Origin: Bacillota bacterium
GTDB taxonomy: Bacteria > Bacillota > Clostridia > Peptostreptococcales > Anaerovoracaceae
Reading direction: 5' to 3'
Assembly: GCA_017443515.1 (NCBI GenBank)
Contig: JAFRXM010000024.1
Span: forward strand, 12,031-76,030
Length of the DNA: 64,000 nucleotides
The notes beneath the pieces were generated by a model. The model worked only from the letters and a program-made list of their open reading frames with translations, was not told the DNA's origin and did not search any database. Shown here piece by piece: positions 1 through 64,000 of the stretch. Numbering within the stretch: the stretch's first letter is position 1; every line of letters starts with the position of its first letter. A program made the position numbers and the translations under genes.

Positions 1-1078
1 CGTAGACCTTGTCCTTCACCTCGTCTTCTATAACGAGCTCCTTGCCCTTCTCGTAGCTTCCGGGGTAGCCGTCGGAAGCCACCACCACGCAGCACGCGGC
101 GCCGTCGGAGAACCTTACGGTTATATTGCCCAGCCTTTCTTCTGTGACCGCCATCATTATGTTCAAAAGGTCGCTCTTAAGAAGCGGCAGCACCACCTGT
201 GTCTCCGGGTCGCCGAAGCGGCAGTTGTATTCTATAACTTTGGGGCCGTCCTTGCAGAGCATGAGCCCGAAGTACAGGCAGCCTTTGAATGTGCGTCCTT
301 CCTTGTTCATGGCTTCCATGGTGGGAAGGAAGATCTCCTTCATGCAGCGGTCCGCGATCTCCTTTGTGTAGTACGGATTTGGAGCTATGGTGCCCATGCC
401 GCCGGTATTGAGGCCCTTGTCACCGTCCAGGGCGCGCTTATGGTCCATGGAGGATACCATGGGTACCATCGCCTTACCGTCGGTAAAGCTAAGCACCGAA
501 ACTTCGGGGCCTTCCAGGAACTCCTCTATTACTATCTGGTTGCCGCTGGCGCCGAACTTCTTGTCCTCCATGATGGAGACTATGGCTTCTTCTGCCATCT
601 CGCGGGTCTCGGCTATGACTACGCCCTTGCCTAAAGCCAGGCCGTCGGCCTTTACGACTGTGGGTATGGGGCAGGTCTTTACGTATTCCAAAGCCTTCTT
701 GGCGTCGTCGAACACTTCGTAGGCGGCGGTGGGTATGCCGTATTTCTTCATGAGGTCCTTGGAGAAGACCTTGCTGCCCTCTATGATGGCGGCGTTCGCC
801 CTGGGGCCAAAGCACGGTATTCCGGCGGCCTCGAGCCTGTCCACGCAGCCGTCCACGAGCGGGTTGTCTGGAGCAACAACTGCGTAATCAACGCCGTGTC
901 CTACGGCAAACTCCACTATCTTATCCAGCTCGGAAGCCTTGATATCCACCAGCGTTGCGTCTTCCGCCATGCCGGCGTTTCCGGGCAGAGCGTAGAGCTC
1001 CTTTACGGTCTTGTTTTCCCTTATCTTCTTGATGATGGCGTGCTCTCTGCCGCCGCTTCCAACTACAAGGACTTTCAT
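1..1078 (-). CDS. purD: phosphoribosylamine--glycine ligase, C-terminus cut by the window edge
   Basis: Reverse-strand translation from the ATG at 1078-1076 reads MKVLVVGSGGREHAIIKKI...GLNTGGMGTIAPNPYY...EYNCRFGDPETQ, which is ATP-grasp PurD-like. It is absent from the ORF track because there is no stop in the window. Confidence 0.9.
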   Translation of the reverse strand, partial: MKVLVVGSGGREHAIIKKIRENKTVKELYALPGNAGMAEDATLVDIKASELDKIVEFAVGHGVDYAVVAPDNPLVDGCVDRLEAAGIPCFGPRANAAIIEGSKVFSKDLMKKYGIPTAAYEVFDDAKKALEYVKTCPIPTVVKADGLALGKGVVIAETREMAEEAIVSIMEDKKFGASGNQIVIEEFLEGPEVSVLSFTDGKAMVPMVSSMDHKRALDGDKGLNTGGMGTIAPNPYYTKEIADRCMKEIFLPTMEAMNKEGRTFKGCLYFGLMLCKDGPKVIEYNCRFGDPETQVVLPLLKSDLLNIMMAVTEERLGNITVRFSDGAACCVVVASDGYPGSYEKGKELVIEDEVKDKVY

Positions 1079-1094
1079 CTCAGCGCTTCTCCCT

Positions 1095-2801
1095 TCAGTT
1101 ATTTCCTGTCTTTTCTAAATATGTTGTTCTAAGCATGTTCCATTCCAGGTCCAGATCGTCGTGGGCCTTGTAAAGCGGATCCCTCCAGTAGAACTGGTAG
1201 TCCGTCGGACCGTCAGGGTAGTTGTAGCCCATCTGCTTGCGCAGCAGCTGGTAGCGCGGCTCGTCCCCTCTCCAGCCGGAGTGGGCGTCGCCTACGGTAT
1301 CGTTGACCCTGCAGTTAGGAGCGAGCTTTCTGAACTCCTCGATCTGGCTCTTGGGTATGCCTGTGTGGTTTCCTATCCACAGCCTTTCCAGCTGCGTAAG
1401 CCCGAAGATGGGGCTCAGGTCCTTCAGCCTTGGATTGTGGCAGATGTTGAGGTGCTTCAGTTCGTGCATCTCCGACAGCGGCGAAAGATCGGTTATCCAG
1501 CTGGTGAAGATCTCGAAGAACTCCAGGTGCGTGCAGTTCTTGATGGGCGAAATGTCGTGGACGTCGCCCCACATGACTATGAACACCTCAAGCTTGGGCA
1601 TATATTGTACAAAATCGATGTATTTGAGTTTTTCGTTGTGGCCGATGTCCAGGTACTTGACGTCTGTGCAGTACTTGAGCGGTTCTGCTGTGGCCGGTGT
1701 GAGCGATCCTGCAGTCTCCGGGGCGCTTGCGAGTATCTTTTCCACGTCCGTGCGCACCGAATAGACCTTGCCAAGCCACACGCGCCAGACCACCTTGATA
1801 TCCGGGAAATCGTCGCGGATGGCAGCCATGTGCTCGTTGTCTACGTTGCAGGTGTCCATGTCGAGCCAGGTGAGTTTAGGCATGCACGCGATGACCTCGC
1901 GCACCGCCGCGCCCTGGTCGGTCATCTTTCTCTGGTGGAGATCCAGCTTTTCGGCGTTCATGCTTACGATCTTGTCGAAGAAGCTGAAGCGGTAGTCCAC
2001 TGTAAAGTCCGGGTGGTCTTTCTGGAACGCGTAGACTTCGGGCAGCTTGCTGTAGCCCTCAAGGTCGGTGCCGAAATCCACGGTCTTAAGCCCCGGAAGG
2101 TGCGTCATCACCATGTTCAGCTGGCTGAATGCCTCCTGCGAGGGCTCGCTGATCTCGGCCTTTTCCGCGCCTATGGTAACGGGCGATCCGGCTATGTCCA
2201 CGGTGCCTTTGAACTCGACGTCCGGGTACTCCTGAATAAGGCGGCTGAACTCTGCAGCCTTCTCGTTATCCAGCGTGAGGACGCCTACGACATCCCAGCC
2301 CGGATAGTCCTTGTGGAAGGCCTCCAATTCGTCCGCCGTCCACTTCGAAAGATCCAGCTTGACGGTATCGAGGTCCCTTATGTATTTCGCGTGCTCGCCG
2401 GCTATTGCAAGCGCTTCCTCGCGGCCGAAAGCCGAAAGATCCGCCACCTTTGCGGCCTCGTCGTAGGAAGCCCCTTCCGGAAGCCCTACACCGTAGTGCA
2501 CCGCTATCTCCGGATGAGCCGAAGCCCACTCGTATATCTGTTTGTAGCATTCGCTGCCGGTAAGATCAGCCTCCTTAAGAGCCTTGAACTTCTCCAGCTT
2601 TTGCACTTCGCTTTCCGTAACCGGAAGCGCTATGCTTTCCGCGTTGGAAAAATAGATGCCATTTTTAAAGATCAGCAGGCTGTTGCTAAGTACGAGGGAA
2701 AGGAACGCTACTATCAGCAGCGCGACCACCGCGATGAGCCCTTTTGCCCACGGGCGGAGCCCCTTTTTGCTTTGATTCATTTCAGATACTTGATCAGACA
2801 T
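1095..2801 (-). CDS. membrane-anchored leucine-rich-repeat protein, function unknown
   Basis: 568-aa ORF. It has an N-terminal basic stretch and a hydrophobic helix (LIAVVALLIVAFLSLVL). The C-terminal part has LRR-like segments (LKYLDIGHNEKLKYIDF, LKHLNICHNPRLKDLSPI, LERLWIGN). Confidence 0.55.
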   Translation of the reverse strand: MSDQVSEMNQSKKGLRPWAKGLIAVVALLIVAFLSLVLSNSLLIFKNGIYFSNAESIALPVTESEVQKLEKFKALKEADLTGSECYKQIYEWASAHPEIAVHYGVGLPEGASYDEAAKVADLSAFGREEALAIAGEHAKYIRDLDTVKLDLSKWTADELEAFHKDYPGWDVVGVLTLDNEKAAEFSRLIQEYPDVEFKGTVDIAGSPVTIGAEKAEISEPSQEAFSQLNMVMTHLPGLKTVDFGTDLEGYSKLPEVYAFQKDHPDFTVDYRFSFFDKIVSMNAEKLDLHQRKMTDQGAAVREVIACMPKLTWLDMDTCNVDNEHMAAIRDDFPDIKVVWRVWLGKVYSVRTDVEKILASAPETAGSLTPATAEPLKYCTDVKYLDIGHNEKLKYIDFVQYMPKLEVFIVMWGDVHDISPIKNCTHLEFFEIFTSWITDLSPLSEMHELKHLNICHNPRLKDLSPIFGLTQLERLWIGNHTGIPKSQIEEFRKLAPNCRVNDTVGDAHSGWRGDEPRYQLLRKQMGYNYPDGPTDYQFYWRDPLYKAHDDLDLEWNMLRTTYLEKTGNN

Positions 2802-2884
2802 AATAAACCCTTAACGACGCAATATTGTAAGATATATTATATCAAATACATAGAGCAACTGCAAAACAAAACTGCTGCGGCGCC

Positions 2885-2913
2885 TTGACAAAAACCCGGG
2901 CGCGGACTATAAT
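2885..2913 (+). promoter_or_regulatory. sigma-A type promoter of the zur-znu operon
   Basis: TTGACA (2885-2890), a 17-nt spacer, then TATAAT (2908-2913). AGGAGG lies at 2941-2946 and the ATG at 2954. Confidence 0.6.
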
Positions 2914-2931
2914 TGAGAACGATTCTCAATT
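2911..2931. promoter_or_regulatory. 21-bp palindromic operator, candidate Zur/Fur-family box
   Basis: AATTGAGAA-CGA-TTCTCAATT has perfect 9-bp arms. It overlaps the -10 hexamer and the start-site region of the zur promoter. Confidence 0.5.
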
Positions 2932-2953
2932 TCAAAAAGCAGGAGGAAACACG

Positions 2954-3370
2954 ATGGATCCACGCGCGAATTACAGGACAAAACAGAGGGAGATGCTTAT
3001 AGGCTACCTTAAGACTGTACCCGGAGTCCACATCACAGCCAGCGACGTCTGCGAGTACTTCAGAACGCACGGCGCTCCCATCAGCCAGGCTACCGTCTAC
3101 AGGCAGCTGGAAAAGCTCGTTGGTGAAGGCGTGCTCAACAAGTACATCATCGACGCCGGCAGTCCCGCCTGCTTTGAGTATGTGAGCGCAGATTCCCACA
3201 GCGGCGGAGAGGTCTGCTTCCACTGCAAGTGCGAAAAGTGCGGAAAACTCATACACATGCACTGCGAAGAGCTGGAGGAGATCCAGGCTCACTTAAGCGC
3301 GGAGCATCATTTCAAGTTAGACCCGATGCGTACGGTCTTCTACGGCCTGTGCGAGGAGTGCAGAATATGA
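2954..3370 (+). CDS. zur: Fur-family metalloregulator, probably Zur
   Basis: MDPRANYRTKQREMLIGYL...ATVYRQLEKLV is a winged helix. The C-terminus has CxxC motifs (CFHCKCEKCGK...GLCEECR). The gene is the first in an operon with a zinc-type ABC importer. I chose the ATG with an RBS at 2954 over the TTG at 2885. Confidence 0.7.
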   Translation: MDPRANYRTKQREMLIGYLKTVPGVHITASDVCEYFRTHGAPISQATVYRQLEKLVGEGVLNKYIIDAGSPACFEYVSADSHSGGEVCFHCKCEKCGKLIHMHCEELEEIQAHLSAEHHFKLDPMRTVFYGLCEECRI

Positions 3371-4347
3371 AAAAGATAATTGCTGTCATTGAAGCCGCAG
3401 CGCTGCTTATAGGGAGCCTCGCCTCGTGCGGTACCGGCGGCAAAACGCCTTCCGGCAGCGGCAAGCCCCACATAGTAACGACTATCTTCCCTGAATACGA
3501 CTGGGTCATAAATATACTCGGAGATGATCCGGCTGGCGCCGATGTCACGATGCTGCTCGACAACGGCGTGGACCTTCACAGCTTCCAGCCCACTGCAGCG
3601 GACATACTCAGCATAGCTACCTGCGACATGTTCATATACGTCGGGGGCGAGTCCGATAAGTGGGTGGAGGACGCGCTGAAAAAGTCGACGAACAAGGACA
3701 TGGTCATAATAGACCTGCTTGAAGTTCTCGGCGACGCCGCAAAGGAAGAAGAGATGACCGAAGGCATGCAGGAAGAAGAACACGAGCACGAGCACGAAGA
3801 CGAAGGCCCGGAATACGACGAGCACGTATGGCTGTCGCTTAAAAACGCCGCAGTTCTTACGGAAAGCATCTCGCAGGCCATACAAAAGCTCGACCCGGCA
3901 AATGCGGAAATCTACAGGAAAAACACCGCCGCCTACATAGAAAAGCTAGATGCGCTGGACGCGCAGTACAAGTCCGCGGCAGACAGCGCCAGGTTCAAAA
4001 CGCTGCTCTTCGGCGACCGCTTTCCCTTCCGCTATCTTACGGACGACTACGGTCTTAAGTACTACGCCGCGTTCTCCGGCTGTTCGGCCGAGACCGAGGC
4101 CAGTTTTGAGACCATAAGCTTCCTTGCGCAGAAGATGGACGAGCTTTCTCTTCCCGCTGTCATGACCATAGAAAAGACGGACCACAGGATAGCCGAGACT
4201 ATCGTGCGCAGCACTACGGCTAAGGACCAGAAGATACTCACGCTCGACTCGATGCAGTCAGTTACCGCAAAGGACGCCGCGGGCGGCGCCACATACCTTT
4301 CCATCATGGAAAACAATCTGTCCGTCCTTAAGGACGCTCTTAACTAG
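3367..4347 (+). CDS. znuA: metal (zinc) ABC transporter substrate-binding lipoprotein
   Basis: The start ATG overlaps the zur stop (ATGA). Signal and lipobox: MKKIIAVIEAAALLIGSLASCG. There is a His/Glu-rich loop (EEEHEHEHEDEGPEYDEHVW), typical of ZnuA/AdcA-type cluster-9 binding proteins. Confidence 0.8.
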   Translation: MKKIIAVIEAAALLIGSLASCGTGGKTPSGSGKPHIVTTIFPEYDWVINILGDDPAGADVTMLLDNGVDLHSFQPTAADILSIATCDMFIYVGGESDKWVEDALKKSTNKDMVIIDLLEVLGDAAKEEEMTEGMQEEEHEHEHEDEGPEYDEHVWLSLKNAAVLTESISQAIQKLDPANAEIYRKNTAAYIEKLDALDAQYKSAADSARFKTLLFGDRFPFRYLTDDYGLKYYAAFSGCSAETEASFETISFLAQKMDELSLPAVMTIEKTDHRIAETIVRSTTAKDQKILTLDSMQSVTAKDAAGGATYLSIMENNLSVLKDALN

Positions 4348-4356
4348 GAGGCTTTT

Positions 4357-5073
4357 ATGGCTCTACTGACAGTTTCAGACCTGTCGCTCGGCTACGAATC
4401 GCACGCCATAGCAGAAGGCATCAGCTTTACGGTGAACGCCGGCGATTACCTCTGCATAGTGGGTGAAAACGGTTCCGGCAAGACGACCCTGATGAAGACC
4501 CTGCTCCGCCTGCAGGATCCGATAAGCGGCAGCATAACAACAGGCGACGGCCTTAAAAGAAGCGAGATAGGCTACCTGCCGCAGCAGACCGCCATCCAGA
4601 AGGATTTCCCCGCGTCCGTGCGCGAGATAGTGCTCTCGGGGTGCCAGGGGCGCTGCGGGTTCAGGCCGTTCTACAGCAAGGAAGAAAAGCTACTTGCGGA
4701 AAAAAACATGGAGCGCATGGGCGTGACAGCGCTTGCGGACCGCTGCTACCGCGAGCTTTCCGGCGGACAGCAGCAGCGCGTCCTTTTGGCAAGGGCTCTT
4801 TGCGCTACTGGAAAGGTCCTGCTTTTGGACGAGCCCGTATCAGGGCTGGATCCCAAAGTCACCGCGGAGATGTACAGCCTCATCGCGCAGCTCAACCGCG
4901 AAGGGCTTACGGTCATCATGATAAGCCACGACATAGCGGCTGCCGTAAAGTACGCAAGCCACATCCTGCACATAGGGGCAAAGGTATTCTTCGGCACCCG
5001 CGACGAGTACCTTGGAAGCGAAGCCGGAACGAACTTCCTTACGCAGCAGAAAGGAGGCGGCGCAGATGTTTGA
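4357..5073 (+). CDS. znuC: metal ABC transporter ATP-binding protein
   Basis: Walker A GENGSGKTT, ABC signature LSGGQQQR, Walker B LLLDEP. An AGGAGG RBS lies upstream. Confidence 0.85.
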   Translation: MALLTVSDLSLGYESHAIAEGISFTVNAGDYLCIVGENGSGKTTLMKTLLRLQDPISGSITTGDGLKRSEIGYLPQQTAIQKDFPASVREIVLSGCQGRCGFRPFYSKEEKLLAEKNMERMGVTALADRCYRELSGGQQQRVLLARALCATGKVLLLDEPVSGLDPKVTAEMYSLIAQLNREGLTVIMISHDIAAAVKYASHILHIGAKVFFGTRDEYLGSEAGTNFLTQQKGGGADV

Positions 5074-5911
5074 GAAACTAGCTCTGTATCTTCAGTATCC
5101 CTTCGTCCGCTACGCTCTGATAGTCGGGGTGCTTATTGCACTCTGCTCTTCCCTGCTCGGCGTGACTCTGGTGCTGAAAAGGTTCTCTTTTATCGGCGAC
5201 GGGCTCTCGCACGTGGCGTTCGGCGCCATGGCGATAGCGGCAGTCCTCAACCTTTCGAACGACATGCTGCTGATCCTTCCGATAACTGTCATCAGCGCAG
5301 TGCTTCTGCTGCGCACAGGGCAGCACACCAGGATCAAGGGCGACGCCTCTATAGCCATGATATCCGTAGGGGCGCTGGCCTTCGGCTACCTGATCATGAA
5401 CATCTTTTCGACCTCGTCGAATATATCCGGAGACGTGTGCAGCACCCTGTTCGGCTCCACTTCCATACTGACCCTCAGCAAGACGGAAGTCTGGCTGAGC
5501 GCTGCGCTTTCGGTGCTGGCGGTCATGATCTTCGTGCTGTTTTACAACAAGATATTCGCCGTGACTTTCGACGAGGATTTCGCAAGAGCCAGCGGCATAA
5601 AAACGAATGCTTATAACCTGATGATAGCAGTGGTCATCGCTGTCATAATTGTTCTGGCCATGAACCTGGTAGGATCGCTGCTGATCTCTGCCCTGGTCAT
5701 CTTCCCGGCACTGTCCGCGATGAGGATCTTTAAAAGCTTTAAGAGCGTTACCATATGCTCCGCAGTGCTTTCTGTCATCTGCGCGCTTCTTGGGATCATC
5801 ATCTCCATACTGGCCGGAACACCTGTAGGCTCCACCATCGTCGCCGTAGACGTGGTGGCGTTTGCGCTGTGCTATGCAACAGGGATAATTGCGGGGAGGG
5901 CCAAAAAATGA
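5066..5911 (+). CDS. znuB: metal ABC transporter permease
   Basis: Polytopic hydrophobic protein starting MFEKLALYLQYPFVRYALIVG. A GGAGG lies 8 nt upstream and the gene overlaps the znuC stop. The ORF-track start at 5012 lies inside znuC. Confidence 0.8.
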   Translation: MFEKLALYLQYPFVRYALIVGVLIALCSSLLGVTLVLKRFSFIGDGLSHVAFGAMAIAAVLNLSNDMLLILPITVISAVLLLRTGQHTRIKGDASIAMISVGALAFGYLIMNIFSTSSNISGDVCSTLFGSTSILTLSKTEVWLSAALSVLAVMIFVLFYNKIFAVTFDEDFARASGIKTNAYNLMIAVVIAVIIVLAMNLVGSLLISALVIFPALSAMRIFKSFKSVTICSAVLSVICALLGIIISILAGTPVGSTIVAVDVVAFALCYATGIIAGRAKK

Positions 5912-6348
5912 AAAGGTTGCTGAGTCTCATCCTCTGCCTGGCGATGGTACTGACCTTCGCCGGGTGCGGGAAAAGCGGAAAAAACAAAGAGCCGGAGAGC
6001 AGCGTCGATGTGGATCTGACTGTGCTCTCCAGCACTATGGTCTATTCTGAAGTATATAACATGATAACCAACCCCGGTAATTACAAGGGGAAGACCGTGA
6101 AAATGAGCGGCCCGTTTGCCACCTATCACGACGATGCAACAAGCAAAGACTACTTTGCCTGCATCATCCAGGACGCCACAGCCTGCTGCTCCCAGGGGAT
6201 AGAATTCGTTCTTGCCGGCAACTACAAGTATCCGGATGATTATCCCGAATTAGGTGATACTATATGTGTTGCCGGCGAGTTCGACACCTATATCGAAGGC
6301 AATTACACCTACTGCACCCTCAGGAACGCAAGACTGCTGTCCGAGTAG
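5908..6348 (+). CDS. Cys-rich lipoprotein (CCSQG motif), last gene of the znu operon
   Basis: ATGA overlap with the znuB stop. Lipobox in MKRLLSLILCLAMVLTFAGCG. Conserved Cys residues lie in FACIIQDATACCSQGIEF and YCTLRNARLL. It is a paralog of 22808-23389. Confidence 0.65.
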   Translation: MKRLLSLILCLAMVLTFAGCGKSGKNKEPESSVDVDLTVLSSTMVYSEVYNMITNPGNYKGKTVKMSGPFATYHDDATSKDYFACIIQDATACCSQGIEFVLAGNYKYPDDYPELGDTICVAGEFDTYIEGNYTYCTLRNARLLSE

Positions 6349-6350
6349 TA

Positions 6351-7526
6351 TCAGTGGTGGAACAGGCGCATGCCGGTGAACGCCATGACCATGTTGTACT
6401 TGTTGGCTGTCTCGATGACGTTATCGTCGCGGATGGATCCGCCGGGCTCGGCTATGTACTGAGCGCCTGACTTGCGAGCCCTTTCGATGTTGTCGCCGAA
6501 GGGGAAGAACGCGTCGGAACCGACGGTGACGCCCTTCTGTGTGGCTATCCACGCCTTCTTTTCTTCCGCCGTGAATACCGGCGGTTTTTCTTTAAATACC
6601 TTCTGCCACTCGCCGTCGCGGAGTACGTCTTCATACTCGTCGGAGGTGTAGACGTCTATTGCGTTGTCGCGCTCGGGGCGGCGCACATCGTCCTTCCAGG
6701 GCAGGCTCAGGACCTGCGGGCTCTGCCTGAGGTACCAGTTGTCGGCCTTGCTGCCCGCGAGCCTTGTGCAGTGGATGCGGCTCTGCTGGCCTGCGCCAAC
6801 GCCTATTGCCATGCCGTCTTTTACGTAGCAGACGGAGTTGCTCTGGGTGTATTTCAGCGTGATGAGGGATACGATGAGGTCTATGACCGCGTCCTTGGGC
6901 AGTTCCTTGTTCTCGGTGACGATGTTCTTTAAGAGCTCCTCGCCTATCTTGAAGTTATTGTGTCCCTGCTCGAAGGTGATGCCGAACACATCCTTGGTCT
7001 CCTGCGGAGCGCAGACGTAGTTCTCGTCGATCTGGATGACGTTGTACTTGCCCTTCTTCTTGGTCTTTAGGATCTCCAGCGCTTCGTCGGTGTAGCCCGG
7101 GGCTATGACGCCGTCGGAGACCTCGTCCTTAAGATAGGTTGCTGCGGAAGCGTCGCAGACGTCGGAAAGTGCCGCCCAGTCGCCGTAGCTGCAGAGCCTG
7201 TCGGCGCCACGCGCCCTGATGTAGGCGCTTGCTATGGGAGAGACTTCCTTCTGCTCTACGAAGTAGATCTTCCTGTCGATGTCGGTAAGCGGCCTTGCTA
7301 CTGCAGCGCCTGCCGGGGATACGTGCTTGAAGCTGGCTGCGCAGGGAAGCCCGGTGGCCTCCTTAAGCTCCTTTACGAGCTGCCAGGAATTGAGCGCATC
7401 CATGAAGTTGATGTAGCCAGGGCGGCCGTTGAGTATGGTGAATGGAAGCTCGGAGCCGTCCTTCATGTAGACGGTAGCCGGCTTCTGATTGGGATTGCAT
7501 CCGTATTTGAGTTCGAAAAGTTTCAT
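6351..7526 (-). CDS. purH: AICAR formyltransferase (stand-alone AICARFT-type PurH)
   Basis: 391 aa: MKLFELKYGCNPNQKPA...FKHVSPAGAA...GAGQQSRIHCTRLA...GSIRD. It lacks the MGS-like cyclohydrolase domain, which is supplied by the adjacent purO. Confidence 0.85.
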   Translation of the reverse strand: MKLFELKYGCNPNQKPATVYMKDGSELPFTILNGRPGYINFMDALNSWQLVKELKEATGLPCAASFKHVSPAGAAVARPLTDIDRKIYFVEQKEVSPIASAYIRARGADRLCSYGDWAALSDVCDASAATYLKDEVSDGVIAPGYTDEALEILKTKKKGKYNVIQIDENYVCAPQETKDVFGITFEQGHNNFKIGEELLKNIVTENKELPKDAVIDLIVSLITLKYTQSNSVCYVKDGMAIGVGAGQQSRIHCTRLAGSKADNWYLRQSPQVLSLPWKDDVRRPERDNAIDVYTSDEYEDVLRDGEWQKVFKEKPPVFTAEEKKAWIATQKGVTVGSDAFFPFGDNIERARKSGAQYIAEPGGSIRDDNVIETANKYNMVMAFTGMRLFHH

Positions 7527-7543
7527 AATTTATCTCCGTTTCC

Positions 7544-7568
7544 GTGGAGAAGAACCGTCCCTCTCCAC
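7544..7568 (-). repeat. loop-conserved hairpin repeat, GTGGAGA-stem class (copy A)
   Basis: GTGGAGA-AGAACCGTCCC-TCTCCAC. It lies 9 nt downstream of the purO stop. It is the exact reverse complement of copy F (45694-45718). Confidence 0.9.
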
Positions 7569-7577
7569 TAATCTCCA

Positions 7578-8207
7578 CTAATCTCCGAGGTGTTTGTTGT
7601 AGAGGGTCACTTCGCCGGCCACGTAGGCGTAGAAGGACACTTTGTTGTCGGCGTTGAGAGCCTCCCAGACCTCGTCCGGGGTGGGAAGGTCGACTTCTAT
7701 AGGCTCGCCCGCGAAGCTTGGCAGCGGGCTGCCGTCGCCCTGGTAGGTGCTGATGAAGTAGCCCTTGCCTTTTTCCGCGCCTTCGTAGCAGAAGAACTCG
7801 CGCAGGCAGGTGCCGTTTAAGTGCTTGAGTATGGAAATGTCGAAGCTTCCGTCGTTGTAGATCATGGCGGAGATGCGCGGGGTGAAGTTCGGTTCGTCCG
7901 GCTCGTACTCGCGGGTCATGAGCGCCTTCTTGAAGCATCCCATCTCAGCTATGGTATCTGTCTGGTTGCCGTTTGTTACGATGAGGCCTTTGTCGGTCTT
8001 TCTTACCGGATGGTAGATGATGAGGCTGGGGTCAGCGACCTTGCTCTCGTCGAACGCGCGGGTCTCAATGCCGTCTTCGGTGAGCGCGAAGATGCGGTTG
8101 CGGCTGTTCTCGGAGCGGCCCATTATCCAGTAATAGGCGACATTCTTTCCGATGACTATGCCCCTGCCGGGGTAGCTTGTCTTTTTAAGGAATTTGATCA
8201 GATCCAT
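7578..8207 (-). CDS. purO: IMP cyclohydrolase, PurO-like
   Basis: MDLIKFLKKTSYPGRGIVIGK...YWIMGRSENSRNR resembles archaeal-type IMP cyclohydrolase. An AAGGAG RBS lies 7 nt before this ATG. Confidence 0.7.
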   Translation of the reverse strand: MDLIKFLKKTSYPGRGIVIGKNVAYYWIMGRSENSRNRIFALTEDGIETRAFDESKVADPSLIIYHPVRKTDKGLIVTNGNQTDTIAEMGCFKKALMTREYEPDEPNFTPRISAMIYNDGSFDISILKHLNGTCLREFFCYEGAEKGKGYFISTYQGDGSPLPSFAGEPIEVDLPTPDEVWEALNADNKVSFYAYVAGEVTLYNKHLGD

Positions 8208-8240
8208 GTTACTCTCCTTTAACACTGTATATCATTGGTT

Positions 8241-8852
8241 TTAAGACTTTATTATGCTGCTGCTGACGAGCTCTGCGGCCTGCGGAAGTATTATCCACTC
8301 GGCCTGCTCCATGACGCGCCTCTGCAGCACTTCGGGGGTGTCCCCGTCTTCTATATTGACCGCCTTTTGAAGTATTATGCGTCCGCCGTCGGGGATCTCG
8401 TTTACGAAATGCACCGTAGCGCCGGTGACCTTTACGCCGTACTCAAGCGCTCTTTCGTGCACTGTAAGGCCGTAGAAGCCCTCGCCGCAAAAGCTCGGGA
8501 TCAGCGACGGATGCACGTTTATGATGCGCTCCGGCCACTTCGATGTGAAGTCACCGCTGAGTATCGCAAGGAATCCGGCCAGGACTATAAGGTCTATCTT
8601 TTCAGCCGTAAGCAGCTCTTCTAAGGCCTTTTCGAAGCCCTCTTTCCCGCCGCATTCTCTGCGTGTGAGCGTTACAGCTTTGATGCCGGCCTTAGCCGCC
8701 CTTTCAAGAGCGTAGGCTCCGGCCTTGTTCGAGACCACAAGCACTATCTCGCCGCTATGGATGATGCCCGAATCCTGCGCGTCTATCAGCGCCTGGAGGT
8801 TGGTGCCGCCACCCGATACGAGCACCGCTATGCGGGCTTTTTTTTCATTCAT
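8241..8852 (-). CDS. purN: phosphoribosylglycinamide formyltransferase
   Basis: MNEKKARIAVLVSGGGTNLQALID...NVHPSLIPSFCG...TVHFV. The upstream 16 codons of the ORF-track call run through repeat copy B. Confidence 0.85.
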   Translation of the reverse strand: MNEKKARIAVLVSGGGTNLQALIDAQDSGIIHSGEIVLVVSNKAGAYALERAAKAGIKAVTLTRRECGGKEGFEKALEELLTAEKIDLIVLAGFLAILSGDFTSKWPERIINVHPSLIPSFCGEGFYGLTVHERALEYGVKVTGATVHFVNEIPDGGRIILQKAVNIEDGDTPEVLQRRVMEQAEWIILPQAAELVSSSIIKS

Positions 8853-8874
8853 GATCACACCGTCCTGTCTTATG

Positions 8875-8900
8875 GTGACAGAGAACCGTCCCCATGTCAC
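8875..8900 (-). repeat. loop-conserved hairpin repeat, GTGACA-stem class (copy B)
   Basis: GTGACA-GAGAACCGTCCCCA-TGTCAC. The purM stop codon (TGA, 8897-8899) is the TGA inside the RNA-sense stem GUGACA. Confidence 0.9.
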
Positions 8901-9937
8901 TCTATTACGATCTTGTCTTCGCCGTTGATTATGCTGCCGATGATGTAGGCGTCTTCGCCGTTTTTATGGAGCACTTCGAGGGCTTTCTCAGCATCAGCTT
9001 TTGCCACGACAACGCTCATGCCAACGCCCATGTTGTAGGTGTTGAACATGTCGCGCTCGGGGATGCTGCCACGCTCCTGCAGCAGGCTGAAGATGGCCGG
9101 GATCTTTACGGAAGCCCTGTCCACTTTTGCGCACAGGCCATCGGGGATAGCCCTTGGGATGTTCTCGTAGAATCCGCCGCCCGTGATATGGCTGATGCCT
9201 TTTACGTCCGCGGCTTCAAGAAGAGCCAGGACCGGTTTTACATATATTCTGGTGGGAGTGAGAAGCGCTTCTCCTATGGTCTTTCCGCCGAGCTCTTCGG
9301 GCTTTGCGTCAAGATCTGCGGTCTCGATGTCGAACACCTTGCGGACCAGCGAATAACCGTTGGAGTGTATGCCGCTGGAAGGAAGCGCTATGATAACGTC
9401 GCCCTCCTCCATGCGGGTGTTGTCCACCAGCTTTTTCTTATCGACTATGCCCACGGAAAAGCCCGCCAGGTCGTAATCGTCGGGACGCATGACGCCCGGG
9501 TGCTCTGCGGTCTCGCCGCCTATAAGAGCGCAGCCCGCCTGAACGCAGCCCTCGGCCACGCCTTTTACAAGTTCCGCTACCTTTTCAGGCTCGTTCTTTC
9601 CTATGGCTATGTAGTCCAGGAAGAATATGGGCTTTGCGCCGCAGCAGATGATATCGTTCACGCACATCGCTACGCAGTCTATGCCCACAGTATCGTGTTT
9701 ATCCAGGATCTGCGCTATGCGCTGCTTGGTGCCAACGCCGTCGGTGCCGGACACCAGTATGGGCTCTTCCATGCCCTTGATATCGGGGGCGAACAGGCCG
9801 CCGAAGCCTCCTATGCCGGAGACCACGCCGGGGATATTGGTGCGCTCCACGTAGGGCTTCATGAGTTTTACGCCCTTGTAGCCGGCTTCGATATCAACGC
9901 CGGCAGCCGCGTAAGATCCGGAATGTGATTTTTGCAT
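8897..9937 (-). CDS. purM: phosphoribosylformylglycinamidine cyclo-ligase
   Basis: 346 aa: [13 protein letters not shown]...GIGGFGGLF...[10 protein letters not shown]...[10 protein letters not shown]. Confidence 0.9.
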
Positions 9938-9939
9938 CT

Positions 9940-11367
9940 CTACTCCTTTCCCGTCCAGCAGTAAGTGCAGACTTTTTCACGGTCCAGTCCTATGGCTTCC
10001 AGCAGCCCGTCGAGGCTCTGGTAGCCGAGAGAATCGAACCCCATCTTCTTGCATATCGCGGACAGCAGGCACTTGCCGCGCTCTGTGTTCGCGTCCGCAT
10101 ACTCTTCTATGTGCTTCTGTCCTTCGTCGCCTTCTATCTCCTGTATCATGCGCCTTGCCAGAAGATCCATGTCGGAGTTGCCGCGGCTGAAATTCAGATA
10201 CTTGCAGGAATACATTATCGGCGGGCAGGCGGAGCGCATGTGCACTTCTTTTGCTCCGGACTCGTAGAGGAACTCTACAGTTTCCCTCAGCTGGGTGCCG
10301 CGCACTATGGAGTCGTCCACGAACAGCAGCTTCTTGCCGCGTATGAGCCTGTCGACCGGCAGCTGCTTCATCTTGGCGACCATGTTCCTTACGGACTGGT
10401 CGTTTGGCATGAAGGATCTCGGCCAGGTAGGCGTGTACTTAACGAAAGGCCTTGCAAAGGTCTTGTGGCTGCGCGTGGAATAGCCTATAGCGTGAGGAAC
10501 GCCGGAATCCGGAACGCCCGCCACATAGTCAACGTCGGGAAGCGTTCCGCGGTCCATCTCGGCCTGAGCCATGCTCTCACCGTTGTGGTAGCGCATCAGC
10601 TCCACGTTAACGCCCTCGTAGTCGGAGTTCGGGTAGCCGTAGTAGCTCCACAGGAAGGCGCAGATCTTCATGTCCTTGCCGGGTGCCGCCAGAACTTCCT
10701 GAGTATCCGCGGTGAGCTTTACTATCTCGCCGGGCCCCAGCTCGCGGCTCTCGTGGTAGCCGAGCTTTTCGTAGGCGAAGGACTCAAAAGATACGCACTG
10801 CGCGTCGTCGCTTCTTCCGATGTGCACCGGGGTGCGCCCCAGCGCGTCGCGGGCTGCTATCAGTTCGCCCTTATCCGTCATGATTATGATGCTCATGGAG
10901 CCTTCGATGCAGGCCTGGGCGTGCTTTATACCGGATGCGAAATCGGGCTCGCGGTTTATGAGCGAGGCAACAAGCTCCGTGACATTTACTCTGCCGGAGC
11001 TCATTATGGTGAACTGGTTGTGATCCTCGGTGAAGATCTCCTTTATCAGCTCTTCGGCGTTGTTGATAACGCCTATCGTCATGATGGCGTAGACGCCGAG
11101 CTGGGATCTTACCAGTATGGGCTGCGGGTCGGAATCGCTGATGCAGCCGATTCCGCAGGTCCCGTGGAATTTATACAGATCGTTTTCGAATTTGGTCCTG
11201 AACGGGGTGTTCGAGATGTTGTGCAGCTCTCTGGAAAAACCTTTTTCGCGGTCCCAGAAAGTAAGGCCCGCGCTGTTGGTGCCCAGATGGCTGTGGTAAT
11301 CGGTCCCGAAGAACACGTCGAGGATCACGCTGCGGTCTTTTGAGACCGCGCCGAAGAAGCCGCCCAT
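9940..11367 (-). CDS. purF: amidophosphoribosyltransferase homolog without the N-terminal Cys nucleophile
   Basis: 475 aa. The PRTase part ([13 protein letters not shown]) and its pur-operon position support PurF. The N-terminus is MGGFFGAV rather than (M)CG[IV]. The start is fixed by a TAATG overlap with the purC stop. Confidence 0.75.
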
Positions 11368-12053
11368 TACGCGAAGAAGAGCTTGGAGAGAGTCATCGGG
11401 TCGATATACTCGCCGTTCTTGTAGACGCGCATATTTCCAGAGGCGATCTCGTCGATCAGCATTACTTCGCCGTCAGCGTCGTAGCCGTACTCGAACTTGA
11501 TGTCGTAGAGCACCATGCCGCGCTTTTCCATCTCGTCAGCGACGATCTTTGTGATCTTCTGGGTCATTTCCTTGATGTCGTCGTACTGCTTCGGGGTCAT
11601 GATGCCGAGGATCTCGAGGCAGTCCTTTGTTACGAGGGGATCGCCCTTCTCGTCGTTTTTAAAGGTCATCTCAACGTATGCGGGGAGGTCCTGGCCAAGC
11701 TCGCAGTATTCGCCGTAGCGGCGGAAGAAGCTGCCTACTGCCTTGTGACGGCAGATGACTTCAAGACCGTGTCCGAACACCTTTGCAGGAAGAACTTCCA
11801 TGGTGGTGTCTTCGAAGTTAGCCTTTACGAAATGAGTCCTGATGCCTGCCTCGTTAATGATCTTGAAGAAGTAGTCAGTCATGCGGAGGTTGACGTCGCC
11901 GACGCCTTCGATGGTGAGGCCTACGGTGTTCATGCCGGGGTCGAACACACCGTCTGCTCCGGTGCAGTCATCCTTGAACTTCAGAAGGTAGTGGCCGTTG
12001 GGCATTTCATAAACGTTCTTGGTCTTTCCTGTGTAAACGAGCTTGTTTTCCAT
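11367..12053 (-). CDS. purC: SAICAR synthase
   Basis: 228 aa: [12 protein letters not shown]...LKFKDDCTG...[11 protein letters not shown]...MLIDEI. Confidence 0.9.
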
Positions 12054-12129
12054 TGTTTTTCTCCTTTATTGCGTTTGGCCTTTGGGGCCGTAAATTATTG
12101 ACTGTTTTGTGAGAGGACTGCGGGAAAGG

Positions 12130-12612
12130 CTACAGCTGAAGAGCCGCGTCTTTTCCGAGGACCTTTTCGGAGTCCGCCCTGCGCTTTGCGTCCAGCTTTT
12201 CGGCAAGCTCCGCGTCTTCTACGGCTATGATCTGAGCCGCAAGAAGCGCCGCGTTTCCGCCGCCGTCTATAGCGACTGTAGCTACGGGTATGCCTGTTGG
12301 CATCTGCACTGTCGCAAGAAGCGCGTCTATGCCTGCGAGAGCTCCGGACTTGCAGGGGATGCCTATGACAGGTATCGTGGTGTTTGCCGCGATAGCTCCG
12401 GCAAGGTGCGCTGCCATGCCCGCCATGGCTATGATGGCGCCGAAGCCGTTCTTTCTGGCATTGAGGGAAAAGTCCCTTGCCTCCACAGGCGTTCTGTGCG
12501 CCGAATAGACGTGCACTTCGTAGGGAACGCCGAGGCTTTTGAGCATATCTACAGCCTTCTGCGCTACGGGAAGATCGCTGTCGCTTCCCATTATTATTCC
12601 GACCTTTTTCAT
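12130..12612 (-). CDS. purE: 5-(carboxyamino)imidazole ribonucleotide mutase
   Basis: MKKVGIIMGSDSDLPV...AHRTP...AGMAAHLAG...IGIP. An AAGGAGG RBS precedes this ATG. Confidence 0.9.
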   Translation of the reverse strand: MKKVGIIMGSDSDLPVAQKAVDMLKSLGVPYEVHVYSAHRTPVEARDFSLNARKNGFGAIIAMAGMAAHLAGAIAANTTIPVIGIPCKSGALAGIDALLATVQMPTGIPVATVAIDGGGNAALLAAQIIAVEDAELAEKLDAKRRADSEKVLGKDAALQL

Positions 12613-12642
12613 AGGGGATCCTCCTTGTTTTTCTGACACTTT

Positions 12643-12671
12643 ATTATACTGCAACAGCTGTGTTATTCCAA
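12643..12671 (-). promoter_or_regulatory. candidate pur operon promoter
   Basis: On the minus strand: TTGGAA (12671-12666), a 17-nt spacer, then TATAAT (12648-12643), about 30 nt before the purE RBS. Confidence 0.45.
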
Positions 12672-12674
12672 AGG

Positions 12675-12740
12675 ATCGTTCGTCAAAATCGGACCGTTTT
12701 AAGGGCCTTATCGTTTAATGTTCTTGTTGTATCGAACGAT
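12675..12740. promoter_or_regulatory. inverted CGAAC-core repeat upstream of the pur promoter (PurBox-like)
   Basis: ATCGTTCG (12675-12682) and CGAACGAT (12733-12740) form 8-bp inverted arms. Each carries the CGAAC core of PurR PurBoxes. They lie directly upstream of the -35. Confidence 0.3.
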
Positions 12741-12780
12741 TTTTTTAATATTCGCTGAAAACATTCAATCGATTCCACCC

Positions 12781-12811
12781 CAAAACAAAAGGCCGCCGAT
12801 GTCTTGCGGCA
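12781..12811 (-). terminator. probable intrinsic terminator after the AIM24-family gene
   Basis: On the minus strand, a GCCGC...GCGGC stem is followed by CCTTTTGTTTTG. Confidence 0.4.
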
Positions 12812-12835
12812 CCAGCGGTATTTGTTATGATCTTA

Positions 12836-13513
12836 TCAGTTTGAAGAAGGTATTGAAGCCGCTATGGCGTTGACCAGATTCGTGAACGAAATTGTCTGGA
12901 GGACCACCTTGCCCGGCCCTGTGATAACGGTGTTGAACAGGCCTTCGCCGCCGAACAGTATGTTCTTGGCGCCCTTTACCGCAACAACGTCCATGCTGCA
13001 GGTACCGTCCATTGCGGCAAGCGTACCGGTGTCGACCACGAGCTGCTCGCCTTCACCGAGCTCATACGTAACGGCGGAACCATCCACCTCTATGAACACC
13101 TTGCCCTGTCCGGTGACCTTCTGCATTATGAAACCTTCGCCGCCGAAGAATCCGACCATGCCTTTCTTCTGAAGATACGTGGAAAGCTGCACTCCGCTCT
13201 CGGAAGCAAGGAACGCCCTCTTCTGAAGCACTATGGGCTGCTCCGGCGTGACATCCAGAGCTATTATCTGGCCGGGAAAGCTTGGCGCGAAAGCTATCAT
13301 GCCCTCTCCTTTGGCTGTATAGATGTTCTGGAAGATCCTCTCGCCCGAGAACATGCGGCCAAGAGCCTTACCGAGGCTTCCGCCTCCGTCGGTACGCATA
13401 TCCATGTTGGGGCTCATCCACGCCATGCCGCCGCCCTGGGTGATCATGGACTCTCCGTCCTCAAGATGGCAGATGACTACAGGCGCGTTTTCTCCGGTGA
13501 TCTCGTATCTCAT
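12836..13513 (-). CDS. AIM24/TIGR00266-family protein
   Basis: MRYEITGENAPVVICHLEDGESMITQGGGMAWMSPNMDM...GEGFIMQKVTGQGKVFI. This is my recognition of the DUF124/AIM24 pattern. Confidence 0.6.
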   Translation of the reverse strand: MRYEITGENAPVVICHLEDGESMITQGGGMAWMSPNMDMRTDGGGSLGKALGRMFSGERIFQNIYTAKGEGMIAFAPSFPGQIIALDVTPEQPIVLQKRAFLASESGVQLSTYLQKKGMVGFFGGEGFIMQKVTGQGKVFIEVDGSAVTYELGEGEQLVVDTGTLAAMDGTCSMDVVAVKGAKNILFGGEGLFNTVITGPGKVVLQTISFTNLVNAIAASIPSSN

Positions 13514-13700
13514 TTTATTCTCCTTTATGAATGTCTGATGCATGCGGCACCCTGCCGCGTATTTACCGTAGAAATAATTTTAACACAAATCCGGCGTGTG
13601 ATAAATACGGTTTGGACGCAAAATAAAAATACACAGAAAAGCATCTGCGTATTTTCATAGCAGTTCCTCAGGGGACAGGACCAGGAGATCCCTGTCTTGC

Positions 13701-13973
13701 TTACTCCTTAAGAGCGGCGAGTCTTTTGGCAAGTTCGTTCTGCATCTCGATAGCATCACAGATGCCTTTGTACATGATCTTGCCTGCTTCGGTCGGGACT
13801 ATGCCGCGTTTTCCACGGGTGAAGAACACGGTATCGAATTCTTCCTCAAGATCGCTGAGCATCCTGGACACTACCGATCTTGAGACATACAGTTTTTCTG
13901 CGGCAGCAGCAATGTTTCCTGCCTCGTAGCAGTACTTGTAGTATAATCCTTGCTTTTCTGTCATGATGTCCAC
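13701..13973 (-). CDS. stand-alone LysR-type HTH domain protein (90 aa)
   Basis: Has a LysR N-terminal HTH (GNIAAAAEKLYVSRSVVSRMLSDLEEEF...FTRGKRGIVPTEAG). It stops where the effector domain would begin. Confidence 0.6.
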   Translation of the reverse strand: MDIMTEKQGLYYKYCYEAGNIAAAAEKLYVSRSVVSRMLSDLEEEFDTVFFTRGKRGIVPTEAGKIMYKGICDAIEMQNELAKRLAALKE

Positions 13974-14097
13974 CTCAGTTCATTTATATGCACATTATAC
14001 TTTGTCAGATAATAAATTAACAGTGAATTATTGTGCATCAACTGTACCTTTTTTGGTACGTTTTATAAAATATGCGCAGCTTTTTTGTGATATATAC

Positions 14098-14129
14098 CAC
14101 AAAAAAGCCCCAGCTTCTGAAGCCGGGAC
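14098..14129 (-). terminator. intrinsic terminator after nrdD
   Basis: On the minus strand, CCCGGCTTC-AGA-AGCTGGGG is followed by CTTTTTTGTGG. Confidence 0.6.
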
Positions 14130-14170
14130 TGTTTTTGCTGCTTTGTATCAGGGATCTCCTTCAGGGATCG

Positions 14171-17038
14171 TTATCTGTTGTTAAGGACGTATTCCTTGAT
14201 CTTGCTTACGCCTATGTACTTGCTGACGTTCTCGCCTTCGATGATGACGGCTGTGGGCGCCTGCATTATTCCGAAGCTTCTTGCCAGAGCGCGGTTCTCC
14301 TCTGCGAGGACGAGCTCGTACTCGGTGCCCTGCTGGGCCAGGAATTCCTTGATGATGGCGCAGTTGGGGCAGGTGCGCGTGGTGAAGAGCAGGAAACGCT
14401 TTGCAGGAACTTCTGCAACGGGTTCCTCGGCAACAGGTTCTTCTGCTACCGGCTCCTCGGTTACTGGCTCTTCTGCGAGCTCTTCCCTGGCTGCCTGAAG
14501 CTCTTCTTCTACAGCCTTGGCCTGATCCGCTTCTTCGTACTGCTTAGCCAGCGCTTCGGCGTCGACCTTCTCAAACCTGTGTGTTTGTGCGGGCACTTCC
14601 TGTACCGGCGCTTCTTCTGCGGGCTCTTCGTAAGCCTTAGCGAGCTCTTCAGTCTTAACTTCGTATGCCTTTGCGAGGTCCTCGGCGTTTGCGTAGATCT
14701 TCTCTACCGCCTTGGGAGTGGGTGTTGCTGCTACTGCTGCGACAGGAGCTTCTGCTTCCTGGACCGCTTCGTAAGCTTCCTCGACTGCCGCCGCAGCTGC
14801 TGCTACGATCTCGGGAGCAACTTTTGCCTCGAAGCTCGCCTTGGGGCCAAGAGCGCCGTCCGGCTCACAGATATTGATCTTTGCTGCCGGCGCTTCCGCC
14901 GCAGGAGCTTCTGCCTCGACCTTGGTGAGGGGCTCTTCTATGTGAAGGTTGCTGTGTCTTCTGAAGGAGGTGCCTATGTCGTAGGTCTTCCTCTGCTTGA
15001 ATTCCTGGGCTTTTCCGTCGTTCCAGTTCTGCACCGGGCGATAGTAGCCTGTGATGCGGCTGTAGATCTCGGTCTTCTCACCGCACTCCGGGCAGACGCC
15101 TACTTCGCCAGCGATATACCCGTGGTTCTTGCAGACGGAATACGTGGGCGATATGGTGTAATACGGCAGCCTGTAGTTTTCAGCTATGGTGCGCACCAGT
15201 GTGGCCGCGGCCTTCCAGTCGGGCAGTTTCTCACCCAGGAAGGCGTGGAATACGGTGCCGCTGGTGTAGAGGGTCTGCAGCTCGTCCTGAACGTCCAGAG
15301 CCGCGAAAACGTCCTCGGTGTAGCCTACCGGCAGGTGGCTGCTGTTGGTGTAGTACGGTGTGCCGCCGCAGTCCGCCGCGGTGATGATGTTGCCGAAGCG
15401 CTTCACATCGTGCTTTGCGAGGCGGAAAGCGGTAGATTCAGCCGGGGTAGCCTCCAGGTTGAACAGGTCGCCGTACTGCTCCTGATAGTCGGAGAGGCGC
15501 TCTCTCATGTGGTTGAGCACTTCGATGGCGAACTGCTGAGTCTCCTTGTGGGTCATGTCCTTCTTGAGCCACTTGGCGTTGAGGCCTACTTCGTTCATGC
15601 CGACGAGGCCTATGGTGGAGAAGTGGTTCGCGAAGGTGCCCAGGTACCTCTTGGTGTAGGGATAGAGGCCTTCCGCGAGCAGCTGGCTTATTACCCTGCG
15701 CTTGATGTCAAGAGATCTTGCTGCGATGTCCATCATGTGGTCCAGGCGCTTGTAGAACTCTGCCGGAGTTTCGGAGAGGTAAGCTATGCGCGGCATGTTG
15801 ATGGTGACAACGCCGATGGATCCGGTGGACTCGCCGCTTCCAAAGAAGCCGCCGCTCTTCTTTCTGAGCTCTCTGAGGTCCAGACGGAGCCTGCAGCACA
15901 TGGAACGCACGTCGGAGGGCTCCATGTCGGAGTTGATGTAGTTGGAGAAGTACGGAGTGCCGTACTTGGCGGTCATCTCGAAGAGAAGCTTGTTGTTCTC
16001 CGTCTCGGACCAGTCGAAGTCCTTGGTAATGGAGTAAGTGGGGATAGGATACTGGAAGCCGCGGCCGTTGCAGTCGCCCTCGATCATGAGCTCGATGAAG
16101 GCCTTGTTGACCATGTCCATTTCCTTCTTGCAGTCGCCGTAGGTGAAATCCATCTCCTTGCCGCCGACTATCGCCTTCTGATCCTTAAGATCGGCAGGAA
16201 CTGTCCAGTCCAGGGTTATATTGGTGAAGGGAGCCTGGGTGCCCCAGCGCGACGGAGTGTTGACGCCGTACACGAAGCTCTGGACGCACTGCTTGACTTC
16301 TTTATATGTTAAGTTGTCGGCCTTTACGAAGGGGGCCAGATATGTATCAAAGGAGCTGAAAGCCTGCGCGCCTGCCCACTCGTTCTGCATGATACCGAGG
16401 AAGTTCACCATCTGGTTGCAGAGGGTGGAAAGGTGGCTTGCCGGGGAAGAGCTGATCTTGCCGGGAACTCCGCCAAGGCCTTCCTGGATGAGCTGCCTGA
16501 GGCTCCAGCCTGCGCAGTAGCCTGTAAGCATGGAAAGGTCGTGGAGGTGGATGTCCGCATTCTTGTGAGCCCTGGCGATCTCGTCATCGTAGATCTCGGA
16601 GAGCCAGTAGTTGGCGGTGATGGCGCCGGAGTTGGAGAGGATGAGTCCGCCGACGGAGTAAGTTACGGTGGAGTTCTCCTTGACGCGCCAGTCGGACACC
16701 TTGAGGTAGCTGTCCACCAGGGACTTGTAGTCCAGAGTGGTGGTGTTGATGTTTCTCAGCTTTTCTCTCTGGCGCCTGTAGAGGATGTAGGCCTTGGCCA
16801 CGTCGTCGTAACCGGCCTTGATGAGCGTGGATTCCACGCAGTCCTGGATGTCCTCGACTGTGATGAGGTTGTCCTTGATCTTCGGCTCGAATTCCGAAGT
16901 TACTTTCAGCGCGAGGAGGTCTATCACCTGCGGGTGATACTGCTTCTCCTGCGCTTCGAACGCCATTTTAATAGCGTTTGAGATCTTTGTGAGATCGAAA
17001 TCTACGACCTTACCGTCTCTCTTCTGTACCTGATACAT
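14171..17038 (-). CDS. nrdD: anaerobic ribonucleoside-triphosphate reductase fused to a C-terminal glutaredoxin-like domain
   Basis: ATP-cone MYQVQKRDGKVVDFDLTKI. C-terminal Zn/glycyl-radical region CPECGEKTEIYSRITGYYRPV. Then a roughly 190-aa Ala/Glu/Pro linker (14402-14971) and a CxxC thioredoxin-fold domain (FTTRTCPNCAIIKEFL, 14174-14401). The AGGAG RBS supports the ATG at 17038. Confidence 0.9.
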   Translation of the reverse strand: MYQVQKRDGKVVDFDLTKISNAIKMAFEAQEKQYHPQVIDLLALKVTSEFEPKIKDNLITVEDIQDCVESTLIKAGYDDVAKAYILYRRQREKLRNINTTTLDYKSLVDSYLKVSDWRVKENSTVTYSVGGLILSNSGAITANYWLSEIYDDEIARAHKNADIHLHDLSMLTGYCAGWSLRQLIQEGLGGVPGKISSSPASHLSTLCNQMVNFLGIMQNEWAGAQAFSSFDTYLAPFVKADNLTYKEVKQCVQSFVYGVNTPSRWGTQAPFTNITLDWTVPADLKDQKAIVGGKEMDFTYGDCKKEMDMVNKAFIELMIEGDCNGRGFQYPIPTYSITKDFDWSETENNKLLFEMTAKYGTPYFSNYINSDMEPSDVRSMCCRLRLDLRELRKKSGGFFGSGESTGSIGVVTINMPRIAYLSETPAEFYKRLDHMMDIAARSLDIKRRVISQLLAEGLYPYTKRYLGTFANHFSTIGLVGMNEVGLNAKWLKKDMTHKETQQFAIEVLNHMRERLSDYQEQYGDLFNLEATPAESTAFRLAKHDVKRFGNIITAADCGGTPYYTNSSHLPVGYTEDVFAALDVQDELQTLYTSGTVFHAFLGEKLPDWKAAATLVRTIAENYRLPYYTISPTYSVCKNHGYIAGEVGVCPECGEKTEIYSRITGYYRPVQNWNDGKAQEFKQRKTYDIGTSFRRHSNLHIEEPLTKVEAEAPAAEAPAAKINICEPDGALGPKASFEAKVAPEIVAAAAAAVEEAYEAVQEAEAPVAAVAATPTPKAVEKIYANAEDLAKAYEVKTEELAKAYEEPAEEAPVQEVPAQTHRFEKVDAEALAKQYEEADQAKAVEEELQAAREELAEEPVTEEPVAEEPVAEEPVAEVPAKRFLLFTTRTCPNCAIIKEFLAQQGTEYELVLAEENRALARSFGIMQAPTAVIIEGENVSKYIGVSKIKEYVLNNR

Positions 17039-17104
17039 TGCTTTGCTCCTTATATGTAAAATTTTATGATTAGACATAAAAATAGACCAAAATCGGTTAT
17101 TTCT

Positions 17105-17133
17105 ATAATAAAATAATATCTTGTGCTTGTCAA
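17105..17133 (-). promoter_or_regulatory. nrdD promoter
   Basis: On the minus strand: TTGACA (17133-17128), a 17-nt spacer, then TATTAT (17110-17105). Confidence 0.5.
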
Positions 17134-17157
17134 TATAGAAAGCACAAGATATTGTGT
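17111..17157. promoter_or_regulatory. two NrdR boxes
   Basis: GCACAAGATATTGTGT (17142-17157) matches 14 of 16 positions of the acaCwAtATaTwGtgt consensus. AAATAATATCTTGTGC (17111-17126) matches 12 of 16. The centres are 31 bp apart, and the proximal box fills the promoter spacer. Confidence 0.6.
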
Positions 17158-17217
17158 ATATTTTTGCGACAGATTACTAGATATAGCAACTGAAAACTGT
17201 AACTAGAAGTCTTCGGA

Positions 17218-18159
17218 TCAGGCCAGGAAGCCCTCTACTATGGCAGCCTCGGCTTCTTCCTGGGTGAGCCCCAGGGTGCGCAGCTTCATGATCTGCTCGC
17301 CTGCGATCTTGCCTATGGCGGCCTCGTGGATAAGCTCCGCGTCGCCGCTGTTGGCGTAGAGCTCCGGAGTTGCGTCGACCTTGCCGTTGTCGGCTATTAT
17401 CGCGTCGCACTCGGAATGGCCGTGGCACTTGTTATTGCCTATGATAACGGACTGGTATGCCTGGTGCGAATTGCCCCTGGCCACGGAACGGCTCATCAGG
17501 TTGACGCCGGAGTCCTCGCCGTTGAGCTCCACGGAGAAGTGGGTCTCGGCAGTCTCCTCTTTGTCAGTAAGGAGCCTTTCCTTTATGACAAGCGTGGCGC
17601 GGGCCTTAAGCTCCGCCTTTGTGTTGCGCACTGACTTCGTGACGCCGCCGAGCTGGGAGGTATCCATCTCCAGGTAGGAATCCTCGTCCAGGAAGCATTC
17701 GGTGACCGGGTCTATGATCTTCTGGGTATCGTCCGAGCCGGTGCCGACGTGCTTTTCCTCGTAGAGCACGCGGCTGCCCTTCGCAAGAAGGAAGCGGTGT
17801 ATGCCGTTGTGGCGCGCCGGTTCCCCGGTCTCCGTGTGGATGCCGCAGCCAGCGACTATCACTACGTCCGCGCCTTCTCCGACGTGGAAATCGTTGTATA
17901 CGAGGTCGTCAAAACCCGGCGCAGTTACGCAGGCCGGGATGAAGACGGTCTCCCCTTTGGTGCCGGGGGCTATGAATATATCCAGGCCGGGATTGTCCGT
18001 CTTGCTTTCTATTTTTATGTTGTCCGAGGACTTTCTGCCCAGGCATCCGCCGTTGCTGCGGATGTTGAACGCTCCGGCGAACTTGCCCTCAAAATCCGCG
18101 ACCGTCTTAAGGAGCTCCGCGGTGTTCTTGTCTATGGTCTTTTCTGCTATGTCGCTCAT
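17218..18159 (-). CDS. SufB/SufD-family Fe-S assembly protein
   Basis: 313 aa and paired with a SufC-like ATPase. The C-terminal AAIGKIAGEQIMKLRTLGLTQEEAE is typical of SufBD proteins. Confidence 0.65.
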   Translation of the reverse strand: MSDIAEKTIDKNTAELLKTVADFEGKFAGAFNIRSNGGCLGRKSSDNIKIESKTDNPGLDIFIAPGTKGETVFIPACVTAPGFDDLVYNDFHVGEGADVVIVAGCGIHTETGEPARHNGIHRFLLAKGSRVLYEEKHVGTGSDDTQKIIDPVTECFLDEDSYLEMDTSQLGGVTKSVRNTKAELKARATLVIKERLLTDKEETAETHFSVELNGEDSGVNLMSRSVARGNSHQAYQSVIIGNNKCHGHSECDAIIADNGKVDATPELYANSGDAELIHEAAIGKIAGEQIMKLRTLGLTQEEAEAAIVEGFLA

Positions 18160-18163
18160 ATCC

Positions 18164-18883
18164 TTACCCCCTTATGCAGCTTCCGCGGTCGTCACAGTCG
18201 TTCTTGCAGATGAGCCTGGGGAAGATGGTGCTCCTGTTGCCGGAAAGCCCTACCTTGCCGCCCTGTATCATGACGATCTCGTCCGCTATGGAAAGGATGC
18301 GCTCCTGGTGGGAAATGACTATGAGGGAGCAGTCGCGCCTGTCGCGGATCTCCTCGAAGACCCTGATGAGGTTGTTGAAGCTCCAGAGGTCTATGCCTGC
18401 CTCCGGCTCGTCGAACACTGCCACGCGCGCCTTGCGCAGAAGGACGGAGGCTATCTCTATCCTCTTGATCTCGCCGCCGGAGAGCTTGGTGTCGACCTGG
18501 CGGTCTATGTACTGCTCCGGCTGCACGCCGACGTTGCGCAGGACTTCGTCGAGCTCCGCGTCCGTAAGATTTCTGCCTGCCGAGAGGTTAAGCAGCTTGC
18601 GCACCGAGATACCTTTAAAACGCACTGGCTGCTGGAATGCGAAAGCAATGCCGGCCTTTGCCCTTTCTGTGGGGTCCAGGTCTGTTATATCCCGGCCGTC
18701 CAGTATGAGCTGCCCTTCGGTGGGAACGTTGATGCCGGCTATGACCTTGGCCAGCGAAGTCTTTCCGCCGCCGTTGGGGCCGGTGAGGACTATGAGTTTG
18801 CCGTCGGGGATGGTGAGGCTGATGTCATCCAGTATCTTGCGGGTCCCCTCCGGATCGAATGTGATGTTTTTGATTTCTAGCAT
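18164..18883 (-). CDS. SufC-like ABC ATPase
   Basis: Walker A GPNGGGKTS, signature LSGGEIKR, Walker B AVFDEPEAGID. Confidence 0.75.
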   Translation of the reverse strand: MLEIKNITFDPEGTRKILDDISLTIPDGKLIVLTGPNGGGKTSLAKVIAGINVPTEGQLILDGRDITDLDPTERAKAGIAFAFQQPVRFKGISVRKLLNLSAGRNLTDAELDEVLRNVGVQPEQYIDRQVDTKLSGGEIKRIEIASVLLRKARVAVFDEPEAGIDLWSFNNLIRVFEEIRDRRDCSLIVISHQERILSIADEIVMIQGGKVGLSGNRSTIFPRLICKNDCDDRGSCIRG

Positions 18884-18908
18884 TTATGTTTTTCCTGATC
18901 GATAGATC

Positions 18909-18934
18909 GTGACAGAGAACCGTCCCCTTGTCAC
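18909..18934 (-). repeat. loop-conserved hairpin repeat, GTGACA-stem class (copy C)
   Basis: GTGACA-GAGAACCGTCCCCT-TGTCAC. The transketolase C-subunit stop (18931-18933) is the TGA of the stem. Confidence 0.9.
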
Positions 18935-19860
18935 AGTACGCTTTTTATTTTTGCGATTATGCTGTCCGTGTCCAGGCCGTAGGCTTTCATGAGGTCCGGA
19001 AGATCGCCGGACTGGCCGAACCGGTCCATGATGGCAGCGTGCGCAAACTTTATGTTCCGGCCCAGCAGAGTATAGGCGACAGCTTCGCCAAGACCGCCCA
19101 TAACGTTAGCATCCTCTACTACCACCACTCTGCCGCCGCACTTTTCAGCCGCGGCGATGATGCCTTCTGTATCAAGCGGCTTTATGGTGTGCACATTTAC
19201 GACTTCGGCTTCTATGCCTTCGGCCGCGAGCTTTTCCGCTGCCTCCATGACGTAGGAGTTCATGACGCCGGTAGCGATCACCGCTACATCTTTGCCCTTG
19301 CGCAGGGTCTGCACCTTATAGGGGACGAACGGCTCGTCCTCGGATGTGAGTATGGGCGTTGCTATCCTTGCCGTGCGCATGTATACGGGGCCGTTGATAT
19401 TGTACATGGCCTCCACCATCTTCTTTGCCTGGTTGTAGTCGCAGGGGCTGAAAATGGTCATGTTGGGAAGCACGCGCATGATGGCGATGTCTTCTATTGC
19501 CTGGTGCGAGCCGCCGTCCGCCGCCGATGTGAGGCCGCTGTGGCTTCCTACCAGCTTGACGTTTATATTCGAATAGCATATGCTGTTGCGCACTATCTCG
19601 AAGGCTCTGCCCGGGCAGAATACCGCGAACGACGCCGCAAAAGGCACCAGCCCCACGCGCGCCATACCGGCCGCCATGCCCAGCATGTTGGCCTCGGCTA
19701 TACCTGCGTTGGTATGCCTTTCGGGGAACTTCTTAGCGAATTCCTTGGTGCCTACGCTGCCGCAAAGATCTGCGTCCAGCGCCACCACGTTGCTGTATTT
19801 TCCGGCAAGCTCCGCAAGACCTGCTCCGTAACCCTGACGGGTAGCTTTCATATCTGCCAT
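18931..19860 (-). CDS. transketolase, C-terminal (pyrimidine-binding) subunit
   Basis: 309 aa: TRQGYGAGLAELAGKY...LDADLCGSVGT...NAGIAEANMLGMAAG. Confidence 0.85.
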   Translation of the reverse strand: MADMKATRQGYGAGLAELAGKYSNVVALDADLCGSVGTKEFAKKFPERHTNAGIAEANMLGMAAGMARVGLVPFAASFAVFCPGRAFEIVRNSICYSNINVKLVGSHSGLTSAADGGSHQAIEDIAIMRVLPNMTIFSPCDYNQAKKMVEAMYNINGPVYMRTARIATPILTSEDEPFVPYKVQTLRKGKDVAVIATGVMNSYVMEAAEKLAAEGIEAEVVNVHTIKPLDTEGIIAAAEKCGGRVVVVEDANVMGGLGEAVAYTLLGRNIKFAHAAIMDRFGQSGDLPDLMKAYGLDTDSIIAKIKSVL

Positions 19861-20667
19861 TTACCTGCCCTCCAGTTCCGCTACTGCCTGCTCGCACTGC
19901 TCCGGCTTGGGTGCGTTGCCGTGCCAGCCTGCCTGATTCTCCATGAACGATACGCCCTTGCCCTTTACCGTTTCGGCAACGATGGCATGCGGCTTTCCTT
20001 CGTATTTTTTGTCCAGCGCCGCAAGGAGCTGCTCAAAGTCGTGGCCGTCCACTACGTCCACAGCAAATCCGAAGGCCTCGAACTTGGCGGCAACGTCCTT
20101 AAGGCTCATGACGTCGTCAACCTTGCCGTCTATCTGAAGTCCGTTGTGGTCCAGGATGACGGTGAGATTGTCCAGCTTATAATGGGCAGCCGCCATGAAA
20201 GCCTCCCAGCAAAGGCCTTCCTGAAGCTCGCCGTCGCCGTCCACGCAGTAGACCTGCCAGGGCTTGCCCTGTATCTTGAAGCCCCTTGCCATGCCCACCG
20301 CTACCGACGCGCCCTGGCCAAGAGACCCTGTGGTGCAATCCACGCCGGGAAGCTTGGCGCTGTCCGGGTGGCCCTGAAGGTGGCTTCCGAACTTTCTGAG
20401 CGTCCAGAGATCCTCTTTGGGGAAGTATCCCTTGTCGGCCAGCACCGCGTAAAGAGCCGGCGCCGCGTGGCCTTTTGAGAGCACGCAGACGTCGTGTTCG
20501 CCGGGCGCCGCGTCCACGCTGGTATTCATTTTAGAATAATATAGTGCGACCAGTATGTCCGTCACCGAGAGCGATCCGCCCGGGTGTCCGGAACCGGCCA
20601 GAGTTATCATTTTGACCTCGTCTATCCTCAGCTGACGGGCTTTTTCCTGAAGTTCTCTGATTGTCAT
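19861..20667 (-). CDS. transketolase, N-terminal (TPP-binding) subunit
   Basis: MTIRELQEKARQLRIDEVKMI...GSGHPGGSLS...VLSKGHAAPALY...DGDGELQEG. A GGAGG RBS precedes the ATG at 20667. Confidence 0.85.
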   Translation of the reverse strand: MTIRELQEKARQLRIDEVKMITLAGSGHPGGSLSVTDILVALYYSKMNTSVDAAPGEHDVCVLSKGHAAPALYAVLADKGYFPKEDLWTLRKFGSHLQGHPDSAKLPGVDCTTGSLGQGASVAVGMARGFKIQGKPWQVYCVDGDGELQEGLCWEAFMAAAHYKLDNLTVILDHNGLQIDGKVDDVMSLKDVAAKFEAFGFAVDVVDGHDFEQLLAALDKKYEGKPHAIVAETVKGKGVSFMENQAGWHGNAPKPEQCEQAVAELEGR

Positions 20668-20764
20668 TAGTTCCTCCGTTCCGCCGTAAAAAAGCACTAT
20701 TATTGTATCACTTATGGGCTGTTTTGAAAAGGCATATAACGGGGGCGCGAGATAAAAACTGTGA

Positions 20765-20793
20765 TTGCTAAGATGCCGCAAAAGCTATATAAT
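20765..20793 (+). promoter_or_regulatory. candidate promoter of the MFS gene
   Basis: TTGCTA (20765-20770), a 17-nt spacer, then TATAAT (20788-20793). Confidence 0.45.
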
Positions 20794-20833
20794 TAATTGT
20801 TAGCTTATCAGTCCGGCGGAAAGGAGAACGCTT

Positions 20834-22054
20834 ATGGCAGCGGAATACAAAGTCCCCGAAAAACTGTGGAACAAGGGCTTTATACTGCTCTTTATAGCAA
20901 ACCTGTTCATGCACATGGGGCAGCAGACGATAACCACCCTGGTACCAAAATACGCTTCGGCCATGGGAGCCGCGGCTACGATAGTAGGCGTCGCCAGCAG
21001 CGCGTTCGCCATCTCTGCGCTCCTGTCGAAACCGTTCACGAGCCCTGCATTCAGCTGCGTCAACAAAAGGAACCTGCTGATACTGTCGGCAATAATATAC
21101 CTCGTGGCTTACGTGGTGTTCTACATCGCGCCCTCCCCGGGCTGGCTCATAGCGGGCCGTCTGCTGCAGGGCATAGGAACAGGCATAGCGGCTCCGGTAT
21201 CTTTAAGCCTTGCCTGCGACAACATACCCGAAGGGAGCTTCTCCAAAGGCGTGAGCATGTTCTCGCTGGGACAGGCCTTCGGACAGGCTGTAGGACCGAG
21301 CGTTGGTCTTTCCTTAAGCCGCAGCATAGGCTACAAGAACACATTTATAATATGCTTCATAGCCATGGCCATCTGCCTGGTGCTGTGCTTCTTCGTAAGC
21401 GGCAAACCGCCTGCCGAAGGAGCGAAATACCGCATCCGCCTGGATACTATCATAGACAAGCGCGCGCTTCCCACAGCCGTCACCATGACCTTCATAACCA
21501 TGGCCTACGCGTGCATCCCCAGCTTCCTGGCGATATACGGCGAGCTTCTGGGGATAGACCAGATCGGCCTGTACTTCACCGTATACGCCATAGCCATACT
21601 GGTGCTGCGCTTCGCTACAGGAGGCCTTGCGGACCGTTTCGGCTACAGGCTGGTGCTGGTGGCTTCACTGGTGTGCTTCGGCATCACCTTCCTGATGTTC
21701 TCCATTTCCAGGAGCCTGGTCGGATTCATTATAGCGGCGCTGTTCTCAGCCCTTGGCTACGGCATAACGCTTCCGAACATCCAGGCGCTTTGTATGTCGT
21801 CCGTGCCTGCTGACAGAAGAGGCGTGGCGAGCAACACCATGTACTTCTTCCAGGACATCGGCCAGTCGGTCGGCCCGTGGCTTGCGGGCATGCTTATAGA
21901 CGCCCTGATCCTGGCGCACAGCGTCACCAAGGGCAGCCCCACCGCGGAAGACAAGATCTACGCTTACTCCACCACCTACCTGGCTGTCATCGCGTGCATA
22001 GCGATAGCCATCGCGCTGGTGATCATCATAACCAAAAAGAAGAAAGAGAAATAA
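20834..22054 (+). CDS. MFS transporter
   Basis: 406 aa with about 12 hydrophobic segments. Has an MFS loop motif (GGLADRFGYR). Confidence 0.75.
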   Translation: MAAEYKVPEKLWNKGFILLFIANLFMHMGQQTITTLVPKYASAMGAAATIVGVASSAFAISALLSKPFTSPAFSCVNKRNLLILSAIIYLVAYVVFYIAPSPGWLIAGRLLQGIGTGIAAPVSLSLACDNIPEGSFSKGVSMFSLGQAFGQAVGPSVGLSLSRSIGYKNTFIICFIAMAICLVLCFFVSGKPPAEGAKYRIRLDTIIDKRALPTAVTMTFITMAYACIPSFLAIYGELLGIDQIGLYFTVYAIAILVLRFATGGLADRFGYRLVLVASLVCFGITFLMFSISRSLVGFIIAALFSALGYGITLPNIQALCMSSVPADRRGVASNTMYFFQDIGQSVGPWLAGMLIDALILAHSVTKGSPTAEDKIYAYSTTYLAVIACIAIAIALVIIITKKKKEK

Positions 22055-22061
22055 TATACAC

Positions 22062-22784
22062 ATGAAAATTGCAGGAATACAGAAATTAACGCTTTTAGAC
22101 TTCCCGGGGCGCTGCGCCGCGACTATATTCACACCAGGATGCAATCTGCGCTGTCCGTTCTGCCACAACGCTTCGCTGGTAGACCCCAGCTACGTTCAGC
22201 AGACCATAGAGCACAACGAGCTCATAGAGCCTGAAGAGGTCCTGGAGTTCTTAAAGGAACGATTCGGAAGGCTCACAGGCCTTGCCGTAACAGGAGGAGA
22301 GCCCCTGATGCAGCCCGGTATCATGGAGTTCCTGCAAAAAGTAAAGGAGCTTGGCTACGCCGTAAAGCTCGACACCAACGGCACCAACCCCGAAAGGCTG
22401 CGCGCTCTGCTGTCTGCGGGCATAGTGGATTACGTCGCCATGGACTTTAAAAACTGCCGCGAAAAGTACGCTCTTACCACCGGGATCTCCGAAAGCTCCG
22501 CGGCCATACTCTACGAAAGCACCCTGCTGTCGGCTGATTTCATCAAAAAAAGTGGCGTGGAATATGAATTCCGCACCACTGTTGTAAAGCAGTTCCACAC
22601 CGTGGACGATATACGCGCCATAGCCAGGGCTCTGGCCGGCGTTCCGAAGTATTTCCTGCAGTGTTTCGAGGATTCCGGCGACATTCTCGGCGGCGAGTAC
22701 GCTGCCTGCAGCAAGGAAACGATGCACGAGATGCTGGCAGCCGCCCGGGAGTTCGTCCCGAACGCGCAGCTAAGAGGCATGTAA
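22062..22784 (+). CDS. nrdG: anaerobic ribonucleotide reductase activating protein
   Basis: MKIAGIQKLTLLDFPGRCAATIFTPGCNLRCPFCHN carries a radical-SAM CxxxCxxC. Also GLAVTGGEPL. Confidence 0.85.
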   Translation: MKIAGIQKLTLLDFPGRCAATIFTPGCNLRCPFCHNASLVDPSYVQQTIEHNELIEPEEVLEFLKERFGRLTGLAVTGGEPLMQPGIMEFLQKVKELGYAVKLDTNGTNPERLRALLSAGIVDYVAMDFKNCREKYALTTGISESSAAILYESTLLSADFIKKSGVEYEFRTTVVKQFHTVDDIRAIARALAGVPKYFLQCFEDSGDILGGEYAACSKETMHEMLAAAREFVPNAQLRGM

Positions 22785-22810
22785 GATCCGGCTCCGGCCG
22801 GATCTTTTTA
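22784..22810. terminator. bidirectional intrinsic terminator
   Basis: AGATCCGGC-TCCG-GCCGGATCT is followed by TTTTTA and preceded by A-rich sequence. It lies between the convergent genes nrdG and the lipoprotein gene. Confidence 0.7.
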
Positions 22811-23389
22811 TAGTATCCTGGCGTTCCTCAGTATGCAGTAGGTGGATTCGTCCTCCTCGTAGATGTCGAAGACGCCCTCCACTGTTATTGGAGTATCCTC
22901 CGCCGGGTACTTCCCTTCAGCGAGCTCGAACTCAAAGCCCTGCGAGCAGCAGCCCATGGCGTCGCGCATGAAACAGCTGTTGTACACCTTGTCAGTATCC
23001 GGATCCGTGAAGACGTACATGGTGCCCTTCATCCTTATTGTCTCGCCCACATACTCCGCGGGCGCGGCCACCATGTTGAACACCTCCGCGAACAGCATGT
23101 TTCCGGTAAGTCCGGTGATGTCGAACACCTCGTCCAGGTTTTTGACGTGCTCCATGTAGCCGGTATCGATAAAGCCGTCACCCGAAGACGCGTCGCCCTG
23201 GTCCGGGGCATCCGAAGGCTGGGCGGCATTGCCCTGGCCGTCGTAGGCCTGCATGCCCGCCTGCAGAACGTCTTCCACGGTATTCTGAGTTTTTACCGGT
23301 CTGGTCTTAGATGTCTGGCCGCCGCAGGCAGTAAGCCCCAAAACAAGCGCCAGGACCAGCAGCGCGCAGACCGTTTTCTTACAGATCAT
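22808..23389 (-). CDS. Cys-rich lipoprotein (CCSQG motif), paralog of 5908-6348
   Basis: Lipobox in MICKKTVCALLVLALVLGLTACGG. The C-terminal domain NSCFMRDAMGCCSQGFEF...YCILRNARIL aligns with the znu-linked paralog. Confidence 0.65.
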   Translation of the reverse strand: MICKKTVCALLVLALVLGLTACGGQTSKTRPVKTQNTVEDVLQAGMQAYDGQGNAAQPSDAPDQGDASSGDGFIDTGYMEHVKNLDEVFDITGLTGNMLFAEVFNMVAAPAEYVGETIRMKGTMYVFTDPDTDKVYNSCFMRDAMGCCSQGFEFELAEGKYPAEDTPITVEGVFDIYEEDESTYCILRNARIL

Positions 23390-23485
23390 AGCCCGTCCTC
23401 TGCAGCAAAAATACCTTCTACTACAGAATACCATATTTTCAGCCGGCTTGCACCTGATTTATGAGATCCGGGATCGTCCCTGGTT

Positions 23486-25018
23486 TCATGCGGTCTTCTT
23501 CGCTCCGGCGCTTCTTATCACGAGGAGAGTGCCGGCCATCAGCACTATGCCTATGATAAGGGATATCGCGGCGTTCTTTACGAATCCTGCTATCACATAG
23601 CTGACGAAGGACACCGCCGCCACCGTAAGAGCGTAAGGCAGCTGGGTGTTGACGTGGCTTATGTGCTCGCACTGCGCTCCGGCCGAGGCCATGATCGTTG
23701 TATCGGAGATGGGGCTGCAGTGGTCGCCGCAGACGGCTCCTGCCATGCAGGCTGCAACAGCCATCACCATCATCGGGTTGGTGATATCGTTCTTGAACAC
23801 ATTGGCTGCGATCGGGATCAGTATGCCGAAAGTTCCCCAGGAAGTACCGGTAGCGAACGCGATAACTGTCGCTATCACGAACACTATAGCCGGCAGCAGG
23901 CTCATTATGGCGTCCTTGTCGGCGAAGCTCTTTACGAAGTTCTCCACGAAGACGTCGGAACCCAGCGAGCTGGTCATGGACTTAAGGGTCCAGGCGAAGG
24001 TAAGGATCAGTATCGCGGGCACCATGGACTTAAAGCCCTCGGGGATAGCGTTCATGCACTCCTTGAAGTTCAGGACCCTTGTGCAGAGGTAGAAGATGAC
24101 GGTTATCACCAGCGCCACCACGGAACCGAACATCAGGCCCACGGAAGCGTCGGAATTAGCGAACGCCGCGGAGAAGCTCTCGCCCTCGAAGAATCTGCCT
24201 GTGTAGATCATGCCGATGACGCACGCCACGATAAGGATGATTATCGGCAGTATGAGGTGAATGACTCTGCCCTTCTGGCTTACCGGGGGATTCGGCTGGT
24301 CTTCCGCACCGGTCATGGAGGACTGCGGCATGGGATCGTCGGCCTTGCTGAGCTTTCCGCTCATCTCAGCCAGCTTCATGGGGCCGTAGTCGAACTTGCC
24401 GATGGAGAGCACCAGCATCATCACTATGGTCAGCAGAGCGTAGAAATTAAAGGGTATGGCTTTGATGAAGAGCTCCAGGCCGTTGACGCCGTCCACGGAA
24501 CCCGTAACAGCGGCCGCCCACGAAGAGATAGGCGCTATTATGCAGACAGGAGCCGCCGTAGCGTCGATCAGATACGCAAGCTTTTGCCTGGAGATGCCGT
24601 GCTTATCGGTAAGAGGCCTCATTACAGAACCTACGGTGAGGCAGTTGAAATAGTCGTCGATGAAGATGAGTATTCCTAGGATCATGGTGGCTATCTGAGC
24701 GCCCAGCTTGGTCTTGACATGAGCCACAGACCAGCGCCCGAACGCGGCCGAGCCTCCGGCGCGGTTCATAAGCATCACCATGCCGCCCAGAACTACCAGG
24801 AACACCAGAATTCCAACGTTCCAGCCGTCAGAAAGCTGCGCCACCATGCCGTCCACGAACACGTGGTTCAGCACGCCTGAAAGCGAGAAGCCCGCAAACA
24901 GCACGCCTCCCACCAGGATACCGATAAACAGGGAGGAATAGACCTCCTTGGTGATCAGCGCCAGCACAATAGCAACAAGTGCCGGAAACAGCGACCACGC
25001 AGTGTTGATAACGTCCAT
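23486..25018 (-). CDS. NhaC-family Na+/H+ antiporter-type transporter (candidate lysine transporter)
   Basis: Polytopic membrane protein. An AAAGGAG RBS precedes the ATG at 25018. The 22 extra codons in the ORF-track call are the riboswitch terminator. Confidence 0.75.
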   Translation of the reverse strand: MDVINTAWSLFPALVAIVLALITKEVYSSLFIGILVGGVLFAGFSLSGVLNHVFVDGMVAQLSDGWNVGILVFLVVLGGMVMLMNRAGGSAAFGRWSVAHVKTKLGAQIATMILGILIFIDDYFNCLTVGSVMRPLTDKHGISRQKLAYLIDATAAPVCIIAPISSWAAAVTGSVDGVNGLELFIKAIPFNFYALLTIVMMLVLSIGKFDYGPMKLAEMSGKLSKADDPMPQSSMTGAEDQPNPPVSQKGRVIHLILPIIILIVACVIGMIYTGRFFEGESFSAAFANSDASVGLMFGSVVALVITVIFYLCTRVLNFKECMNAIPEGFKSMVPAILILTFAWTLKSMTSSLGSDVFVENFVKSFADKDAIMSLLPAIVFVIATVIAFATGTSWGTFGILIPIAANVFKNDITNPMMVMAVAACMAGAVCGDHCSPISDTTIMASAGAQCEHISHVNTQLPYALTVAAVSFVSYVIAGFVKNAAISLIIGIVLMAGTLLVIRSAGAKKTA

Positions 25019-25050
25019 AATAACTCCTTTCGGCGCCTTAGCGCCCCGCG

Positions 25051-25088
25051 AAATAATAAAAAGACCGGTCATGATATCCATCATGACC
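25051..25088 (-). terminator. expression-platform terminator of the lysine riboswitch
   Basis: On the minus strand, GGTCATGAT-GGAT-ATCATGACC is followed by GGTCTTTTTATTATTT. Confidence 0.75.
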
Positions 25089-25108
25089 AGCCTGAGGTTC
25101 CAGCGCTA

Positions 25109-25275
25109 TTCATGACAGCTCTCCGCGCCTGTAGCGCGACAGTCCGCAGAGTATTTCCCTGCGTCCCAGGTGCCCTTTGCAGCCATTCCGACTACTTAAG
25201 ACCCTTCGGCGGCATCCCCTTTCCGCGGCGCCTATATTGCGCCTGCGTACTCTTGTCAGCCGCAGCCTCTATCAT
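25109..25275 (-). promoter_or_regulatory. lysine riboswitch (L-box) aptamer
   Basis: The minus-strand RNA has GAUAGAGGCUGCG...CAAGAGUACGC...GGAAAGGGGAUGCCGCCGAAG...GUCGGAAUGGCUG...GAGAGCUGUCAUGAA. This matches the conserved blocks of the B. subtilis lysC leader (AUAGAGGUGCG, CAAGAGUA, GAAAGGGGA, CGCCGAAG, GGCUGUCA). Confidence 0.85.
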
Positions 25276-25286
25276 AACTATGCACT

Positions 25287-25314
25287 TATTATAGATTATT
25301 CTGTTGTATTGTCA
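25287..25314 (-). promoter_or_regulatory. promoter of the riboswitch-nhaC unit
   Basis: On the minus strand: TTGACA (25314-25309), a 16-nt spacer, then TATAAT (25292-25287). Confidence 0.65.
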
Positions 25315-25350
25315 ATAGAAAGTTTGATCTCAAGCCTCGCGCCAAGAGCC

Positions 25351-26283
25351 TTACTTCTTATTTTTCTCTTTGGCCCTCTTGTCGTTGATTATCTGCATGT
25401 GTTCCGCGGTGACAAGCTCCACGCCGTTTTCCTTAGCCCAGTCTACGCAGCCCTTAAGCACCAGCGGCAGGAACACGCGGGGCACGTTGAGTATGGTCTT
25501 AAGAGCGTCGTCCGTGAACTTCACCTTGTCGTCCGCCCTGTCCGCGGCGTAGCGCACGGAATCCAGGCTGGCCTCCCTTATGGGCAGCAGCTCGGCCCGC
25601 ATGCGGCGCTTTCTGTGGAACCAGAAGTTCTTGCTGTCGCGGTAGCCGTAGTCCACCGGAAGCGGCGGGAAGTCTGCGGCCTGCACCCCGCGGATTATGG
25701 CGTCGCTGTACTGCTTTTTCATAAGGATGCGGTCTATGCGCAGTATGAAGTGCGCCCCGAACTTGCTCGTGATCCCGTTGAAATCGTGGTACGGCGGCTC
25801 GTAGCCGTTGAGCTCGCCGGCCCTGTCGGACGCGGCGCCGTCAAGCTCTCTCATCCAGGTGCATTCTATTACCTGTATGGCATCGCTTACGACCTGCGGT
25901 CTGGGCTCCCCGGTCTCTTCTTCGATCTGGCTCTTTTCCAGGCGGAAACTGCACTTAGGCATCTTCTCCTGCGGAGTGTCGCCGGGCCATGACAGCTTTA
26001 CGGCTTCCTTGAAGGTGGCCGGCTTGTCGTCTATGAAGTTGATGGCGCACTTTCCGGTGCGAAGTATGTTCTGTGCGGTGTTGGAAGAGTTGCGGCACTG
26101 CAGCAGCATGGCGTAGTAGTCCTTGCCGGCCACATAGTAGGGCTGCACCAGGGAATACGGCCCCAAGTTGGTCATCCCGTCCTCGCACAGCGTGCTGATC
26201 ACGACTGTTGGCATGGGGAAAAACAGCGATGTCTGATAAAAGTTGTCTACGATGCGTAAGTTCTCGAAACTGCTCATGATCAT
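25351..26283 (-). CDS. flavin reductase-like (FMN-binding split-barrel) protein with a C-terminal extension
   Basis: The N-terminal PMPTVVISTLCEDGMTNLGPYSL pattern resembles flavin reductase domains. The protein is 310 aa, with about 150 aa of unassigned C-terminus. Confidence 0.5.
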   Translation of the reverse strand: MIMSSFENLRIVDNFYQTSLFFPMPTVVISTLCEDGMTNLGPYSLVQPYYVAGKDYYAMLLQCRNSSNTAQNILRTGKCAINFIDDKPATFKEAVKLSWPGDTPQEKMPKCSFRLEKSQIEEETGEPRPQVVSDAIQVIECTWMRELDGAASDRAGELNGYEPPYHDFNGITSKFGAHFILRIDRILMKKQYSDAIIRGVQAADFPPLPVDYGYRDSKNFWFHRKRRMRAELLPIREASLDSVRYAADRADDKVKFTDDALKTILNVPRVFLPLVLKGCVDWAKENGVELVTAEHMQIINDKRAKEKNKK

Positions 26284-26310
26284 ATCTCCTTAAAATTTCT
26301 GCCGGCTGTT

Positions 26311-26835
26311 TCAAAGCCGGACGAATAGTCTTTCCAGCAGCTTGTACTGATCCTCGAAGCTGCGTCCTGCTATGGTCCAGGTAAGTATGGATTCTGCAGT
26401 AAATTCCGCCAGGAAGTTCTCGTCCTCTGCCTGCCCTTTGCATACCGGAAGTATGGCCTCCGATACCTGGGCCCTGAGCATCCTGTGACGCTGCGCAAAG
26501 CCCGTAGTAAACGGCCCGAACGCGCTCTTATCGTAGAATAGCGCACCGTGCTCTTCGATGAAGCGCTTAAGGCAAATGCTTATATTCTCAAGGAAAGCCT
26601 TGCGGTCTGTTGCCGGAAAGGCTTTCATCTGCCCCAGGCAGTTCTGCCAGTCTTCCACCATGAACGACGCTATCAGCATGTCTTTGGAGCTGAAGTAGTT
26701 GTACACCGTACCGGTGCCCACCCCGCAGGCTTTGGCTATGGAGCGGATCGTGGTCTCGGCGTAGCCGTGCTCTTCTATCTGGCGCCTGGCCTCAAAAAGC
26801 AGTTTTTCCCTCAGGTTTTCTATGATCTTAGGCAT
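26311..26835 (-). CDS. TetR/AcrR-family regulator
   Basis: HTH: TTIRSIAKACGVGTGTVYNYFSSKDML. Confidence 0.8.
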   Translation of the reverse strand: MPKIIENLREKLLFEARRQIEEHGYAETTIRSIAKACGVGTGTVYNYFSSKDMLIASFMVEDWQNCLGQMKAFPATDRKAFLENISICLKRFIEEHGALFYDKSAFGPFTTGFAQRHRMLRAQVSEAILPVCKGQAEDENFLAEFTAESILTWTIAGRSFEDQYKLLERLFVRL

Positions 26836-26859
26836 TGATCTGCTCCTTCCGGCTATGGG

Positions 26860-27501
26860 CTAAAAGCTCTCTGCCCACTTCTTGCAGGTATCTACGGTCT
26901 TCTGCGGGCTGTGAGCCCACTCATCAGCGCCTATGTTAAGGCACGCGTCGGCGCTCACCGGGGCACCGCCGATGATGACCTTCACGTCCAGACCGGCAGC
27001 CTTCAACTCTTCCACGGTCTTCTTCATGGAATCCAGGGCCAGCGTCAGAACACCTGAAAGCGCCACGATCTTAATATTCTCGGCCTTCGCGGTATCGACG
27101 ATCTTTTCCGGCGGACAATCTATGCCAAGATCCAGCACCTCAAAACCGTTGGCCTCGAGCATGGAGCGCACTATGTTCTTGCCTATGTCATGAAGGTCGC
27201 CTTTTACGGTACAAAGTATCATGCGGGTCTTAAGGCCACTGCCGCCACCTTCGACAAGAGCGCTTTTAAGCGTATTTACCGCTTCTGTCATAAGCTCCCC
27301 GGCGTAGATGAGATCTCCTACGAAATACTCTCCTTCCTCGAAAAGCTTTCCTACGGTGTCCATGCCTTTCTGGCACGCCTCCATAGCCTTTGGGGCGTCT
27401 GATCCGCCTTCCGTCATGACCTGGTCCAGCAGGTCCTTTACCGTGTCTTCGTCCAGCTCGCCCATTGCTTCGGCAAGCGCATCAAAATCTACCATTTCCA
27501 C
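26860..27501 (-). CDS. cobalamin-binding corrinoid protein
   Basis: B12-binding DxHxxG (GDLHDIGKNIV) and GVLTLAL...IIGGAP. An N-terminal helical cap is present. Confidence 0.8.
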   Translation of the reverse strand: MEMVDFDALAEAMGELDEDTVKDLLDQVMTEGGSDAPKAMEACQKGMDTVGKLFEEGEYFVGDLIYAGELMTEAVNTLKSALVEGGGSGLKTRMILCTVKGDLHDIGKNIVRSMLEANGFEVLDLGIDCPPEKIVDTAKAENIKIVALSGVLTLALDSMKKTVEELKAAGLDVKVIIGGAPVSADACLNIGADEWAHSPQKTVDTCKKWAESF

Positions 27502-27516
27502 TCCTCCAATATACTA

Positions 27517-28326
27517 TTATTTATTCTGTCCGAACAGGCCCTTGCGGTAGGCCCTGTTGTACTTTCTGCCGCCTTTGTCGTTCATTCGCAGGGCTTCGCA
27601 GGCGTAGAGCATACCCATCATGTCCTGATTCGTGGGGTCCATGATGGCCGAGTCCAGACCTGCCTTAAGCGCGTAGGCAAGGCATGCGGTGTTTACATGC
27701 TTTCTTGCCGGCATGTCGAAGCTGATGTTTGAGATAGCTCCGGTGACTTTGACCTCCGGCGCGTACTCGTGTATGCTCCTTATGCACCAGGCAAAGTCTT
27801 CGAACGCCCCCGGCATGGTGGCAAGCGCCATGACGCAGGGGTCTATATGCAGCTTTGAAAGCGCCACTCCGAAGCGGTCCGCTTTGTCTATGATGCGCTT
27901 TGCGATCTCAAGTTTTTTTTCAGGATCCGCAGGTATGCCGTCCCGGTCGCAGGTAAGTCCCACGACCTCCCAGTCCGTACCTGCTATCAGCGGGAAGATG
28001 GTCTCGCACTTAGTGCCTTCCTCGTTGACAGAATTGACCATGCCGGGCTTTGCGACCTGCCCCTCCCTGATGATCCTCGCAAGGAGCCTGGCATCGGGGC
28101 TGTCTATGCAAAGTCTCACATCTCCTGCGCCCTGCATGACTTCGATGAGCCAGCACATAGCGTCGTACTCAAGCTCCGTGGCGGTGCTTGGCGCGCAGTC
28201 CAGAAAATCAGCGCCGGCCGCAGCCTGAGCCAGTGTGCGCGCCGTTATCAGCTCCGCGTCGCGCGATGCGATAGCTTCCTTTACAGCAGGAATGGCTCCG
28301 TTTATTTTTTCTCCTATAATGATCAT
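27517..28326 (-). CDS. methyltetrahydrofolate:corrinoid methyltransferase (pterin-binding, MT2)
   Basis: MIIIGEKINGAIPAVKEAI...GADFLDC...SVNEE...ISNISFDMP is the pterin-binding barrel pattern. A GGAGG RBS precedes the ATG at 28326. Confidence 0.7.
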   Translation of the reverse strand: MIIIGEKINGAIPAVKEAIASRDAELITARTLAQAAAGADFLDCAPSTATELEYDAMCWLIEVMQGAGDVRLCIDSPDARLLARIIREGQVAKPGMVNSVNEEGTKCETIFPLIAGTDWEVVGLTCDRDGIPADPEKKLEIAKRIIDKADRFGVALSKLHIDPCVMALATMPGAFEDFAWCIRSIHEYAPEVKVTGAISNISFDMPARKHVNTACLAYALKAGLDSAIMDPTNQDMMGMLYACEALRMNDKGGRKYNRAYRKGLFGQNK

Positions 28327-28360
28327 TTGTCCGTCCTCCGCGCCGCTGCGCGCCATCCGA

Positions 28361-28486
28361 TCAGCCGTCCACAAGTATCGTCAGAAGCAGCCTCATGAGC
28401 ATGTTCTTTACAGGCCGCATATACCAGGGGATAATGTCTTTTACAAGTCTGTTGTACCCTTCCGGGTAGCTGGTGTATTTATTCAT
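28361..28486 (-). CDS. candidate 41-aa small protein inside the methyltransferase operon
   Basis: Not in the ORF track. The ATG at 28486 is preceded by GGAGG 6 nt upstream. Sequence: MNKYTSYPEGYNRLVKDIIPWYMRPVKNMLMRLLLTILVDG. It fills an otherwise empty 194-nt gap. Confidence 0.3.
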   Translation of the reverse strand: MNKYTSYPEGYNRLVKDIIPWYMRPVKNMLMRLLLTILVDG

Positions 28487-28520
28487 GATCGACCTCCGAA
28501 ACTCCGTTTCTTCCGCAGTT

Positions 28521-29690
28521 CTACAGTTTATAGTTGTTCACGAACTCACATACCGCAAGCATGTTTTCCGCCTTGGCGTCGTTGCGGTACGAAAGCATCT
28601 TGTTCTCGCTGAAGATAAAGCCGCCGTCCCTGCCCAGTTCGTCGCACAGACGCTTCGCGTAGGCGACGCATTCTTCGGGCGTGCCGTTGGAAAGAAGGTC
28701 CGTAGTCATGCCGCCCATGATAGCGACATTCGGCAGAGCTGCGCGGAACTCGAACGGGTCATCCTGCTCCAGGTGGAAGGTAAGCAGACCCTTCGGGAAG
28801 TCCCTGAAATATTCCGCAAAACGCAGTATGCTGCCCTCCGTGAATATCCTTATATTCATGCCTTTTTCGGCGTACACATCCAGGAGTTTTTTCAGGTACG
28901 GCCAGTAGAAGCGCTCGAACTGCTTCTTGTTCATGACCGTGTGCGCAAGCATCAGAATGGACGAATCGAAGCAGTGCACATCGTCCGGACCTTTGGCCTT
29001 TCTGATCTTTTCGTAGATGGGCTCCATGCGCTCCTTTTCCCAGCGTTCAATGAAAGCGTCCAGAAGATCCGGGCTTCTGCGCATGGCGACCGAAAGCTGC
29101 TGTATGCCCAAAAGGTTGCTCATGAGCTCTTCTGCGGCTGGCACCACAGCGCCTTTCATGGGGTTATTGGGCGACAGCCCGGGCAGGCTGTATCTGTCCA
29201 TGACCTTTGCCATGTGCAGCACGAATTTGGTGTATCTGGTGTACTCGCTGAAGGTCTTTTTCCATGTCTCTTTGCTCTTCTGAGCCCAGCTTTCACCGTA
29301 CTTTTTGGGCAGTATCACTTCCCAGGCGTAGCGCGTCGGGTCGTCCATATACTGCTGCAGCGTCTCCACCGTGCAGTGCGCGTGGTCGTGTATACCCACC
29401 ACCTCTTTGTCGTAATAATAATAGCCGCCCTCCCCGAACGCCTCGGTGACATTGAACTGGTTGCGTATACCTACGTCAAGTATCGCGTCCACCGGGTATT
29501 TGTCCAGGAAGTGCAGCACGCATTTTTCCATGACATCGAAGTTCGTCATAGCCTCGTCCAGGGTGTGCCCCGCGTCGAAGACCTTCCAGGTCACGACGTT
29601 AGCGAAATGCGGGATGCGGTCCGTCTTTCTAAAATTCGCCGCGTCCCTGAAAAGCTTCACTCTGGCAGCCTTCATTTCCTTGCTGTTCAT
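28521..29690 (-). CDS. uroporphyrinogen-decarboxylase-family methyltransferase (substrate:corrinoid, MT1)
   Basis: 389 aa, URO-D/MtaA/MtvB-like. The C-terminus is GGMTTDLLSNGTPEECVAYAKRLCDELGRDGGFIFS. Confidence 0.65.
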   Translation of the reverse strand: MNSKEMKAARVKLFRDAANFRKTDRIPHFANVVTWKVFDAGHTLDEAMTNFDVMEKCVLHFLDKYPVDAILDVGIRNQFNVTEAFGEGGYYYYDKEVVGIHDHAHCTVETLQQYMDDPTRYAWEVILPKKYGESWAQKSKETWKKTFSEYTRYTKFVLHMAKVMDRYSLPGLSPNNPMKGAVVPAAEELMSNLLGIQQLSVAMRRSPDLLDAFIERWEKERMEPIYEKIRKAKGPDDVHCFDSSILMLAHTVMNKKQFERFYWPYLKKLLDVYAEKGMNIRIFTEGSILRFAEYFRDFPKGLLTFHLEQDDPFEFRAALPNVAIMGGMTTDLLSNGTPEECVAYAKRLCDELGRDGGFIFSENKMLSYRNDAKAENMLAVCEFVNNYKL

Positions 29691-29728
29691 CTCACACCTC
29701 CCACTGTGCGCCTCTTTGCGCTGTTATT

Positions 29729-29775
29729 ATGAACAGGTTCATTAAAATTTTAACATTGTCTGCCGGCGGTGTCAA
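29729..29775 (-). promoter_or_regulatory. promoter plus palindromic operator of the methyltransferase operon
   Basis: On the minus strand: TTGACA (29775-29770), a 17-nt spacer, then TAAAAT (29752-29747). The palindrome ATGAAC-CT-GTTCAT (29742-29729) lies across the start-site region. Confidence 0.5.
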
Positions 29776-29817
29776 GAGCACCGGAAATGTGATATAATAA
29801 ATTGAACGGAGGCTTAT

Positions 29818-30291
29818 ATGGAAGGTTTTACTGTTGCTCTGGCGCTCGTGGACGCCATACCCGTACTCCTCTTCGGGGCAAGCATGATACTTCTGGGCTC
29901 GCGGCTTCAGAGCCTGCTGTTTACGGTAGGCGCCATTCTCAGTACCCTGGCTGGCTGCTGCAAGGTGGCATGGAAACTGATACTCGGACTGAAAAAGAAG
30001 GATGTCCGCTGGCTCAACAAGGGCTTCCTTCCTCTGATGGGCGCAGGCTGGCTGCTGATCCTGCTGTCCCTGATATTTCTTAAGTCAGGCGGCGCCGATA
30101 CAAGCTGGGCAAAAGGCCTTATCGCAATGCCCAGCGTACTGCTCCTTGCGCTGTGGGTGATACTGATGCTCTTCATGGTCTGGTACCGCAAGAAGCGCTT
30201 TATAAATGACGACGCGAAGAAGAACTGGACAGCCCAGATCATCAATCTGATAGGTCAGGCAGCCCTGCTGCTTGCTATAGTGCTGGCGTAA
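29818..30291 (+). CDS. small integral membrane protein, function unknown
   Basis: 157 aa with 4-5 hydrophobic helices. An extended -10 TGATATAAT lies at 29790-29798 and a GGAGG RBS is present. Confidence 0.5.
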   Translation: MEGFTVALALVDAIPVLLFGASMILLGSRLQSLLFTVGAILSTLAGCCKVAWKLILGLKKKDVRWLNKGFLPLMGAGWLLILLSLIFLKSGGADTSWAKGLIAMPSVLLLALWVILMLFMVWYRKKRFINDDAKKNWTAQIINLIGQAALLLAIVLA

Positions 30292-30330
30292 AGCCAGCCT
30301 TTTTTATTTCCTGCGCAAACAGAAGACAAA

Positions 30331-30366
30331 ATATCATTTGATATTTTTAATATCATTTGATATAAT
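30331..30366 (+). promoter_or_regulatory. promoter with twin palindromic operators
   Basis: ATATCATTTGATAT occurs twice (30331-30344 and 30350-30363). The -35 TTGATA (30338-30343) lies in copy 1. The -10 TATAAT (30361-30366) overlaps copy 2. The spacer is 17 nt. Confidence 0.6.
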
Positions 30367-30397
30367 CATGTTGTGACGGACGGCGAAAGGAGATATC

Positions 30398-31198
30398 ATG
30401 ACGATCCAGGAAATGCAGCAGAAAAAGAGGGAGCTCGGCATCACCTACGAAAAGCTCGCGGAGCTCTGCGGGCTGGCGCCGATAACGGTGCAGCGCATCA
30501 TAAACGGCACCACGCCAAACCCGCGGCCCTACACAAAAGGCCTTATCGAGATGGCATTCATCAATGCCGAGAGCGCGTCGGGCATAGTTAAGGAGGAGGC
30601 GTTCCAGTACGGCACCACGGTAAAAAAACAGGGGGAATACACAGCCGAGGACTATTTCCGGCTGCCGGACGACCAGCGCTGCGAGCTTATAGACGGGGTG
30701 ATATACGATTTTGCCTCGCCCACGGACAGGCATCAGGATCTTTGCGGAGAACTTTTTTACCAGCTGATGACTTACGTAAAAACAAACGGCGGCAAGTGCA
30801 AGCCCCGGATGGCGCCTTCCGACGTGCACCTGGACAACAAGTCCGTGGTCCAGCCGGATGTGTATATCAGATGCGTGCCAAAAAGCAAAAAAGCCTCGCC
30901 GGAATTTGCGGCAGAGGTGATCTCCCCTTCCACAAGATCGAGGGACTACATAATAAAGCTCAAAAAATACATGGAAAGCGGTGTTCGGGAATACTGGATC
31001 CTGGATCATGACAAAGACCAGATCAGCGTTTACCTGTTCGAAAACGGCGATTTTACGCTTACTCAGTACAGCTTCTCCCAGGCCGTACCAGTAGCCATCT
31101 GGGACGGAAAATGCCAGGTGGATTTCTCAGGAGTTCTGGAAGATATAGCAGAGGCCCAGGACACCCCGGAAGAGGAAGCCGACCCGGGCGAAGAATAA
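30398..31198 (+). CDS. XRE-type HTH fused to a Uma2-family (DUF820) restriction-endonuclease-fold domain
   Basis: N-terminal HTH: ITYEKLAELCGLAPITVQRIINGT. C-terminal Uma2 pattern: YTAEDYFRLPDDQRCELIDGVIY...QPDVYI...AAEVISPST...KLKKYMESGVREYWILD. Confidence 0.65.
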   Translation: MTIQEMQQKKRELGITYEKLAELCGLAPITVQRIINGTTPNPRPYTKGLIEMAFINAESASGIVKEEAFQYGTTVKKQGEYTAEDYFRLPDDQRCELIDGVIYDFASPTDRHQDLCGELFYQLMTYVKTNGGKCKPRMAPSDVHLDNKSVVQPDVYIRCVPKSKKASPEFAAEVISPSTRSRDYIIKLKKYMESGVREYWILDHDKDQISVYLFENGDFTLTQYSFSQAVPVAIWDGKCQVDFSGVLEDIAEAQDTPEEEADPGEE

Positions 31199-31216
31199 CT
31201 GAAAAAACGAAAAAAT

Positions 31217-31277
31217 GGGACGGTTCTGGATTTTCATTTTGGTAATAATTGTCAAAATGAAAATCCAGAACCGTCCC
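31217..31277. repeat. long-stem member of the hairpin repeat family (copy D, two cores), also a bidirectional terminator
   Basis: GGGACGGTTCTGGATTTTCATTTTG (31217-31241) pairs perfectly with CAAAATGAAAATCCAGAACCGTCCC (31253-31277). An A-tract lies upstream and a T-tract downstream. It sits between convergent genes. Confidence 0.85.
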
Positions 31278-31286
31278 CACTTTTCA

Positions 31287-32408
31287 TTATATTATGTCCT
31301 TGAAGGTCTCGATGGCTGTACGCACCTGCTCGTAGTTCACCATCTGCTGGTCGATCTCTACAAGAAGCAGTGGTATTCCGGCAGCGTCCAGAGCGGCCTT
31401 GCCGGGCACGTAGTCGAACTCTTCGGGGTCGCAGAACTTGGTCAGCACCCACAGAACGCCTTCAGCACCGCAGGCCTTAGCGATCTGAACGAGCTGCGCG
31501 TTGCGCTCCTTTTCGGGCTCGTACAGAACGGAAGTGCCTTCTATCTCCGCGAGGCGCTTTGCCATGGCCTTAACCGGGTCTATGGACTCGTCGGCAAGGC
31601 AGCGGAAATCCACAGATTCGTGGGTTATCTGGTCTGCCGCGATGGTAAAGCCGTTGTCCTGCAGTATCCCCAGAAGCTCAGGAGAATCCGCGATTATACC
31701 AGTCGTTACGATCTTCTTTTCGGCCGGCTCTTCGGGAAGCGCCGCAAGCAGCTTATTCAGCTCTGCCAGCATCACAGTGTGCCTGTCCCTTGCCATAAAG
31801 TACCTGGCCTTCAGCACCAGAGCCCTGTCGATTAGGCTTACTGTCTTTGAGTGCGAAGCCGCAAGCTTTGTAAATTCAAGGCATTCGACACGGTTCTCGT
31901 TGTACACCTTGTTGGCCTTTGCCAGCGCCCAGTCGCTTATCTTTACGCCTGCAAGCTCTTCCACCTGGCCGCGGATCTTCTTGATCTGGCTCTCGGTGAA
32001 TTCAACGCCTGCAGCCAGCTTTCTGTTCTGAGCGTAGGCCACGTCGATCACAGGAATGTCCTTTACGCCGTATCTCCAGTTGGCGCCCATGCCCTTAAGA
32101 GAGTCGCAGGTGAGAGGGATCATAACAGCAGACAGGCCCTTAAACTCGCCGCGTATTCCAAGGTCCAGTATGGTGTGGATTATGGAGCAGTAGAATGCCG
32201 GGAAGTACCTTTTGGATTCGGACACCTGGATCTCGGCGCCCCACATTCCGAACGGCACCATGCCTGCCGCATACACCAGCTCTTCCGGCGCGTAGTAAGG
32301 CATAACGCCGACGGCCTTTTTTCCCTCAGCAAGCACAGCATCCAGCTGCGCTCTGGGGTCATTTGCTATTTCAATAAACGCATCCAGCGCTTTTCTTACT
32401 TCACTCAT
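31287..32408 (-). CDS. 2-hydroxyacyl-CoA dehydratase, beta-type subunit (HadC/FldC/HgdB-like)
   Basis: 373 aa: GVMPYYAPEELVYAAGMVPFGMWG...FPAFYCSIIHT...TCDSLKG. Confidence 0.75.
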   Translation of the reverse strand: MSEVRKALDAFIEIANDPRAQLDAVLAEGKKAVGVMPYYAPEELVYAAGMVPFGMWGAEIQVSESKRYFPAFYCSIIHTILDLGIRGEFKGLSAVMIPLTCDSLKGMGANWRYGVKDIPVIDVAYAQNRKLAAGVEFTESQIKKIRGQVEELAGVKISDWALAKANKVYNENRVECLEFTKLAASHSKTVSLIDRALVLKARYFMARDRHTVMLAELNKLLAALPEEPAEKKIVTTGIIADSPELLGILQDNGFTIAADQITHESVDFRCLADESIDPVKAMAKRLAEIEGTSVLYEPEKERNAQLVQIAKACGAEGVLWVLTKFCDPEEFDYVPGKAALDAAGIPLLLVEIDQQMVNYEQVRTAIETFKDII

Positions 32409-33634
32409 TTTGCCGCCTCCGCTTTCTTCTGCTTGTTTGCTTCCATGATCTCCACAAGAGCCTCAACGCGCGTGGTGTACTGCGCCTCGGAGAAGATCAT
32501 CGGGTCGGACTGGTCGCCGTCGAAGGTCATGGTGGGGATGCCTGCCTGCTCGCGGAGCTGCCTTTCCAGCTCGTAGGAGTTTCCGGACCAGCGCTTGCAG
32601 GAACGGTTGATGTGGATGATGGCGCCGTCGACGTGCTTTGCCTTGGCGTCGTCCACTCTCAGCTGAACTTCCTTCTCGAAGCAGTAGGAGTTGGGCACGT
32701 AGGAGTACGCTGCCATGAGCTCGTCCAAATTGCTGTAAAGGAAGCTGAACGCCGGGCCGTAGATGGTGGAGGTGAGGTTTATGCCCCTGCTCTGCAGGGT
32801 CTTGTAGGTTGCCCTAAGGTTTGCCCAGCAGGCAATGCCTTCGAAGAGTATACGGTACTTTTCCTCGCCCTTGAAGGTGGATGTGCCGTTCTTTATGGCC
32901 TCTTCGTACTCGTCGGCCAGGTACTCGAAGGCTTCCGCTGCTTCCTTTGTGCCGCGGCCTACCGTAGCCACAGCCATGGTGTTGAATACGTCGAAGCCGG
33001 AGAACGGGCTGGGCTGCGCGCCCATGCAGCTGATGGCTCTCAGCCACGCCCTGGAAGATCTCTGGGAGACTTCCATAACTTCGTGGAGCTTGTTTAGATC
33101 CATCTTCTTGCCGGTGATCTTTTCGAGCTTGTCTATGCAGTCGTCGAACTGCGCGCGGATGTACTTGATGCGGTCCGCGTCGCAGGTCTTTTCAGTAAGG
33201 TGCGGGATATCTATCATAAGGAGGGGGATGTCCAGCTCCACTGCCAGGTTCTCGTACCATTTCATCATGCAGCCGCAGATGTTGTTGCAGCAGAGCAGGA
33301 AGTCCGGCCGCGGGATCTGTATCTCGGCGCACTCGTTGTACTTAGCGTAGGACATGTTGATCCTCGCGTAGGAGCACAGATCGTTGGAGTAACCAAGCGC
33401 CTCAGCCTCTTCGCACATGCGCTGTCCGCCGCCCTTGGCGCCTACCGCGGCTCCCATGTTCTCGGGATACGCCACCTTGATATCCATTGCCGTGGGTATC
33501 TCCTGCGGGAAGTTGGAGGCACACCAGCCTATCTTCTCGCCTCTGTTCTTTGCGTCCCAGACGTCCTGGGCTATCTTGTCCTGAAGTTCCCTCAGGACCA
33601 CCTTTCCGGGTTTCTTTTCTGTTATTTCTGCCAT
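32405..33634 (-). CDS. 2-hydroxyacyl-CoA dehydratase, alpha-type subunit (HadB/FldB/HgdA-like)
   Basis: 409 aa: GWCASNFPQEIPTAMDIKVAYPEN...DLCSYARINM...CNNICGCMMKWYE. It overlaps neighbouring genes, which suggests translational coupling. Confidence 0.75.
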   Translation of the reverse strand: MAEITEKKPGKVVLRELQDKIAQDVWDAKNRGEKIGWCASNFPQEIPTAMDIKVAYPENMGAAVGAKGGGQRMCEEAEALGYSNDLCSYARINMSYAKYNECAEIQIPRPDFLLCCNNICGCMMKWYENLAVELDIPLLMIDIPHLTEKTCDADRIKYIRAQFDDCIDKLEKITGKKMDLNKLHEVMEVSQRSSRAWLRAISCMGAQPSPFSGFDVFNTMAVATVGRGTKEAAEAFEYLADEYEEAIKNGTSTFKGEEKYRILFEGIACWANLRATYKTLQSRGINLTSTIYGPAFSFLYSNLDELMAAYSYVPNSYCFEKEVQLRVDDAKAKHVDGAIIHINRSCKRWSGNSYELERQLREQAGIPTMTFDGDQSDPMIFSEAQYTTRVEALVEIMEANKQKKAEAAK

Positions 33635-34416
33635 TACTTTACCTTTCCAAAACCGTATATTGCCGCGCCGTAAGCTCCGTTGAGCTGCTGTATGCCGGAC
33701 ACTTTTATGGGTGTGCCGAGTTCTTTTTCAAGCGCTTTTACTACTCCCGCGTTTCTGGCTACGCCGCCTGCCATGTAGACCGGAGGCTTTACGCCAAGCC
33801 TTTTAACAAGAGACGCCGCCTTGACTGCCACCGAGGTGTTGATGCCGCGCACCAGGCTAGGTATATCCACGCCCCTTGAGAGCTGCGATATGACCTCAGA
33901 CTCCGCGAAGACCGTGCATGTGGAGCTGACGCTTATCATGCCTTCGGCCTTTTCGTCGTAGTCCGAAAGCTCTCCGATACCAAGCTCCAGCACCCTGGCC
34001 ATCACCTCGAGGAACCTTCCGGTGCCTGCCGCGCACTTGTCGTTCATGATGAAGTTCTCGAGCCTGCCGTTTTCGCCTATGGTCATGGCTTTCGCGTCCT
34101 GGCCGCCTATGTCTATGACGGTGCGCGCGTCGGGATACATCGAGTGTATGCCAAGGCCGTGCGCGGTGAGCTCGCTTATCGCGAAGTTCGCCTTCTCGAA
34201 GCTGTTCCTGCCGTAGCCGGTGGACGTGATGTTTGCGATACTGTCCTCAGCTGCGCCGGCGTCCTTAAGCGCCGCCTCAAAAGCCCTCGCCGGGCCTGTA
34301 GTCCCGGTGCCCGCGTCGACTATGGAACTTCCGACTATTTCTTTGCCGTTCTTCAGCACCACGCATTTCGACGTGGTGGACCCGACATCGATCCCAAGTG
34401 TAAAAACGTCTGCCAT
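33634..34416 (-). CDS. 2-hydroxyacyl-CoA dehydratase activator ATPase (HadI/FldI/HgdC-like)
   Basis: LGIDVGSTTSKCVVL...IDIGGQDAKA...NDKCAAGTGRFLE...MAGGVARN is the BcrAD/HgdC ASKHA pattern. Confidence 0.85.
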   Translation of the reverse strand: MADVFTLGIDVGSTTSKCVVLKNGKEIVGSSIVDAGTGTTGPARAFEAALKDAGAAEDSIANITSTGYGRNSFEKANFAISELTAHGLGIHSMYPDARTVIDIGGQDAKAMTIGENGRLENFIMNDKCAAGTGRFLEVMARVLELGIGELSDYDEKAEGMISVSSTCTVFAESEVISQLSRGVDIPSLVRGINTSVAVKAASLVKRLGVKPPVYMAGGVARNAGVVKALEKELGTPIKVSGIQQLNGAYGAAIYGFGKVK

Positions 34417-34429
34417 TTTTCAGCCCTCG

Positions 34430-35671
34430 CTATCCGTTAAGCTTCTCCTTAAGATCTTCCCAGGTGTTGTAGACGCCCGCTTCGTGCATCTCTTTGAGTT
34501 CCTCTTCGCTGTAGCCAAGGCTCCTTAAAACCTCCTCGGAGTGCTCGCCCAGAAGCGGTCCGTGTCCGAAGTCCGCAAAGCTGTCGCCGATCTTGACCGG
34601 CTGACGGATGACCTTGATGGTCCTTCCTGTCTTGCAGGGGATCTCCTGGAACACGCCAGTAGCGTTGACCTGCGGGTCTGTGAGGAGCTCTCTGTACTCC
34701 AGGCAGATGGAGTGAGGAATGTCGGCCTCAGTGAAGAGCCTGTCCCACTCGGCGGCGGTCTTCTTGGCGTATTCAGCCTCGAGGATCTCGGTGAACTCCG
34801 CGTAAAGATCGTTTGCCGCGATGCTTTCTATCGTGTAGCGCGGGTTGCCTACAAGATCCGCCCTCCCCAGGGTCTCCAGATACTTGGGAAGCTCCAGGTT
34901 GAAGGCCGGGCAGCAGGTCTGGAAGTACCTGTCGTCGGCTGTTCTGTATGCGTTGTTGAGCGGGTTGTTGAGCTTCTTGTAGGAGATCGGAAAACTCTCG
35001 CCGTATTCGGGGAACTGCTCGGACTGTATCATTACGCCCTGAGCCCAGATGGAGGTGTGCACCAGGGAGGTGGTGACTCTTTCGCCTATTCCGGTCTTCT
35101 GAGCCTTGATGTAGGCTGCCAGAACGCCGCCCACAAGGCCGAAGCCCGCTACGTGGTCGCCAAATCCGGGAACCAGTACGGGAGGACGTCCGTCCTTATC
35201 CCTGAGGGACCCGGAAGCGCCGGCCTTAGCCCAGAAGCAGGTAAAGTCGTAGCCGGGAAGATCCTTTTCAGGGCCTTCATCTCCGTAGCCGGAGCAGTCC
35301 GCGAACACCAGTTTGGGGAACTTAGCGTGAAGGTCTTCGTAGGTGAGGTTCTGCTTTGCCAGCGCCCTCTGCCTCCAGTTGGTGAGGAAGATGTCCGCGT
35401 CCTCAAGGAGCCTGAAGAGGGCTTCCTTGCCCTTCGGATCCTTCATGTTGAGGATGATGCCCTTCTTGCCGCCGTTGTCCAGGTCGAAACTGGTATTTTC
35501 GTAGGGGCTGGGGCTGCGCCACTCGGCTGCCGCTGCGAAGCGGTACGGATCTCCGTTCCTTGCCTCGATCTTTATGACTTCCGCGCCCTGGTCGGCGAGG
35601 AATTTACCTACCGTGGGGACCGCAATAAATGTTGCGAGCTCTACTACTTTAATCCCTTCAAGTGCTTTCAT
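34430..35671 (-). CDS. family III CoA-transferase (HadA/FldA-like)
   Basis: MKALEGIKVVELATFIAVPTVGKFLADQGAEVIKIE...FLTNWR. An AAGGAG RBS precedes the ATG at 35671. The 118 upstream codons of the ORF-track call cross promoter, operator and repeat sequence. Confidence 0.8.
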   Translation of the reverse strand: MKALEGIKVVELATFIAVPTVGKFLADQGAEVIKIEARNGDPYRFAAAAEWRSPSPYENTSFDLDNGGKKGIILNMKDPKGKEALFRLLEDADIFLTNWRQRALAKQNLTYEDLHAKFPKLVFADCSGYGDEGPEKDLPGYDFTCFWAKAGASGSLRDKDGRPPVLVPGFGDHVAGFGLVGGVLAAYIKAQKTGIGERVTTSLVHTSIWAQGVMIQSEQFPEYGESFPISYKKLNNPLNNAYRTADDRYFQTCCPAFNLELPKYLETLGRADLVGNPRYTIESIAANDLYAEFTEILEAEYAKKTAAEWDRLFTEADIPHSICLEYRELLTDPQVNATGVFQEIPCKTGRTIKVIRQPVKIGDSFADFGHGPLLGEHSEEVLRSLGYSEEELKEMHEAGVYNTWEDLKEKLNG

Positions 35672-35707
35672 CGTGTTCTCCTTATTGTGAATATCTGCCG
35701 TTGAGAA

Positions 35708-35757
35708 ATTAGAATCAATTCTAATTTTTATTCTATCTTTTTTTAGAAAAATGTCAA
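35708..35757 (-). promoter_or_regulatory. promoter of the dehydratase operon with operator palindrome 1
   Basis: On the minus strand: TTGACA (35757-35752), a 16-nt spacer, then TAGAAT (35735-35730). The palindrome ATTAGAAT-CA-ATTCTAAT (35708-35725) lies just downstream of the -10. Confidence 0.5.
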
Positions 35758-35776
35758 TGCTTTTTTGCGGAAACGC

Positions 35777-35813
35777 TGGACAAAATTTAAAATCTATATT
35801 AGAATCGATTCTA
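35777..35813 (+). promoter_or_regulatory. promoter of the divergent TetR gene with operator palindrome 2
   Basis: TGGACA (35777-35782), a 17-nt spacer, then TAGAAT (35800-35805). The perfect 14-bp palindrome TAGAATCGATTCTA (35800-35813) overlaps the -10. It has the same half-site as palindrome 1. Confidence 0.5.
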
Positions 35814-35832
35814 GAAAGTTGGTGGAGAGAAG

Positions 35833-35887
35833 GATGACAGGGGGACGGTTCTCTGTCACCGTGACAGAGAACCGTCCCCCTGTCATC
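35833..35887. repeat. head-to-head pair of GTGACAG-class hairpin repeats (copy E, two cores)
   Basis: GATGACAGGGGGACGGTTCTCTGTCAC-C-GTGACAGAGAACCGTCCCCCTGTCATC has perfect 27-nt arms. It lies in the predicted 5' leader of the TetR gene, ending 3 nt before its GGAGG RBS. Confidence 0.9.
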
Positions 35888-35900
35888 CCGGGAGGGTTTT

Positions 35901-36485
35901 ATGACAAAGGTACAGGAAAAGCAGACTTTAAGGCGCAAGGAGATCATCGAAAAGATCGTGCCCCTGCTCGAAGAAAAGTCGTTCGAAGAAATAAGCGTCG
36001 AAGACATCTGCCGCGCCGCGGACATCTCCGTAGGCTCCTTCTACCATTACTTCGAAAAGAAATCCGACATCCTCGTGGGCCTCTTCAGCCGCATCGACAG
36101 CTACATGGAAGAGCACGCCTACCCGCTCATGAAAAAACGCGACGAGGCGGAAAACATCCGCATCTTCGCGCGTGAATGGCTGAAATATATAGAGGGCACC
36201 GGCCTGGAGCATTCAAGGCTCATCTCCTCGATAGACGCAACAGACCTCACCTTAAGCGGCGATGAAAGAAGCTCGGCTAAAAAGCTTGCGGAGTGCTTCG
36301 CCCGCGGCCAGAGGCTGGGCACTATAGACGATTCCCATCCAGCCGCGGAAGCCTCCTCGCTTTTCATGATAGCGCTGCGCGGAATAGCCCTGGACTGGAC
36401 AAGAAGAAACGCCTCGTACTCGCTTACGGAGCGGGGCGATATCTACATAGACTATCTTCTCAAAGCATTGCGTCCGGCAAGATAA
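35901..36485 (+). CDS. TetR/AcrR-family regulator
   Basis: HTH: ISVEDICRAADISVGSFYHYFEKKSDIL. It is divergent from the dehydratase operon. Confidence 0.8.
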   Translation: MTKVQEKQTLRRKEIIEKIVPLLEEKSFEEISVEDICRAADISVGSFYHYFEKKSDILVGLFSRIDSYMEEHAYPLMKKRDEAENIRIFAREWLKYIEGTGLEHSRLISSIDATDLTLSGDERSSAKKLAECFARGQRLGTIDDSHPAAEASSLFMIALRGIALDWTRRNASYSLTERGDIYIDYLLKALRPAR

Positions 36486-37303
36486 TCTGCAGCAAGAAGG
36501 CCGTTCTCCCGGCCCTCTTCGTATAGGGCGAGTATTCTTTTTTTATCTTTTTCAAGCGAGTGCAGGTGGTTGTGCCTCGGGTAAAGTATGAGCGCCCTGC
36601 CCTCTTTTTCAAGCTCCAGGCAGCGCCTTAGCTGCAAGTTGTATATCTCCGCCTGGCGGGCGAGCTTTTTTGCTATCGCAGGGTATTTTTTCAATTTTTC
36701 CGCCGCGGCCGCATCGCCTTTGCCGCTGCGGAAATGGTTTTTGGGCAGGGTCAGTATGACGATCACGCTGTCGCAGCCGTCGGCGAGGGCTTTTTCGAAG
36801 GGTATGGGATCGCTGACGTAGCCGTCGAAATAACGCTTTCCGTTGAATTCGTAGGGCTTGCAGACTCCGGGCATGCACGAGGACGCGCAGATCATGCCGT
36901 ACGAATCCTTTTTCATGAGCTCTTTTCCGAAATACTCCGCCTCACCCGTCTCAGCGTTGGTAGCAACAGCCTTCATCTCCGTGGGCGAAGCCATAAAAGC
37001 CTCGTAGTCCAGCGGGCACTTACCGCCGGACCTGCTGAGCGTACCATAAATGTAATCCAGATCTATCAGCGATCCGGTAAGGAGCTTTGCGACCGGGCCT
37101 ATAGCCCTCGGAGAAAAGTTGTACCTGGTGTAGAAGTTCAGATTCCGCCCGGACTGCCCCGAAACGTAGGAACAGCAGTTTGCCGACCCCGCGGAGACTC
37201 CTATGCAGTAATCCAGCCTTATATCGTTATCTATGAGGTAGTCGAAAACACCGCTTGCAAAAACTGCGCGGTTGCCTCCGCCCACATCTATTATTCCTGT
37301 CAT
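36452..37303 (-). CDS. patatin-like phospholipase
   Basis: Oxyanion GGGNRAVF, a GxSxG nucleophile elbow (GVSAGS) and a later D-G pair. Confidence 0.75.
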   Translation of the reverse strand: MTGIIDVGGGNRAVFASGVFDYLIDNDIRLDYCIGVSAGSANCCSYVSGQSGRNLNFYTRYNFSPRAIGPVAKLLTGSLIDLDYIYGTLSRSGGKCPLDYEAFMASPTEMKAVATNAETGEAEYFGKELMKKDSYGMICASSCMPGVCKPYEFNGKRYFDGYVSDPIPFEKALADGCDSVIVILTLPKNHFRSGKGDAAAAEKLKKYPAIAKKLARQAEIYNLQLRRCLELEKEGRALILYPRHNHLHSLEKDKKRILALYEEGRENGLLAADYLAGRNALRR

Positions 37304-37326
37304 ATATTTACCGTGAGTTTTGTCCG

Positions 37327-38778
37327 CTATTTTGTGAATCTGATCTTAAGGCCCGGCAGAACCAGTACCGCGGAACGCTGCCCGTCCCGCCCTTCGCGGA
37401 CAGGCACTACGCCCCACTTCAGCTTTCCTTCGTCGGAGAAGGAGCACGGGTATCTGCCCAGATCATGCCTTCCGGTAAGCGCCGCGCCGTCCGATCCGAA
37501 ATAGTAGAATTCGTCGGCAAGCACCTGCCAGCCGGTCTGCATCACGCCGTCCGCGTCGAAAAGGTACAGCGAGCCGTCTATGAACAGAGGGCCTGTGCGC
37601 ATGGCGCCGTCCGTGCCGAAATAATACCTGACGCCGTCCGTATCCTGCCAGCCTGTAAGCATGGCTCCGTTATCGTCAAAGAGGTAGCGGCTGCCGTCGA
37701 CATCCGCCCATCCGGTACGCAGCTCTCCGTTTTTGCCAAAGTAGCAGCGCGAAGCCTCAGCTCCGCCGGAACTTTCCCGGCCTGTTCGCACGTCCTGCCA
37801 GCCTGTGAGCATATCGCCGCCATCTGTAAAGAGGTATCTGCGGCCCGCTATGGTCTGCCAGCCGGTAAGGAACTGTTTTGCCGCAGGATCAAGGTATCCG
37901 ATGGAGCCACCGGTGCTTTCAGCCCCGCTGTTTTTGCGCACCCAGCCGCTCTGCGCTTTGGCATCCAGGTACCACACATCAAGATCTACCACACCTTCTA
38001 TCCCGGGCACCTTGCCGCTAGAACTGTACTGCCAGAACTCGTAAGGACCTTCGTAGCCGGACTTCCTGTTGGTGGTGTACGCCGCGAGCCAGACCGTATA
38101 TTTTCCGTTGATCTCCGCCATGTTGGCCTTGCTGTTGCTGTTGAGGGCCGACCTGCTGCCGTAGAAGCACGGCGTATACCCGGCTGCCTTCACCCTTTCC
38201 AGGAACGCCAACGCTATATCCGTGCGCGTGCGGCTGTCCAGCTGAGCCTCATAGAGCCTTCCCACCGGCTTGCCGTCGCTGTAGGGAAACTCCACGTCGT
38301 AGACGACAGGAAGCAGGATGTTCGCCGGGCCGAGGCCGTACTTTTCAAGCAGCTGCACCGTAAAATCAGCCTCTTCTACGCCTTCCTCCACGGTGATAGC
38401 CTGCGAGAACAGGTAGACCCCTACCATAAGGCCGTTTTCCAGAGCGCCCTTAAGGTTCTGCTCCAGATACTCATCCTCCACCAATGCGCCGGTGCCGTAG
38501 CCGCGGTAGCCCACTCGTATGAAGACGAACTCCGCGCCCGCGTCCGCCACCGCCTTCCAGTCTATCTCCTTCTGGTGAGCCGAAACGTCTATGCCGTAGT
38601 GCTTCTCGCGGCCTGCCATCTTCTCGTCGTGGATGAGACCTCTTCCGCCAAAGCCCGCAAAGCGCGTATCGTAGCTGTACTCATCCTCCGCCGCGTAGGC
38701 CGACCGGGATCCCACTACCCCGGCAGCCAGACCCGTAAGCATCAGTATAGTAAAAAACAGAGCAATTATCTTTTTCAA
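37327..38778 (-). CDS. GH25 muramidase with C-terminal cell-wall-binding repeats
   Basis: GIDVSAHQKEIDWKAVADAGAEFVFIRVGYRGY is the GH25 pattern. The C-terminus has repeated GWQ..G..YYF/YLF motifs. I chose the TTG at 38778 (an AGGGGA RBS lies 7 nt upstream), because the longer ORF-track start overlaps the upstream operon terminator. Confidence 0.7.
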   Translation of the reverse strand: MKKIIALFFTILMLTGLAAGVVGSRSAYAAEDEYSYDTRFAGFGGRGLIHDEKMAGREKHYGIDVSAHQKEIDWKAVADAGAEFVFIRVGYRGYGTGALVEDEYLEQNLKGALENGLMVGVYLFSQAITVEEGVEEADFTVQLLEKYGLGPANILLPVVYDVEFPYSDGKPVGRLYEAQLDSRTRTDIALAFLERVKAAGYTPCFYGSRSALNSNSKANMAEINGKYTVWLAAYTTNRKSGYEGPYEFWQYSSSGKVPGIEGVVDLDVWYLDAKAQSGWVRKNSGAESTGGSIGYLDPAAKQFLTGWQTIAGRRYLFTDGGDMLTGWQDVRTGRESSGGAEASRCYFGKNGELRTGWADVDGSRYLFDDNGAMLTGWQDTDGVRYYFGTDGAMRTGPLFIDGSLYLFDADGVMQTGWQVLADEFYYFGSDGAALTGRHDLGRYPCSFSDEGKLKWGVVPVREGRDGQRSAVLVLPGLKIRFTK

Positions 38779-38817
38779 TGCATTATCCCCTTTGCTGTAT
38801 CCTATTTTAAACAAAAA

Positions 38818-38851
38818 GGCATAATAAAACAAGCCCCGCGCTTGGCGGGGC
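38818..38851 (-). terminator. intrinsic terminator of the flavo-FeS/ALDH operon
   Basis: On the minus strand, GCCCCGC-CAAGC-GCGGGGC is followed by TTGTTTTATTAT. Confidence 0.7.
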
Positions 38852-38872
38852 CTGTATGCTTTTCAGATCCTA

Positions 38873-40270
38873 CTACTTAAGATTCCACTTTCCGAAGAGT
38901 TCCTCGTCGGTCGGGATGTGCTCTTCGATAGGATAGGAGATCCATGTGGTGTTCATGAAGTGCTTGTAGGTGATGTTCTCGGATGCGATGTTTCCGCCCC
39001 AGGTTCCGCAACCAAGGGAAGAAGTGAACGGCATACCGTTGTTCCAGTTACCGGTGTTAGCAGCGGATGTAGCCTGGTTGACCATGACCCTGGAAGTGTG
39101 GGTGTAGGTAGCAAGCCTCATTACGTGCTCGTCATTGGTGGTCTGGATAGCGCAGCTGTGGCCCTTGCCAGCAACTTCGTGGATGTCGTTTACGCACTTG
39201 ATCATCTCGTCGAGAGTGTCTCTCTTGTAGACAGCAACAACGACGGAGAGCTTTTCGAAGCTCAGCGGGTGCTCCTTGAGTCCGAATCCTTCGTACTCGC
39301 AGATGATGAAGGTCTTGTCTGCGGGGATGGAGAATCCAGCCATCTCAGCGATCTTCTGTGCAGGCTGTGCAGCAACCTTGGAGTTGAACTTGCCGTTCGG
39401 GAACATCATCTGCTCGAGAGCCTTGACCTGCTCCGGAGTGCAGAGGTATCCGCCTTCAGCAACCAGCTTGGGCAGGAACTCGTCATAGATGTTGCTCTGA
39501 ACAACGAGAGCGTTGTCGGAGGAGCAGGAAGTAGCGTTGTCGAAGATCTTGGAAACGCGGACGTTTGTAGCAGCCTTGTCGAGGTCAGCGGTATCGTCGA
39601 TGAGGACAACAGCGTTGCCTGCGCCTACGCCGTAAGCCGGAGTACCGGAGGAGTAAGCGGACTTAACGAGGCCGGAACCACCAGTAGCGATTACGAGGTC
39701 GCACTGTGCCATCAGAGCTGCGGAAGCTTCCATGCTTACGTCGGTGATGGTGAGGATGAGGTCTTCGGGAGCGCCGTGCTTTCTAAGAGCTGTGCGCATT
39801 ACTTCGCAGACTTCGTAGTTGGTCTTGTTTGTACGGGGGTGCGGGCTCATAACGATAGCGTTTCTGCACTTGATAGCATCAAGAGCCTTTACTACCGGAG
39901 TCATTTCGGGGTTGGTGCAGGGGATGATAGCACCGATGACGCCTACCGGCTTAGCCATCTTGATGATGCCCTTTTCGGTGTCTGTCTCGAGGATACCAAC
40001 GGACTTCTTGTCCATGATATCTCTCCAGCATCCTCTTACCTTCTTGCGAAGCTTGGTGAGCTTACCATCGAGGGTTCCCATTTTGGACTCTTCGAAAGCA
40101 AGAGTTCCGAGACGGACAACGTTCTCTTCTCTGGTGATTTCGAAAGCGATAGCTGCGCAGAGCTCGTCTACCTGTTCCTGGGTGTAGTACTCGATCTGAG
40201 CCTGAGCTACTCTTGCACGTGCGATAAGGTCCGCTACCATTTCGGTCGGAGTCTTAACTGCTTCAGACAT
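38873..40270 (-). CDS. CoA-acylating aldehyde dehydrogenase (SucD/EutE/PduP-like)
   Basis: 465 aa: [18 protein letters not shown]...[25 protein letters not shown]...[11 protein letters not shown]...GCGTWGGN. Confidence 0.75.
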
Positions 40271-40331
40271 AATAGTTGTCTCCTTTCAATATTTGAATAT
40301 CTTACAATATGTTATACGAAGTCATTGTGCC

Positions 40332-40357
40332 CCACCGCCCGGAAAACCGGGCGATGG
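40332..40357 (-). other. intercistronic GC-rich stem-loop without a U-tract
   Basis: The minus-strand RNA reads CCAUCGCCCGG-UUUU-CCGGGCGGUGG, an 11-bp stem with one G-U pair. It lies between the 565-aa FAD oxidase and the ALDH gene. Confidence 0.5.
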
Positions 40358-40384
40358 AGCGAATGGTTGTACTGTGTTTACAGA

Positions 40385-42082
40385 CTACTTCTTAGCCTGC
40401 TTAGCCTTGTGAGCCTTGAGGTATTCGGGATCGAGTGTACGATAGTAGGAACCGCACAGATCGAGCGGGTTGAACGCCTTCTTGACCTGATACTGATAGG
40501 TTACCAGACCGGGCTGAGCCATGCCTACGAACATCTCGTTCTGCTCGTCCTGGGTGTAGTAGTAGTCGGTCTCCGGATGACGGGCTGTCATGTTCCAGTT
40601 ACCCATGTCTGCGCCGAATCCATACTTGTCGCAGAGCTTCTGGCTGTAGTTCTGGATGAAGTCGCAGGCGCCCTTTACGGACTCTCTGTCGTGTCTGTCG
40701 AACCACTGGAAGAACTCGTAACCGGTTATACCGCCGCCGCCGAGTGTGGACAGAGCGCCCATCTCGGAGTCGCCGCCTGTAGCTGCAAGAGCGGTGCTGT
40801 GCTTGTCAAAGTCCTCACGCATCTGGTGATACTCTTCCATGACCTTGGAGGTAACGAATACGTTGTTGGAAAGTCCGCCGGAACCTTCGTAGCTGGAAGC
40901 CAGCGTGTAGTTGAGGTTCTTGTGTCCAAGACGCAGCAGGTAGAGTGCTACGAAGTCGTGGATCTTCGGCTGGAGCATGTACTCGTTCTTCCATCCCTTT
41001 ACACGGCGGAGGATCTCGTCGATAGCCTTTTCTTTCCACTCCATATCTCTCTTGGTCATACCTACAACGACGACCTGGAGATCGATCTTGCAGAGCTTGT
41101 TCTGCTCAGCGATGTACGGATCGTTCATGTACTTGGGCAGATCGCAGAGCTGACCTTCAGGATCGGACAGGAGCTCGAGCATCGGCAGCTTGATGTAGCG
41201 GCCCCACATGTTGAACTGTCTGTGACCGAGGTAAGCGATCTCGTTGTTCTGAGAGAGCAGGTTGATGGTGTTTGCGTAAGCTTCCCAGTTGGGGAAGTTG
41301 AGCGTGTAGGTCTTGATGTTCCACTGCGGAACGAGCTTGTAAGCAGCGCCTACGCCGTAGGAGGGCAGTACGCGCGGACCCGGCCAGGGGTGGAGACGGA
41401 CTGCAACTCTGCAGCATACGCCCATGGAGCCTGCGGGGCCCTGCATACCACGGAGCACGCCTCTGAAGCTGGGGCCGGGGCCTTCGCCGCAGAACCAGTC
41501 TCCGCCTGCGCCGAGGGTACCGGTGCGGACGAGATCTCCGTTAGGAAGTACCCACTCGGTAGCGAGCATGTTCTCGGAAGCTACTCCCATGAAGCAGGAG
41601 GACGGTCCGAATGCTACCCAGGAAGCGGTACCGGCAAGAGTGGAGGAGGAGCATCCTACACCTGCCATGTTGACGTTGAAGCCTCTCTTCATAGCTTCGA
41701 CCTGTACTACAGCGCCGATAGCGTAGGGCTCTACGACAACATACTGATCTCTTTCGTGGAACTCGATCTTCTTCATGCGCTTCATATCGATCTGGAGGGA
41801 GTCGTCGTCGCCGATGTAGCCCATTACAGACCAGAATGTTGTAGCAGCCTTGAAGTGGATGTCGTACTTGTTGCAGATCTTAACGATTGCCTGAACTTCC
41901 GCGGTGCTTCCGGGCATGATGACTGCGCCGGGGATCGGGGACTTGACATCGTAAGGTCCGAAGTGAGCGGAGGACTGGGTATTGATAACTCTGTAGGATT
42001 CGAGCATTGCCGGATCCTGAGAGATATTCTTCTTACCTACTACCAGCTCTAATTCTCTATAAGCGTCCTGATTGAATGCCAT
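40385..42082 (-). CDS. FAD-binding (PCMH/VAO-type) oxidoreductase, long form
   Basis: 565 aa. The N-terminal FAD segment is PGAVIMPGSTAEVQAIVKICNKYDIHFKAATT...IDMKRMKKI. Confidence 0.65.
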   Translation of the reverse strand: MAFNQDAYRELELVVGKKNISQDPAMLESYRVINTQSSAHFGPYDVKSPIPGAVIMPGSTAEVQAIVKICNKYDIHFKAATTFWSVMGYIGDDDSLQIDMKRMKKIEFHERDQYVVVEPYAIGAVVQVEAMKRGFNVNMAGVGCSSSTLAGTASWVAFGPSSCFMGVASENMLATEWVLPNGDLVRTGTLGAGGDWFCGEGPGPSFRGVLRGMQGPAGSMGVCCRVAVRLHPWPGPRVLPSYGVGAAYKLVPQWNIKTYTLNFPNWEAYANTINLLSQNNEIAYLGHRQFNMWGRYIKLPMLELLSDPEGQLCDLPKYMNDPYIAEQNKLCKIDLQVVVVGMTKRDMEWKEKAIDEILRRVKGWKNEYMLQPKIHDFVALYLLRLGHKNLNYTLASSYEGSGGLSNNVFVTSKVMEEYHQMREDFDKHSTALAATGGDSEMGALSTLGGGGITGYEFFQWFDRHDRESVKGACDFIQNYSQKLCDKYGFGADMGNWNMTARHPETDYYYTQDEQNEMFVGMAQPGLVTYQYQVKKAFNPLDLCGSYYRTLDPEYLKAHKAKQAKK

Positions 42083-42099
42083 ATTTATACCTCCCTGAA

Positions 42100-43368
42100 T
42101 TACAGTGCACGAGCTACGAGGTCGATAATGTCGATGACATCGATCTTCTTACCGTTCTCGTCTACTGCGTTCTTGAAGTTGGCCTCGCACCACGGGCAAG
42201 CTGTTACGAGAGCATCTGCACCGGTGCTGTTAGCTTCGGTGACGCGCTCGTTGGCTGTAGCCTGAGACATTTCCGGGTTGGTGATCTGGACGTTTGCGCC
42301 AGCGCCGCAGCAGAGCGAGTACTCGCGGATACGTTCCATCTCTACGAGGGTGACCCCGGGGATAGCCTTGATGACATCGCGCGGTGCGTCATAGATTCCG
42401 TAGACGCCCATTCTGCGAGGTCTTCTGGGCTCCCAGGTAACTACCTGGTTCATGATCTTCTTTTCTTCGCCGTGCCATTCGGTGTAGGGCTCGCCCTGAC
42501 GGCCGAGGTGGCAGGGATCATGGTAGGTGACTACCAGGTCGAGGTTCTTCTTGAACTTGATCTTCTTTTCCTTGATGAGTTTGTCGAGGTACTCGGTAAC
42601 ATGGAGTACTTCTACCTTGCAGCCGCGTGCAGCGTACAGGGTCTTGAATGCGTGATAACAGTCAGCGCACGGGGTAACGATGGTCTTTACGCCCTTGGCT
42701 TCGAATGCCTTGATGTTGGCATCTGCTCTGGCGCCGAACTCATCGAAGAAGCCCATCTGATATGCACGGCCTGCACAGCACATATCTGCGTCGCCGAGAT
42801 ATCCGAGCTTGACGCCGGCCTTGATGAGGGTCTCGGCAGCCTTCTTCGCATAGCCCTGCAGAGCAGGATCATAGCTGTACTTGCAGCCGGGGAAGAACAC
42901 GACTTCTGCGTCCTTCTCGAACTTGATGCCCTTTGCCCAGTCCTGTCTCTTTGCCTTCTTTTCGCCGGCAATGAGGGTCTGCTGCTTCTTGAGGGAATCG
43001 ATCATCTTCTTCTGCTCGGGAGTAGCGAAGCCCTTGAGTATAGCTTCGTTCTTGAGCTCTACGCAGTAGTCGAGACCTTCGAGGTTGAACCTGGTGATCT
43101 TGCAGGTTACGTCGCATGCGCCGCAGGCGGTGCAGGACTGAACAGCGTTGAGCCATTCCGGAGAAGACTTGAAGTCGTAGTCGCCGGTCAGATAAGCCTG
43201 GCCTACCTGCCACTTACCACGCAGTGAGTACATATGCCACTGATAGTAGAGGTTGGTGGGGCAGTTCTCGCCGAAGCGCTGGGACTGGATCTTATCGAAT
43301 GGTATCCACTTGCAACCGAGGCAGTTGGAGCAACGCTCCATCATCGGTAAATAATCTTTTAATGCCAT
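42100..43368 (-). CDS. iron-sulfur protein with two ferredoxin motifs and two CCG domains (GlcF/GlpC/HdrD-like)
   Basis: CSNCLGCKWIP...CP and CTACGACDVTC, plus FFPGC...MCCAG and YHDPCH...LCCGAG...CPWC. Confidence 0.75.
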   Translation of the reverse strand: MALKDYLPMMERCSNCLGCKWIPFDKIQSQRFGENCPTNLYYQWHMYSLRGKWQVGQAYLTGDYDFKSSPEWLNAVQSCTACGACDVTCKITRFNLEGLDYCVELKNEAILKGFATPEQKKMIDSLKKQQTLIAGEKKAKRQDWAKGIKFEKDAEVVFFPGCKYSYDPALQGYAKKAAETLIKAGVKLGYLGDADMCCAGRAYQMGFFDEFGARADANIKAFEAKGVKTIVTPCADCYHAFKTLYAARGCKVEVLHVTEYLDKLIKEKKIKFKKNLDLVVTYHDPCHLGRQGEPYTEWHGEEKKIMNQVVTWEPRRPRRMGVYGIYDAPRDVIKAIPGVTLVEMERIREYSLCCGAGANVQITNPEMSQATANERVTEANSTGADALVTACPWCEANFKNAVDENGKKIDVIDIIDLVARAL

Positions 43369-43386
43369 ATTCTAGTCTCCCCTTTC

Positions 43387-44865
43387 TTAAATTGTGATCT
43401 TGCCGGGGTTCATGACGCCCTTGGGGTCGAAGATGCCCTTAAGCTTCTTGAGGTTCTCGAAGCCCATAGCGTCCTTGTTGAGCTGGATGCGTGCCCAGGG
43501 TCCGTGCGGCCTTGAATAGTAAGCGCCTGCCTGAGCCAGCTCTACGCTTGCTCTGTCGAAGAGCTCCTTGGCGAGCCTGGTATCCTTGCAGGATGCCGGA
43601 TCGTACGGAAGCGTGAAGCAGATGTGGTATGCGGATCCGTAGTGGACAGGCTGTACGTATACGCCGATGTCGGAAGCGGGATAGCCTACCTTGGCTGCGA
43701 TGTCGTTCATCTTGTCGATGAACATAGCGGTGTCGTCGATCTTGCTCATGAAGAAGATATCCTGGAATGCGCCCTTGTAGGTCTCTTTCCAGTACTTCTT
43801 TGCCGGGGACGGAGTAATGGCCTTCTTGTAGAAATCGTTAGCGCTTACGCTGCCGATAGCGTTGACAGGAACGAGTCCGTTCTTCTGAGCGAATTCCTTG
43901 ATGTCAGCTTCCTGCTGAGCGCACTTTTCCTGCGGCAGAAGATCTCTTCCGCCAACTCCTACGAAGCAAGCCCATGCGGGGAGTTCCTTCTTGAGAGCTT
44001 CGATCTCCTTGGCGTCCTTACCCATGAGGTTGGCGATCTGCGCCTTGTTCAGGATGAAGAGCTCGTCAGAGAAACGAACATGGATGACGTCCCATACGAA
44101 GTTGAGGAGAGCTTTTTCGGTCTCAGCGGTGACGAAGAAGCACTTGTGAGCCTGATGAGCGAGCTCGCAGCGGACAGATGCCCATGTTACGACGCCCATG
44201 GTTCCTTCGGACTGGGTGAGCAGACGGTAGAAGTCGAGCATCATCGGTCCGAGCGGGCTGACCTGCCACTTCTCCTGGCTCCACTGCTTCTCGAGGGATC
44301 CTACAGGACCACCGTTTGCAGCGTCGCCTGTGTACATGCGGTTTCCGTCGCCCCAGGTGACTTCCACGCAGCGGAACGGCTCGGTGTAAGAGAAGCCGTG
44401 GCATGCATTGAGCCTCGGCTCGATGTCCATGACGTCTGCGAGGACGGACTTGGTGTCTCTCGGTGCCAGGGTGTATGCGAAGTGCATGCCCTTCTTAGCG
44501 AGTTCCTTCTGGAACTGACCATAGGTGACGCCCGGCTCGATGACAGCCATTCTGTGAAGCTTGTTGATGCTTAATACTTTGTTCATTCCGGACAGATCAA
44601 CGATTACTGCGCCGGGAACGGAGGGGACGGTGTCTCCCTTATAGTGGGGAGCACCGGAGCTGACAGGTATGATCGGGAACTCCTTCTCATTTGCAAGCTT
44701 TACGAGAGCTTCTACCTGGTCAGCGTTCTTCGCCTTTACGACGAAGCTTGGAGTCATTGCTTTAGCAAAGCTCTTGTCGCTGGCGTAAGCGGCAAGATCT
44801 GCTTCCTTATCAGAAACAGCAGCAGCGCCAAAGATCTTCTCCAGTTCAGCCTTGAGTTTAACCAC
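43387..44865 (-). CDS. FAD-binding (GlcD-like) oxidoreductase
   Basis: 492 aa with a GTG start after AAAGGAGG. PSFVVKAKNADQVEALVKLANEKEFPIIPVSSG...VIVDLSGMNKV. Confidence 0.7.
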   Translation of the reverse strand: MVKLKAELEKIFGAAAVSDKEADLAAYASDKSFAKAMTPSFVVKAKNADQVEALVKLANEKEFPIIPVSSGAPHYKGDTVPSVPGAVIVDLSGMNKVLSINKLHRMAVIEPGVTYGQFQKELAKKGMHFAYTLAPRDTKSVLADVMDIEPRLNACHGFSYTEPFRCVEVTWGDGNRMYTGDAANGGPVGSLEKQWSQEKWQVSPLGPMMLDFYRLLTQSEGTMGVVTWASVRCELAHQAHKCFFVTAETEKALLNFVWDVIHVRFSDELFILNKAQIANLMGKDAKEIEALKKELPAWACFVGVGGRDLLPQEKCAQQEADIKEFAQKNGLVPVNAIGSVSANDFYKKAITPSPAKKYWKETYKGAFQDIFFMSKIDDTAMFIDKMNDIAAKVGYPASDIGVYVQPVHYGSAYHICFTLPYDPASCKDTRLAKELFDRASVELAQAGAYYSRPHGPWARIQLNKDAMGFENLKKLKGIFDPKGVMNPGKITI

Positions 44866-44951
44866 GCGATTACCTCCTTTGGAATGCTGGATAAAAAATG
44901 TCTATAAAACAAACGATCAACGTTTATTTCCGTGTTTTAAGGGCCCGGGAC

Positions 44952-45527
44952 TCAGTACGCCTCCAGTGCCATGCTTATGCAGTCGTGCAGACCTTTTGTG
45001 AGGTCTGTTTCTCCTCCGGTTATGCACCAGTTGTAGCAGCAGCCGCGGGCGATGGTGAAGAGGTAGTCCACTATCTCCTCTGCCGTGTGCTCCGTCGCCA
45101 GCTCTTTTGCGGCGAGGCCGTCTGCGGTTATGTCAGCAAGAAGCTTGTGCATGGGACGCTTTTTGATGAACCAGGAGTTTTCCGGATTATAAAGCACCCG
45201 CACAAGATCTATGCCGGTATCTATGTTTAATTTAGCGTAATATTTGAAGAAATCCAGGATGCGCTCCTTTGCGTCGGAGCCTGTGATGCGAGCGGCGACG
45301 GTTTCGGAGAAATAGTCGTCTGCGGTTTTGTATATGTCGAAGAAAAGATCTGTCTTGGAGGGGAAATAGCTATAGAACGTTCCGACGGATATATCTGCCT
45401 GTGCACATATATCGCGGACTGTGGTGCTCTGGTAGCCTTTTCGCTTCATAAGATCGAGCGATGTGACCAGGAGCTTTTCTCTGGTTTTCTGAGCGCGCTT
45501 GCTTAATAATGCTTCGTTCATCTGCAC
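44952..45527 (-). CDS. TetR/AcrR-family regulator
   Basis: HTH: TTVRDICAQADISVGTFYSYFPSKTDLF. It is the first gene of the co-directional cluster. Confidence 0.8.
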   Translation of the reverse strand: MQMNEALLSKRAQKTREKLLVTSLDLMKRKGYQSTTVRDICAQADISVGTFYSYFPSKTDLFFDIYKTADDYFSETVAARITGSDAKERILDFFKYYAKLNIDTGIDLVRVLYNPENSWFIKKRPMHKLLADITADGLAAKELATEHTAEEIVDYLFTIARGCCYNWCITGGETDLTKGLHDCISMALEAY

Positions 45528-45693
45528 GTTTTCCTCTGCCTTTTGACACTAAAAGTATAACATGTTCAGTTTTTAAAGAAAAGGACTTTTTTTAAGTTTT
45601 TGCACAAAAATCACAATAAATACACCCGATTTTTTGGCAAAAAAATAACGTGGTATTTCACCGCGCTAAACGCCCCCACATCTAGTGTGAACA

Positions 45694-45718
45694 GTGGAGA
45701 GGGACGGTTCTTCTCCAC
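45694..45718 (+). repeat. loop-conserved hairpin repeat, GTGGAGA-stem class (copy F)
   Basis: GTGGAGA-GGGACGGTTCT-TCTCCAC. Confidence 0.9.
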
Positions 45719-45732
45719 CGTTCTGTCAACGA

Positions 45733-46096
45733 TTATACTCGTGCTTTATAGTAATTCTCTGCATATGACATGAATGCGCGCATCGCATCAGTAGGATTGG
45801 AATCCTCCTTTTGAATAAAGTATAGCCTTGAAAAACGTTTTGGCTTAACAGGCCTGAATGCAAGGTTGTTTTTGCTTAGCACCTCCGCGGAAGTCATCCA
45901 GTAACACGCCTCTTGGCATAATAACAGGCAGGGAGCTGCACTGCTCTTCCAACAATTCTGAATACTCCGCAAGCACGTCGTCATTTTTCATCAGAAGTCC
46001 CACCCTTTTAAGGTTATTAGTCTTCACAAAAGCGTTGTTTTTCGGGTCAGAACCATAGTAGTTACATGCTATATCCGCTACTTTCCGTTTTGTCAA
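45733..46096 (-). pseudogene. LysR-family regulator remnant (C-terminal effector-domain part, frameshifted, N-terminus deleted)
   Basis: Two overlapping reading frames (45845-46096 and 45733-45984). The C-terminal ...FRPVKPKRFSRLYFIQKEDSNPTDAMRAFMSYAENY is a LysR-like tail. There is no HTH, and the 5' side abuts the IS remnant. Confidence 0.5.
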
Positions 46097-46099
46097 AGA

Positions 46100-46286
46100 A
46101 TCTATATAGCTTTGAGGAACTCAAAGATGCAATAGATAAATATATACGTTATTACAACGAGAAACGCGGCAAGGCATCTCTTGGGTACATGAGTCCAATT
46201 GAATACCGAAAAAAGATGCTTGCTGCATAGAATAACTCCGGCGATTTCTCGCCGGAGCAAAAGTCTAACTTTTGGGGGTCACCTCA
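46100..46286 (+). mobile_element. IS3-family (IS150-group) remnant: last ~44 codons of the transposase plus the right inverted repeat
   Basis: The plus frame reads ...YSFEELKDAIDKYIRYYNEKRGKASLGYMSPIEYRKKMLAA*, with the stop at 46228-46230. The end sequence read in reverse is TGAGGTGACCCCCAAAAGTTAGAC, like the IS150 IR TGTACTGACCCCAAAAAGTTGGAC as I recall it. The left boundary is approximate. Confidence 0.65.
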
Positions 46287-46317
46287 GAGATATAGTCTCC
46301 GACCGCATTTTTATTAC

Positions 46318-46343
46318 ATGACAGAGAACCGTCCCCTTGTCAC
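46318..46343 (-). repeat. loop-conserved hairpin repeat, GTGACA-stem class (copy G)
   Basis: ATGACA-GAGAACCGTCCCCT-TGTCAC. It lies 1 nt from the aminopeptidase stop codon. Confidence 0.85.
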
Positions 46344-46344
46344 A

Positions 46345-47568
46345 TCAGAATGCCCAGTTGCCGTTCTTAAAGATCTGGATTTTTTTGCCGTCGCGGGTGT
46401 TTGCGACTATGTCGAGGTCTTCTGAACCGATCATGAAGTCCACATGCATGAAGGACTTGTTGACGCCCTTGTCATAGGCTTCCTGAAGGGTCATGTTTTC
46501 GAAACCGTCCAGGGTGTCCGCGAAGCCGAAGCCCAGCGCCAGGTGGCAGGCTGCGTTCTCGTCGAACAGGGTGTTGTAGAACAGGAGGCCGCTGTTCTGG
46601 ATCGGAGAATCGTAAGGCACCAGAGCGACTTCGCCCAGCATGCAGGAACCTTCGTCCATGTTGATGATCTCGGTAAGAACGTCCTTGCCCTTTTCAGCGT
46701 CCCATTCCACGGCCTTGCCGTCCCTGAAGCGGACCCAGAAGTTCTCGATAAGCTGGCCGTTGTTGGAGAGCGGCTTGGTGGCGTATACTATGCCTTCGGC
46801 CCTGCCCTTCATCGGGGAGATGAAGCACTCCTCGGAAGGCATGTTGGGGTTGAAAGTGTAGCCAAGAAGGCTGGTGTCGGCGCCGCCGTTGAAGTGCGCG
46901 CCGTCTATCATCCAGACCTTGAAATCTGTGCCGTTCTTGGACTTGTACTCAAGGCTGTCGATGCCAAGCGAGTTGAGATACTTGCAGCGAGCCTTGAGGT
47001 CCTTGTTGTGAGCGTCCCATGCCGCCAGCGGGTCTTCGGTGACGCGTGCGCAGGAGAGTATTGCCTCCCAGAGCTTTTCCACGGCCTGCTTTTTGGAAAG
47101 CTCGGGGAAGAGCTTCTTTGCCCACTTCTCGCCGGGAACAGCGGCTATGCACCACTGGTACTTGTTTTCTATCTGATCCCTGTACTTGCGGATCTCCGGC
47201 ATCTTCTTCTGCATGGCCTTGGCGAACTTTTTCTGATCGATGCCCTTAAGGCCGTCCGGATCTTCGGATTCCAGGTATATGCGGCAGGGAATTGTATTTA
47301 CGTAATGCTGCCATCTGGCGGCTTCGAAATCCTGCAGAGTGCCGAGGGTCTTGAGGCTCCTGTAGCGGGTGTGGATCTTTGCCAGAGGCTGGTAAGTGAA
47401 GTCTACGAATACGGATTTTGCTCCGAGCTTGTAGCACTCTTCTACGAGCATCTTTACGAATTCAGGCTGGTCGAGCTCCGCCTGGATGAATACTTCCTGG
47501 CCCTTCTGGACATTTACGCCCTTGGCTGCGATGAGGTTCGCGTACTTTCTTAATACTGTCTTTTTCAT
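46345..47568 (-). CDS. M29-family aminopeptidase (AmpS/PepS-like)
   Basis: 407 aa: LRKYANLIAAKGVNVQKGQEV...FYNTLFDENAACHLALG...HVDFMIG. Confidence 0.75.
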   Translation of the reverse strand: MKKTVLRKYANLIAAKGVNVQKGQEVFIQAELDQPEFVKMLVEECYKLGAKSVFVDFTYQPLAKIHTRYRSLKTLGTLQDFEAARWQHYVNTIPCRIYLESEDPDGLKGIDQKKFAKAMQKKMPEIRKYRDQIENKYQWCIAAVPGEKWAKKLFPELSKKQAVEKLWEAILSCARVTEDPLAAWDAHNKDLKARCKYLNSLGIDSLEYKSKNGTDFKVWMIDGAHFNGGADTSLLGYTFNPNMPSEECFISPMKGRAEGIVYATKPLSNNGQLIENFWVRFRDGKAVEWDAEKGKDVLTEIINMDEGSCMLGEVALVPYDSPIQNSGLLFYNTLFDENAACHLALGFGFADTLDGFENMTLQEAYDKGVNKSFMHVDFMIGSEDLDIVANTRDGKKIQIFKNGNWAF

Positions 47569-47589
47569 GGTGTTCCTTTCTATGTCTGG

Positions 47590-48456
47590 TTATATTCCGG
47601 AGCCGTAATCGCCCCAGAGCTCCATTGCCTTTGCTGTTTCCGTGGAATAGAATATCCTGCTGTTTTCCGGTACGGATTCTATGATCCAGGTGTTGGCGCC
47701 TATGATGCTGTTGTCGCCTATATATGTGCTGCCGCCTAGTATGGTGGCGTTGGCGTAGATGACTACGTTGTTTCCTATGTTGGGGTGGCGCTTGATGTCC
47801 TTTACCGGGTTGCCGTCCTTGTCGAGCTCGAAGAACTTGGCGCCTAAAGTTACGCCCTGGTAGAGCTTGACATGGCTTCCGATGACGGTGGTCTCGCCTA
47901 TTACTATACCTGTGGCGTGGTCTATGAAGAAGTGGTCCCCTATCTGCGCGCCAGCGTGGATATCGACGCCTGTGCGCTCGTGGGCGAACTCCGTCATCAT
48001 GCGGGGCACCAGAGGCACCTTAAGCATGTAGAGCACATGAGCCATGCGGTAGACCGCCGTAGCCATAAAGCCCGGGTAGCAGATGATGACCTCGTCCCTG
48101 TACTTTGCGGCAGGGTCGCCCTCGTAGAGGGCTTCGATGTCGGTAAGAAGCAGTTTTTTGACCTCGGGCAGAGCTTCCACGAAGGCTTTGGCGGCCTCGC
48201 GCGAGGAGCAGCCCATGTCGACCTCGGAGAAGCGGCAGGCCATGCCTATCTGCCTGGACAGGCGCGCCTCTATGAGCTCTATGGATGCGTCCTTTTCAGG
48301 GGTGAAGTAATTCGGGAACATGGCCGAGAGCGTGTCCAGGACTATAGCGCGCACCTCCAGCCTGCTGGGGATCGGATCGCCGCAGGATGTGGCTATGAGC
48401 TTTGAATCCAGGCCTATGCGGTCCAGTTCGTTTTGGATCTTTTCGGTGTAAGTCAT
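47590..48456 (-). CDS. cysE: serine O-acetyltransferase
   Basis: Hexapeptide-repeat core: GVDIHAGAQIGDHFFIDHATGIVIGETTVIGSHVKLYQGVTLG...HPNIGNNVVIYANATILGG. Confidence 0.8.
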   Translation of the reverse strand: MTYTEKIQNELDRIGLDSKLIATSCGDPIPSRLEVRAIVLDTLSAMFPNYFTPEKDASIELIEARLSRQIGMACRFSEVDMGCSSREAAKAFVEALPEVKKLLLTDIEALYEGDPAAKYRDEVIICYPGFMATAVYRMAHVLYMLKVPLVPRMMTEFAHERTGVDIHAGAQIGDHFFIDHATGIVIGETTVIGSHVKLYQGVTLGAKFFELDKDGNPVKDIKRHPNIGNNVVIYANATILGGSTYIGDNSIIGANTWIIESVPENSRIFYSTETAKAMELWGDYGSGI

Positions 48457-48974
48457 TTCAGTTTCCTCAGAACAAGAGTGCAGACTATCCCGTTGAATAT
48501 GCCTGTTGCTATGCCGGCGACAAAGAGCACCGGAAGGTACAGGAACACGTCCGATGTGGACGCGACGAGCGCCGCTACGATAAGCTGCGCAAGGTTGTGG
48601 AAAGCCCCGCCGGCCATAGAGACCGCGGTGAGGCTGAACAGCCCGGTCTTTTTCAGGAGAACCATTACGCCGAGGCTCACAAGGCCGCCGGCCAGTGCGT
48701 AAAGCCCGGAAAACAGACTTCCGAACAACAGCGCCGCAAGGGCTATCCTGATAAGGTTTATAAGCAGCGCGTACTGCGGGCCGAGGTAGTACAGAGCCAG
48801 CACCACGACTATGTTGGCAAGGCCAAGCTTGATGCCCGGAAGGCCAACGTTGAGCGGCAGCAGGAACTCTATGTACGACACTATCAGCGCCAGCGCCGCA
48901 AGAAGCGCGCAGGTGGTCGTGACAAGGGGACGGTTCTCTGTCACCCTTTTGCGGGCGGATCTTTCGCTTCCCAT
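48453..48974 (-). CDS. Gx transporter-family membrane protein
   Basis: LALIVSYIEFLLPLNVGLPGIKLGLANIVVVLALYY... The start is uncertain, because codons 10-18 are repeat copy H and an in-frame GTG lies at its 5' end. Confidence 0.55.
   Translation of the reverse strand: MGSERSARKRVTENRPLVTTTCALLAALALIVSYIEFLLPLNVGLPGIKLGLANIVVVLALYYLGPQYALLINLIRIALAALLFGSLFSGLYALAGGLVSLGVMVLLKKTGLFSLTAVSMAGGAFHNLAQLIVAALVASTSDVFLYLPVLFVAGIATGIFNGIVCTLVLRKLK
48920..48945 (+). repeat. loop-conserved hairpin repeat, GTGACA-stem class (copy H), inside an ORF
   Basis: GTGACA-AGGGGACGGTTCTC-TGTCAC. In the host frame it is translated as VTENRPLVT. Confidence 0.9.
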
Positions 48975-48986
48975 AAGGCCCGCCTC

Positions 48987-49364
48987 CTAGTGTATCACCG
49001 CGTCGGGGGCATCATCCCCGCCGCTTACGGTGACCGACATATGGTGCGGAAGGCATATTATTACCTGACCGCTTTTGTTTATCGGGGCAAAACGCGTGCA
49101 GTCTTTTCCGCTGCAGTCCGCGTCCTCAACCCTTATGCTTCCGTTTTCCACGACCAGCGTGTTGCTGCCGTATTTTGTGCTTACAGTGCTCTGCCAGCGC
49201 TCCTGCGTAAGCGGGATGCTGTCTGTGACCTCCCCATCGACCCGCACTATGGCTGTGTTTCCGGGCCGGGAATTGCCACGCAAAAGGATCATGCACGCCG
49301 CGCCTATCACAAGCAGCACCGCCAGCAACACAACGTCTGCTTTTTTAAAGAACGGAAGCTTCAT
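48987..49364 (-). CDS. NusG domain II-containing (DUF1312-like) small membrane-anchored protein
   Basis: 125 aa with an N-terminal TM. It has the typical position between the SCIFF maturase and the Gx transporter. The family is assigned from memory. Confidence 0.5.
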   Translation of the reverse strand: MKLPFFKKADVVLLAVLLVIGAACMILLRGNSRPGNTAIVRVDGEVTDSIPLTQERWQSTVSTKYGSNTLVVENGSIRVEDADCSGKDCTRFAPINKSGQVIICLPHHMSVTVSGGDDAPDAVIH

Positions 49365-49373
49365 AATGAATTA

Positions 49374-50753
49374 TTATACTTCTGAAGCGCCTGCAACTGC
49401 AAGCATTATGGCGCATTCCATGCGTTTTTTGAACAGTTCGCAGCCCTGCTCGTAGATGCCGGTAATAGAGCCGGACGCGTGCAGGCAGTTAGCCGCGCAG
49501 CCGCCGGAGCAGTAAAGTTTGGCCCAGCAGTCAGCGCACTGCGGCTTTGCGTAGACGTTGCACTTCATGAATTCTTCCTGGACGGCGGTGTTGGTGACGC
49601 CGTGCCATATATCGCCCAGCTTCCAGGCTTCGTCGCCCACGAACTGGTGGCAGGGGTACAGATCGCCCCAGGGGGTGACCGCCATGTACTCTGTGCCCGA
49701 GCCGCAGCCGCTGATCCTCTTGTAGATGCAGGGGCCGCCGGCAAGGTCTATCATATAGTGGTAGAACGTAAAGGGCCTCCCCTCTTTGCGGCGCTGCAGC
49801 ATCAGAAGCGCGAGCTTTTCGTACTGGTCCTTTACTATCTCTATATCCTCGTCCGTTAAGGCGTAGGGATCGCCCGGCGGGCAGACTACGGGTTCCATGG
49901 AAAGCTCCGTAAAGCCCAGGCGCAGCATCTCTTTTATATCCTCGACGAAATCAGGGTTGTTGTGGGTGAAGGTGCCGCGCATGTAGTAGCTTTTTCCGCC
50001 GCGCTTTTCCACAAAGCGCTGGAATTTTGGAACGATCTTCTCCCAGCTGCCTTTGCCTGCGTAATCCACGCGGAAGCGGTCGTGCACTTCTTTGCGGCCG
50101 TCCAGGCTTAAAACAACGTTGTGGCACTCGCGGTTTGCGAAATCTATCACATCGTCGTCCACCAGCACGCCGTTTGTCGTGAGGGTGAAGCGGAAGTTCT
50201 TTCCGGCCTCTTTTTCTATGCCGCGGGCGTAAGCCACGAGCTGTTTTACGACACCGAAGTTCATCAGAGGCTCGCCTCCGAAGAAGTCCACTTCAAGGTT
50301 GCGGCGGCTGCCGGAGTTCTCCACGAGGAAATCCAGCGCGCGCTTTCCGACCTCGAAGCTCATGACCGCCCTTTCGCCGTGGAACTTGCCCTGGCTTGCG
50401 AAACAGTACTCGCAGTTTAGATTGCAGGTGTGGGCCACGTGCAGGCAGAGGGCCTTAACTATCCCCTTGCTGCGCTCCTTAAATGTTCCGGCCAGAGGCG
50501 CGAAATCCTCCGGGGTGAAAAGCTCGCCCGCGGCCTTAAGTTCCTGCACCTCGGCGCAGACCTTTGCGATCTCTTCAGCAGTAACGTCCGGGTCTGACGC
50601 GTACTTTTCCAAAAGCTCTGCCTGGATCTGCTCCGGACTTTGCGCCTCAAAACGCTCTATTACGTCGTACGCCAGATCGTCCACCGCGTGCACCGCGCCG
50701 GAAGCCACATCCAAAACTATGTTGTAACCATTGAGTCTATATTGATGGATCAT
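49374..50753 (-). CDS. scfB: radical SAM/SPASM thioether-forming SCIFF peptide maturase
   Basis: HVAHTCNLNCEYCFA is a CxxxCxxC motif. FFGGEPLMN is present, as is a Cys-rich SPASM C-terminus (CGSG...CHQF...CADCWAKLYCSGGCAANC). It lies downstream of a SCIFF precursor. Confidence 0.85.
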   Translation of the reverse strand: MIHQYRLNGYNIVLDVASGAVHAVDDLAYDVIERFEAQSPEQIQAELLEKYASDPDVTAEEIAKVCAEVQELKAAGELFTPEDFAPLAGTFKERSKGIVKALCLHVAHTCNLNCEYCFASQGKFHGERAVMSFEVGKRALDFLVENSGSRRNLEVDFFGGEPLMNFGVVKQLVAYARGIEKEAGKNFRFTLTTNGVLVDDDVIDFANRECHNVVLSLDGRKEVHDRFRVDYAGKGSWEKIVPKFQRFVEKRGGKSYYMRGTFTHNNPDFVEDIKEMLRLGFTELSMEPVVCPPGDPYALTDEDIEIVKDQYEKLALLMLQRRKEGRPFTFYHYMIDLAGGPCIYKRISGCGSGTEYMAVTPWGDLYPCHQFVGDEAWKLGDIWHGVTNTAVQEEFMKCNVYAKPQCADCWAKLYCSGGCAANCLHASGSITGIYEQGCELFKKRMECAIMLAVAGASEV

Positions 50754-50765
50754 GTTTCTGAGGTT

Positions 50766-50792
50766 GGTGGAGAGGGACGGTTCTCCTCCACC
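50766..50792 (+). repeat. loop-conserved hairpin repeat, GGTGGAG-stem class (copy I)
   Basis: GGTGGAG-AGGGACGGTTCTC-CTCCACC. It is identical to copy M. Confidence 0.9.
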
Positions 50793-50906
50793 GTTATAGC
50801 TGCGGTTGACGCCAGGAGGGGCACCCGCGCCCTGAGCATTTTCCGCGAAGGGATGCGGGGAGATGTCCTGGAGGCAGGACCCGCTGCAATATCAATTCAT
50901 TGTTTT

Positions 50907-50933
50907 GGTGGAGGAGAACCGTCCCTCTCCACC
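50907..50933 (-). repeat. loop-conserved hairpin repeat, GGTGGAG-stem class (copy J)
   Basis: GGTGGAG-GAGAACCGTCCCT-CTCCACC. It is the exact reverse complement of copy I, 114 bp away, and identical to copy N. Confidence 0.9.
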
Positions 50934-50935
50934 AC

Positions 50936-50968
50936 CATGAAAAATGCCGCCCTGAAATAAGGCGGCAT
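50936..50968 (-). terminator. intrinsic terminator/attenuator after scfA
   Basis: On the minus strand, ATGCCGCC-TTATTTCAG-GGCGGCAT is followed by TTTTTC. Confidence 0.7.
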
Positions 50969-50988
50969 CTCCTGTGCTTGATTTAGAG

Positions 50989-51144
50989 TTACTTGCTCTC
51001 TTTGTTCTCGCAGCTCTGATTTGCAATGCCGCAGCTGGTCTTGCAGGCGGACTGGCAGGAAGTCTGGCATTCGCCGCATCCGCCGTCCTTTGCGCTGCTG
51101 CAGAGGTTTCTGGTGCTGAGAGTCTGAATGTGCTTTCTTTCCAT
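50989..51144 (-). CDS. scfA: SCIFF (six-cysteines-in-forty-five) ribosomal peptide precursor
   Basis: Not in the ORF track (51 aa). After a GGAGGATAAAAA RBS and spacer, the ATG opens MERKHIQTLSTRNLCSSAKDGGCGECQTSCQSACKTSCGIANQSCENKESK. This includes the hallmark GGCGECQTSCQSACKTSC. Confidence 0.9.
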   Translation of the reverse strand: MERKHIQTLSTRNLCSSAKDGGCGECQTSCQSACKTSCGIANQSCENKESK

Positions 51145-51196
51145 TTTTTATCCTCCGAACTTGCTATACAAAGTATCAAACGTTCTGTGACAATGA

Positions 51197-51225
51197 ATTA
51201 TATCATACATCGCAGGTCCTTGCAA
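51197..51225 (-). promoter_or_regulatory. scfA promoter
   Basis: On the minus strand: TTGCAA (51225-51220), a 17-nt spacer, then TATAAT (51202-51197). Confidence 0.5.
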
Positions 51226-51269
51226 TTTTATTTTTCATTCAACTGTGTACCATTTTGTTATTTAGAACA

Positions 51270-51320
51270 TGGTATAATACTATCAGTGAAATGCGCGGAT
51301 CGGCCGCGTGTTTTTATTTA
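51270..51320 (+). promoter_or_regulatory. extended -10 promoter immediately followed by a short intrinsic terminator
   Basis: TGGTATAAT (51270-51278). Then the stem CGCGG-ATCGG-CCGCG (51294-51308) and TGTTTTTATTT. Confidence 0.35.
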
Positions 51321-51360
51321 CTTTTACTCAAAATGTGGTATAAAGAAAGGAGGAAGTACG

Positions 51361-51594
51361 ATGAAAAGAGGTCTGTTTATGGAATATCTTGTGACCCTTA
51401 CATGGGATCCCGAAGCTGCAGTATGGATCGCGACAAGCGCTGACATCCCCGGACTGGTACTCGAGGATTCATCTTTTGATGCCCTCATCGAAAAGGTTCA
51501 GGCAGCTGTACCGGAACTGATAGAGCTCAACAGCCTTCCGCAAGGCAAGACCATACGCTACAGCCCGAAACAGTTTCAGCGTGCGTGCCCCTGA
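51361..51594 (+). CDS. hicB: HicB-type (DUF1902-like) antitoxin
   Basis: A GGAGG RBS is present. MKRGLFMEYLVTLTWDPEAAVWIATSADIPGLVLEDSSFDALIEKVQAAVPELIELN. The stop overlaps the hicA ATG (TGATG). Confidence 0.65.
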   Translation: MKRGLFMEYLVTLTWDPEAAVWIATSADIPGLVLEDSSFDALIEKVQAAVPELIELNSLPQGKTIRYSPKQFQRACP

Positions 51595-51788
51595 TGGCGG
51601 AATACGAAAACAGAGTCCGCGAGACACTCAGCAGCTACGGCTGCTTTTTTATTAGGCACGGTAGAGGTGACCATGACATCTGGTACAGTCCGATCTCTGA
51701 AAGAAATGTTACAGTTCCTGCGAAGATCAAGTCCAGGCACACCGCGAATGCTGTACTGAAGCAATGCGGGATAAAGGAAAAGTATTGA
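51594..51788 (+). CDS. hicA: HicA-family mRNA interferase toxin
   Basis: FFIRHGRGDHDIWYSPISERNVTVPAKIKSRHTANAVLKQCGI matches the HicA/YcfA pattern (G.H..W......VP......AN.ILKQAG). Confidence 0.7.
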   Translation: MAEYENRVRETLSSYGCFFIRHGRGDHDIWYSPISERNVTVPAKIKSRHTANAVLKQCGIKEKY

Positions 51789-51850
51789 GAAACACGCCCT
51801 GAAGATTTATCATGAAATTAGTAATAGTATACAATCGTTATTGGGGGCAC

Positions 51851-52519
51851 ATGAAGCTTTCATCTTTCCTGCACTTTGCAGGCTTTGGCATAAAGACCAT
51901 ACTGTTTAAGAAGAAGGATCCACTCCTGGGGACGGTAATCGTCACCGACAGGTGCAATCTGCACTGCAAACACTGTTCCGTCAACAACATCACCGCTGTC
52001 ATGCATCCGTACAAACAGCTGCGCAGCGAGATGCAGCAGCTCTACGATATGGGAGTCAGGATCCTGTTTTTCTGCGGCGGCGAAACTTTTCTCTGGCAGG
52101 ACGGTGAGCTTACGATAAAAGACCTGGTCGCAGAAGCTAAACGAATGGGCTTCCTGATCGTAAACGTGGTTACGAACGGCACCTTCCCGATCGACCTTCC
52201 GGAGGCGGATCTGATACTCCTGAGCCTGGACGGAGACCGGCAGCGACACAACGAGATCCGCGGCGACACCTACGACACCATCATGGAGAATATCCGCAAC
52301 GCCACAGCGGACAACATCTGCCTCTACATGGCGGTCAACCAGATCAATAAGGACTGCATACAGCACGTGTGCCGGACAGCCCGCGACACAAAGAATATCC
52401 GTGCGGTGTCCTTCAATTTCCACACGCCTTATCCGGACACCCGCAAGCTTGCGCTCAGCCGGGACGAAAAGGCTGCCTGCTGCGCTGAGATCACCCGGAT
52501 GATGAATGTACGGTCTTGA
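51851..52519 (+). CDS. radical SAM protein, probably C-terminally truncated
   Basis: TDRCNLHCKHCSV is a CxxxCxxC motif. Also FFCGGETFL and LLSLDGDRQRHNEIRG. At 222 aa it is shorter than relatives with this layout, as I recall them. Confidence 0.6.
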   Translation: MKLSSFLHFAGFGIKTILFKKKDPLLGTVIVTDRCNLHCKHCSVNNITAVMHPYKQLRSEMQQLYDMGVRILFFCGGETFLWQDGELTIKDLVAEAKRMGFLIVNVVTNGTFPIDLPEADLILLSLDGDRQRHNEIRGDTYDTIMENIRNATADNICLYMAVNQINKDCIQHVCRTARDTKNIRAVSFNFHTPYPDTRKLALSRDEKAACCAEITRMMNVRS

Positions 52520-52694
52520 GCTTTGGCTCGCAGAGCGTTTTGGATGGGTAAACAAAAGCGGCGGCACCTACGAGCTTACGCTGAAAGGCGCCTACCACTA
52601 TCACTACTATGAAAACTTTTATACACTGGCCTACATCGATAAAATGTGGGGCATCATGCGTAGGGAAGCGTTCCCGGAACGTATTAAACTATAA
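52506..52694 (+). CDS. 62-aa ORF, possible gene fragment
   Basis: MYGLELWLAERFGWVNKSGGTYELTLKGAYHYHYYENFYTLAYIDKMW... It overlaps the preceding stop in another frame. An in-frame TGA lies directly upstream, so it is not a simple frameshift continuation. Confidence 0.25.
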   Translation: MYGLELWLAERFGWVNKSGGTYELTLKGAYHYHYYENFYTLAYIDKMWGIMRREAFPERIKL

Positions 52695-52719
52695 AAAACC
52701 GGGGATAACCCCGGTTTCT
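52693..52719. terminator. bidirectional intrinsic terminator
   Basis: AAAAAACCGGGG-ATAA-CCCCGGTTTCT lies between convergent genes. Confidence 0.7.
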
Positions 52720-53455
52720 ATTCTTTCACGAACCAGATCCAGGTTCCGTGGTCTTTGCTGAACACTGCCAGCGCGTTCTCGTACTCGAATCGAAAAATGA
52801 AATGCCCGGTCTGATAGTAATTGGTGTAATCGATGCCGTCAGCCTTGGTGCCGGTGTATTTCTCAAATGTTTCCCAGCTGCCGTCAGCGCCTAAGTACCC
52901 AAGCATATACTCACAATACTCGCCCGAGCCGCTTATCCTGATCCTGCTGCCGGACACAGTTGCCTCAACAGCGCTGCCATTTATAAGCTGCGGATCGTCG
53001 TAGGTATAAATGCTGTATGTCTGGGTCTCGGAACTGATCTCGTAAACAAATGCATCTTCCGGCGCCGCAGGCTCTGACCCGTCAGGGCCATTTACCTTAT
53101 AGAACAGATAGCCGGTAGCCTGCCGCTGATCCATCTCCGTGACCTTATAGTATTCTGTTTCATCCGACGAATCATAAGATACGACATAGGTCCATTTGTA
53201 GGGATCAGCTTCGTACCATTTGGTTTCTATCCTGGTAATATCCTTTATCCGGACGTGCTTTTCATAATCGTTTCCGTATTTTAACCTGGTCTGCTCTGTT
53301 ATCTGGTGCTTCAACTGGCCTGCAAAATCCGCAAGCTTTATACGCTTTGCCTCCGACGAATACACTCTGCCATAGGTAAAGCAAGCATAGAAACCAACAG
53401 CCAGAACGACTATGACCAGAAGAATGATCTTTAGAGTTCTATGCATCCCCATCAC
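52718..53455 (-). CDS. membrane-anchored hypothetical protein
   Basis: 245 aa. It has an N-terminal helix (LKIILLVIVVLAVGFYACF) and no motif that I recognise. Confidence 0.45.
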   Translation of the reverse strand: MMGMHRTLKIILLVIVVLAVGFYACFTYGRVYSSEAKRIKLADFAGQLKHQITEQTRLKYGNDYEKHVRIKDITRIETKWYEADPYKWTYVVSYDSSDETEYYKVTEMDQRQATGYLFYKVNGPDGSEPAAPEDAFVYEISSETQTYSIYTYDDPQLINGSAVEATVSGSRIRISGSGEYCEYMLGYLGADGSWETFEKYTGTKADGIDYTNYYQTGHFIFRFEYENALAVFSKDHGTWIWFVKE

Positions 53456-53473
53456 CCCCTTTTCTGAGGTGCG

Positions 53474-53947
53474 CTACAAAAGCTCCTTTATCTTTGCTTC
53501 TATGCGCTCCGGGGTGACGGTGGAGGCGTAGCGCTCCACGACCTTGCCTTCGCGGTCCAGCAGGAACTTGGTGAAGTTCCACTTGATATTGCTGTTAAGC
53601 ACGCCGCCCTTCTGGCTCTTGAGCCAGGTGTAGAGCGGAGCTTCACCCGGGCCGTTTACCTCTATCTTTGAGAACTGCCTGAAGCTCACGCCGAAGTTGA
53701 TGGCGCAGAATTCCGTGATCTGCGCGTCGGTGCCGGGAGCCTGGTTCCCGAACTGGTTGCAGGGGAAATCCAGGATCTCAAGGCCCTGATCTTTGTACTT
53801 TTCGTAGAGGTCCTCGAGCCCGTTGTACTGCGGGGTAAAGCCGCAGCCGGTGGCGGTGTTGACGATAAGCAGCACCTTGCCCTTATAATCCGCCAGGGAA
53901 ATATCCTGCCCTCCGGCATCCTTCATCGTGAAATCGTATACTGTCAT
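53474..53947 (-). CDS. glutathione peroxidase-family peroxidase
   Basis: LLIVNTATGCGFTPQY...FPCNQFGNQAPG...WNFTKFL. Confidence 0.85.
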   Translation of the reverse strand: MTVYDFTMKDAGGQDISLADYKGKVLLIVNTATGCGFTPQYNGLEDLYEKYKDQGLEILDFPCNQFGNQAPGTDAQITEFCAINFGVSFRQFSKIEVNGPGEAPLYTWLKSQKGGVLNSNIKWNFTKFLLDREGKVVERYASTVTPERIEAKIKELL

Positions 53948-53968
53948 GGTCTTTCCTCCCCGCCCTTG

Positions 53969-54898
53969 CTACGCCTGGCCCGCCGATTCTATATATTTTT
54001 CCGCAGCCACAGCCGCTACCGCGCCGTCGGAGACCGCCGTTACGACCTGCCTTAAGCTCTTTACGCGCACATCGCCCGCGGCAAACACTCCCGGAACGGA
54101 GGTGCGCATCTCGCTGTCAGTTGCGATAAAGCCCCGTTCCATGTCGAGCAGCCCTTCGAACACGGCGGTGTTGGGCTTAAGCCCCACGAACACGAACAGC
54201 CCGAACCTGCCGCTGACCCTTACCCTGCTGCCGTCCGCGACGTTTTTGAGTATCATGGACTGCAGGTAGCCGTCGCCCGACATAGACTCTACGGTGGTGT
54301 TCCACTTGAAGGCTATCTTGCTGTTGGCGAAGGCTTTTTCCTGGATGGACTTTGCCGCCCTGAGAGAATCGCGCCTGTGTATGATAGTGACTTTTGAAGC
54401 GAACTTCGTAAGGTAGATCGCCTCCTCCACCGCAGCGTCGCCGCCGCCCACCACGTATACCGGAAGGCCTTCGAAGAACGGACCGTCGCAGGTGGCGCAG
54501 TAGGAAACGCCGGCCCCCGCAAGCTCTTCTTCGCCGGGGCAGCCTATCTTAGCCTGGTGCGTGCCGGTTGCTATGATAACAGCCTTTGCCTTGTATTCCG
54601 CGCTTCCGCAGCGGATGACCTTAGGATCCTGGTCCAGGACGAAGGAATCTGCGCTGCCTTTGGCAAATTCGGCACCGAAACTTCTGGCCTGCTCCGCCAT
54701 CCTGCCGGTAAGGGCGTGCCCGGACTCCTCAGGGAAGGACCCGGGGTAATTTGCTATCTCGGAGGTGGTGAGTATCTGGCCGCCTTCAGTGTCGGCCTCA
54801 AGCACCAGGGTCTTAAGCTTTGCCCGCCCTGCGTACAGTGCTGCAGAAAGCCCCGCGGGGCCTGCTCCTATTATAACAACGTCGTAAATGGTATCCAT
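53969..54898 (-). CDS. trxB: thioredoxin-disulfide reductase
   Basis: DVVIIGAGPAGLSAALYAGR...CATCDGPFF...VVGGGDAAVEEA...FAAGDV. Confidence 0.9.
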   Translation of the reverse strand: MDTIYDVVIIGAGPAGLSAALYAGRAKLKTLVLEADTEGGQILTTSEIANYPGSFPEESGHALTGRMAEQARSFGAEFAKGSADSFVLDQDPKVIRCGSAEYKAKAVIIATGTHQAKIGCPGEEELAGAGVSYCATCDGPFFEGLPVYVVGGGDAAVEEAIYLTKFASKVTIIHRRDSLRAAKSIQEKAFANSKIAFKWNTTVESMSGDGYLQSMILKNVADGSRVRVSGRFGLFVFVGLKPNTAVFEGLLDMERGFIATDSEMRTSVPGVFAAGDVRVKSLRQVVTAVSDGAVAAVAAEKYIESAGQA

Positions 54899-55055
54899 AT
54901 GCGGCTCCTTTAAACTTATTTTTTATTATACTACCTGAAAGCCCCCTGTTCAAACAGTTATGCTCTGTATATCAACAAGTTGTTTCCGCGGCGGAAAAGA
55001 TGTATACTATACGCGACGGCATAAACTGTTCAATTAAGAAACGGAGATAATAGAA

Positions 55056-56168
55056 ATGGAAGAAACAAGACCCTTTTTAGACTGGAAACTGGCGCACGAT
55101 TTTATGGTCGATGTATTCGTAAAGTACGGCGTACCCAGAGAAGACGCGGAGATCTGCACGGACGTTCTTCTTGAGAGCGACCGCCGCGGCATCGAGAGCC
55201 ACGGATGCAACCGCTTCAAGCCGATCTACCTGGACCGCATAAAGAAAGGCACGCTGCTGCCTGTCACCAAGATCGACATCGTAAAGGAGACCCCGACGAC
55301 TGTCGTCATGGACGCCAACAACGGCATGGGCATGGTAGCAAGCTATAAGATGATGGAGATGCTGATCGAGAAGGCAAAGACCTACGGCATGGCCGGCGGC
55401 ACCATCATGAACTCCACCCACTACGGCATAGCCGGCTATTGGACCACGATGGCTGAAAAGGCCGGAATGATAGGCATCAGCGGCACCAACGCAAGGCCTT
55501 CTGTTGCGCCTACGTTCGGCGTAGAGCCCATGATGGGGACCAACCCGATGACGTTTACGATGCCCACCGACGAGCCTTTCCCGTTCAACCTGGACTGCGC
55601 GACCTGCATAGTGCAAAACGGCAAGATAGAATTCTACGCAAGGCAGGGAAAACCCACGCCCGAAGGCTGCGTAATAAGCGAGACCGGCGAGACCATGACC
55701 GAATCCGCCAAGATACTTAAGGATATGCGCGCAGGACACGCCGCGCTGCTGCCGCTTGGCGGCCCCGGCGAGGACACCGCAGGCTACAAGGGCTACGGAT
55801 ACACCACGGTAGTCGAGATCCTTTCCGCCGCTCTGGCAGGAGGCCCGTTCCTTAAGGCTCTGTCCGGCGTAGCCGAAGACGGAAGCCCGCAGATGTACAG
55901 GCTGGGACACTTCTTCTTCGTCATCAACCCCGAGTTCTTCATGGGGCTTGATACATTCAAAAAGACCGCCGGCGAGATCTGCCGCGGCCTTAGGAACTCG
56001 AAGAAGGCGCCGGGAGCCGAGCGCATCTACACCGCAGGCGAGAAGGCCTACGAGAACTGGCAGTTCCGCAAGGACAAGGGCGTGCCCGTCGGCGAAGCCA
56101 TCCAGAAGGAATTCATCCAGCTGCGCGACGAATGCGGCCTCACCCAGTATCACTTCCCGTTCGAATAA
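55056..56168 (+). CDS. Ldh2-family (malate/L-lactate/ureidoglycolate dehydrogenase-type) oxidoreductase
   Basis: 370 aa: ESDRRGIESHGCNRF...GTNPMTF..P...ALLPLGG...GYKGYG. Confidence 0.7.
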   Translation: MEETRPFLDWKLAHDFMVDVFVKYGVPREDAEICTDVLLESDRRGIESHGCNRFKPIYLDRIKKGTLLPVTKIDIVKETPTTVVMDANNGMGMVASYKMMEMLIEKAKTYGMAGGTIMNSTHYGIAGYWTTMAEKAGMIGISGTNARPSVAPTFGVEPMMGTNPMTFTMPTDEPFPFNLDCATCIVQNGKIEFYARQGKPTPEGCVISETGETMTESAKILKDMRAGHAALLPLGGPGEDTAGYKGYGYTTVVEILSAALAGGPFLKALSGVAEDGSPQMYRLGHFFFVINPEFFMGLDTFKKTAGEICRGLRNSKKAPGAERIYTAGEKAYENWQFRKDKGVPVGEAIQKEFIQLRDECGLTQYHFPFE

Positions 56169-56177
56169 AAAAAATAT

Positions 56178-56204
56178 GGTGGAGAGGGACGGTTCCTCTC
56201 CACC
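56178..56204 (+). repeat. loop-conserved hairpin repeat, GGTGGAG-stem class (copy K), terminator-like
   Basis: GGTGGAGAG-GGACGGTTC-CTCTCCACC has a 9-bp stem flanked by an A-tract and TTTTTTATT. It lies 9 nt after the plus-strand gene's stop and 4 nt after the minus-strand gene's stop. Confidence 0.9.
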
Positions 56205-56208
56205 TTTT

Positions 56209-57150
56209 TTATTCTGCCATCAAGTGCATGGCGCGAAGCTGCGGGTCGGCGATGCGGCTCTGCACTTCCTCCGCGTGCTGCAAAAGAAAATCTGAAGGGG
56301 AGGCCGAAAGGCCTTCCTTTTTCAGTTCGGCTATCACATCGGCGCTGATGGATTCGATGATGTCCACCTTCTCGTGGAAGGACGCCGGCGCGCAATCTTT
56401 AGCGTCCGAAAGAAGCTCTATCTGCGGAGCGATCTTTCCGCCAAGGACCGGCAGCTGCTTCATGGCCCTGTGAGCCCACTTGTAGTACGGACGGTAGCGC
56501 TTGTTCAGCAGGAACACTATAGCCTGCACGTGGTCCACGAACTCGGCGCAGGCAAGGAACGCCGCCACGAACTCGCCGCGGTGCGCGCACCTTGCGTAGT
56601 TGTACTGCCCGGACTGAGCCGCCATAGCGCAGCGCATCGCAAGCTTTTTGAGGCGCAGGTCCTCGGGATAAAATGCCAGAAGCCCCTCGCGGATGTCCGA
56701 GAACTCCTTGTTGTTGTTGAGGAACAGCTCGCCGTTGGTGGCCACGGCAAAGCCCTTTTCCGCCGCGCAGCGCCATTCGAAAATGCTCTGTGGAACCCGG
56801 TCGAAGCCGGTGTACCTGGCGTAGAAACTGCCGCTGCTCATGACGCCTACGCGCCCGCCGGTCTGGGCCGACACGTTGAGCCTGCGAAAGCCCATGTAGC
56901 TTTCCGGAAGCACGTTGTATATGCCAGAAGCCAGCCCGCCGAACTCCTGCATGTCGGCGTCGGTGAGCCACACGCAAAAGCCCGGGCCCCAGTCGTGGTC
57001 GCGGGATATCTCGTCGTCAAAGCCGTAGCACTCCGAGCCTTCGCCGACAAGGCCAACCGTGGCCTTTTCAAGCACCTGCGGGCAGCTCTTCTCGAAGGCC
57101 GGGCGGCCCACTTCTTCCCAGTATTTCCTTGAAAGTTCAAGTCCCTTCAT
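56209..57150 (-). CDS. nucleotidyltransferase-fold protein (DUF4037-like)
   Basis: Pol-beta-type motif: GLVGEGSECYGFDDEISRDHDWG. The C-terminal half is helical. The DUF assignment is from memory. Confidence 0.45.
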   Translation of the reverse strand: MKGLELSRKYWEEVGRPAFEKSCPQVLEKATVGLVGEGSECYGFDDEISRDHDWGPGFCVWLTDADMQEFGGLASGIYNVLPESYMGFRRLNVSAQTGGRVGVMSSGSFYARYTGFDRVPQSIFEWRCAAEKGFAVATNGELFLNNNKEFSDIREGLLAFYPEDLRLKKLAMRCAMAAQSGQYNYARCAHRGEFVAAFLACAEFVDHVQAIVFLLNKRYRPYYKWAHRAMKQLPVLGGKIAPQIELLSDAKDCAPASFHEKVDIIESISADVIAELKKEGLSASPSDFLLQHAEEVQSRIADPQLRAMHLMAE

Positions 57151-57164
57151 TTCAGTTCCTTTCT

Positions 57165-57190
57165 GTGACAGAGAACCGTCCCCCTGTCAT
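57165..57190 (-). repeat. loop-conserved hairpin repeat, GTGACAG-stem class (copy L)
   Basis: GTGACAG-AGAACCGTCCCC-CTGTCAT. The TPR gene's stop (57187-57189) is the TGA of the stem. Confidence 0.9.
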
Positions 57191-57993
57191 ATCTTTGATT
57201 CTGCTTCTTTGAGGTTGCGGGCTGTGGCGACGTACTCGCGGTGCTCTTTGTTGTAGTAGCGCTCGCAGTATACCAGAGCCGAGCGGAACCAGTCCGCGGC
57301 TTCTTTAAACCTTCCGGTAGCCATGCAAACAAGCCCCAGGCTGTTCAGGATCGCGTGGTAGTGCGGCGTGAACGTGTCGCAGAGCCTGTTCTCGTAGACG
57401 TCCTTTGCCTCAAGCAGGTTCTTCTCGGCGTCTTCGTAGCGCTCAAGCTGCCTGTAGAGCTCTGCGGTATTCGTAAGCGAAGTAGCGTACTCGTCAAGGT
57501 GCTCCGGAAGCTCCGCCAAAATGTCCGAAGCCTCTTTAAGGTACGCCGCTGCTCTGTCTGTCTGACCCTTATCCAGCGCCACGAGCGCCACGTTGTTGAG
57601 CCCCGCCGAATACAGTATGTGATGCCGTCCCACGGTGTTCTCGTAGATCCTGAGGCACTCCGCGAAGCCCTCCTCAGCCTTGTCGAACTCGCGCATCTGG
57701 CGGTAAGACCCGGCGCGGTTGTTCACGCAGGTAGCGTAGTCCGGAGACATCGGCCCGTTCAGAGCCTTAAGGATCTCCGCCGCCTTAGTAAAACACGCCA
57801 CGGACTCGTCGTACCTTGTAAGCCCGCGGTAAAACCCGCCCAGCTCCGAAAGCATCGAAGCGTAGATGGCACTGCCCTCCCCTTCGTTTTCCTTCGCAAG
57901 CTCGCAGGCACGCTTTATCTCGGACTCTATGATCTGGTTGTCCTCCGTCCCGTAGGACTTATCCACTATGCTGAAATAATCCCTGATATCCAT
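57187..57993 (-). CDS. tetratricopeptide-repeat protein
   Basis: 268 aa. It has repeated about 40-aa A/Y/L-rich helical pairs (e.g. ATCVNNRAGSYRQMREFDKAEEGFAECLRIYE). Confidence 0.6.
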   Translation of the reverse strand: MDIRDYFSIVDKSYGTEDNQIIESEIKRACELAKENEGEGSAIYASMLSELGGFYRGLTRYDESVACFTKAAEILKALNGPMSPDYATCVNNRAGSYRQMREFDKAEEGFAECLRIYENTVGRHHILYSAGLNNVALVALDKGQTDRAAAYLKEASDILAELPEHLDEYATSLTNTAELYRQLERYEDAEKNLLEAKDVYENRLCDTFTPHYHAILNSLGLVCMATGRFKEAADWFRSALVYCERYYNKEHREYVATARNLKEAESKI

Positions 57994-58061
57994 AGCTGAC
58001 CTCGTATATATTGTCCAAAAAAATCAATCGGTATCATCCTCTTTTTGTACATTCTATCATT

Positions 58062-58089
58062 TTACAATTCGCTCCTCAACTGATATAAT
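58062..58089 (+). promoter_or_regulatory. candidate promoter of the activase gene
   Basis: TTACAA (58062-58067), a 16-nt spacer, then TATAAT (58084-58089). Confidence 0.4.
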
Positions 58090-58129
58090 CATAATGCAAA
58101 GTGGTTTTTTAAGTGACTAAGGAGAGAAT

Positions 58130-59080
58130 ATGAGTTTCGAAGTAAATTACGATGTTACCTGTCCGGTATTCAACATCCAGACCTACAGCATTCACGACGG
58201 CCCCGGCATCCGCACAACAGTCTTCGTAAAAGGCTGCCCGCTGCGCTGCCTGTGGTGCGCAAACCCCGAATCCAACCTGGCAAAGCCTCAGCTTATGACT
58301 TACTCCAGCAAGTGCACAGGCTGCGGACAGTGCCTGCCCAAGTGCCCCAAGGGCGCCATCTCCATAGGCCCCTACGGCGAAGGCGAGAGCCTCAAATATA
58401 TCGCTATCACAGACCGCACCAAGTGCGTGGACTGCGGCGCCTGCGTAAAGGTCTGCCCGGCTGAAGCCCGCGAGATCGCAGGAAAGACCATGACAGTCCG
58501 CGAAGTCATCGATAAAGTCAAGAAGGACAAGCTCTTCTACGACGGTTCCGGCGGCGGCATGACGGTCTCCGGCGGCGAGCCTCTTGCTCACCCGGATTTC
58601 GTGGCCAACCTCATGGCAGCGGCTCACGCAGAAGGCATCACCACCTGCATCGAGACCAGTTCGTTCGGATCCCGCGAGGCAGTCGACAAGATCTACCCGC
58701 ACGTAGACCTGGCCCTTCTGGACGTAAAGCACATGGACAACACCACCCACGAAAAGCTCACCGGCGTGCCCAACACCTACATCCTTGAGAACATCAGGCA
58801 CATCGCGCTGGATCTTAAGGTGCCCGTCATCATCCGCGTCCCGACCATGCCCGGCTATAACGACAGCCCGGAGAACATAATCGCGACAGCCAAGTTTGCC
58901 CAGACCCTGGGCGATAACGTCCTGGTGAACCTGCTGCCCGCCCACAAGCTCGGCGAAAGCAAGAACGAGAGCCTCGGCATCGCAAACAGGTGCACCATCA
59001 CAGTGCCAACCGACGAATACATGCAGAGCCTCAAGAAGCTGGTGGAAGAAGCCGGCTCCCCCTGCAAGATCGGCGGCTAA
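58130..59080 (+). CDS. glycyl-radical enzyme activating protein (long, two-ferredoxin-motif type)
   Basis: IHDGPGIRTTVFVKGCPLRCLWCANPE, plus CTGCGQCLPKCP and CVDCGACVKVCP, plus VSGGEPL. Confidence 0.85.
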   Translation: MSFEVNYDVTCPVFNIQTYSIHDGPGIRTTVFVKGCPLRCLWCANPESNLAKPQLMTYSSKCTGCGQCLPKCPKGAISIGPYGEGESLKYIAITDRTKCVDCGACVKVCPAEAREIAGKTMTVREVIDKVKKDKLFYDGSGGGMTVSGGEPLAHPDFVANLMAAAHAEGITTCIETSSFGSREAVDKIYPHVDLALLDVKHMDNTTHEKLTGVPNTYILENIRHIALDLKVPVIIRVPTMPGYNDSPENIIATAKFAQTLGDNVLVNLLPAHKLGESKNESLGIANRCTITVPTDEYMQSLKKLVEEAGSPCKIGG

Positions 59081-59125
59081 GCCCGGACTAAAAAGCCTCC
59101 GGCTCAACTGAAAGGAGAACAGACA

Positions 59126-59809
59126 ATGGATAAGAAAGCTTTAATAGAAGAGATCGTAAAGAAAGAATGGCCGATGTTCCACAACGTCAACGGCGAAGAC
59201 CGCGTAGACTGCCAGGAAGACCCGACCACCTTCTACAACATGCGCACAGCCCAGTTCGATGTCTGGAACGAAGACGCGCTCGAAAGCTACAACAAGGATC
59301 TTGACGCCGCCATCGAGGCAGGCCGCAGCCTTGTAAAGGAAAAGTACATCTGGATGATGGAACACACCGATCCTAAGGGCTTTGAGGCATTCAAGGGCCT
59401 CCTGCCGGAAGTTTCCGAAAAGACGAACGCTCTCGTGGCCGACATCTGGAAGATCATGCTTGAGCAGACCGAAGAGCTCCGCAAGACCTACCCGCTTCTG
59501 GCTCTGGGCGGTCGCCCGCTGCACGCTTCCGAAGAGAAGGAATGGGCCTCCATCGAGACCTACCAGACCAGCGAGCTGCGCACCTTCTCCGAAGCCACAC
59601 TGGAAAAGCTCCTCGCCCACATCAAGGCCATGAAGGAAGCCGGAGAAGACTTCGTCTACAAGATCCAGGAAAACTCCGTCACCTGCCTTGGCTACAAGGA
59701 CATGAAGGAAGCTGAGATCGCCATGATGGGCCAGCTCATGAACGAGATGGGCATCACCGTCGAGGCCGACTGCCCCTCCTGCATGAAGGGATTCGACGAC
59801 GCAGAATAA
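59126..59809 (+). CDS. DUF4125-like protein, function unknown
   Basis: 227 aa, acidic and helical. MDKKALIEEIVKKEWPMFHNVNGEDRVDCQEDPTTF... The family is assigned from memory. Confidence 0.4.
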   Translation: MDKKALIEEIVKKEWPMFHNVNGEDRVDCQEDPTTFYNMRTAQFDVWNEDALESYNKDLDAAIEAGRSLVKEKYIWMMEHTDPKGFEAFKGLLPEVSEKTNALVADIWKIMLEQTEELRKTYPLLALGGRPLHASEEKEWASIETYQTSELRTFSEATLEKLLAHIKAMKEAGEDFVYKIQENSVTCLGYKDMKEAEIAMMGQLMNEMGITVEADCPSCMKGFDDAE

Positions 59810-59810
59810 C

Positions 59811-59837
59811 GGTGGAGAGGGACGGTTCTCCTCCACC
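59811..59837 (+). repeat. loop-conserved hairpin repeat, GGTGGAG-stem class (copy M)
   Basis: GGTGGAGAGGGACGGTTCTCCTCCACC. It starts 1 nt after the stop of the plus-strand gene. Confidence 0.9.
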
Positions 59838-59859
59838 AAACATCCAATCATACCAAATC

Positions 59860-59892
59860 AAAATGGCTCGGATCCTTGTCCGGGCCATTTTT
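59860..59892. terminator. bidirectional intrinsic terminator bracketed by repeats M and N
   Basis: AAAATGGCTCGGA-TCCTTG-TCCGGGCCATTTTT. Confidence 0.65.
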
Positions 59893-59919
59893 GGTGGAGG
59901 AGAACCGTCCCTCTCCACC
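59893..59919 (-). repeat. loop-conserved hairpin repeat, GGTGGAG-stem class (copy N)
   Basis: GGTGGAGGAGAACCGTCCCTCTCCACC. It is the exact reverse complement of M. It ends 3 nt before the stop of the minus-strand gene. Confidence 0.9.
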
Positions 59920-59922
59920 GCC

Positions 59923-61329
59923 CTACCAGGCGGCTTTTGTTATTTCTGCGTCCTGCCAGGTGCTTGTATAATCGTCTCCCAGCCAGTACATATCTGCCCC
60001 CATTATACTGCTTGAAAGCCTGGTATAATACTTCAGGCCATCCGCGGTAAACACCGCGAGACAAAAGCCGTCATTATACGCCATATGATTCACATCGTCC
60101 TTCCTTTCAGCAGGATACTCATAATTGCGGCTGATCACCGCAGCACGTCCTTTTTCGAAGGCAACATACTGGATCACACCCTCGATCCTCATTCTGATCT
60201 GCGGATCGATACTGTATGCAGGGAAGGTCTCCATCGCGTATCTTTCGCCTTCCTGGTAAATGCAGTACAGTGCTTTCGACGGGCTGTACACCGCCATACA
60301 GCTGTCAGACGGACGGAACTCAAGATGTCTGAGTTCGTTTTGCATATCCACGCTGAACCCCTGCGTATAACCGTCCGAGTACCTCAATACAGTCACGCGA
60401 CCGGTCGCGCTGTCGCCGTCCGAAGACCACACTGCCATGGCGCGGCCGCTGTCGAACTCGCCTGCGCTGTAGATCATTTCACCGTCTTTTGTTTCATACA
60501 CAAGCTCTGCCTTATCCACAAGCGGAGCATACTCTATGCGCTGTGAACTGATGAATTCCGGCTCATCCAGCTTTCCGAAAGGCACCCTCCAGATCCCGTT
60601 TTTCAGGGAGGTCCTGTAGTACGACGGAACATTGACCATCAGGTAGAAGTTTCCGTCTCGGTATATGCTTTTCATGCTGATATAGGGGTCATCGATCATG
60701 GTCTTGGGATCGCCGTTCAGATAAAAGCTTGTCTGGCCGGAACTGCTGCTTTCCGATATCTTCTCCACTTTAAGGCGTACCCACAGCTCGTCAGGCACTT
60801 CAAGTCTGAAAAGTTCCGAGAACTTCCCGTAAAGGCTGCTGTCATCGCCGCTCTCAAGATGTCCGTTGTAACCATTGACATGCCATTGGACACGCGGATA
60901 GATGACAGAAACGACATCCTTAAGGCGGAAGTCTCTGACGGCTGATTCTCCCGGTTGGAGACTTGCTACGACAGGTGACTCAAAATCGTAGAACTGCAGA
61001 GTCGACTCGGGATCCGCGTACACACTGAACTCACAGGCAGCCTCGTACTGCTGCTCTGTCTGGTTGAAATATTCGCTCTTCGCGCCGCAATCTGCTCCGT
61101 CGGCGCCGAAAACCACAGTTGCGTTCCACCCGAGCCTGTTGGCGGTCATCTTCGTGTATTCGACCTTCAGGCCTTCTGCGGCCGCAGGGTCGCCGAAGCT
61201 GTCGTAAAGGCTGAAACTGACATCATCAGCTGCCTTAAGAATGCTGCGCGAACCGGATACGACTCCGGCAATGGCTGCTGCCGCAAGCACTATGCTGAGT
61301 ATCAGCGCTATATGCTTCTTACCACTCAT
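59923..61329 (-). CDS. N-terminally anchored extracytoplasmic protein, unknown function (module copy 1)
   Basis: MSGKKHIALILSIVLAAAAIAGV... then about 440 aa with no recognised motif. It is a distant paralog of 62061-63569. I chose the start that gives the same 11-nt overlap with the upstream gene in both modules. Confidence 0.5.
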   Translation of the reverse strand: MSGKKHIALILSIVLAAAAIAGVVSGSRSILKAADDVSFSLYDSFGDPAAAEGLKVEYTKMTANRLGWNATVVFGADGADCGAKSEYFNQTEQQYEAACEFSVYADPESTLQFYDFESPVVASLQPGESAVRDFRLKDVVSVIYPRVQWHVNGYNGHLESGDDSSLYGKFSELFRLEVPDELWVRLKVEKISESSSSGQTSFYLNGDPKTMIDDPYISMKSIYRDGNFYLMVNVPSYYRTSLKNGIWRVPFGKLDEPEFISSQRIEYAPLVDKAELVYETKDGEMIYSAGEFDSGRAMAVWSSDGDSATGRVTVLRYSDGYTQGFSVDMQNELRHLEFRPSDSCMAVYSPSKALYCIYQEGERYAMETFPAYSIDPQIRMRIEGVIQYVAFEKGRAAVISRNYEYPAERKDDVNHMAYNDGFCLAVFTADGLKYYTRLSSSIMGADMYWLGDDYTSTWQDAEITKAAW

Positions 61330-62059
61330 TTCCGGCCTCCTCCGCTTCTTCATGTTCTGTTATGATGATGTTAGACCTCAACACCGAAATGAAGCCGAGC
61401 ACGAACACAGCAATGGCTGAAGCGATCACAACATGCAGGGTGCGCCCATAGGTATTCACTGCCGAGACCATGATCCCGACATATACTATCACTATGGTCA
61501 CAGACAGCCCGGCGAAAACAGAATACCTGCGTCTTACGCTGCCACTGGCTGCACCTATCGAAAGAAGCACCGTCAGCAGTATATGGCTCACCGCCATCGA
61601 CGCGTCCTTCAGCGGTATGATATACAGAAGCGCACTTTTTGCGCAAAGCTCCGTCATCACGCCCTGCGGGCTTACGGCAGATCCGGCCCGCGATGTGTAC
61701 ATGTGCGCTGCGATCAGCAGCGCCAGCACCTGAAAGCCCCAGAATATCAGGAACATCAGGATGTTGTGGATCACGTTCAGCCAGTATACCTTCTTTTCCG
61801 ACGTCTGCAGCATGCGCACCCTGTAGGAAAAGCCCGACCCCTTTGACGACGGTCCGAACAGCGCGAAATACAGCGCCGCGCATGCCGCAACGGATATGAA
61901 GAACAGCACGCTGCCCGCCGCGTAAAGGCTTGACGGCGCCTTTCTGAAATAAAGCGCCGAATACGCCGCCTCTGCAGCCAGCATCACCGCTGATATTATC
62001 AGCGCCCTGGGCAGATTGCGCTTCGAATAGTATTCAAGTACAGATAAAACTTGTTTCAT
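61319..62059 (-). CDS. six-helix integral membrane protein (ABC-2/lantibiotic-immunity-permease-like shape), module copy 1
   Basis: 246 aa. The MKQVLSVLEYYSKRNLPRALIISAVML N-terminus and about 6 TM segments resemble ABC-2 permeases. There is no ATPase in the window. Confidence 0.4.
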   Translation of the reverse strand: MKQVLSVLEYYSKRNLPRALIISAVMLAAEAAYSALYFRKAPSSLYAAGSVLFFISVAACAALYFALFGPSSKGSGFSYRVRMLQTSEKKVYWLNVIHNILMFLIFWGFQVLALLIAAHMYTSRAGSAVSPQGVMTELCAKSALLYIIPLKDASMAVSHILLTVLLSIGAASGSVRRRYSVFAGLSVTIVIVYVGIMVSAVNTYGRTLHVVIASAIAVFVLGFISVLRSNIIITEHEEAEEAGNEW

Positions 62060-62060
62060 C

Positions 62061-63569
62061 TCAGTTCCATCTCTGGTCTATCCAGTAACTGTCGTATGTC
62101 GAAGGATTCAATGTGTGGTCGTGTATGTGCGTGTAATACGCACCAGACGGATGTATATACGGATCATCCTTAAGGCTGCTGGTCCAGGCTCCGTAATACT
62201 GCAGGCCATCCTCTGTGTATACGGAGAGCCTGACTCCGCTGAAGCGGATCGCACCGTAGGGATCGTCGAGCTGCACTTTATAAAGCGGGCCTGCAACTGC
62301 CAGCCTTTTTCCATCAAAGGCCGCGCTCATGTATTCATACTGGCTGCTCATGTACTCATACTGGCCCTTGTCGAGTTCCAGGTCTTCCTCCGTCTCCGGG
62401 AAATCAAATGTATGACAGGTCCCGTCCGCAGCCCTTTGCACCACGATCCAGCGTTCGCCGGGTATGCGCAGAGCATTGTAGTCATTGTAGAAATGCACCT
62501 GCATGAAGGACAGATCCTGGCTTTCGTATTTCCCCGGGTCCGGATAAGTACCAAGTTCCAGCACCTGAAGATCGTTTGTCTCCGGGCCACCAAGAACATA
62601 TTCCTTCAAAGCGCCGTCCTTTGCTGTGATCACTGCCAGCGCCGCAGGGTCGCTCATCATGCTTCCTGCAAACACCTCCTCGCCTTCCTCAAAGGCGCAG
62701 ACCCTGACAGCCTTATTTATCATGGGGATCTCTTCGTGATCGACATCTTCCAAAGGAATGCGGTATATTCCCGGGCCGTCCGTCAGCTTGCAGCCCGCAA
62801 ATTCCGTCTGCATATATACATAGTATGCATCGCCGATCTTAGGCCCGCTGCAGACGACATCGCCTCTGTAGCCATAGCTGTTTATTCCTTCCCAGTTTTC
62901 AAAACGGAATGTCGCATCGTAGTCTGGGGTCCCGTTATTTCCGCTGCGGCTATACACGATCAGCCGTATGACCAAAGTCGCCCCTTTCTGCACCGGGATC
63001 TTAAGGAAGCTGTTTGCATCATCGTTCAGGCTGTCCAGCACTTTGTTCCAACTGTTGTTTTCATCCAAACGGGTCTTCGAATCCCTGGATATGCCGGAAA
63101 TAAAATCTCCGCTGTTACGCTCAGCCCATATGCTTAAGGGCACATATTCTGCGTATTCGGACAGATCTATTTTTAGCGTTTTCACATCCATGTCGTCCTG
63201 CGATGCAGCGGTGCTCTCCACAAGTTCGAGTATCTCCGGGATCTGAAGCACATCGGGATAGAGATACAGGCTGTCTCTGCGGGCAGTGTTTATATATTTT
63301 TGTCTGTAGCTGTGGCTTGTAGTGAACGTGGGGCCTGTCTCCCCGAAATGACCTGTAGTATCCCAGTAAAGGTCCGAACTGCTGGGGAGCTTCATCGTGA
63401 GCTTAAGGCCACTTGCGGCTGCCGGATCGCCGATGCTTTCGACCTGCGTAATTTCCACGGAGCTTGCCGGCTTTAAGACGATGCTGTTTGCAAACGCCGC
63501 TCCGATAATGGCGGCTATTGTAAGAATGACGAGCAGCAGAAGCGCAATGTGCCTTTTCTTAGTTTTCAT
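62061..63569 (-). CDS. N-terminally anchored extracytoplasmic protein, unknown function (module copy 2)
   Basis: MKTKKRHIALLLLVILTIAAIIGA... It shares GDPAAA.GLK near the anchor and DGL.YY....SS near the C-terminus with copy 1. Confidence 0.5.
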   Translation of the reverse strand: MKTKKRHIALLLLVILTIAAIIGAAFANSIVLKPASSVEITQVESIGDPAAASGLKLTMKLPSSSDLYWDTTGHFGETGPTFTTSHSYRQKYINTARRDSLYLYPDVLQIPEILELVESTAASQDDMDVKTLKIDLSEYAEYVPLSIWAERNSGDFISGISRDSKTRLDENNSWNKVLDSLNDDANSFLKIPVQKGATLVIRLIVYSRSGNNGTPDYDATFRFENWEGINSYGYRGDVVCSGPKIGDAYYVYMQTEFAGCKLTDGPGIYRIPLEDVDHEEIPMINKAVRVCAFEEGEEVFAGSMMSDPAALAVITAKDGALKEYVLGGPETNDLQVLELGTYPDPGKYESQDLSFMQVHFYNDYNALRIPGERWIVVQRAADGTCHTFDFPETEEDLELDKGQYEYMSSQYEYMSAAFDGKRLAVAGPLYKVQLDDPYGAIRFSGVRLSVYTEDGLQYYGAWTSSLKDDPYIHPSGAYYTHIHDHTLNPSTYDSYWIDQRWN

Positions 63570-64000
63570 ATGCCGCCTCCTTATTCTCATCCCTGTTGTT
63601 TGCGCGTTCGTGCTGGGCAAAGTACCCTATCCACGCAATGATCATCGCAAACGACGACAGGGCCAGCGCGTAGCTTCCGGCAAGAATGTAGAACTGCGTC
63701 CCAATGGTCAGCACGACTATGATTACCGCCGCAGCCGGGAAGCGCCTGTACATCCTTGCGAATCTGAAGCATGCCGAGCCTATCGAAAGGGACAGCAGCT
63801 CTGCCGCGCAGGTCACCCAGAAGAAGAACCTGTCGGTCGGAAGCATGGCCTGGCCGCCGTGCGCCTGTACAAGAAGGCTGAAGAAGCCCTGCGGCCCGAA
63901 GGTATACTCCGGCAGAGCCGTGCACTTTTTGGCAAGGTACAGGACCAGCATCTGCTGCACAGCCCAGGCGATGACATACACCATGATGTTCACGAATATG
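63559..64000 (-). CDS. integral membrane protein, module copy 2, N-terminus beyond the window
   Basis: It aligns with the C-terminal two thirds of 61319-62059 (VHNIMVYVIAWAVQQMLVL versus VIHNILMFLIFWGFQVLAL). The reading frame stays open to position 64000. Confidence 0.45.
   Translation of the reverse strand, partial: IFVNIMVYVIAWAVQQMLVLYLAKKCTALPEYTFGPQGFFSLLVQAHGGQAMLPTDRFFFWVTCAAELLSLSIGSACFRFARMYRRFPAAAVIIVVLTIGTQFYILAGSYALALSSFAMIIAWIGYFAQHERANNRDENKEAAYEN

Follow-up and report, generated by a model that had tools for sequence, protein, structure and literature searches.

A duplicated membrane protein/ectoprotein gene pair forms the distal half of a candidate accessory ABC envelope-defense or sensing operon in Clostridia

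Two gene pairs in an ABC operon

The right end of the window, the 64,000-nucleotide stretch of DNA analyzed here, carries two consecutive gene pairs, each encoding a membrane protein followed by a large anchored extracytoplasmic protein (ectoprotein). To what kind of system do these pairs belong, and why are there two of them? The original prediction placed both pairs on the minus strand, and all four open reading frames (ORFs) are present there. It also expected the module to run past the right edge, and mem2 and further operon genes do lie beyond position 64000. Inspection of that sequence for an ABC ATPase, a sigma factor, or a two-component system, as had been proposed, identified an ABC ATPase and a GntR regulator just past the edge. 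With these two among the upstream genes, the pairs belong to an ABC operon. The minus-strand operon has seven genes, encoding a GntR repressor, a 3-TM protein (sTM), an ABC ATPase, and then two 6-TM protein/ectoprotein pairs. Its features are as follows, with positions past 64000 given as window-equivalents outside the window.

59800..59930, minus strand: operon 3' end, predicted bidirectional terminator with an inner A-run/stem/U-run (RNA fold)
59923-61329, minus strand: anch1 ("b" copy), ORF, 468 aa from an SD-preceded ATG
61319-62059, minus strand: mem1 ("b" copy), ORF, 246-aa 6-TM protein by hydropathy
62061-63569, minus strand: anch2 ("a" copy), ORF, 502 aa, paralogue of anch1
63559 to past 64000, minus strand: mem2 ("a" copy), ORF cut by the window edge
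64356-65081, minus strand: ABC ATPase, ORF with a PF00005 match
65107-65601 (or -65649), minus strand: 3-TM protein
65588-66016, minus strand: YtrA-type GntR, TTG start
about 66064-66085 and 66095-66115: putative operator palindromes
66099-66127: sigma-70 promoter

The GntR, 3-TM, and ATPase genes are chained by overlaps or short gaps, and their linkage is present in all examined loci that are not cut by contig ends. The region in the window is the distal, variable half of this operon, and the operon represents one form of a conserved cassette with five components: a repressor, a 6-TM protein, a 3-TM protein, an ATPase, and one to four ectoproteins. No database family exists for three of these five protein families. 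At the 3' end, a long inverted-repeat hairpin surrounds the predicted terminator and follows directly on the anch1 stop codon (-86.1 kcal/mol; z = -12.8 versus shuffles), and a convergent DUF4125 gene ends at 59809.

Divergence and coupling of the pairs

The complete mem2 gene encodes 243 aa (window-equivalent 63559-64290, corresponding to 5559-6290 of L002), and full-length mem1 and mem2 share 34% identity over 193 aa (E 2e-24). BLASTP matches anch1 to anch2 at the N terminus (1e-11; 41% over 75 aa) and in the C-terminal half (2e-4). In a multiple alignment the two are alignable end to end at an identity of about 24-27%, with an insertion of ~22 residues in anch2. Judged by these alignments, anch1 and anch2 are true paralogues, as are mem1 and mem2. 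The three motifs that had been noted in both ectoproteins, the KK-HIAL helix, GDPAAAxGLK, and DGLxYY..SS, turn out to be the three best-conserved blocks of the whole ectoprotein family.

The 11-nt overlap between the mem stop and the anch start (ATG..TAA) was confirmed at both the mem1/anch1 and mem2/anch2 junctions, with GGAGG ahead of each, and the anch2 stop lies 1 nt ahead of the mem1 start. The same overlap is kept in all long-type pairs examined in the genus (L017, L018, L019, L020, and the P0004 locus), which share protein identities of 30% or less. This conservation backs the earlier proposal that mem and anch are translationally coupled. The claim of a tandem duplication holds in that a two-gene module is duplicated, and it needs refining in two respects: the event is old, since the copies cluster by position across three species, and the pair behaves as an exchangeable cassette.

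Membrane proteins and ATPase

Six TM segments were found in mem1 by a hydropathy scan; TM4 of mem2 falls below the threshold and is assigned by homology. The 6-TM family conserves an R/K-rich loop after TM2, with the consensus Y-T-L-R-R-L..SE. No Pfam match was obtained for mem1 at E<=1, for full-length mem2 at E<=0.01, or for 56 family members, and the PDB contains no sequence relatives of the 6-TM protein at E<=10. When the 6-TM profile was compared by hhalign with ABC2_membrane and ABC2_membrane_3, the probability was 0.3%, versus 99.3% for the positive control, which speaks against the suggested identity of the membrane proteins as ABC-2/lantibiotic-immunity permeases. The 3-TM protein aligns by hhalign with the TM2-motif-TM3 part of the 6-TM protein (93.6%; E 2e-7) and is, on this comparison, a remote half-size paralogue of it. 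Both proteins have a basic cytoplasmic loop that contains Y-x-[LM]-R-R-L. By gene linkage, the 6-TM protein, whose sequence is like that of no known ABC membrane domain, is the candidate membrane domain of the transporter.

The ATPase matches PF00005 (1.5e-20; 74.6 bits versus a cut-off of 25) and carries the motifs GENGAGKTT, LSTGQQNQ, ILMDEP, and STH, covering the signature motif and the catalytic Glu of Walker B, with Walker A, Walker B, and the H-loop intact. The canonical Q-loop glutamine is absent, its position aligning to G/C/N77, and coupling may therefore be atypical. The closest solved relatives are type V/VI nucleotide-binding domains (NBDs) (ABCA, Rv1218c, NosF, LptB, and Pmt), and the top NCBIfam matches include the lantibiotic-protection, PmtA, and DrrA subfamilies. 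None of the named equivalogs (LptB, GldA, PmtA/C, lantibiotic-protection, and DrrA) reached its NCBIfam cut-off, the best score being 102 bits versus 240 (LptB) and the others at most a third of their cut-offs.

Predicted fold of the ectoproteins

The hydropathy scan shows one N-terminal helix in each of anch1 (about residues 3-34) and anch2. This helix might be an uncleaved anchor or a cleaved signal peptide, and an AFA-N motif in anch2 is a possible signal-peptidase site. In anch1, the GDPAAAEGLK motif is juxtamembrane and the ectodomain ends in W. The ectoprotein family comprises 848 clusters at 50% identity, and conservation reaches 100% at G46 and 92% at W68. Profile searches gave the family no Pfam, NCBIfam, or source name, in agreement with the original statement that the large proteins belong to no recognized domain family, and no Pfam repeat match was found in 60 members. 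Across cassettes, the ectoproteins are 330-600 aa long, all-beta, and without a lipobox.

The AF2 model of anch1 (88-sequence alignment; pLDDT 90.6; pTM 0.87) is all-beta with about 29 strands, which would fit seven four-stranded blades plus a closing strand, and the model of anch2 (8 sequences; pLDDT 65) is also all-beta. Foldseek searches with the anch1 model against PDB and viral libraries returned only beta-propellers (E ~1e-4; TM 0.2-0.3), and propellers were also returned with the anch2 model. Overall, the propeller matches have E values of ~1e-4 to 1e-5, probabilities of up to 1.0, and TM-scores of 0.2-0.3. In addition, the ectoprotein profile matches a single TolB blade among PDB sequences at E 0.0025. 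These matches weakly suggest an ectodomain that is propeller-like at the level of fold class only, the TM-scores being 0.2-0.3 even for the confident model.

Distribution and exchange of the gene pair

The survey of phylogenetic distribution and copy number that had been called for covered 83 classified loci, drawn from the best 80 of at least 548 ATPase matches. The five components recur in all of these loci, and one or more ectoprotein genes are present in each cassette that a contig end does not truncate; 15 loci have two to four. The source genome holds three cassettes, the other two being single-pair cassettes on other contigs. The hosts are gut and rumen Clostridia, in which the cassette occurs sporadically, in 12 of 20 genomes of the genus, 2 of 201 in the order, and 3 of 400 in the class. 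The genes adjoining the cassettes are variable, and no bacteriocin, immunity, or cell wall genes are consistently adjacent in the neighborhoods of the loci. Given its variable neighbors and patchy distribution, the cassette is accessory.

The cytoplasmic components are conserved, whereas the membrane and outer components evolve several-fold faster, a general trend across the loci. Between the operon described here and L017, for example, identity is 76% for the ATPase and 72% for GntR, versus 28% for sTM, 30% for mem, and 29% for anch. L017 and L018 are nearly identical in ATPase (99.6%) and GntR (98.5%) and similar in mem_b (90%) and anch_b (85%), whereas mem_a and anch_a share only 38% and 41%. 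Their DNA is ~91% identical up to about 60 nt into mem_a, where the identity ends, and again from about 3 nt past the anch_a stop. By this comparison, one mem/anch pair has been replaced as a unit, with sharp boundaries. Such fast evolution and module exchange would fit several selective agents (bacteriocins, phages, or host immunity) and also relaxed constraint.

Regulation of the operon

The GntR ORF encodes 142 aa (125-130 aa in the paralogues of the genome) and matches Pfam GntR over residues 16-76 (3e-10). It is a short winged-helix protein without a full effector domain, which fits the YtrA subfamily, and its identity across cassettes is 48-71%. The operon has a perfect (12/12) sigma-70 promoter. 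Two 22-bp palindromes, GTGTAyTA-N6-TAATACAC, occur at the promoters of all three cassettes in the genome, where they overlap or follow the -10 box, and 30 of 77 loci have the exact palindrome ahead of gntR. Genome-wide, five of the seven matches at <=1 mismatch lie inside the three cassette promoters. This placement suggests that the palindromes are putative operators of a self-repressing GntR. Release of the repressor through contact with the ATPase or a substrate peptide is assumed here, and the one observation that points to it is that the GntR protein is conserved together with the C-terminal tail of the ATPase.

Possible function and related systems

We moderately favor an accessory, self-induced ABC machine for envelope defense or sensing with interchangeable propeller specificity subunits, by analogy with MbrR-MbrAB and PmtR-Pmt. 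In such a machine, the 6-TM protein and its 3-TM half-paralogue would together form a membrane domain bearing an ATPase dimer, and the Y-x-[LM]-R-R-L loops of both could couple it to the ATPase. Docking of the ectoprotein on the membrane domain would involve its N-terminal helix together with the juxtamembrane GD-x-x-AA-x-GL motif, which is invariant, and the fast-evolving propeller on the outer face would recognize the ligand. The ligand would be envelope-active, most plausibly an antimicrobial peptide or bacteriocin of competitors, and ATP hydrolysis would drive its removal or expulsion; alternatively, ligand occupancy may be signaled inward. Engagement of the transporter would relieve the repressor and the operon would induce itself, as when MbrA sequesters MbrR or PmtR binds PSM. 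The contacts between ectoprotein and 6-TM protein, loops and ATPase, and repressor and ATPase are inferred.

In MbrR-MbrAB of Streptococcus salivarius, a YtrA-family repressor accompanies an ABC "extruder" in bacteriocin defense and is controlled by its ABC partner, MbrR being sequestered by MbrA, and YtrA-ABC synteny is reported to be widespread in Bacillota (bioRxiv 10.64898/2026.02.18.706565). The cassette likewise has a short YtrA-type GntR gene first in an operon with an ABC ATPase, has promoter palindromes, and is self-contained and apparently autoregulated. Mbr, however, has only one ATPase and one membrane protein, whereas the cassette adds the 3-TM half-paralogue and one to four large propeller-like proteins; its 6-TM protein is in no described family and is set beside MbrB by description only. 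In PmtR-PmtABCD of Staphylococcus aureus, a GntR-type repressor controls the adjacent ABC exporter and substrate peptides relieve repression (PMC5080381). PmtA and PmtC are among the best NCBIfam/PDB relatives of the cassette ATPase, but Pmt consists of two ATPases and two ABC-2 permeases with no extracytoplasmic partner, and the cassette ATPase scores far below the Pmt equivalog cut-offs (95 versus 350 bits). The founding YtrA-regulated ABC operon, Bacillus subtilis ytrGABCDEF, is induced by cell-envelope antibiotics (PMC8060467, PMC12772383). It too encodes a small membrane protein, YtrG, and has in YtrF a subunit whose extracellular domain is large, but two ATPases are present, YtrF is itself an FtsX-type permease that carries the extracellular domain rather than a separate anchored propeller, the membrane families differ, and the operon is not known to undergo module exchange.

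The gene content also recalls LanFEG plus LanI, with an ATPase, two paralogous 6-TM proteins of ~250 aa, and an extracytoplasmic accessory protein. The pairs do sit in an ABC operon, and an ordinary ABC-2/LanFEG-type lantibiotic or bacitracin immunity exporter, with the ATPase as LanF, the 6-TM proteins (~245 aa) as LanE/LanG, and LanI-like anchored proteins, would also explain the lantibiotic-protection, PmtA, and DrrA subfamilies among the best ATPase matches. This is quite unlikely, and the operon does not appear to be of that ordinary type: the ATPase scores are all far below the curated cut-offs, the hhalign and Pfam results above fail the defining similarity to ABC-2 permeases, and about 70 of the 83 cassettes have a single 6-TM gene plus the conserved 3-TM gene, unlike the LanEG layout. 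Moreover, LanI proteins are small lipoproteins, differing from the ectoproteins in size, fold, and anchoring, and lantibiotic biosynthesis genes were not found nearby. A mechanotransmission machine like FtsEX, NosDFY, or LolCDE is unlikely. In it, nothing would cross the membrane; the energy of cytoplasmic ATP hydrolysis would go into conformational work of the external propeller, which might, for example, activate a cell wall hydrolase, act as its scaffold, or pass on an envelope component. The closest solved NBDs include NosF and LptB, and their systems, NosDFY and LptB2FGC, join an ABC motor to a beta-rich extracytoplasmic partner; the resemblance, a 6-TM membrane subunit acting together with a large external beta-structured protein, is by analogy only. 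LptC is attached through a single N-terminal TM helix. The propeller lacks a conserved catalytic-looking constellation in the family alignment, which fits a binding or scaffold role. However, NosDFY and LptB2FGC are housekeeping systems of diderms with a beta-helix or beta-jellyroll partner and a known cargo (Cu/S or LPS), whereas the cassette, with its propeller-like partner, is accessory and fast evolving in monoderm Clostridia. Housekeeping envelope machines are normally conserved and single copy, but the cassette is absent from most relatives, its ectoprotein genes vary from one to four, a pair is exchanged between near-identical operons, and no partner enzyme is consistently encoded nearby.

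Two further readings start from the variability of the ectoproteins. Anchored propellers could be interchangeable substrate-capture subunits for a variable gut nutrient (glycan or peptide), like multiple binding proteins or ECF S-components on one motor, with the YtrA repressor reporting flux; one ATPase and 6-TM set can go with several different ectoproteins, other gut bacteria use propellers to sense glycans, and the hosts are gut and rumen anaerobes. The NBD clade (ABCA, DrrA, LptB, NosF, and Pmt) nevertheless comprises exporters and extractors rather than importers, catabolic genes are absent in or beside the cassettes, and those ABC systems linked to YtrA that have been studied so far act in efflux or stress, making uptake or nutrient sensing the least probable reading. 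The locus could instead be a variable surface-protein or anti-phage locus selected by phage or host antibody, in which the propellers are decoys, receptor masks, or exclusion proteins and the ABC part serves their insertion or turnover. The very quick divergence of the exposed parts, the sharp breakpoints around a replaced pair, the patchy, accessory-like distribution, and the hairpin repeats flanking the operon all accord with it. Even so it is very unlikely, as PADLOC gave only generic P-loop matches for the ATPase and a weak HTH match, with no defense-model match for mem, sTM, or anch; mobile-element genes are not attached, and stress or efflux modules are where tight, self-contained control by a YtrA repressor is typically seen.

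In the self-induced envelope-defense or sensing machine that we favor, the 6-TM/ectoprotein pair would be the specificity module, which is present twice here, is multiplied in other loci, and can be replaced as one unit. If so, duplication of the pair would give this genome two specificities on one motor, in addition to its two single-pair cassettes.

Tandem pairs of a 6-TM protein and a putatively anchored ectoprotein

The right end of the window carries the duplicated two-gene module of the original prediction, found as four open reading frames on the minus strand, in which each protein with six transmembrane segments (6-TM; mem) is paired with a putatively anchored ectoprotein (anch). The downstream ("b") pair comprises mem1 and anch1, and the upstream ("a") pair comprises mem2 and anch2. 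The window corresponds to C67:12031-76030 in an assembly of 1.94 Mb and 73 contigs. Its right edge cuts mem2, which is complete in L002, the DNA extending past that edge (C67:70031-90030; L002 coordinate = window coordinate − 58000).

Genes of the two pairs (window coordinates)
59923-61329, minus strand, anch1, ORF of 468 aa
61319-62059, minus strand, mem1, ORF of 246 aa
62061-63569, minus strand, anch2, ORF of 502 aa
63559 onward, cut by the window edge (complete at L002 5559-6290), minus strand, mem2, ORF of 243 aa

The predicted 11-nt mem/anch overlap is present at both junctions (ATGAGTGGTAA and ATGAAAACTAA), with GGAGG ahead of each, and a gap of 1 nt separates the anch2 stop from the mem1 start. 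This overlap is kept across the diverged mem-anch pairs compared, which are those of the window, of four further loci of the window's genus (L017, L018, L019, and L020, from genomes G019, G017, G008, and G002, respectively), and of the locus of the ectoprotein relative P0004. In BLASTP, anch1 and anch2 match at 1e-11 in the N terminus and 2e-4 in the C-terminal half, in an alignment that spans them end to end, and mem1 matches mem2 at an E value of 2e-24 with 34% identity across 193 aa. Judged by sequence comparison, both the ectoproteins and the 6-TM proteins are true paralogues. A hydropathy scan predicts six transmembrane segments in mem1 and a single N-terminal helix in each of anch1 and anch2, which may be a membrane anchor or a cleaved signal peptide; in mem2, TM4 falls under the threshold and is assigned by homology.

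Upstream operon genes and regulation

As predicted, the module runs past the right edge of the window. The sequence beyond 64000 contains an ABC ATPase and a GntR-family regulator (a putative YtrA-type repressor), together with a small protein of three transmembrane segments (3-TM). These three components, the 6-TM protein, and the ectoprotein make up a five-component cassette. The gene next upstream of the GntR gene is excluded from the operon.

Further features of the operon
L002 6356-7081 (window-equivalent 64356-65081), minus strand, ABC ATPase, 241 aa (PF00005, 1.5e-20)
L002 7107-7601 or 7107-7649, minus strand, 3-TM protein, no family
L002 7588-8016, minus strand, GntR-family protein, 142 aa, TTG start (Pfam GntR, 3e-10)
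L002 8127-8099, operon strand, sigma-70 promoter, perfect 12/12 match (TTGACA, 17 nt, TATAAT)
Window 59800-59930, between anch1 and the DUF4125 gene, operon 3' end, bidirectional terminator inside a long inverted-repeat hairpin

Two more cassettes were found in the same genome, each with an ectoprotein of 330 aa that has N- and C-terminal motifs like those of the window's ectoproteins, so that this genome holds three motors and four ectoproteins.

Other cassettes of the window's genome
C46:7788-11085, minus strand, GntR, 3-TM, ATPase, 6-TM, and 330-aa ectoprotein genes
C13:1904-5231, plus strand, GntR, 3-TM, ATPase, 6-TM, and 330-aa ectoprotein genes

Two 22-bp palindromes, GTGTAyTA-N6-TAATACAC, occur at each of the three cassettes, one lying across the −10 box and the other just downstream, and 30 of 77 loci have the exact palindrome core ahead of gntR. 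Genome-wide, the palindrome has seven matches with at most one mismatch, five of which lie in the three cassette promoters. The other putative operators, C61:45926 (a perfect match) and C72:16565 (one mismatch, adjoining a TTGACG promoter-like site), have neighbourhoods without cassette genes in a search for a wider regulon; they may be chance matches or further regulon members and are left as probable chance. Autorepression has been demonstrated experimentally for MbrR (bioRxiv 10.64898/2026.02.18.706565) and PmtR (PMC5080381), and with such an arrangement of promoter and palindromes, autorepression by the cassette GntR protein would fit.

The terminator hairpin at the operon's 3' end is made of a 27-mer pair and has a folding energy of −86 kcal/mol (z −12.8), with the DUF4125 gene lying past it in convergent orientation. 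In L017 (5877-5959 and 12093-12247) and in L018, related hairpin repeats bracket the operon as a whole. The DUF4125 gene and a glycyl-radical-type radical-SAM activase gene (Radical_SAM plus Fer4) occupy window positions 58130-59809, convergent to the operon.

Membrane proteins and ATPase

The membrane proteins were originally likened to ABC-2/lantibiotic-immunity permeases, a likeness that finds no support at the profile level. The 6-TM profile matches the ABC2_membrane and ABC2_membrane_3 profiles with an hhalign probability of 0.3%, whereas these two control profiles, built from relatives' genomes, match each other at 99.3%. Pfam returns nothing for mem1 (E ≤ 1), for full-length mem2 (E ≤ 0.01), or in 56 members of the 6-TM family, and the 6-TM profile has no relative among PDB sequences at E ≤ 10. 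At the level of sequence profiles, the 6-TM protein thus falls outside the ABC-2 families. The 3-TM protein has no Pfam match, and it aligns with the TM2-loop-TM3 region of the 6-TM family (probability, 93.6%; E, 2e-7). Common to both is an R/K-rich loop with a Y-x-[LM]-R-R-L core; the loop is predicted to be cytoplasmic by the positive-inside rule and may serve as a coupling element. Scans with PADLOC, Pfam, and NCBIfam gave no match for the ectoprotein, the 6-TM protein, or the 3-TM protein.

The closest solved relatives of the ATPase are the nucleotide-binding domains of ABCA1/3/4/7, Rv1218c, NosF, LptB, and PmtCD, and its best NCBIfam matches (LptB, GldA, PmtA, lantibiotic protection, and DrrA) are all well under their cutoffs. 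Intact motifs are Walker A, the H-loop, and Walker B, including its catalytic Glu; the signature reads STGQ(Q/K)NQ and the D-loop AGND. Another residue takes the place of the Q-loop glutamine, inside an invariant T-x-E-H-S-F-F-P stretch, and the CPQHN of ABCA1 aligns to A-T-G/C/N-E-H of the cassette ATPase subfamily.

The ectoprotein

The large proteins were described as lacking a recognised domain, and this remains so, with a Pfam family in 0 of 60 members and no source database name. A GH98 match in anch2 (E, 0.0022) is below the cutoff, occurs in 1 of the 60 members, and is taken as chance. In an exhaustive profile search, 848 clusters at the 50% identity level pass E ≤ 1e-3 and 330 pass E ≤ 1e-10; almost all are 450 to 500 aa long and align end to end. 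This count rules out the tiny family of three to five relatives given by single-protein word searches.

The AF2 model of anch1, from an 88-sequence alignment, has a pLDDT of 90.6 and a pTM of 0.87, with a helix at residues 3 to 34 followed by about 29 strands and a few short helices; the first model of anch2, from eight sequences, was weak (pLDDT, 65). Foldseek matches are beta-propellers only (E, 1e-4 to 1e-5), including the propeller domains of prolyl-oligopeptidase and oligopeptidase B, WD40, 7-bladed lactonase-like, and methylamine dehydrogenase propellers, with TM-scores of just 0.2 to 0.3, and the profile has a single marginal match to PDB sequences, a TolB blade (E, 0.0025). On the basis of these matches and the model, the ectoprotein is called propeller-like, with no close solved neighbor. 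A viral fold library likewise gave generic WD40 and propeller matches only. The three motifs originally noted as shared by anch1 and anch2 turn out to be the best-conserved blocks of the family: the N-terminal KK plus helix; GD-x-x-AA-x-GL, with G46 invariant and W68 at 92%; and the final blade, GL-x-Y-x-G-x-Y-x-SSL, closed by a terminal W. A conserved, catalytic-looking residue set was not seen in the family alignment.

Distribution and gene order of the cassette

A survey of distribution and copy number, as called for by the original prediction, showed the cassette to be patchy. A narrow ectoprotein profile found members in 12 of 20 genomes of the window's genus and in none of 41 others from the family or order. 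A broad profile found them in at least 2 of 201 order genomes and at least 3 of 400 class genomes, the window's genome counted in, and these counts are lower bounds because first-look candidates alone were scored. These counts mark the cassette as accessory and patchily distributed, with a concentration in certain gut lineages. The limitation to the window's genus suggested by the narrow profile is ruled out by ATPase-anchored retrieval, in which the family is widespread elsewhere. Searching species-representative genomes for the ATPase peptides STGQ[QK]NQF and [ML]DEPFAGN gave 598 matching stretches, 548 of which encode a relative. The hosts of the best 80 of these 548, which were inspected (L017 to L096), are mostly Oscillospiraceae, Acutalibacteraceae, Lachnospiraceae, and unclassified Clostridia from the gut and rumen.

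The ORFs of 83 loci were classified with HMMs for the five components. The order GntR-mem-sTM-ATPase-anch, where sTM is the 3-TM protein, occurs in 51 loci, and 12 have GntR-mem-sTM-ATPase plus two to four tandem ectoprotein genes. The window's order, GntR-sTM-ATPase-mem-anch, is found in four loci, and that order with a doubled mem-anch pair is found in three (the window, L017, and L018); the others are minor variants or are broken by contig ends. Every contig-complete cassette has an ectoprotein gene. Four tandem ectoprotein genes accompany a single 6-TM gene in L033, L038, L053, and L057, indicating that amplification of the ectoprotein does not require that of its membrane partner. The flanking genes are diverse (124 Pfam families in 127 neighbors), with no recurrent partner in the tally of these neighbors, and because of this heterogeneity the complete unit appears to consist of the five genes. 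L016 has an MprF-like LPG_synthase_C gene and an acetyltransferase gene just 3' of the cassette (5390-7046), and L013 has a divergent ECF sigma/DUF4367 pair upstream of it (3488-5456); these neighbors hint at envelope stress, but neither recurs across loci. L074, from Absicoccus sp. (Erysipelotrichaceae), and L081, from a "Bacteroidaceae bacterium" MAG, share the window-type gene order, with 87% ATPase and 66% ectoprotein identity; they are labelled as different phyla, which points to horizontal transfer or misbinned contigs.

Evolution of the pair

In the ectoprotein tree, the window-type loci form a single clade, which is the window's own genus. The "b" copies (anch1, the relatives P0007 and P0008, and those of L017 and L018) group together with support of 91/80, and the "a" copies (anch2, P0002 to P0005, and those of L017 and L018) do so with support of 90/92. 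This grouping by position across species argues that the duplication is older than these species and has been retained since. A recent in situ tandem duplication is ruled out by the same clustering and by the low identity of the copies, about 24 to 32%. The syntenic GCA_016648615.1 has the "a" pair only, its P0004 being 65% identical to anch2, and the genes downstream of its single-pair operon are those of the window (DUF4125, radical-SAM, and TPR).

Sequence identities indicate that the components evolve at widely different rates. Between the window and L017, identity is 76% for the ATPase, 72% for GntR, 28% for the 3-TM protein, about 30% for the 6-TM protein, and about 29% for the ectoprotein. 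In a comparison of all locus pairs sharing at least 85% ATPase identity, ectoprotein identity is about 40 to 55% where that of the ATPase is about 86%. L017 and L018 are nearly identical in the ATPase (99.6%) and GntR (98.5%) and close in the 3-TM protein (90%), mem_b (90%), and anch_b (85%), whereas mem_a and anch_a are only 38% and 41% identical. Their DNA is about 91% identical from GntR through 3-TM and ATPase to roughly nt 60 of mem_a; this identity is lost from there on and returns, at 91%, about 3 nt past the anch_a stop. These sharp breakpoints in the aligned DNA indicate that the mem-anch pair was swapped as one unit. The first ~75 to 90 nt of mem_a and mem_b are 77 to 78% identical, and this shared stretch could act as a recombination handle.

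Functional interpretation

The anatomy of the system, namely its operon structure, five-component conservation, layout of the putative operators, rate gradient, and module replacement, is established, as is the position of the 6-TM protein outside the ABC-2 families at the profile level; the propeller-like fold class of the ectoprotein is probable. This anatomy is much firmer than any functional reading. Our analysis makes it somewhat probable that the cassette is an accessory, self-induced ABC machine for envelope defence or sensing with interchangeable propeller specificity subunits, for which antimicrobial peptides would be the most plausible ligands. The 6-TM and 3-TM proteins would jointly serve the ATPase as its membrane domain, the ectoprotein would dock through its N-terminal helix and juxtamembrane motif, and the propeller would recognize the ligand. 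Transporter engagement would then relieve the repressor, as in MbrR-MbrAB (bioRxiv 10.64898/2026.02.18.706565) or PmtR (PMC5080381), the models for relief through transporter engagement or a substrate peptide.

A more far-reaching but doubtful possibility is a new class of ABC machine, with a non-ABC-2 membrane domain, a swappable propeller, and a YtrA readout. The 6-TM protein and its 3-TM half-paralogue would each contact the ATPase dimer through one coupling loop; the separate, single-helix-anchored propeller would be a receptor, swapped like a cartridge with or without its 6-TM partner; and ligand capture would lead to ATPase-dependent sequestration of the YtrA repressor and so to transcription. 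If so, gut Clostridia would have in the cassette a modular one-operon sensor-effector directed at threats from outside the cell. Mechanotransmission in the manner of NosDFY, FtsEX, or Lpt, with NosF and LptB among the closest solved relatives of the ATPase, is unlikely, and a LanFEG-type immunity exporter, to be set beside both the subthreshold lantibiotic protection match and the profile comparison of the 6-TM family, is a little more so. The exchanged pair in L017 and L018 could be read as a variable surface locus driven by phage or host, which we regard as improbable, and a capture or uptake system built on the propeller-like ectoprotein is the least credible of these readings. The defence or sensing machine remains the preferred interpretation.

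Gram-positive bacteria very commonly carry YtrA-type repressor/ABC modules, some of which have lately been shown to combine the sensing and the extrusion of antimicrobial peptides (bioRxiv 10.64898/2026.02.18.706565). To this theme the cassette adds three protein families without a database family, the 848-cluster ectoprotein family among them, and it amounts to a natural experiment: around a motor and repressor that are almost unchanged, the outer parts undergo duplication, multiplication, and exchange. Should the propellers be specificity subunits, the cassette would illustrate how one conserved ATP-driven core lets gut anaerobes diversify what they recognize, be it peptides of competitors, phages, or host factors, and ABC-transporter biology would gain a new family of membrane domains. 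The cassette is directly testable, since the best 80 loci include those of two cultured carriers, Flavonifractor porci P01024 and Flavonifractor sp. An82.
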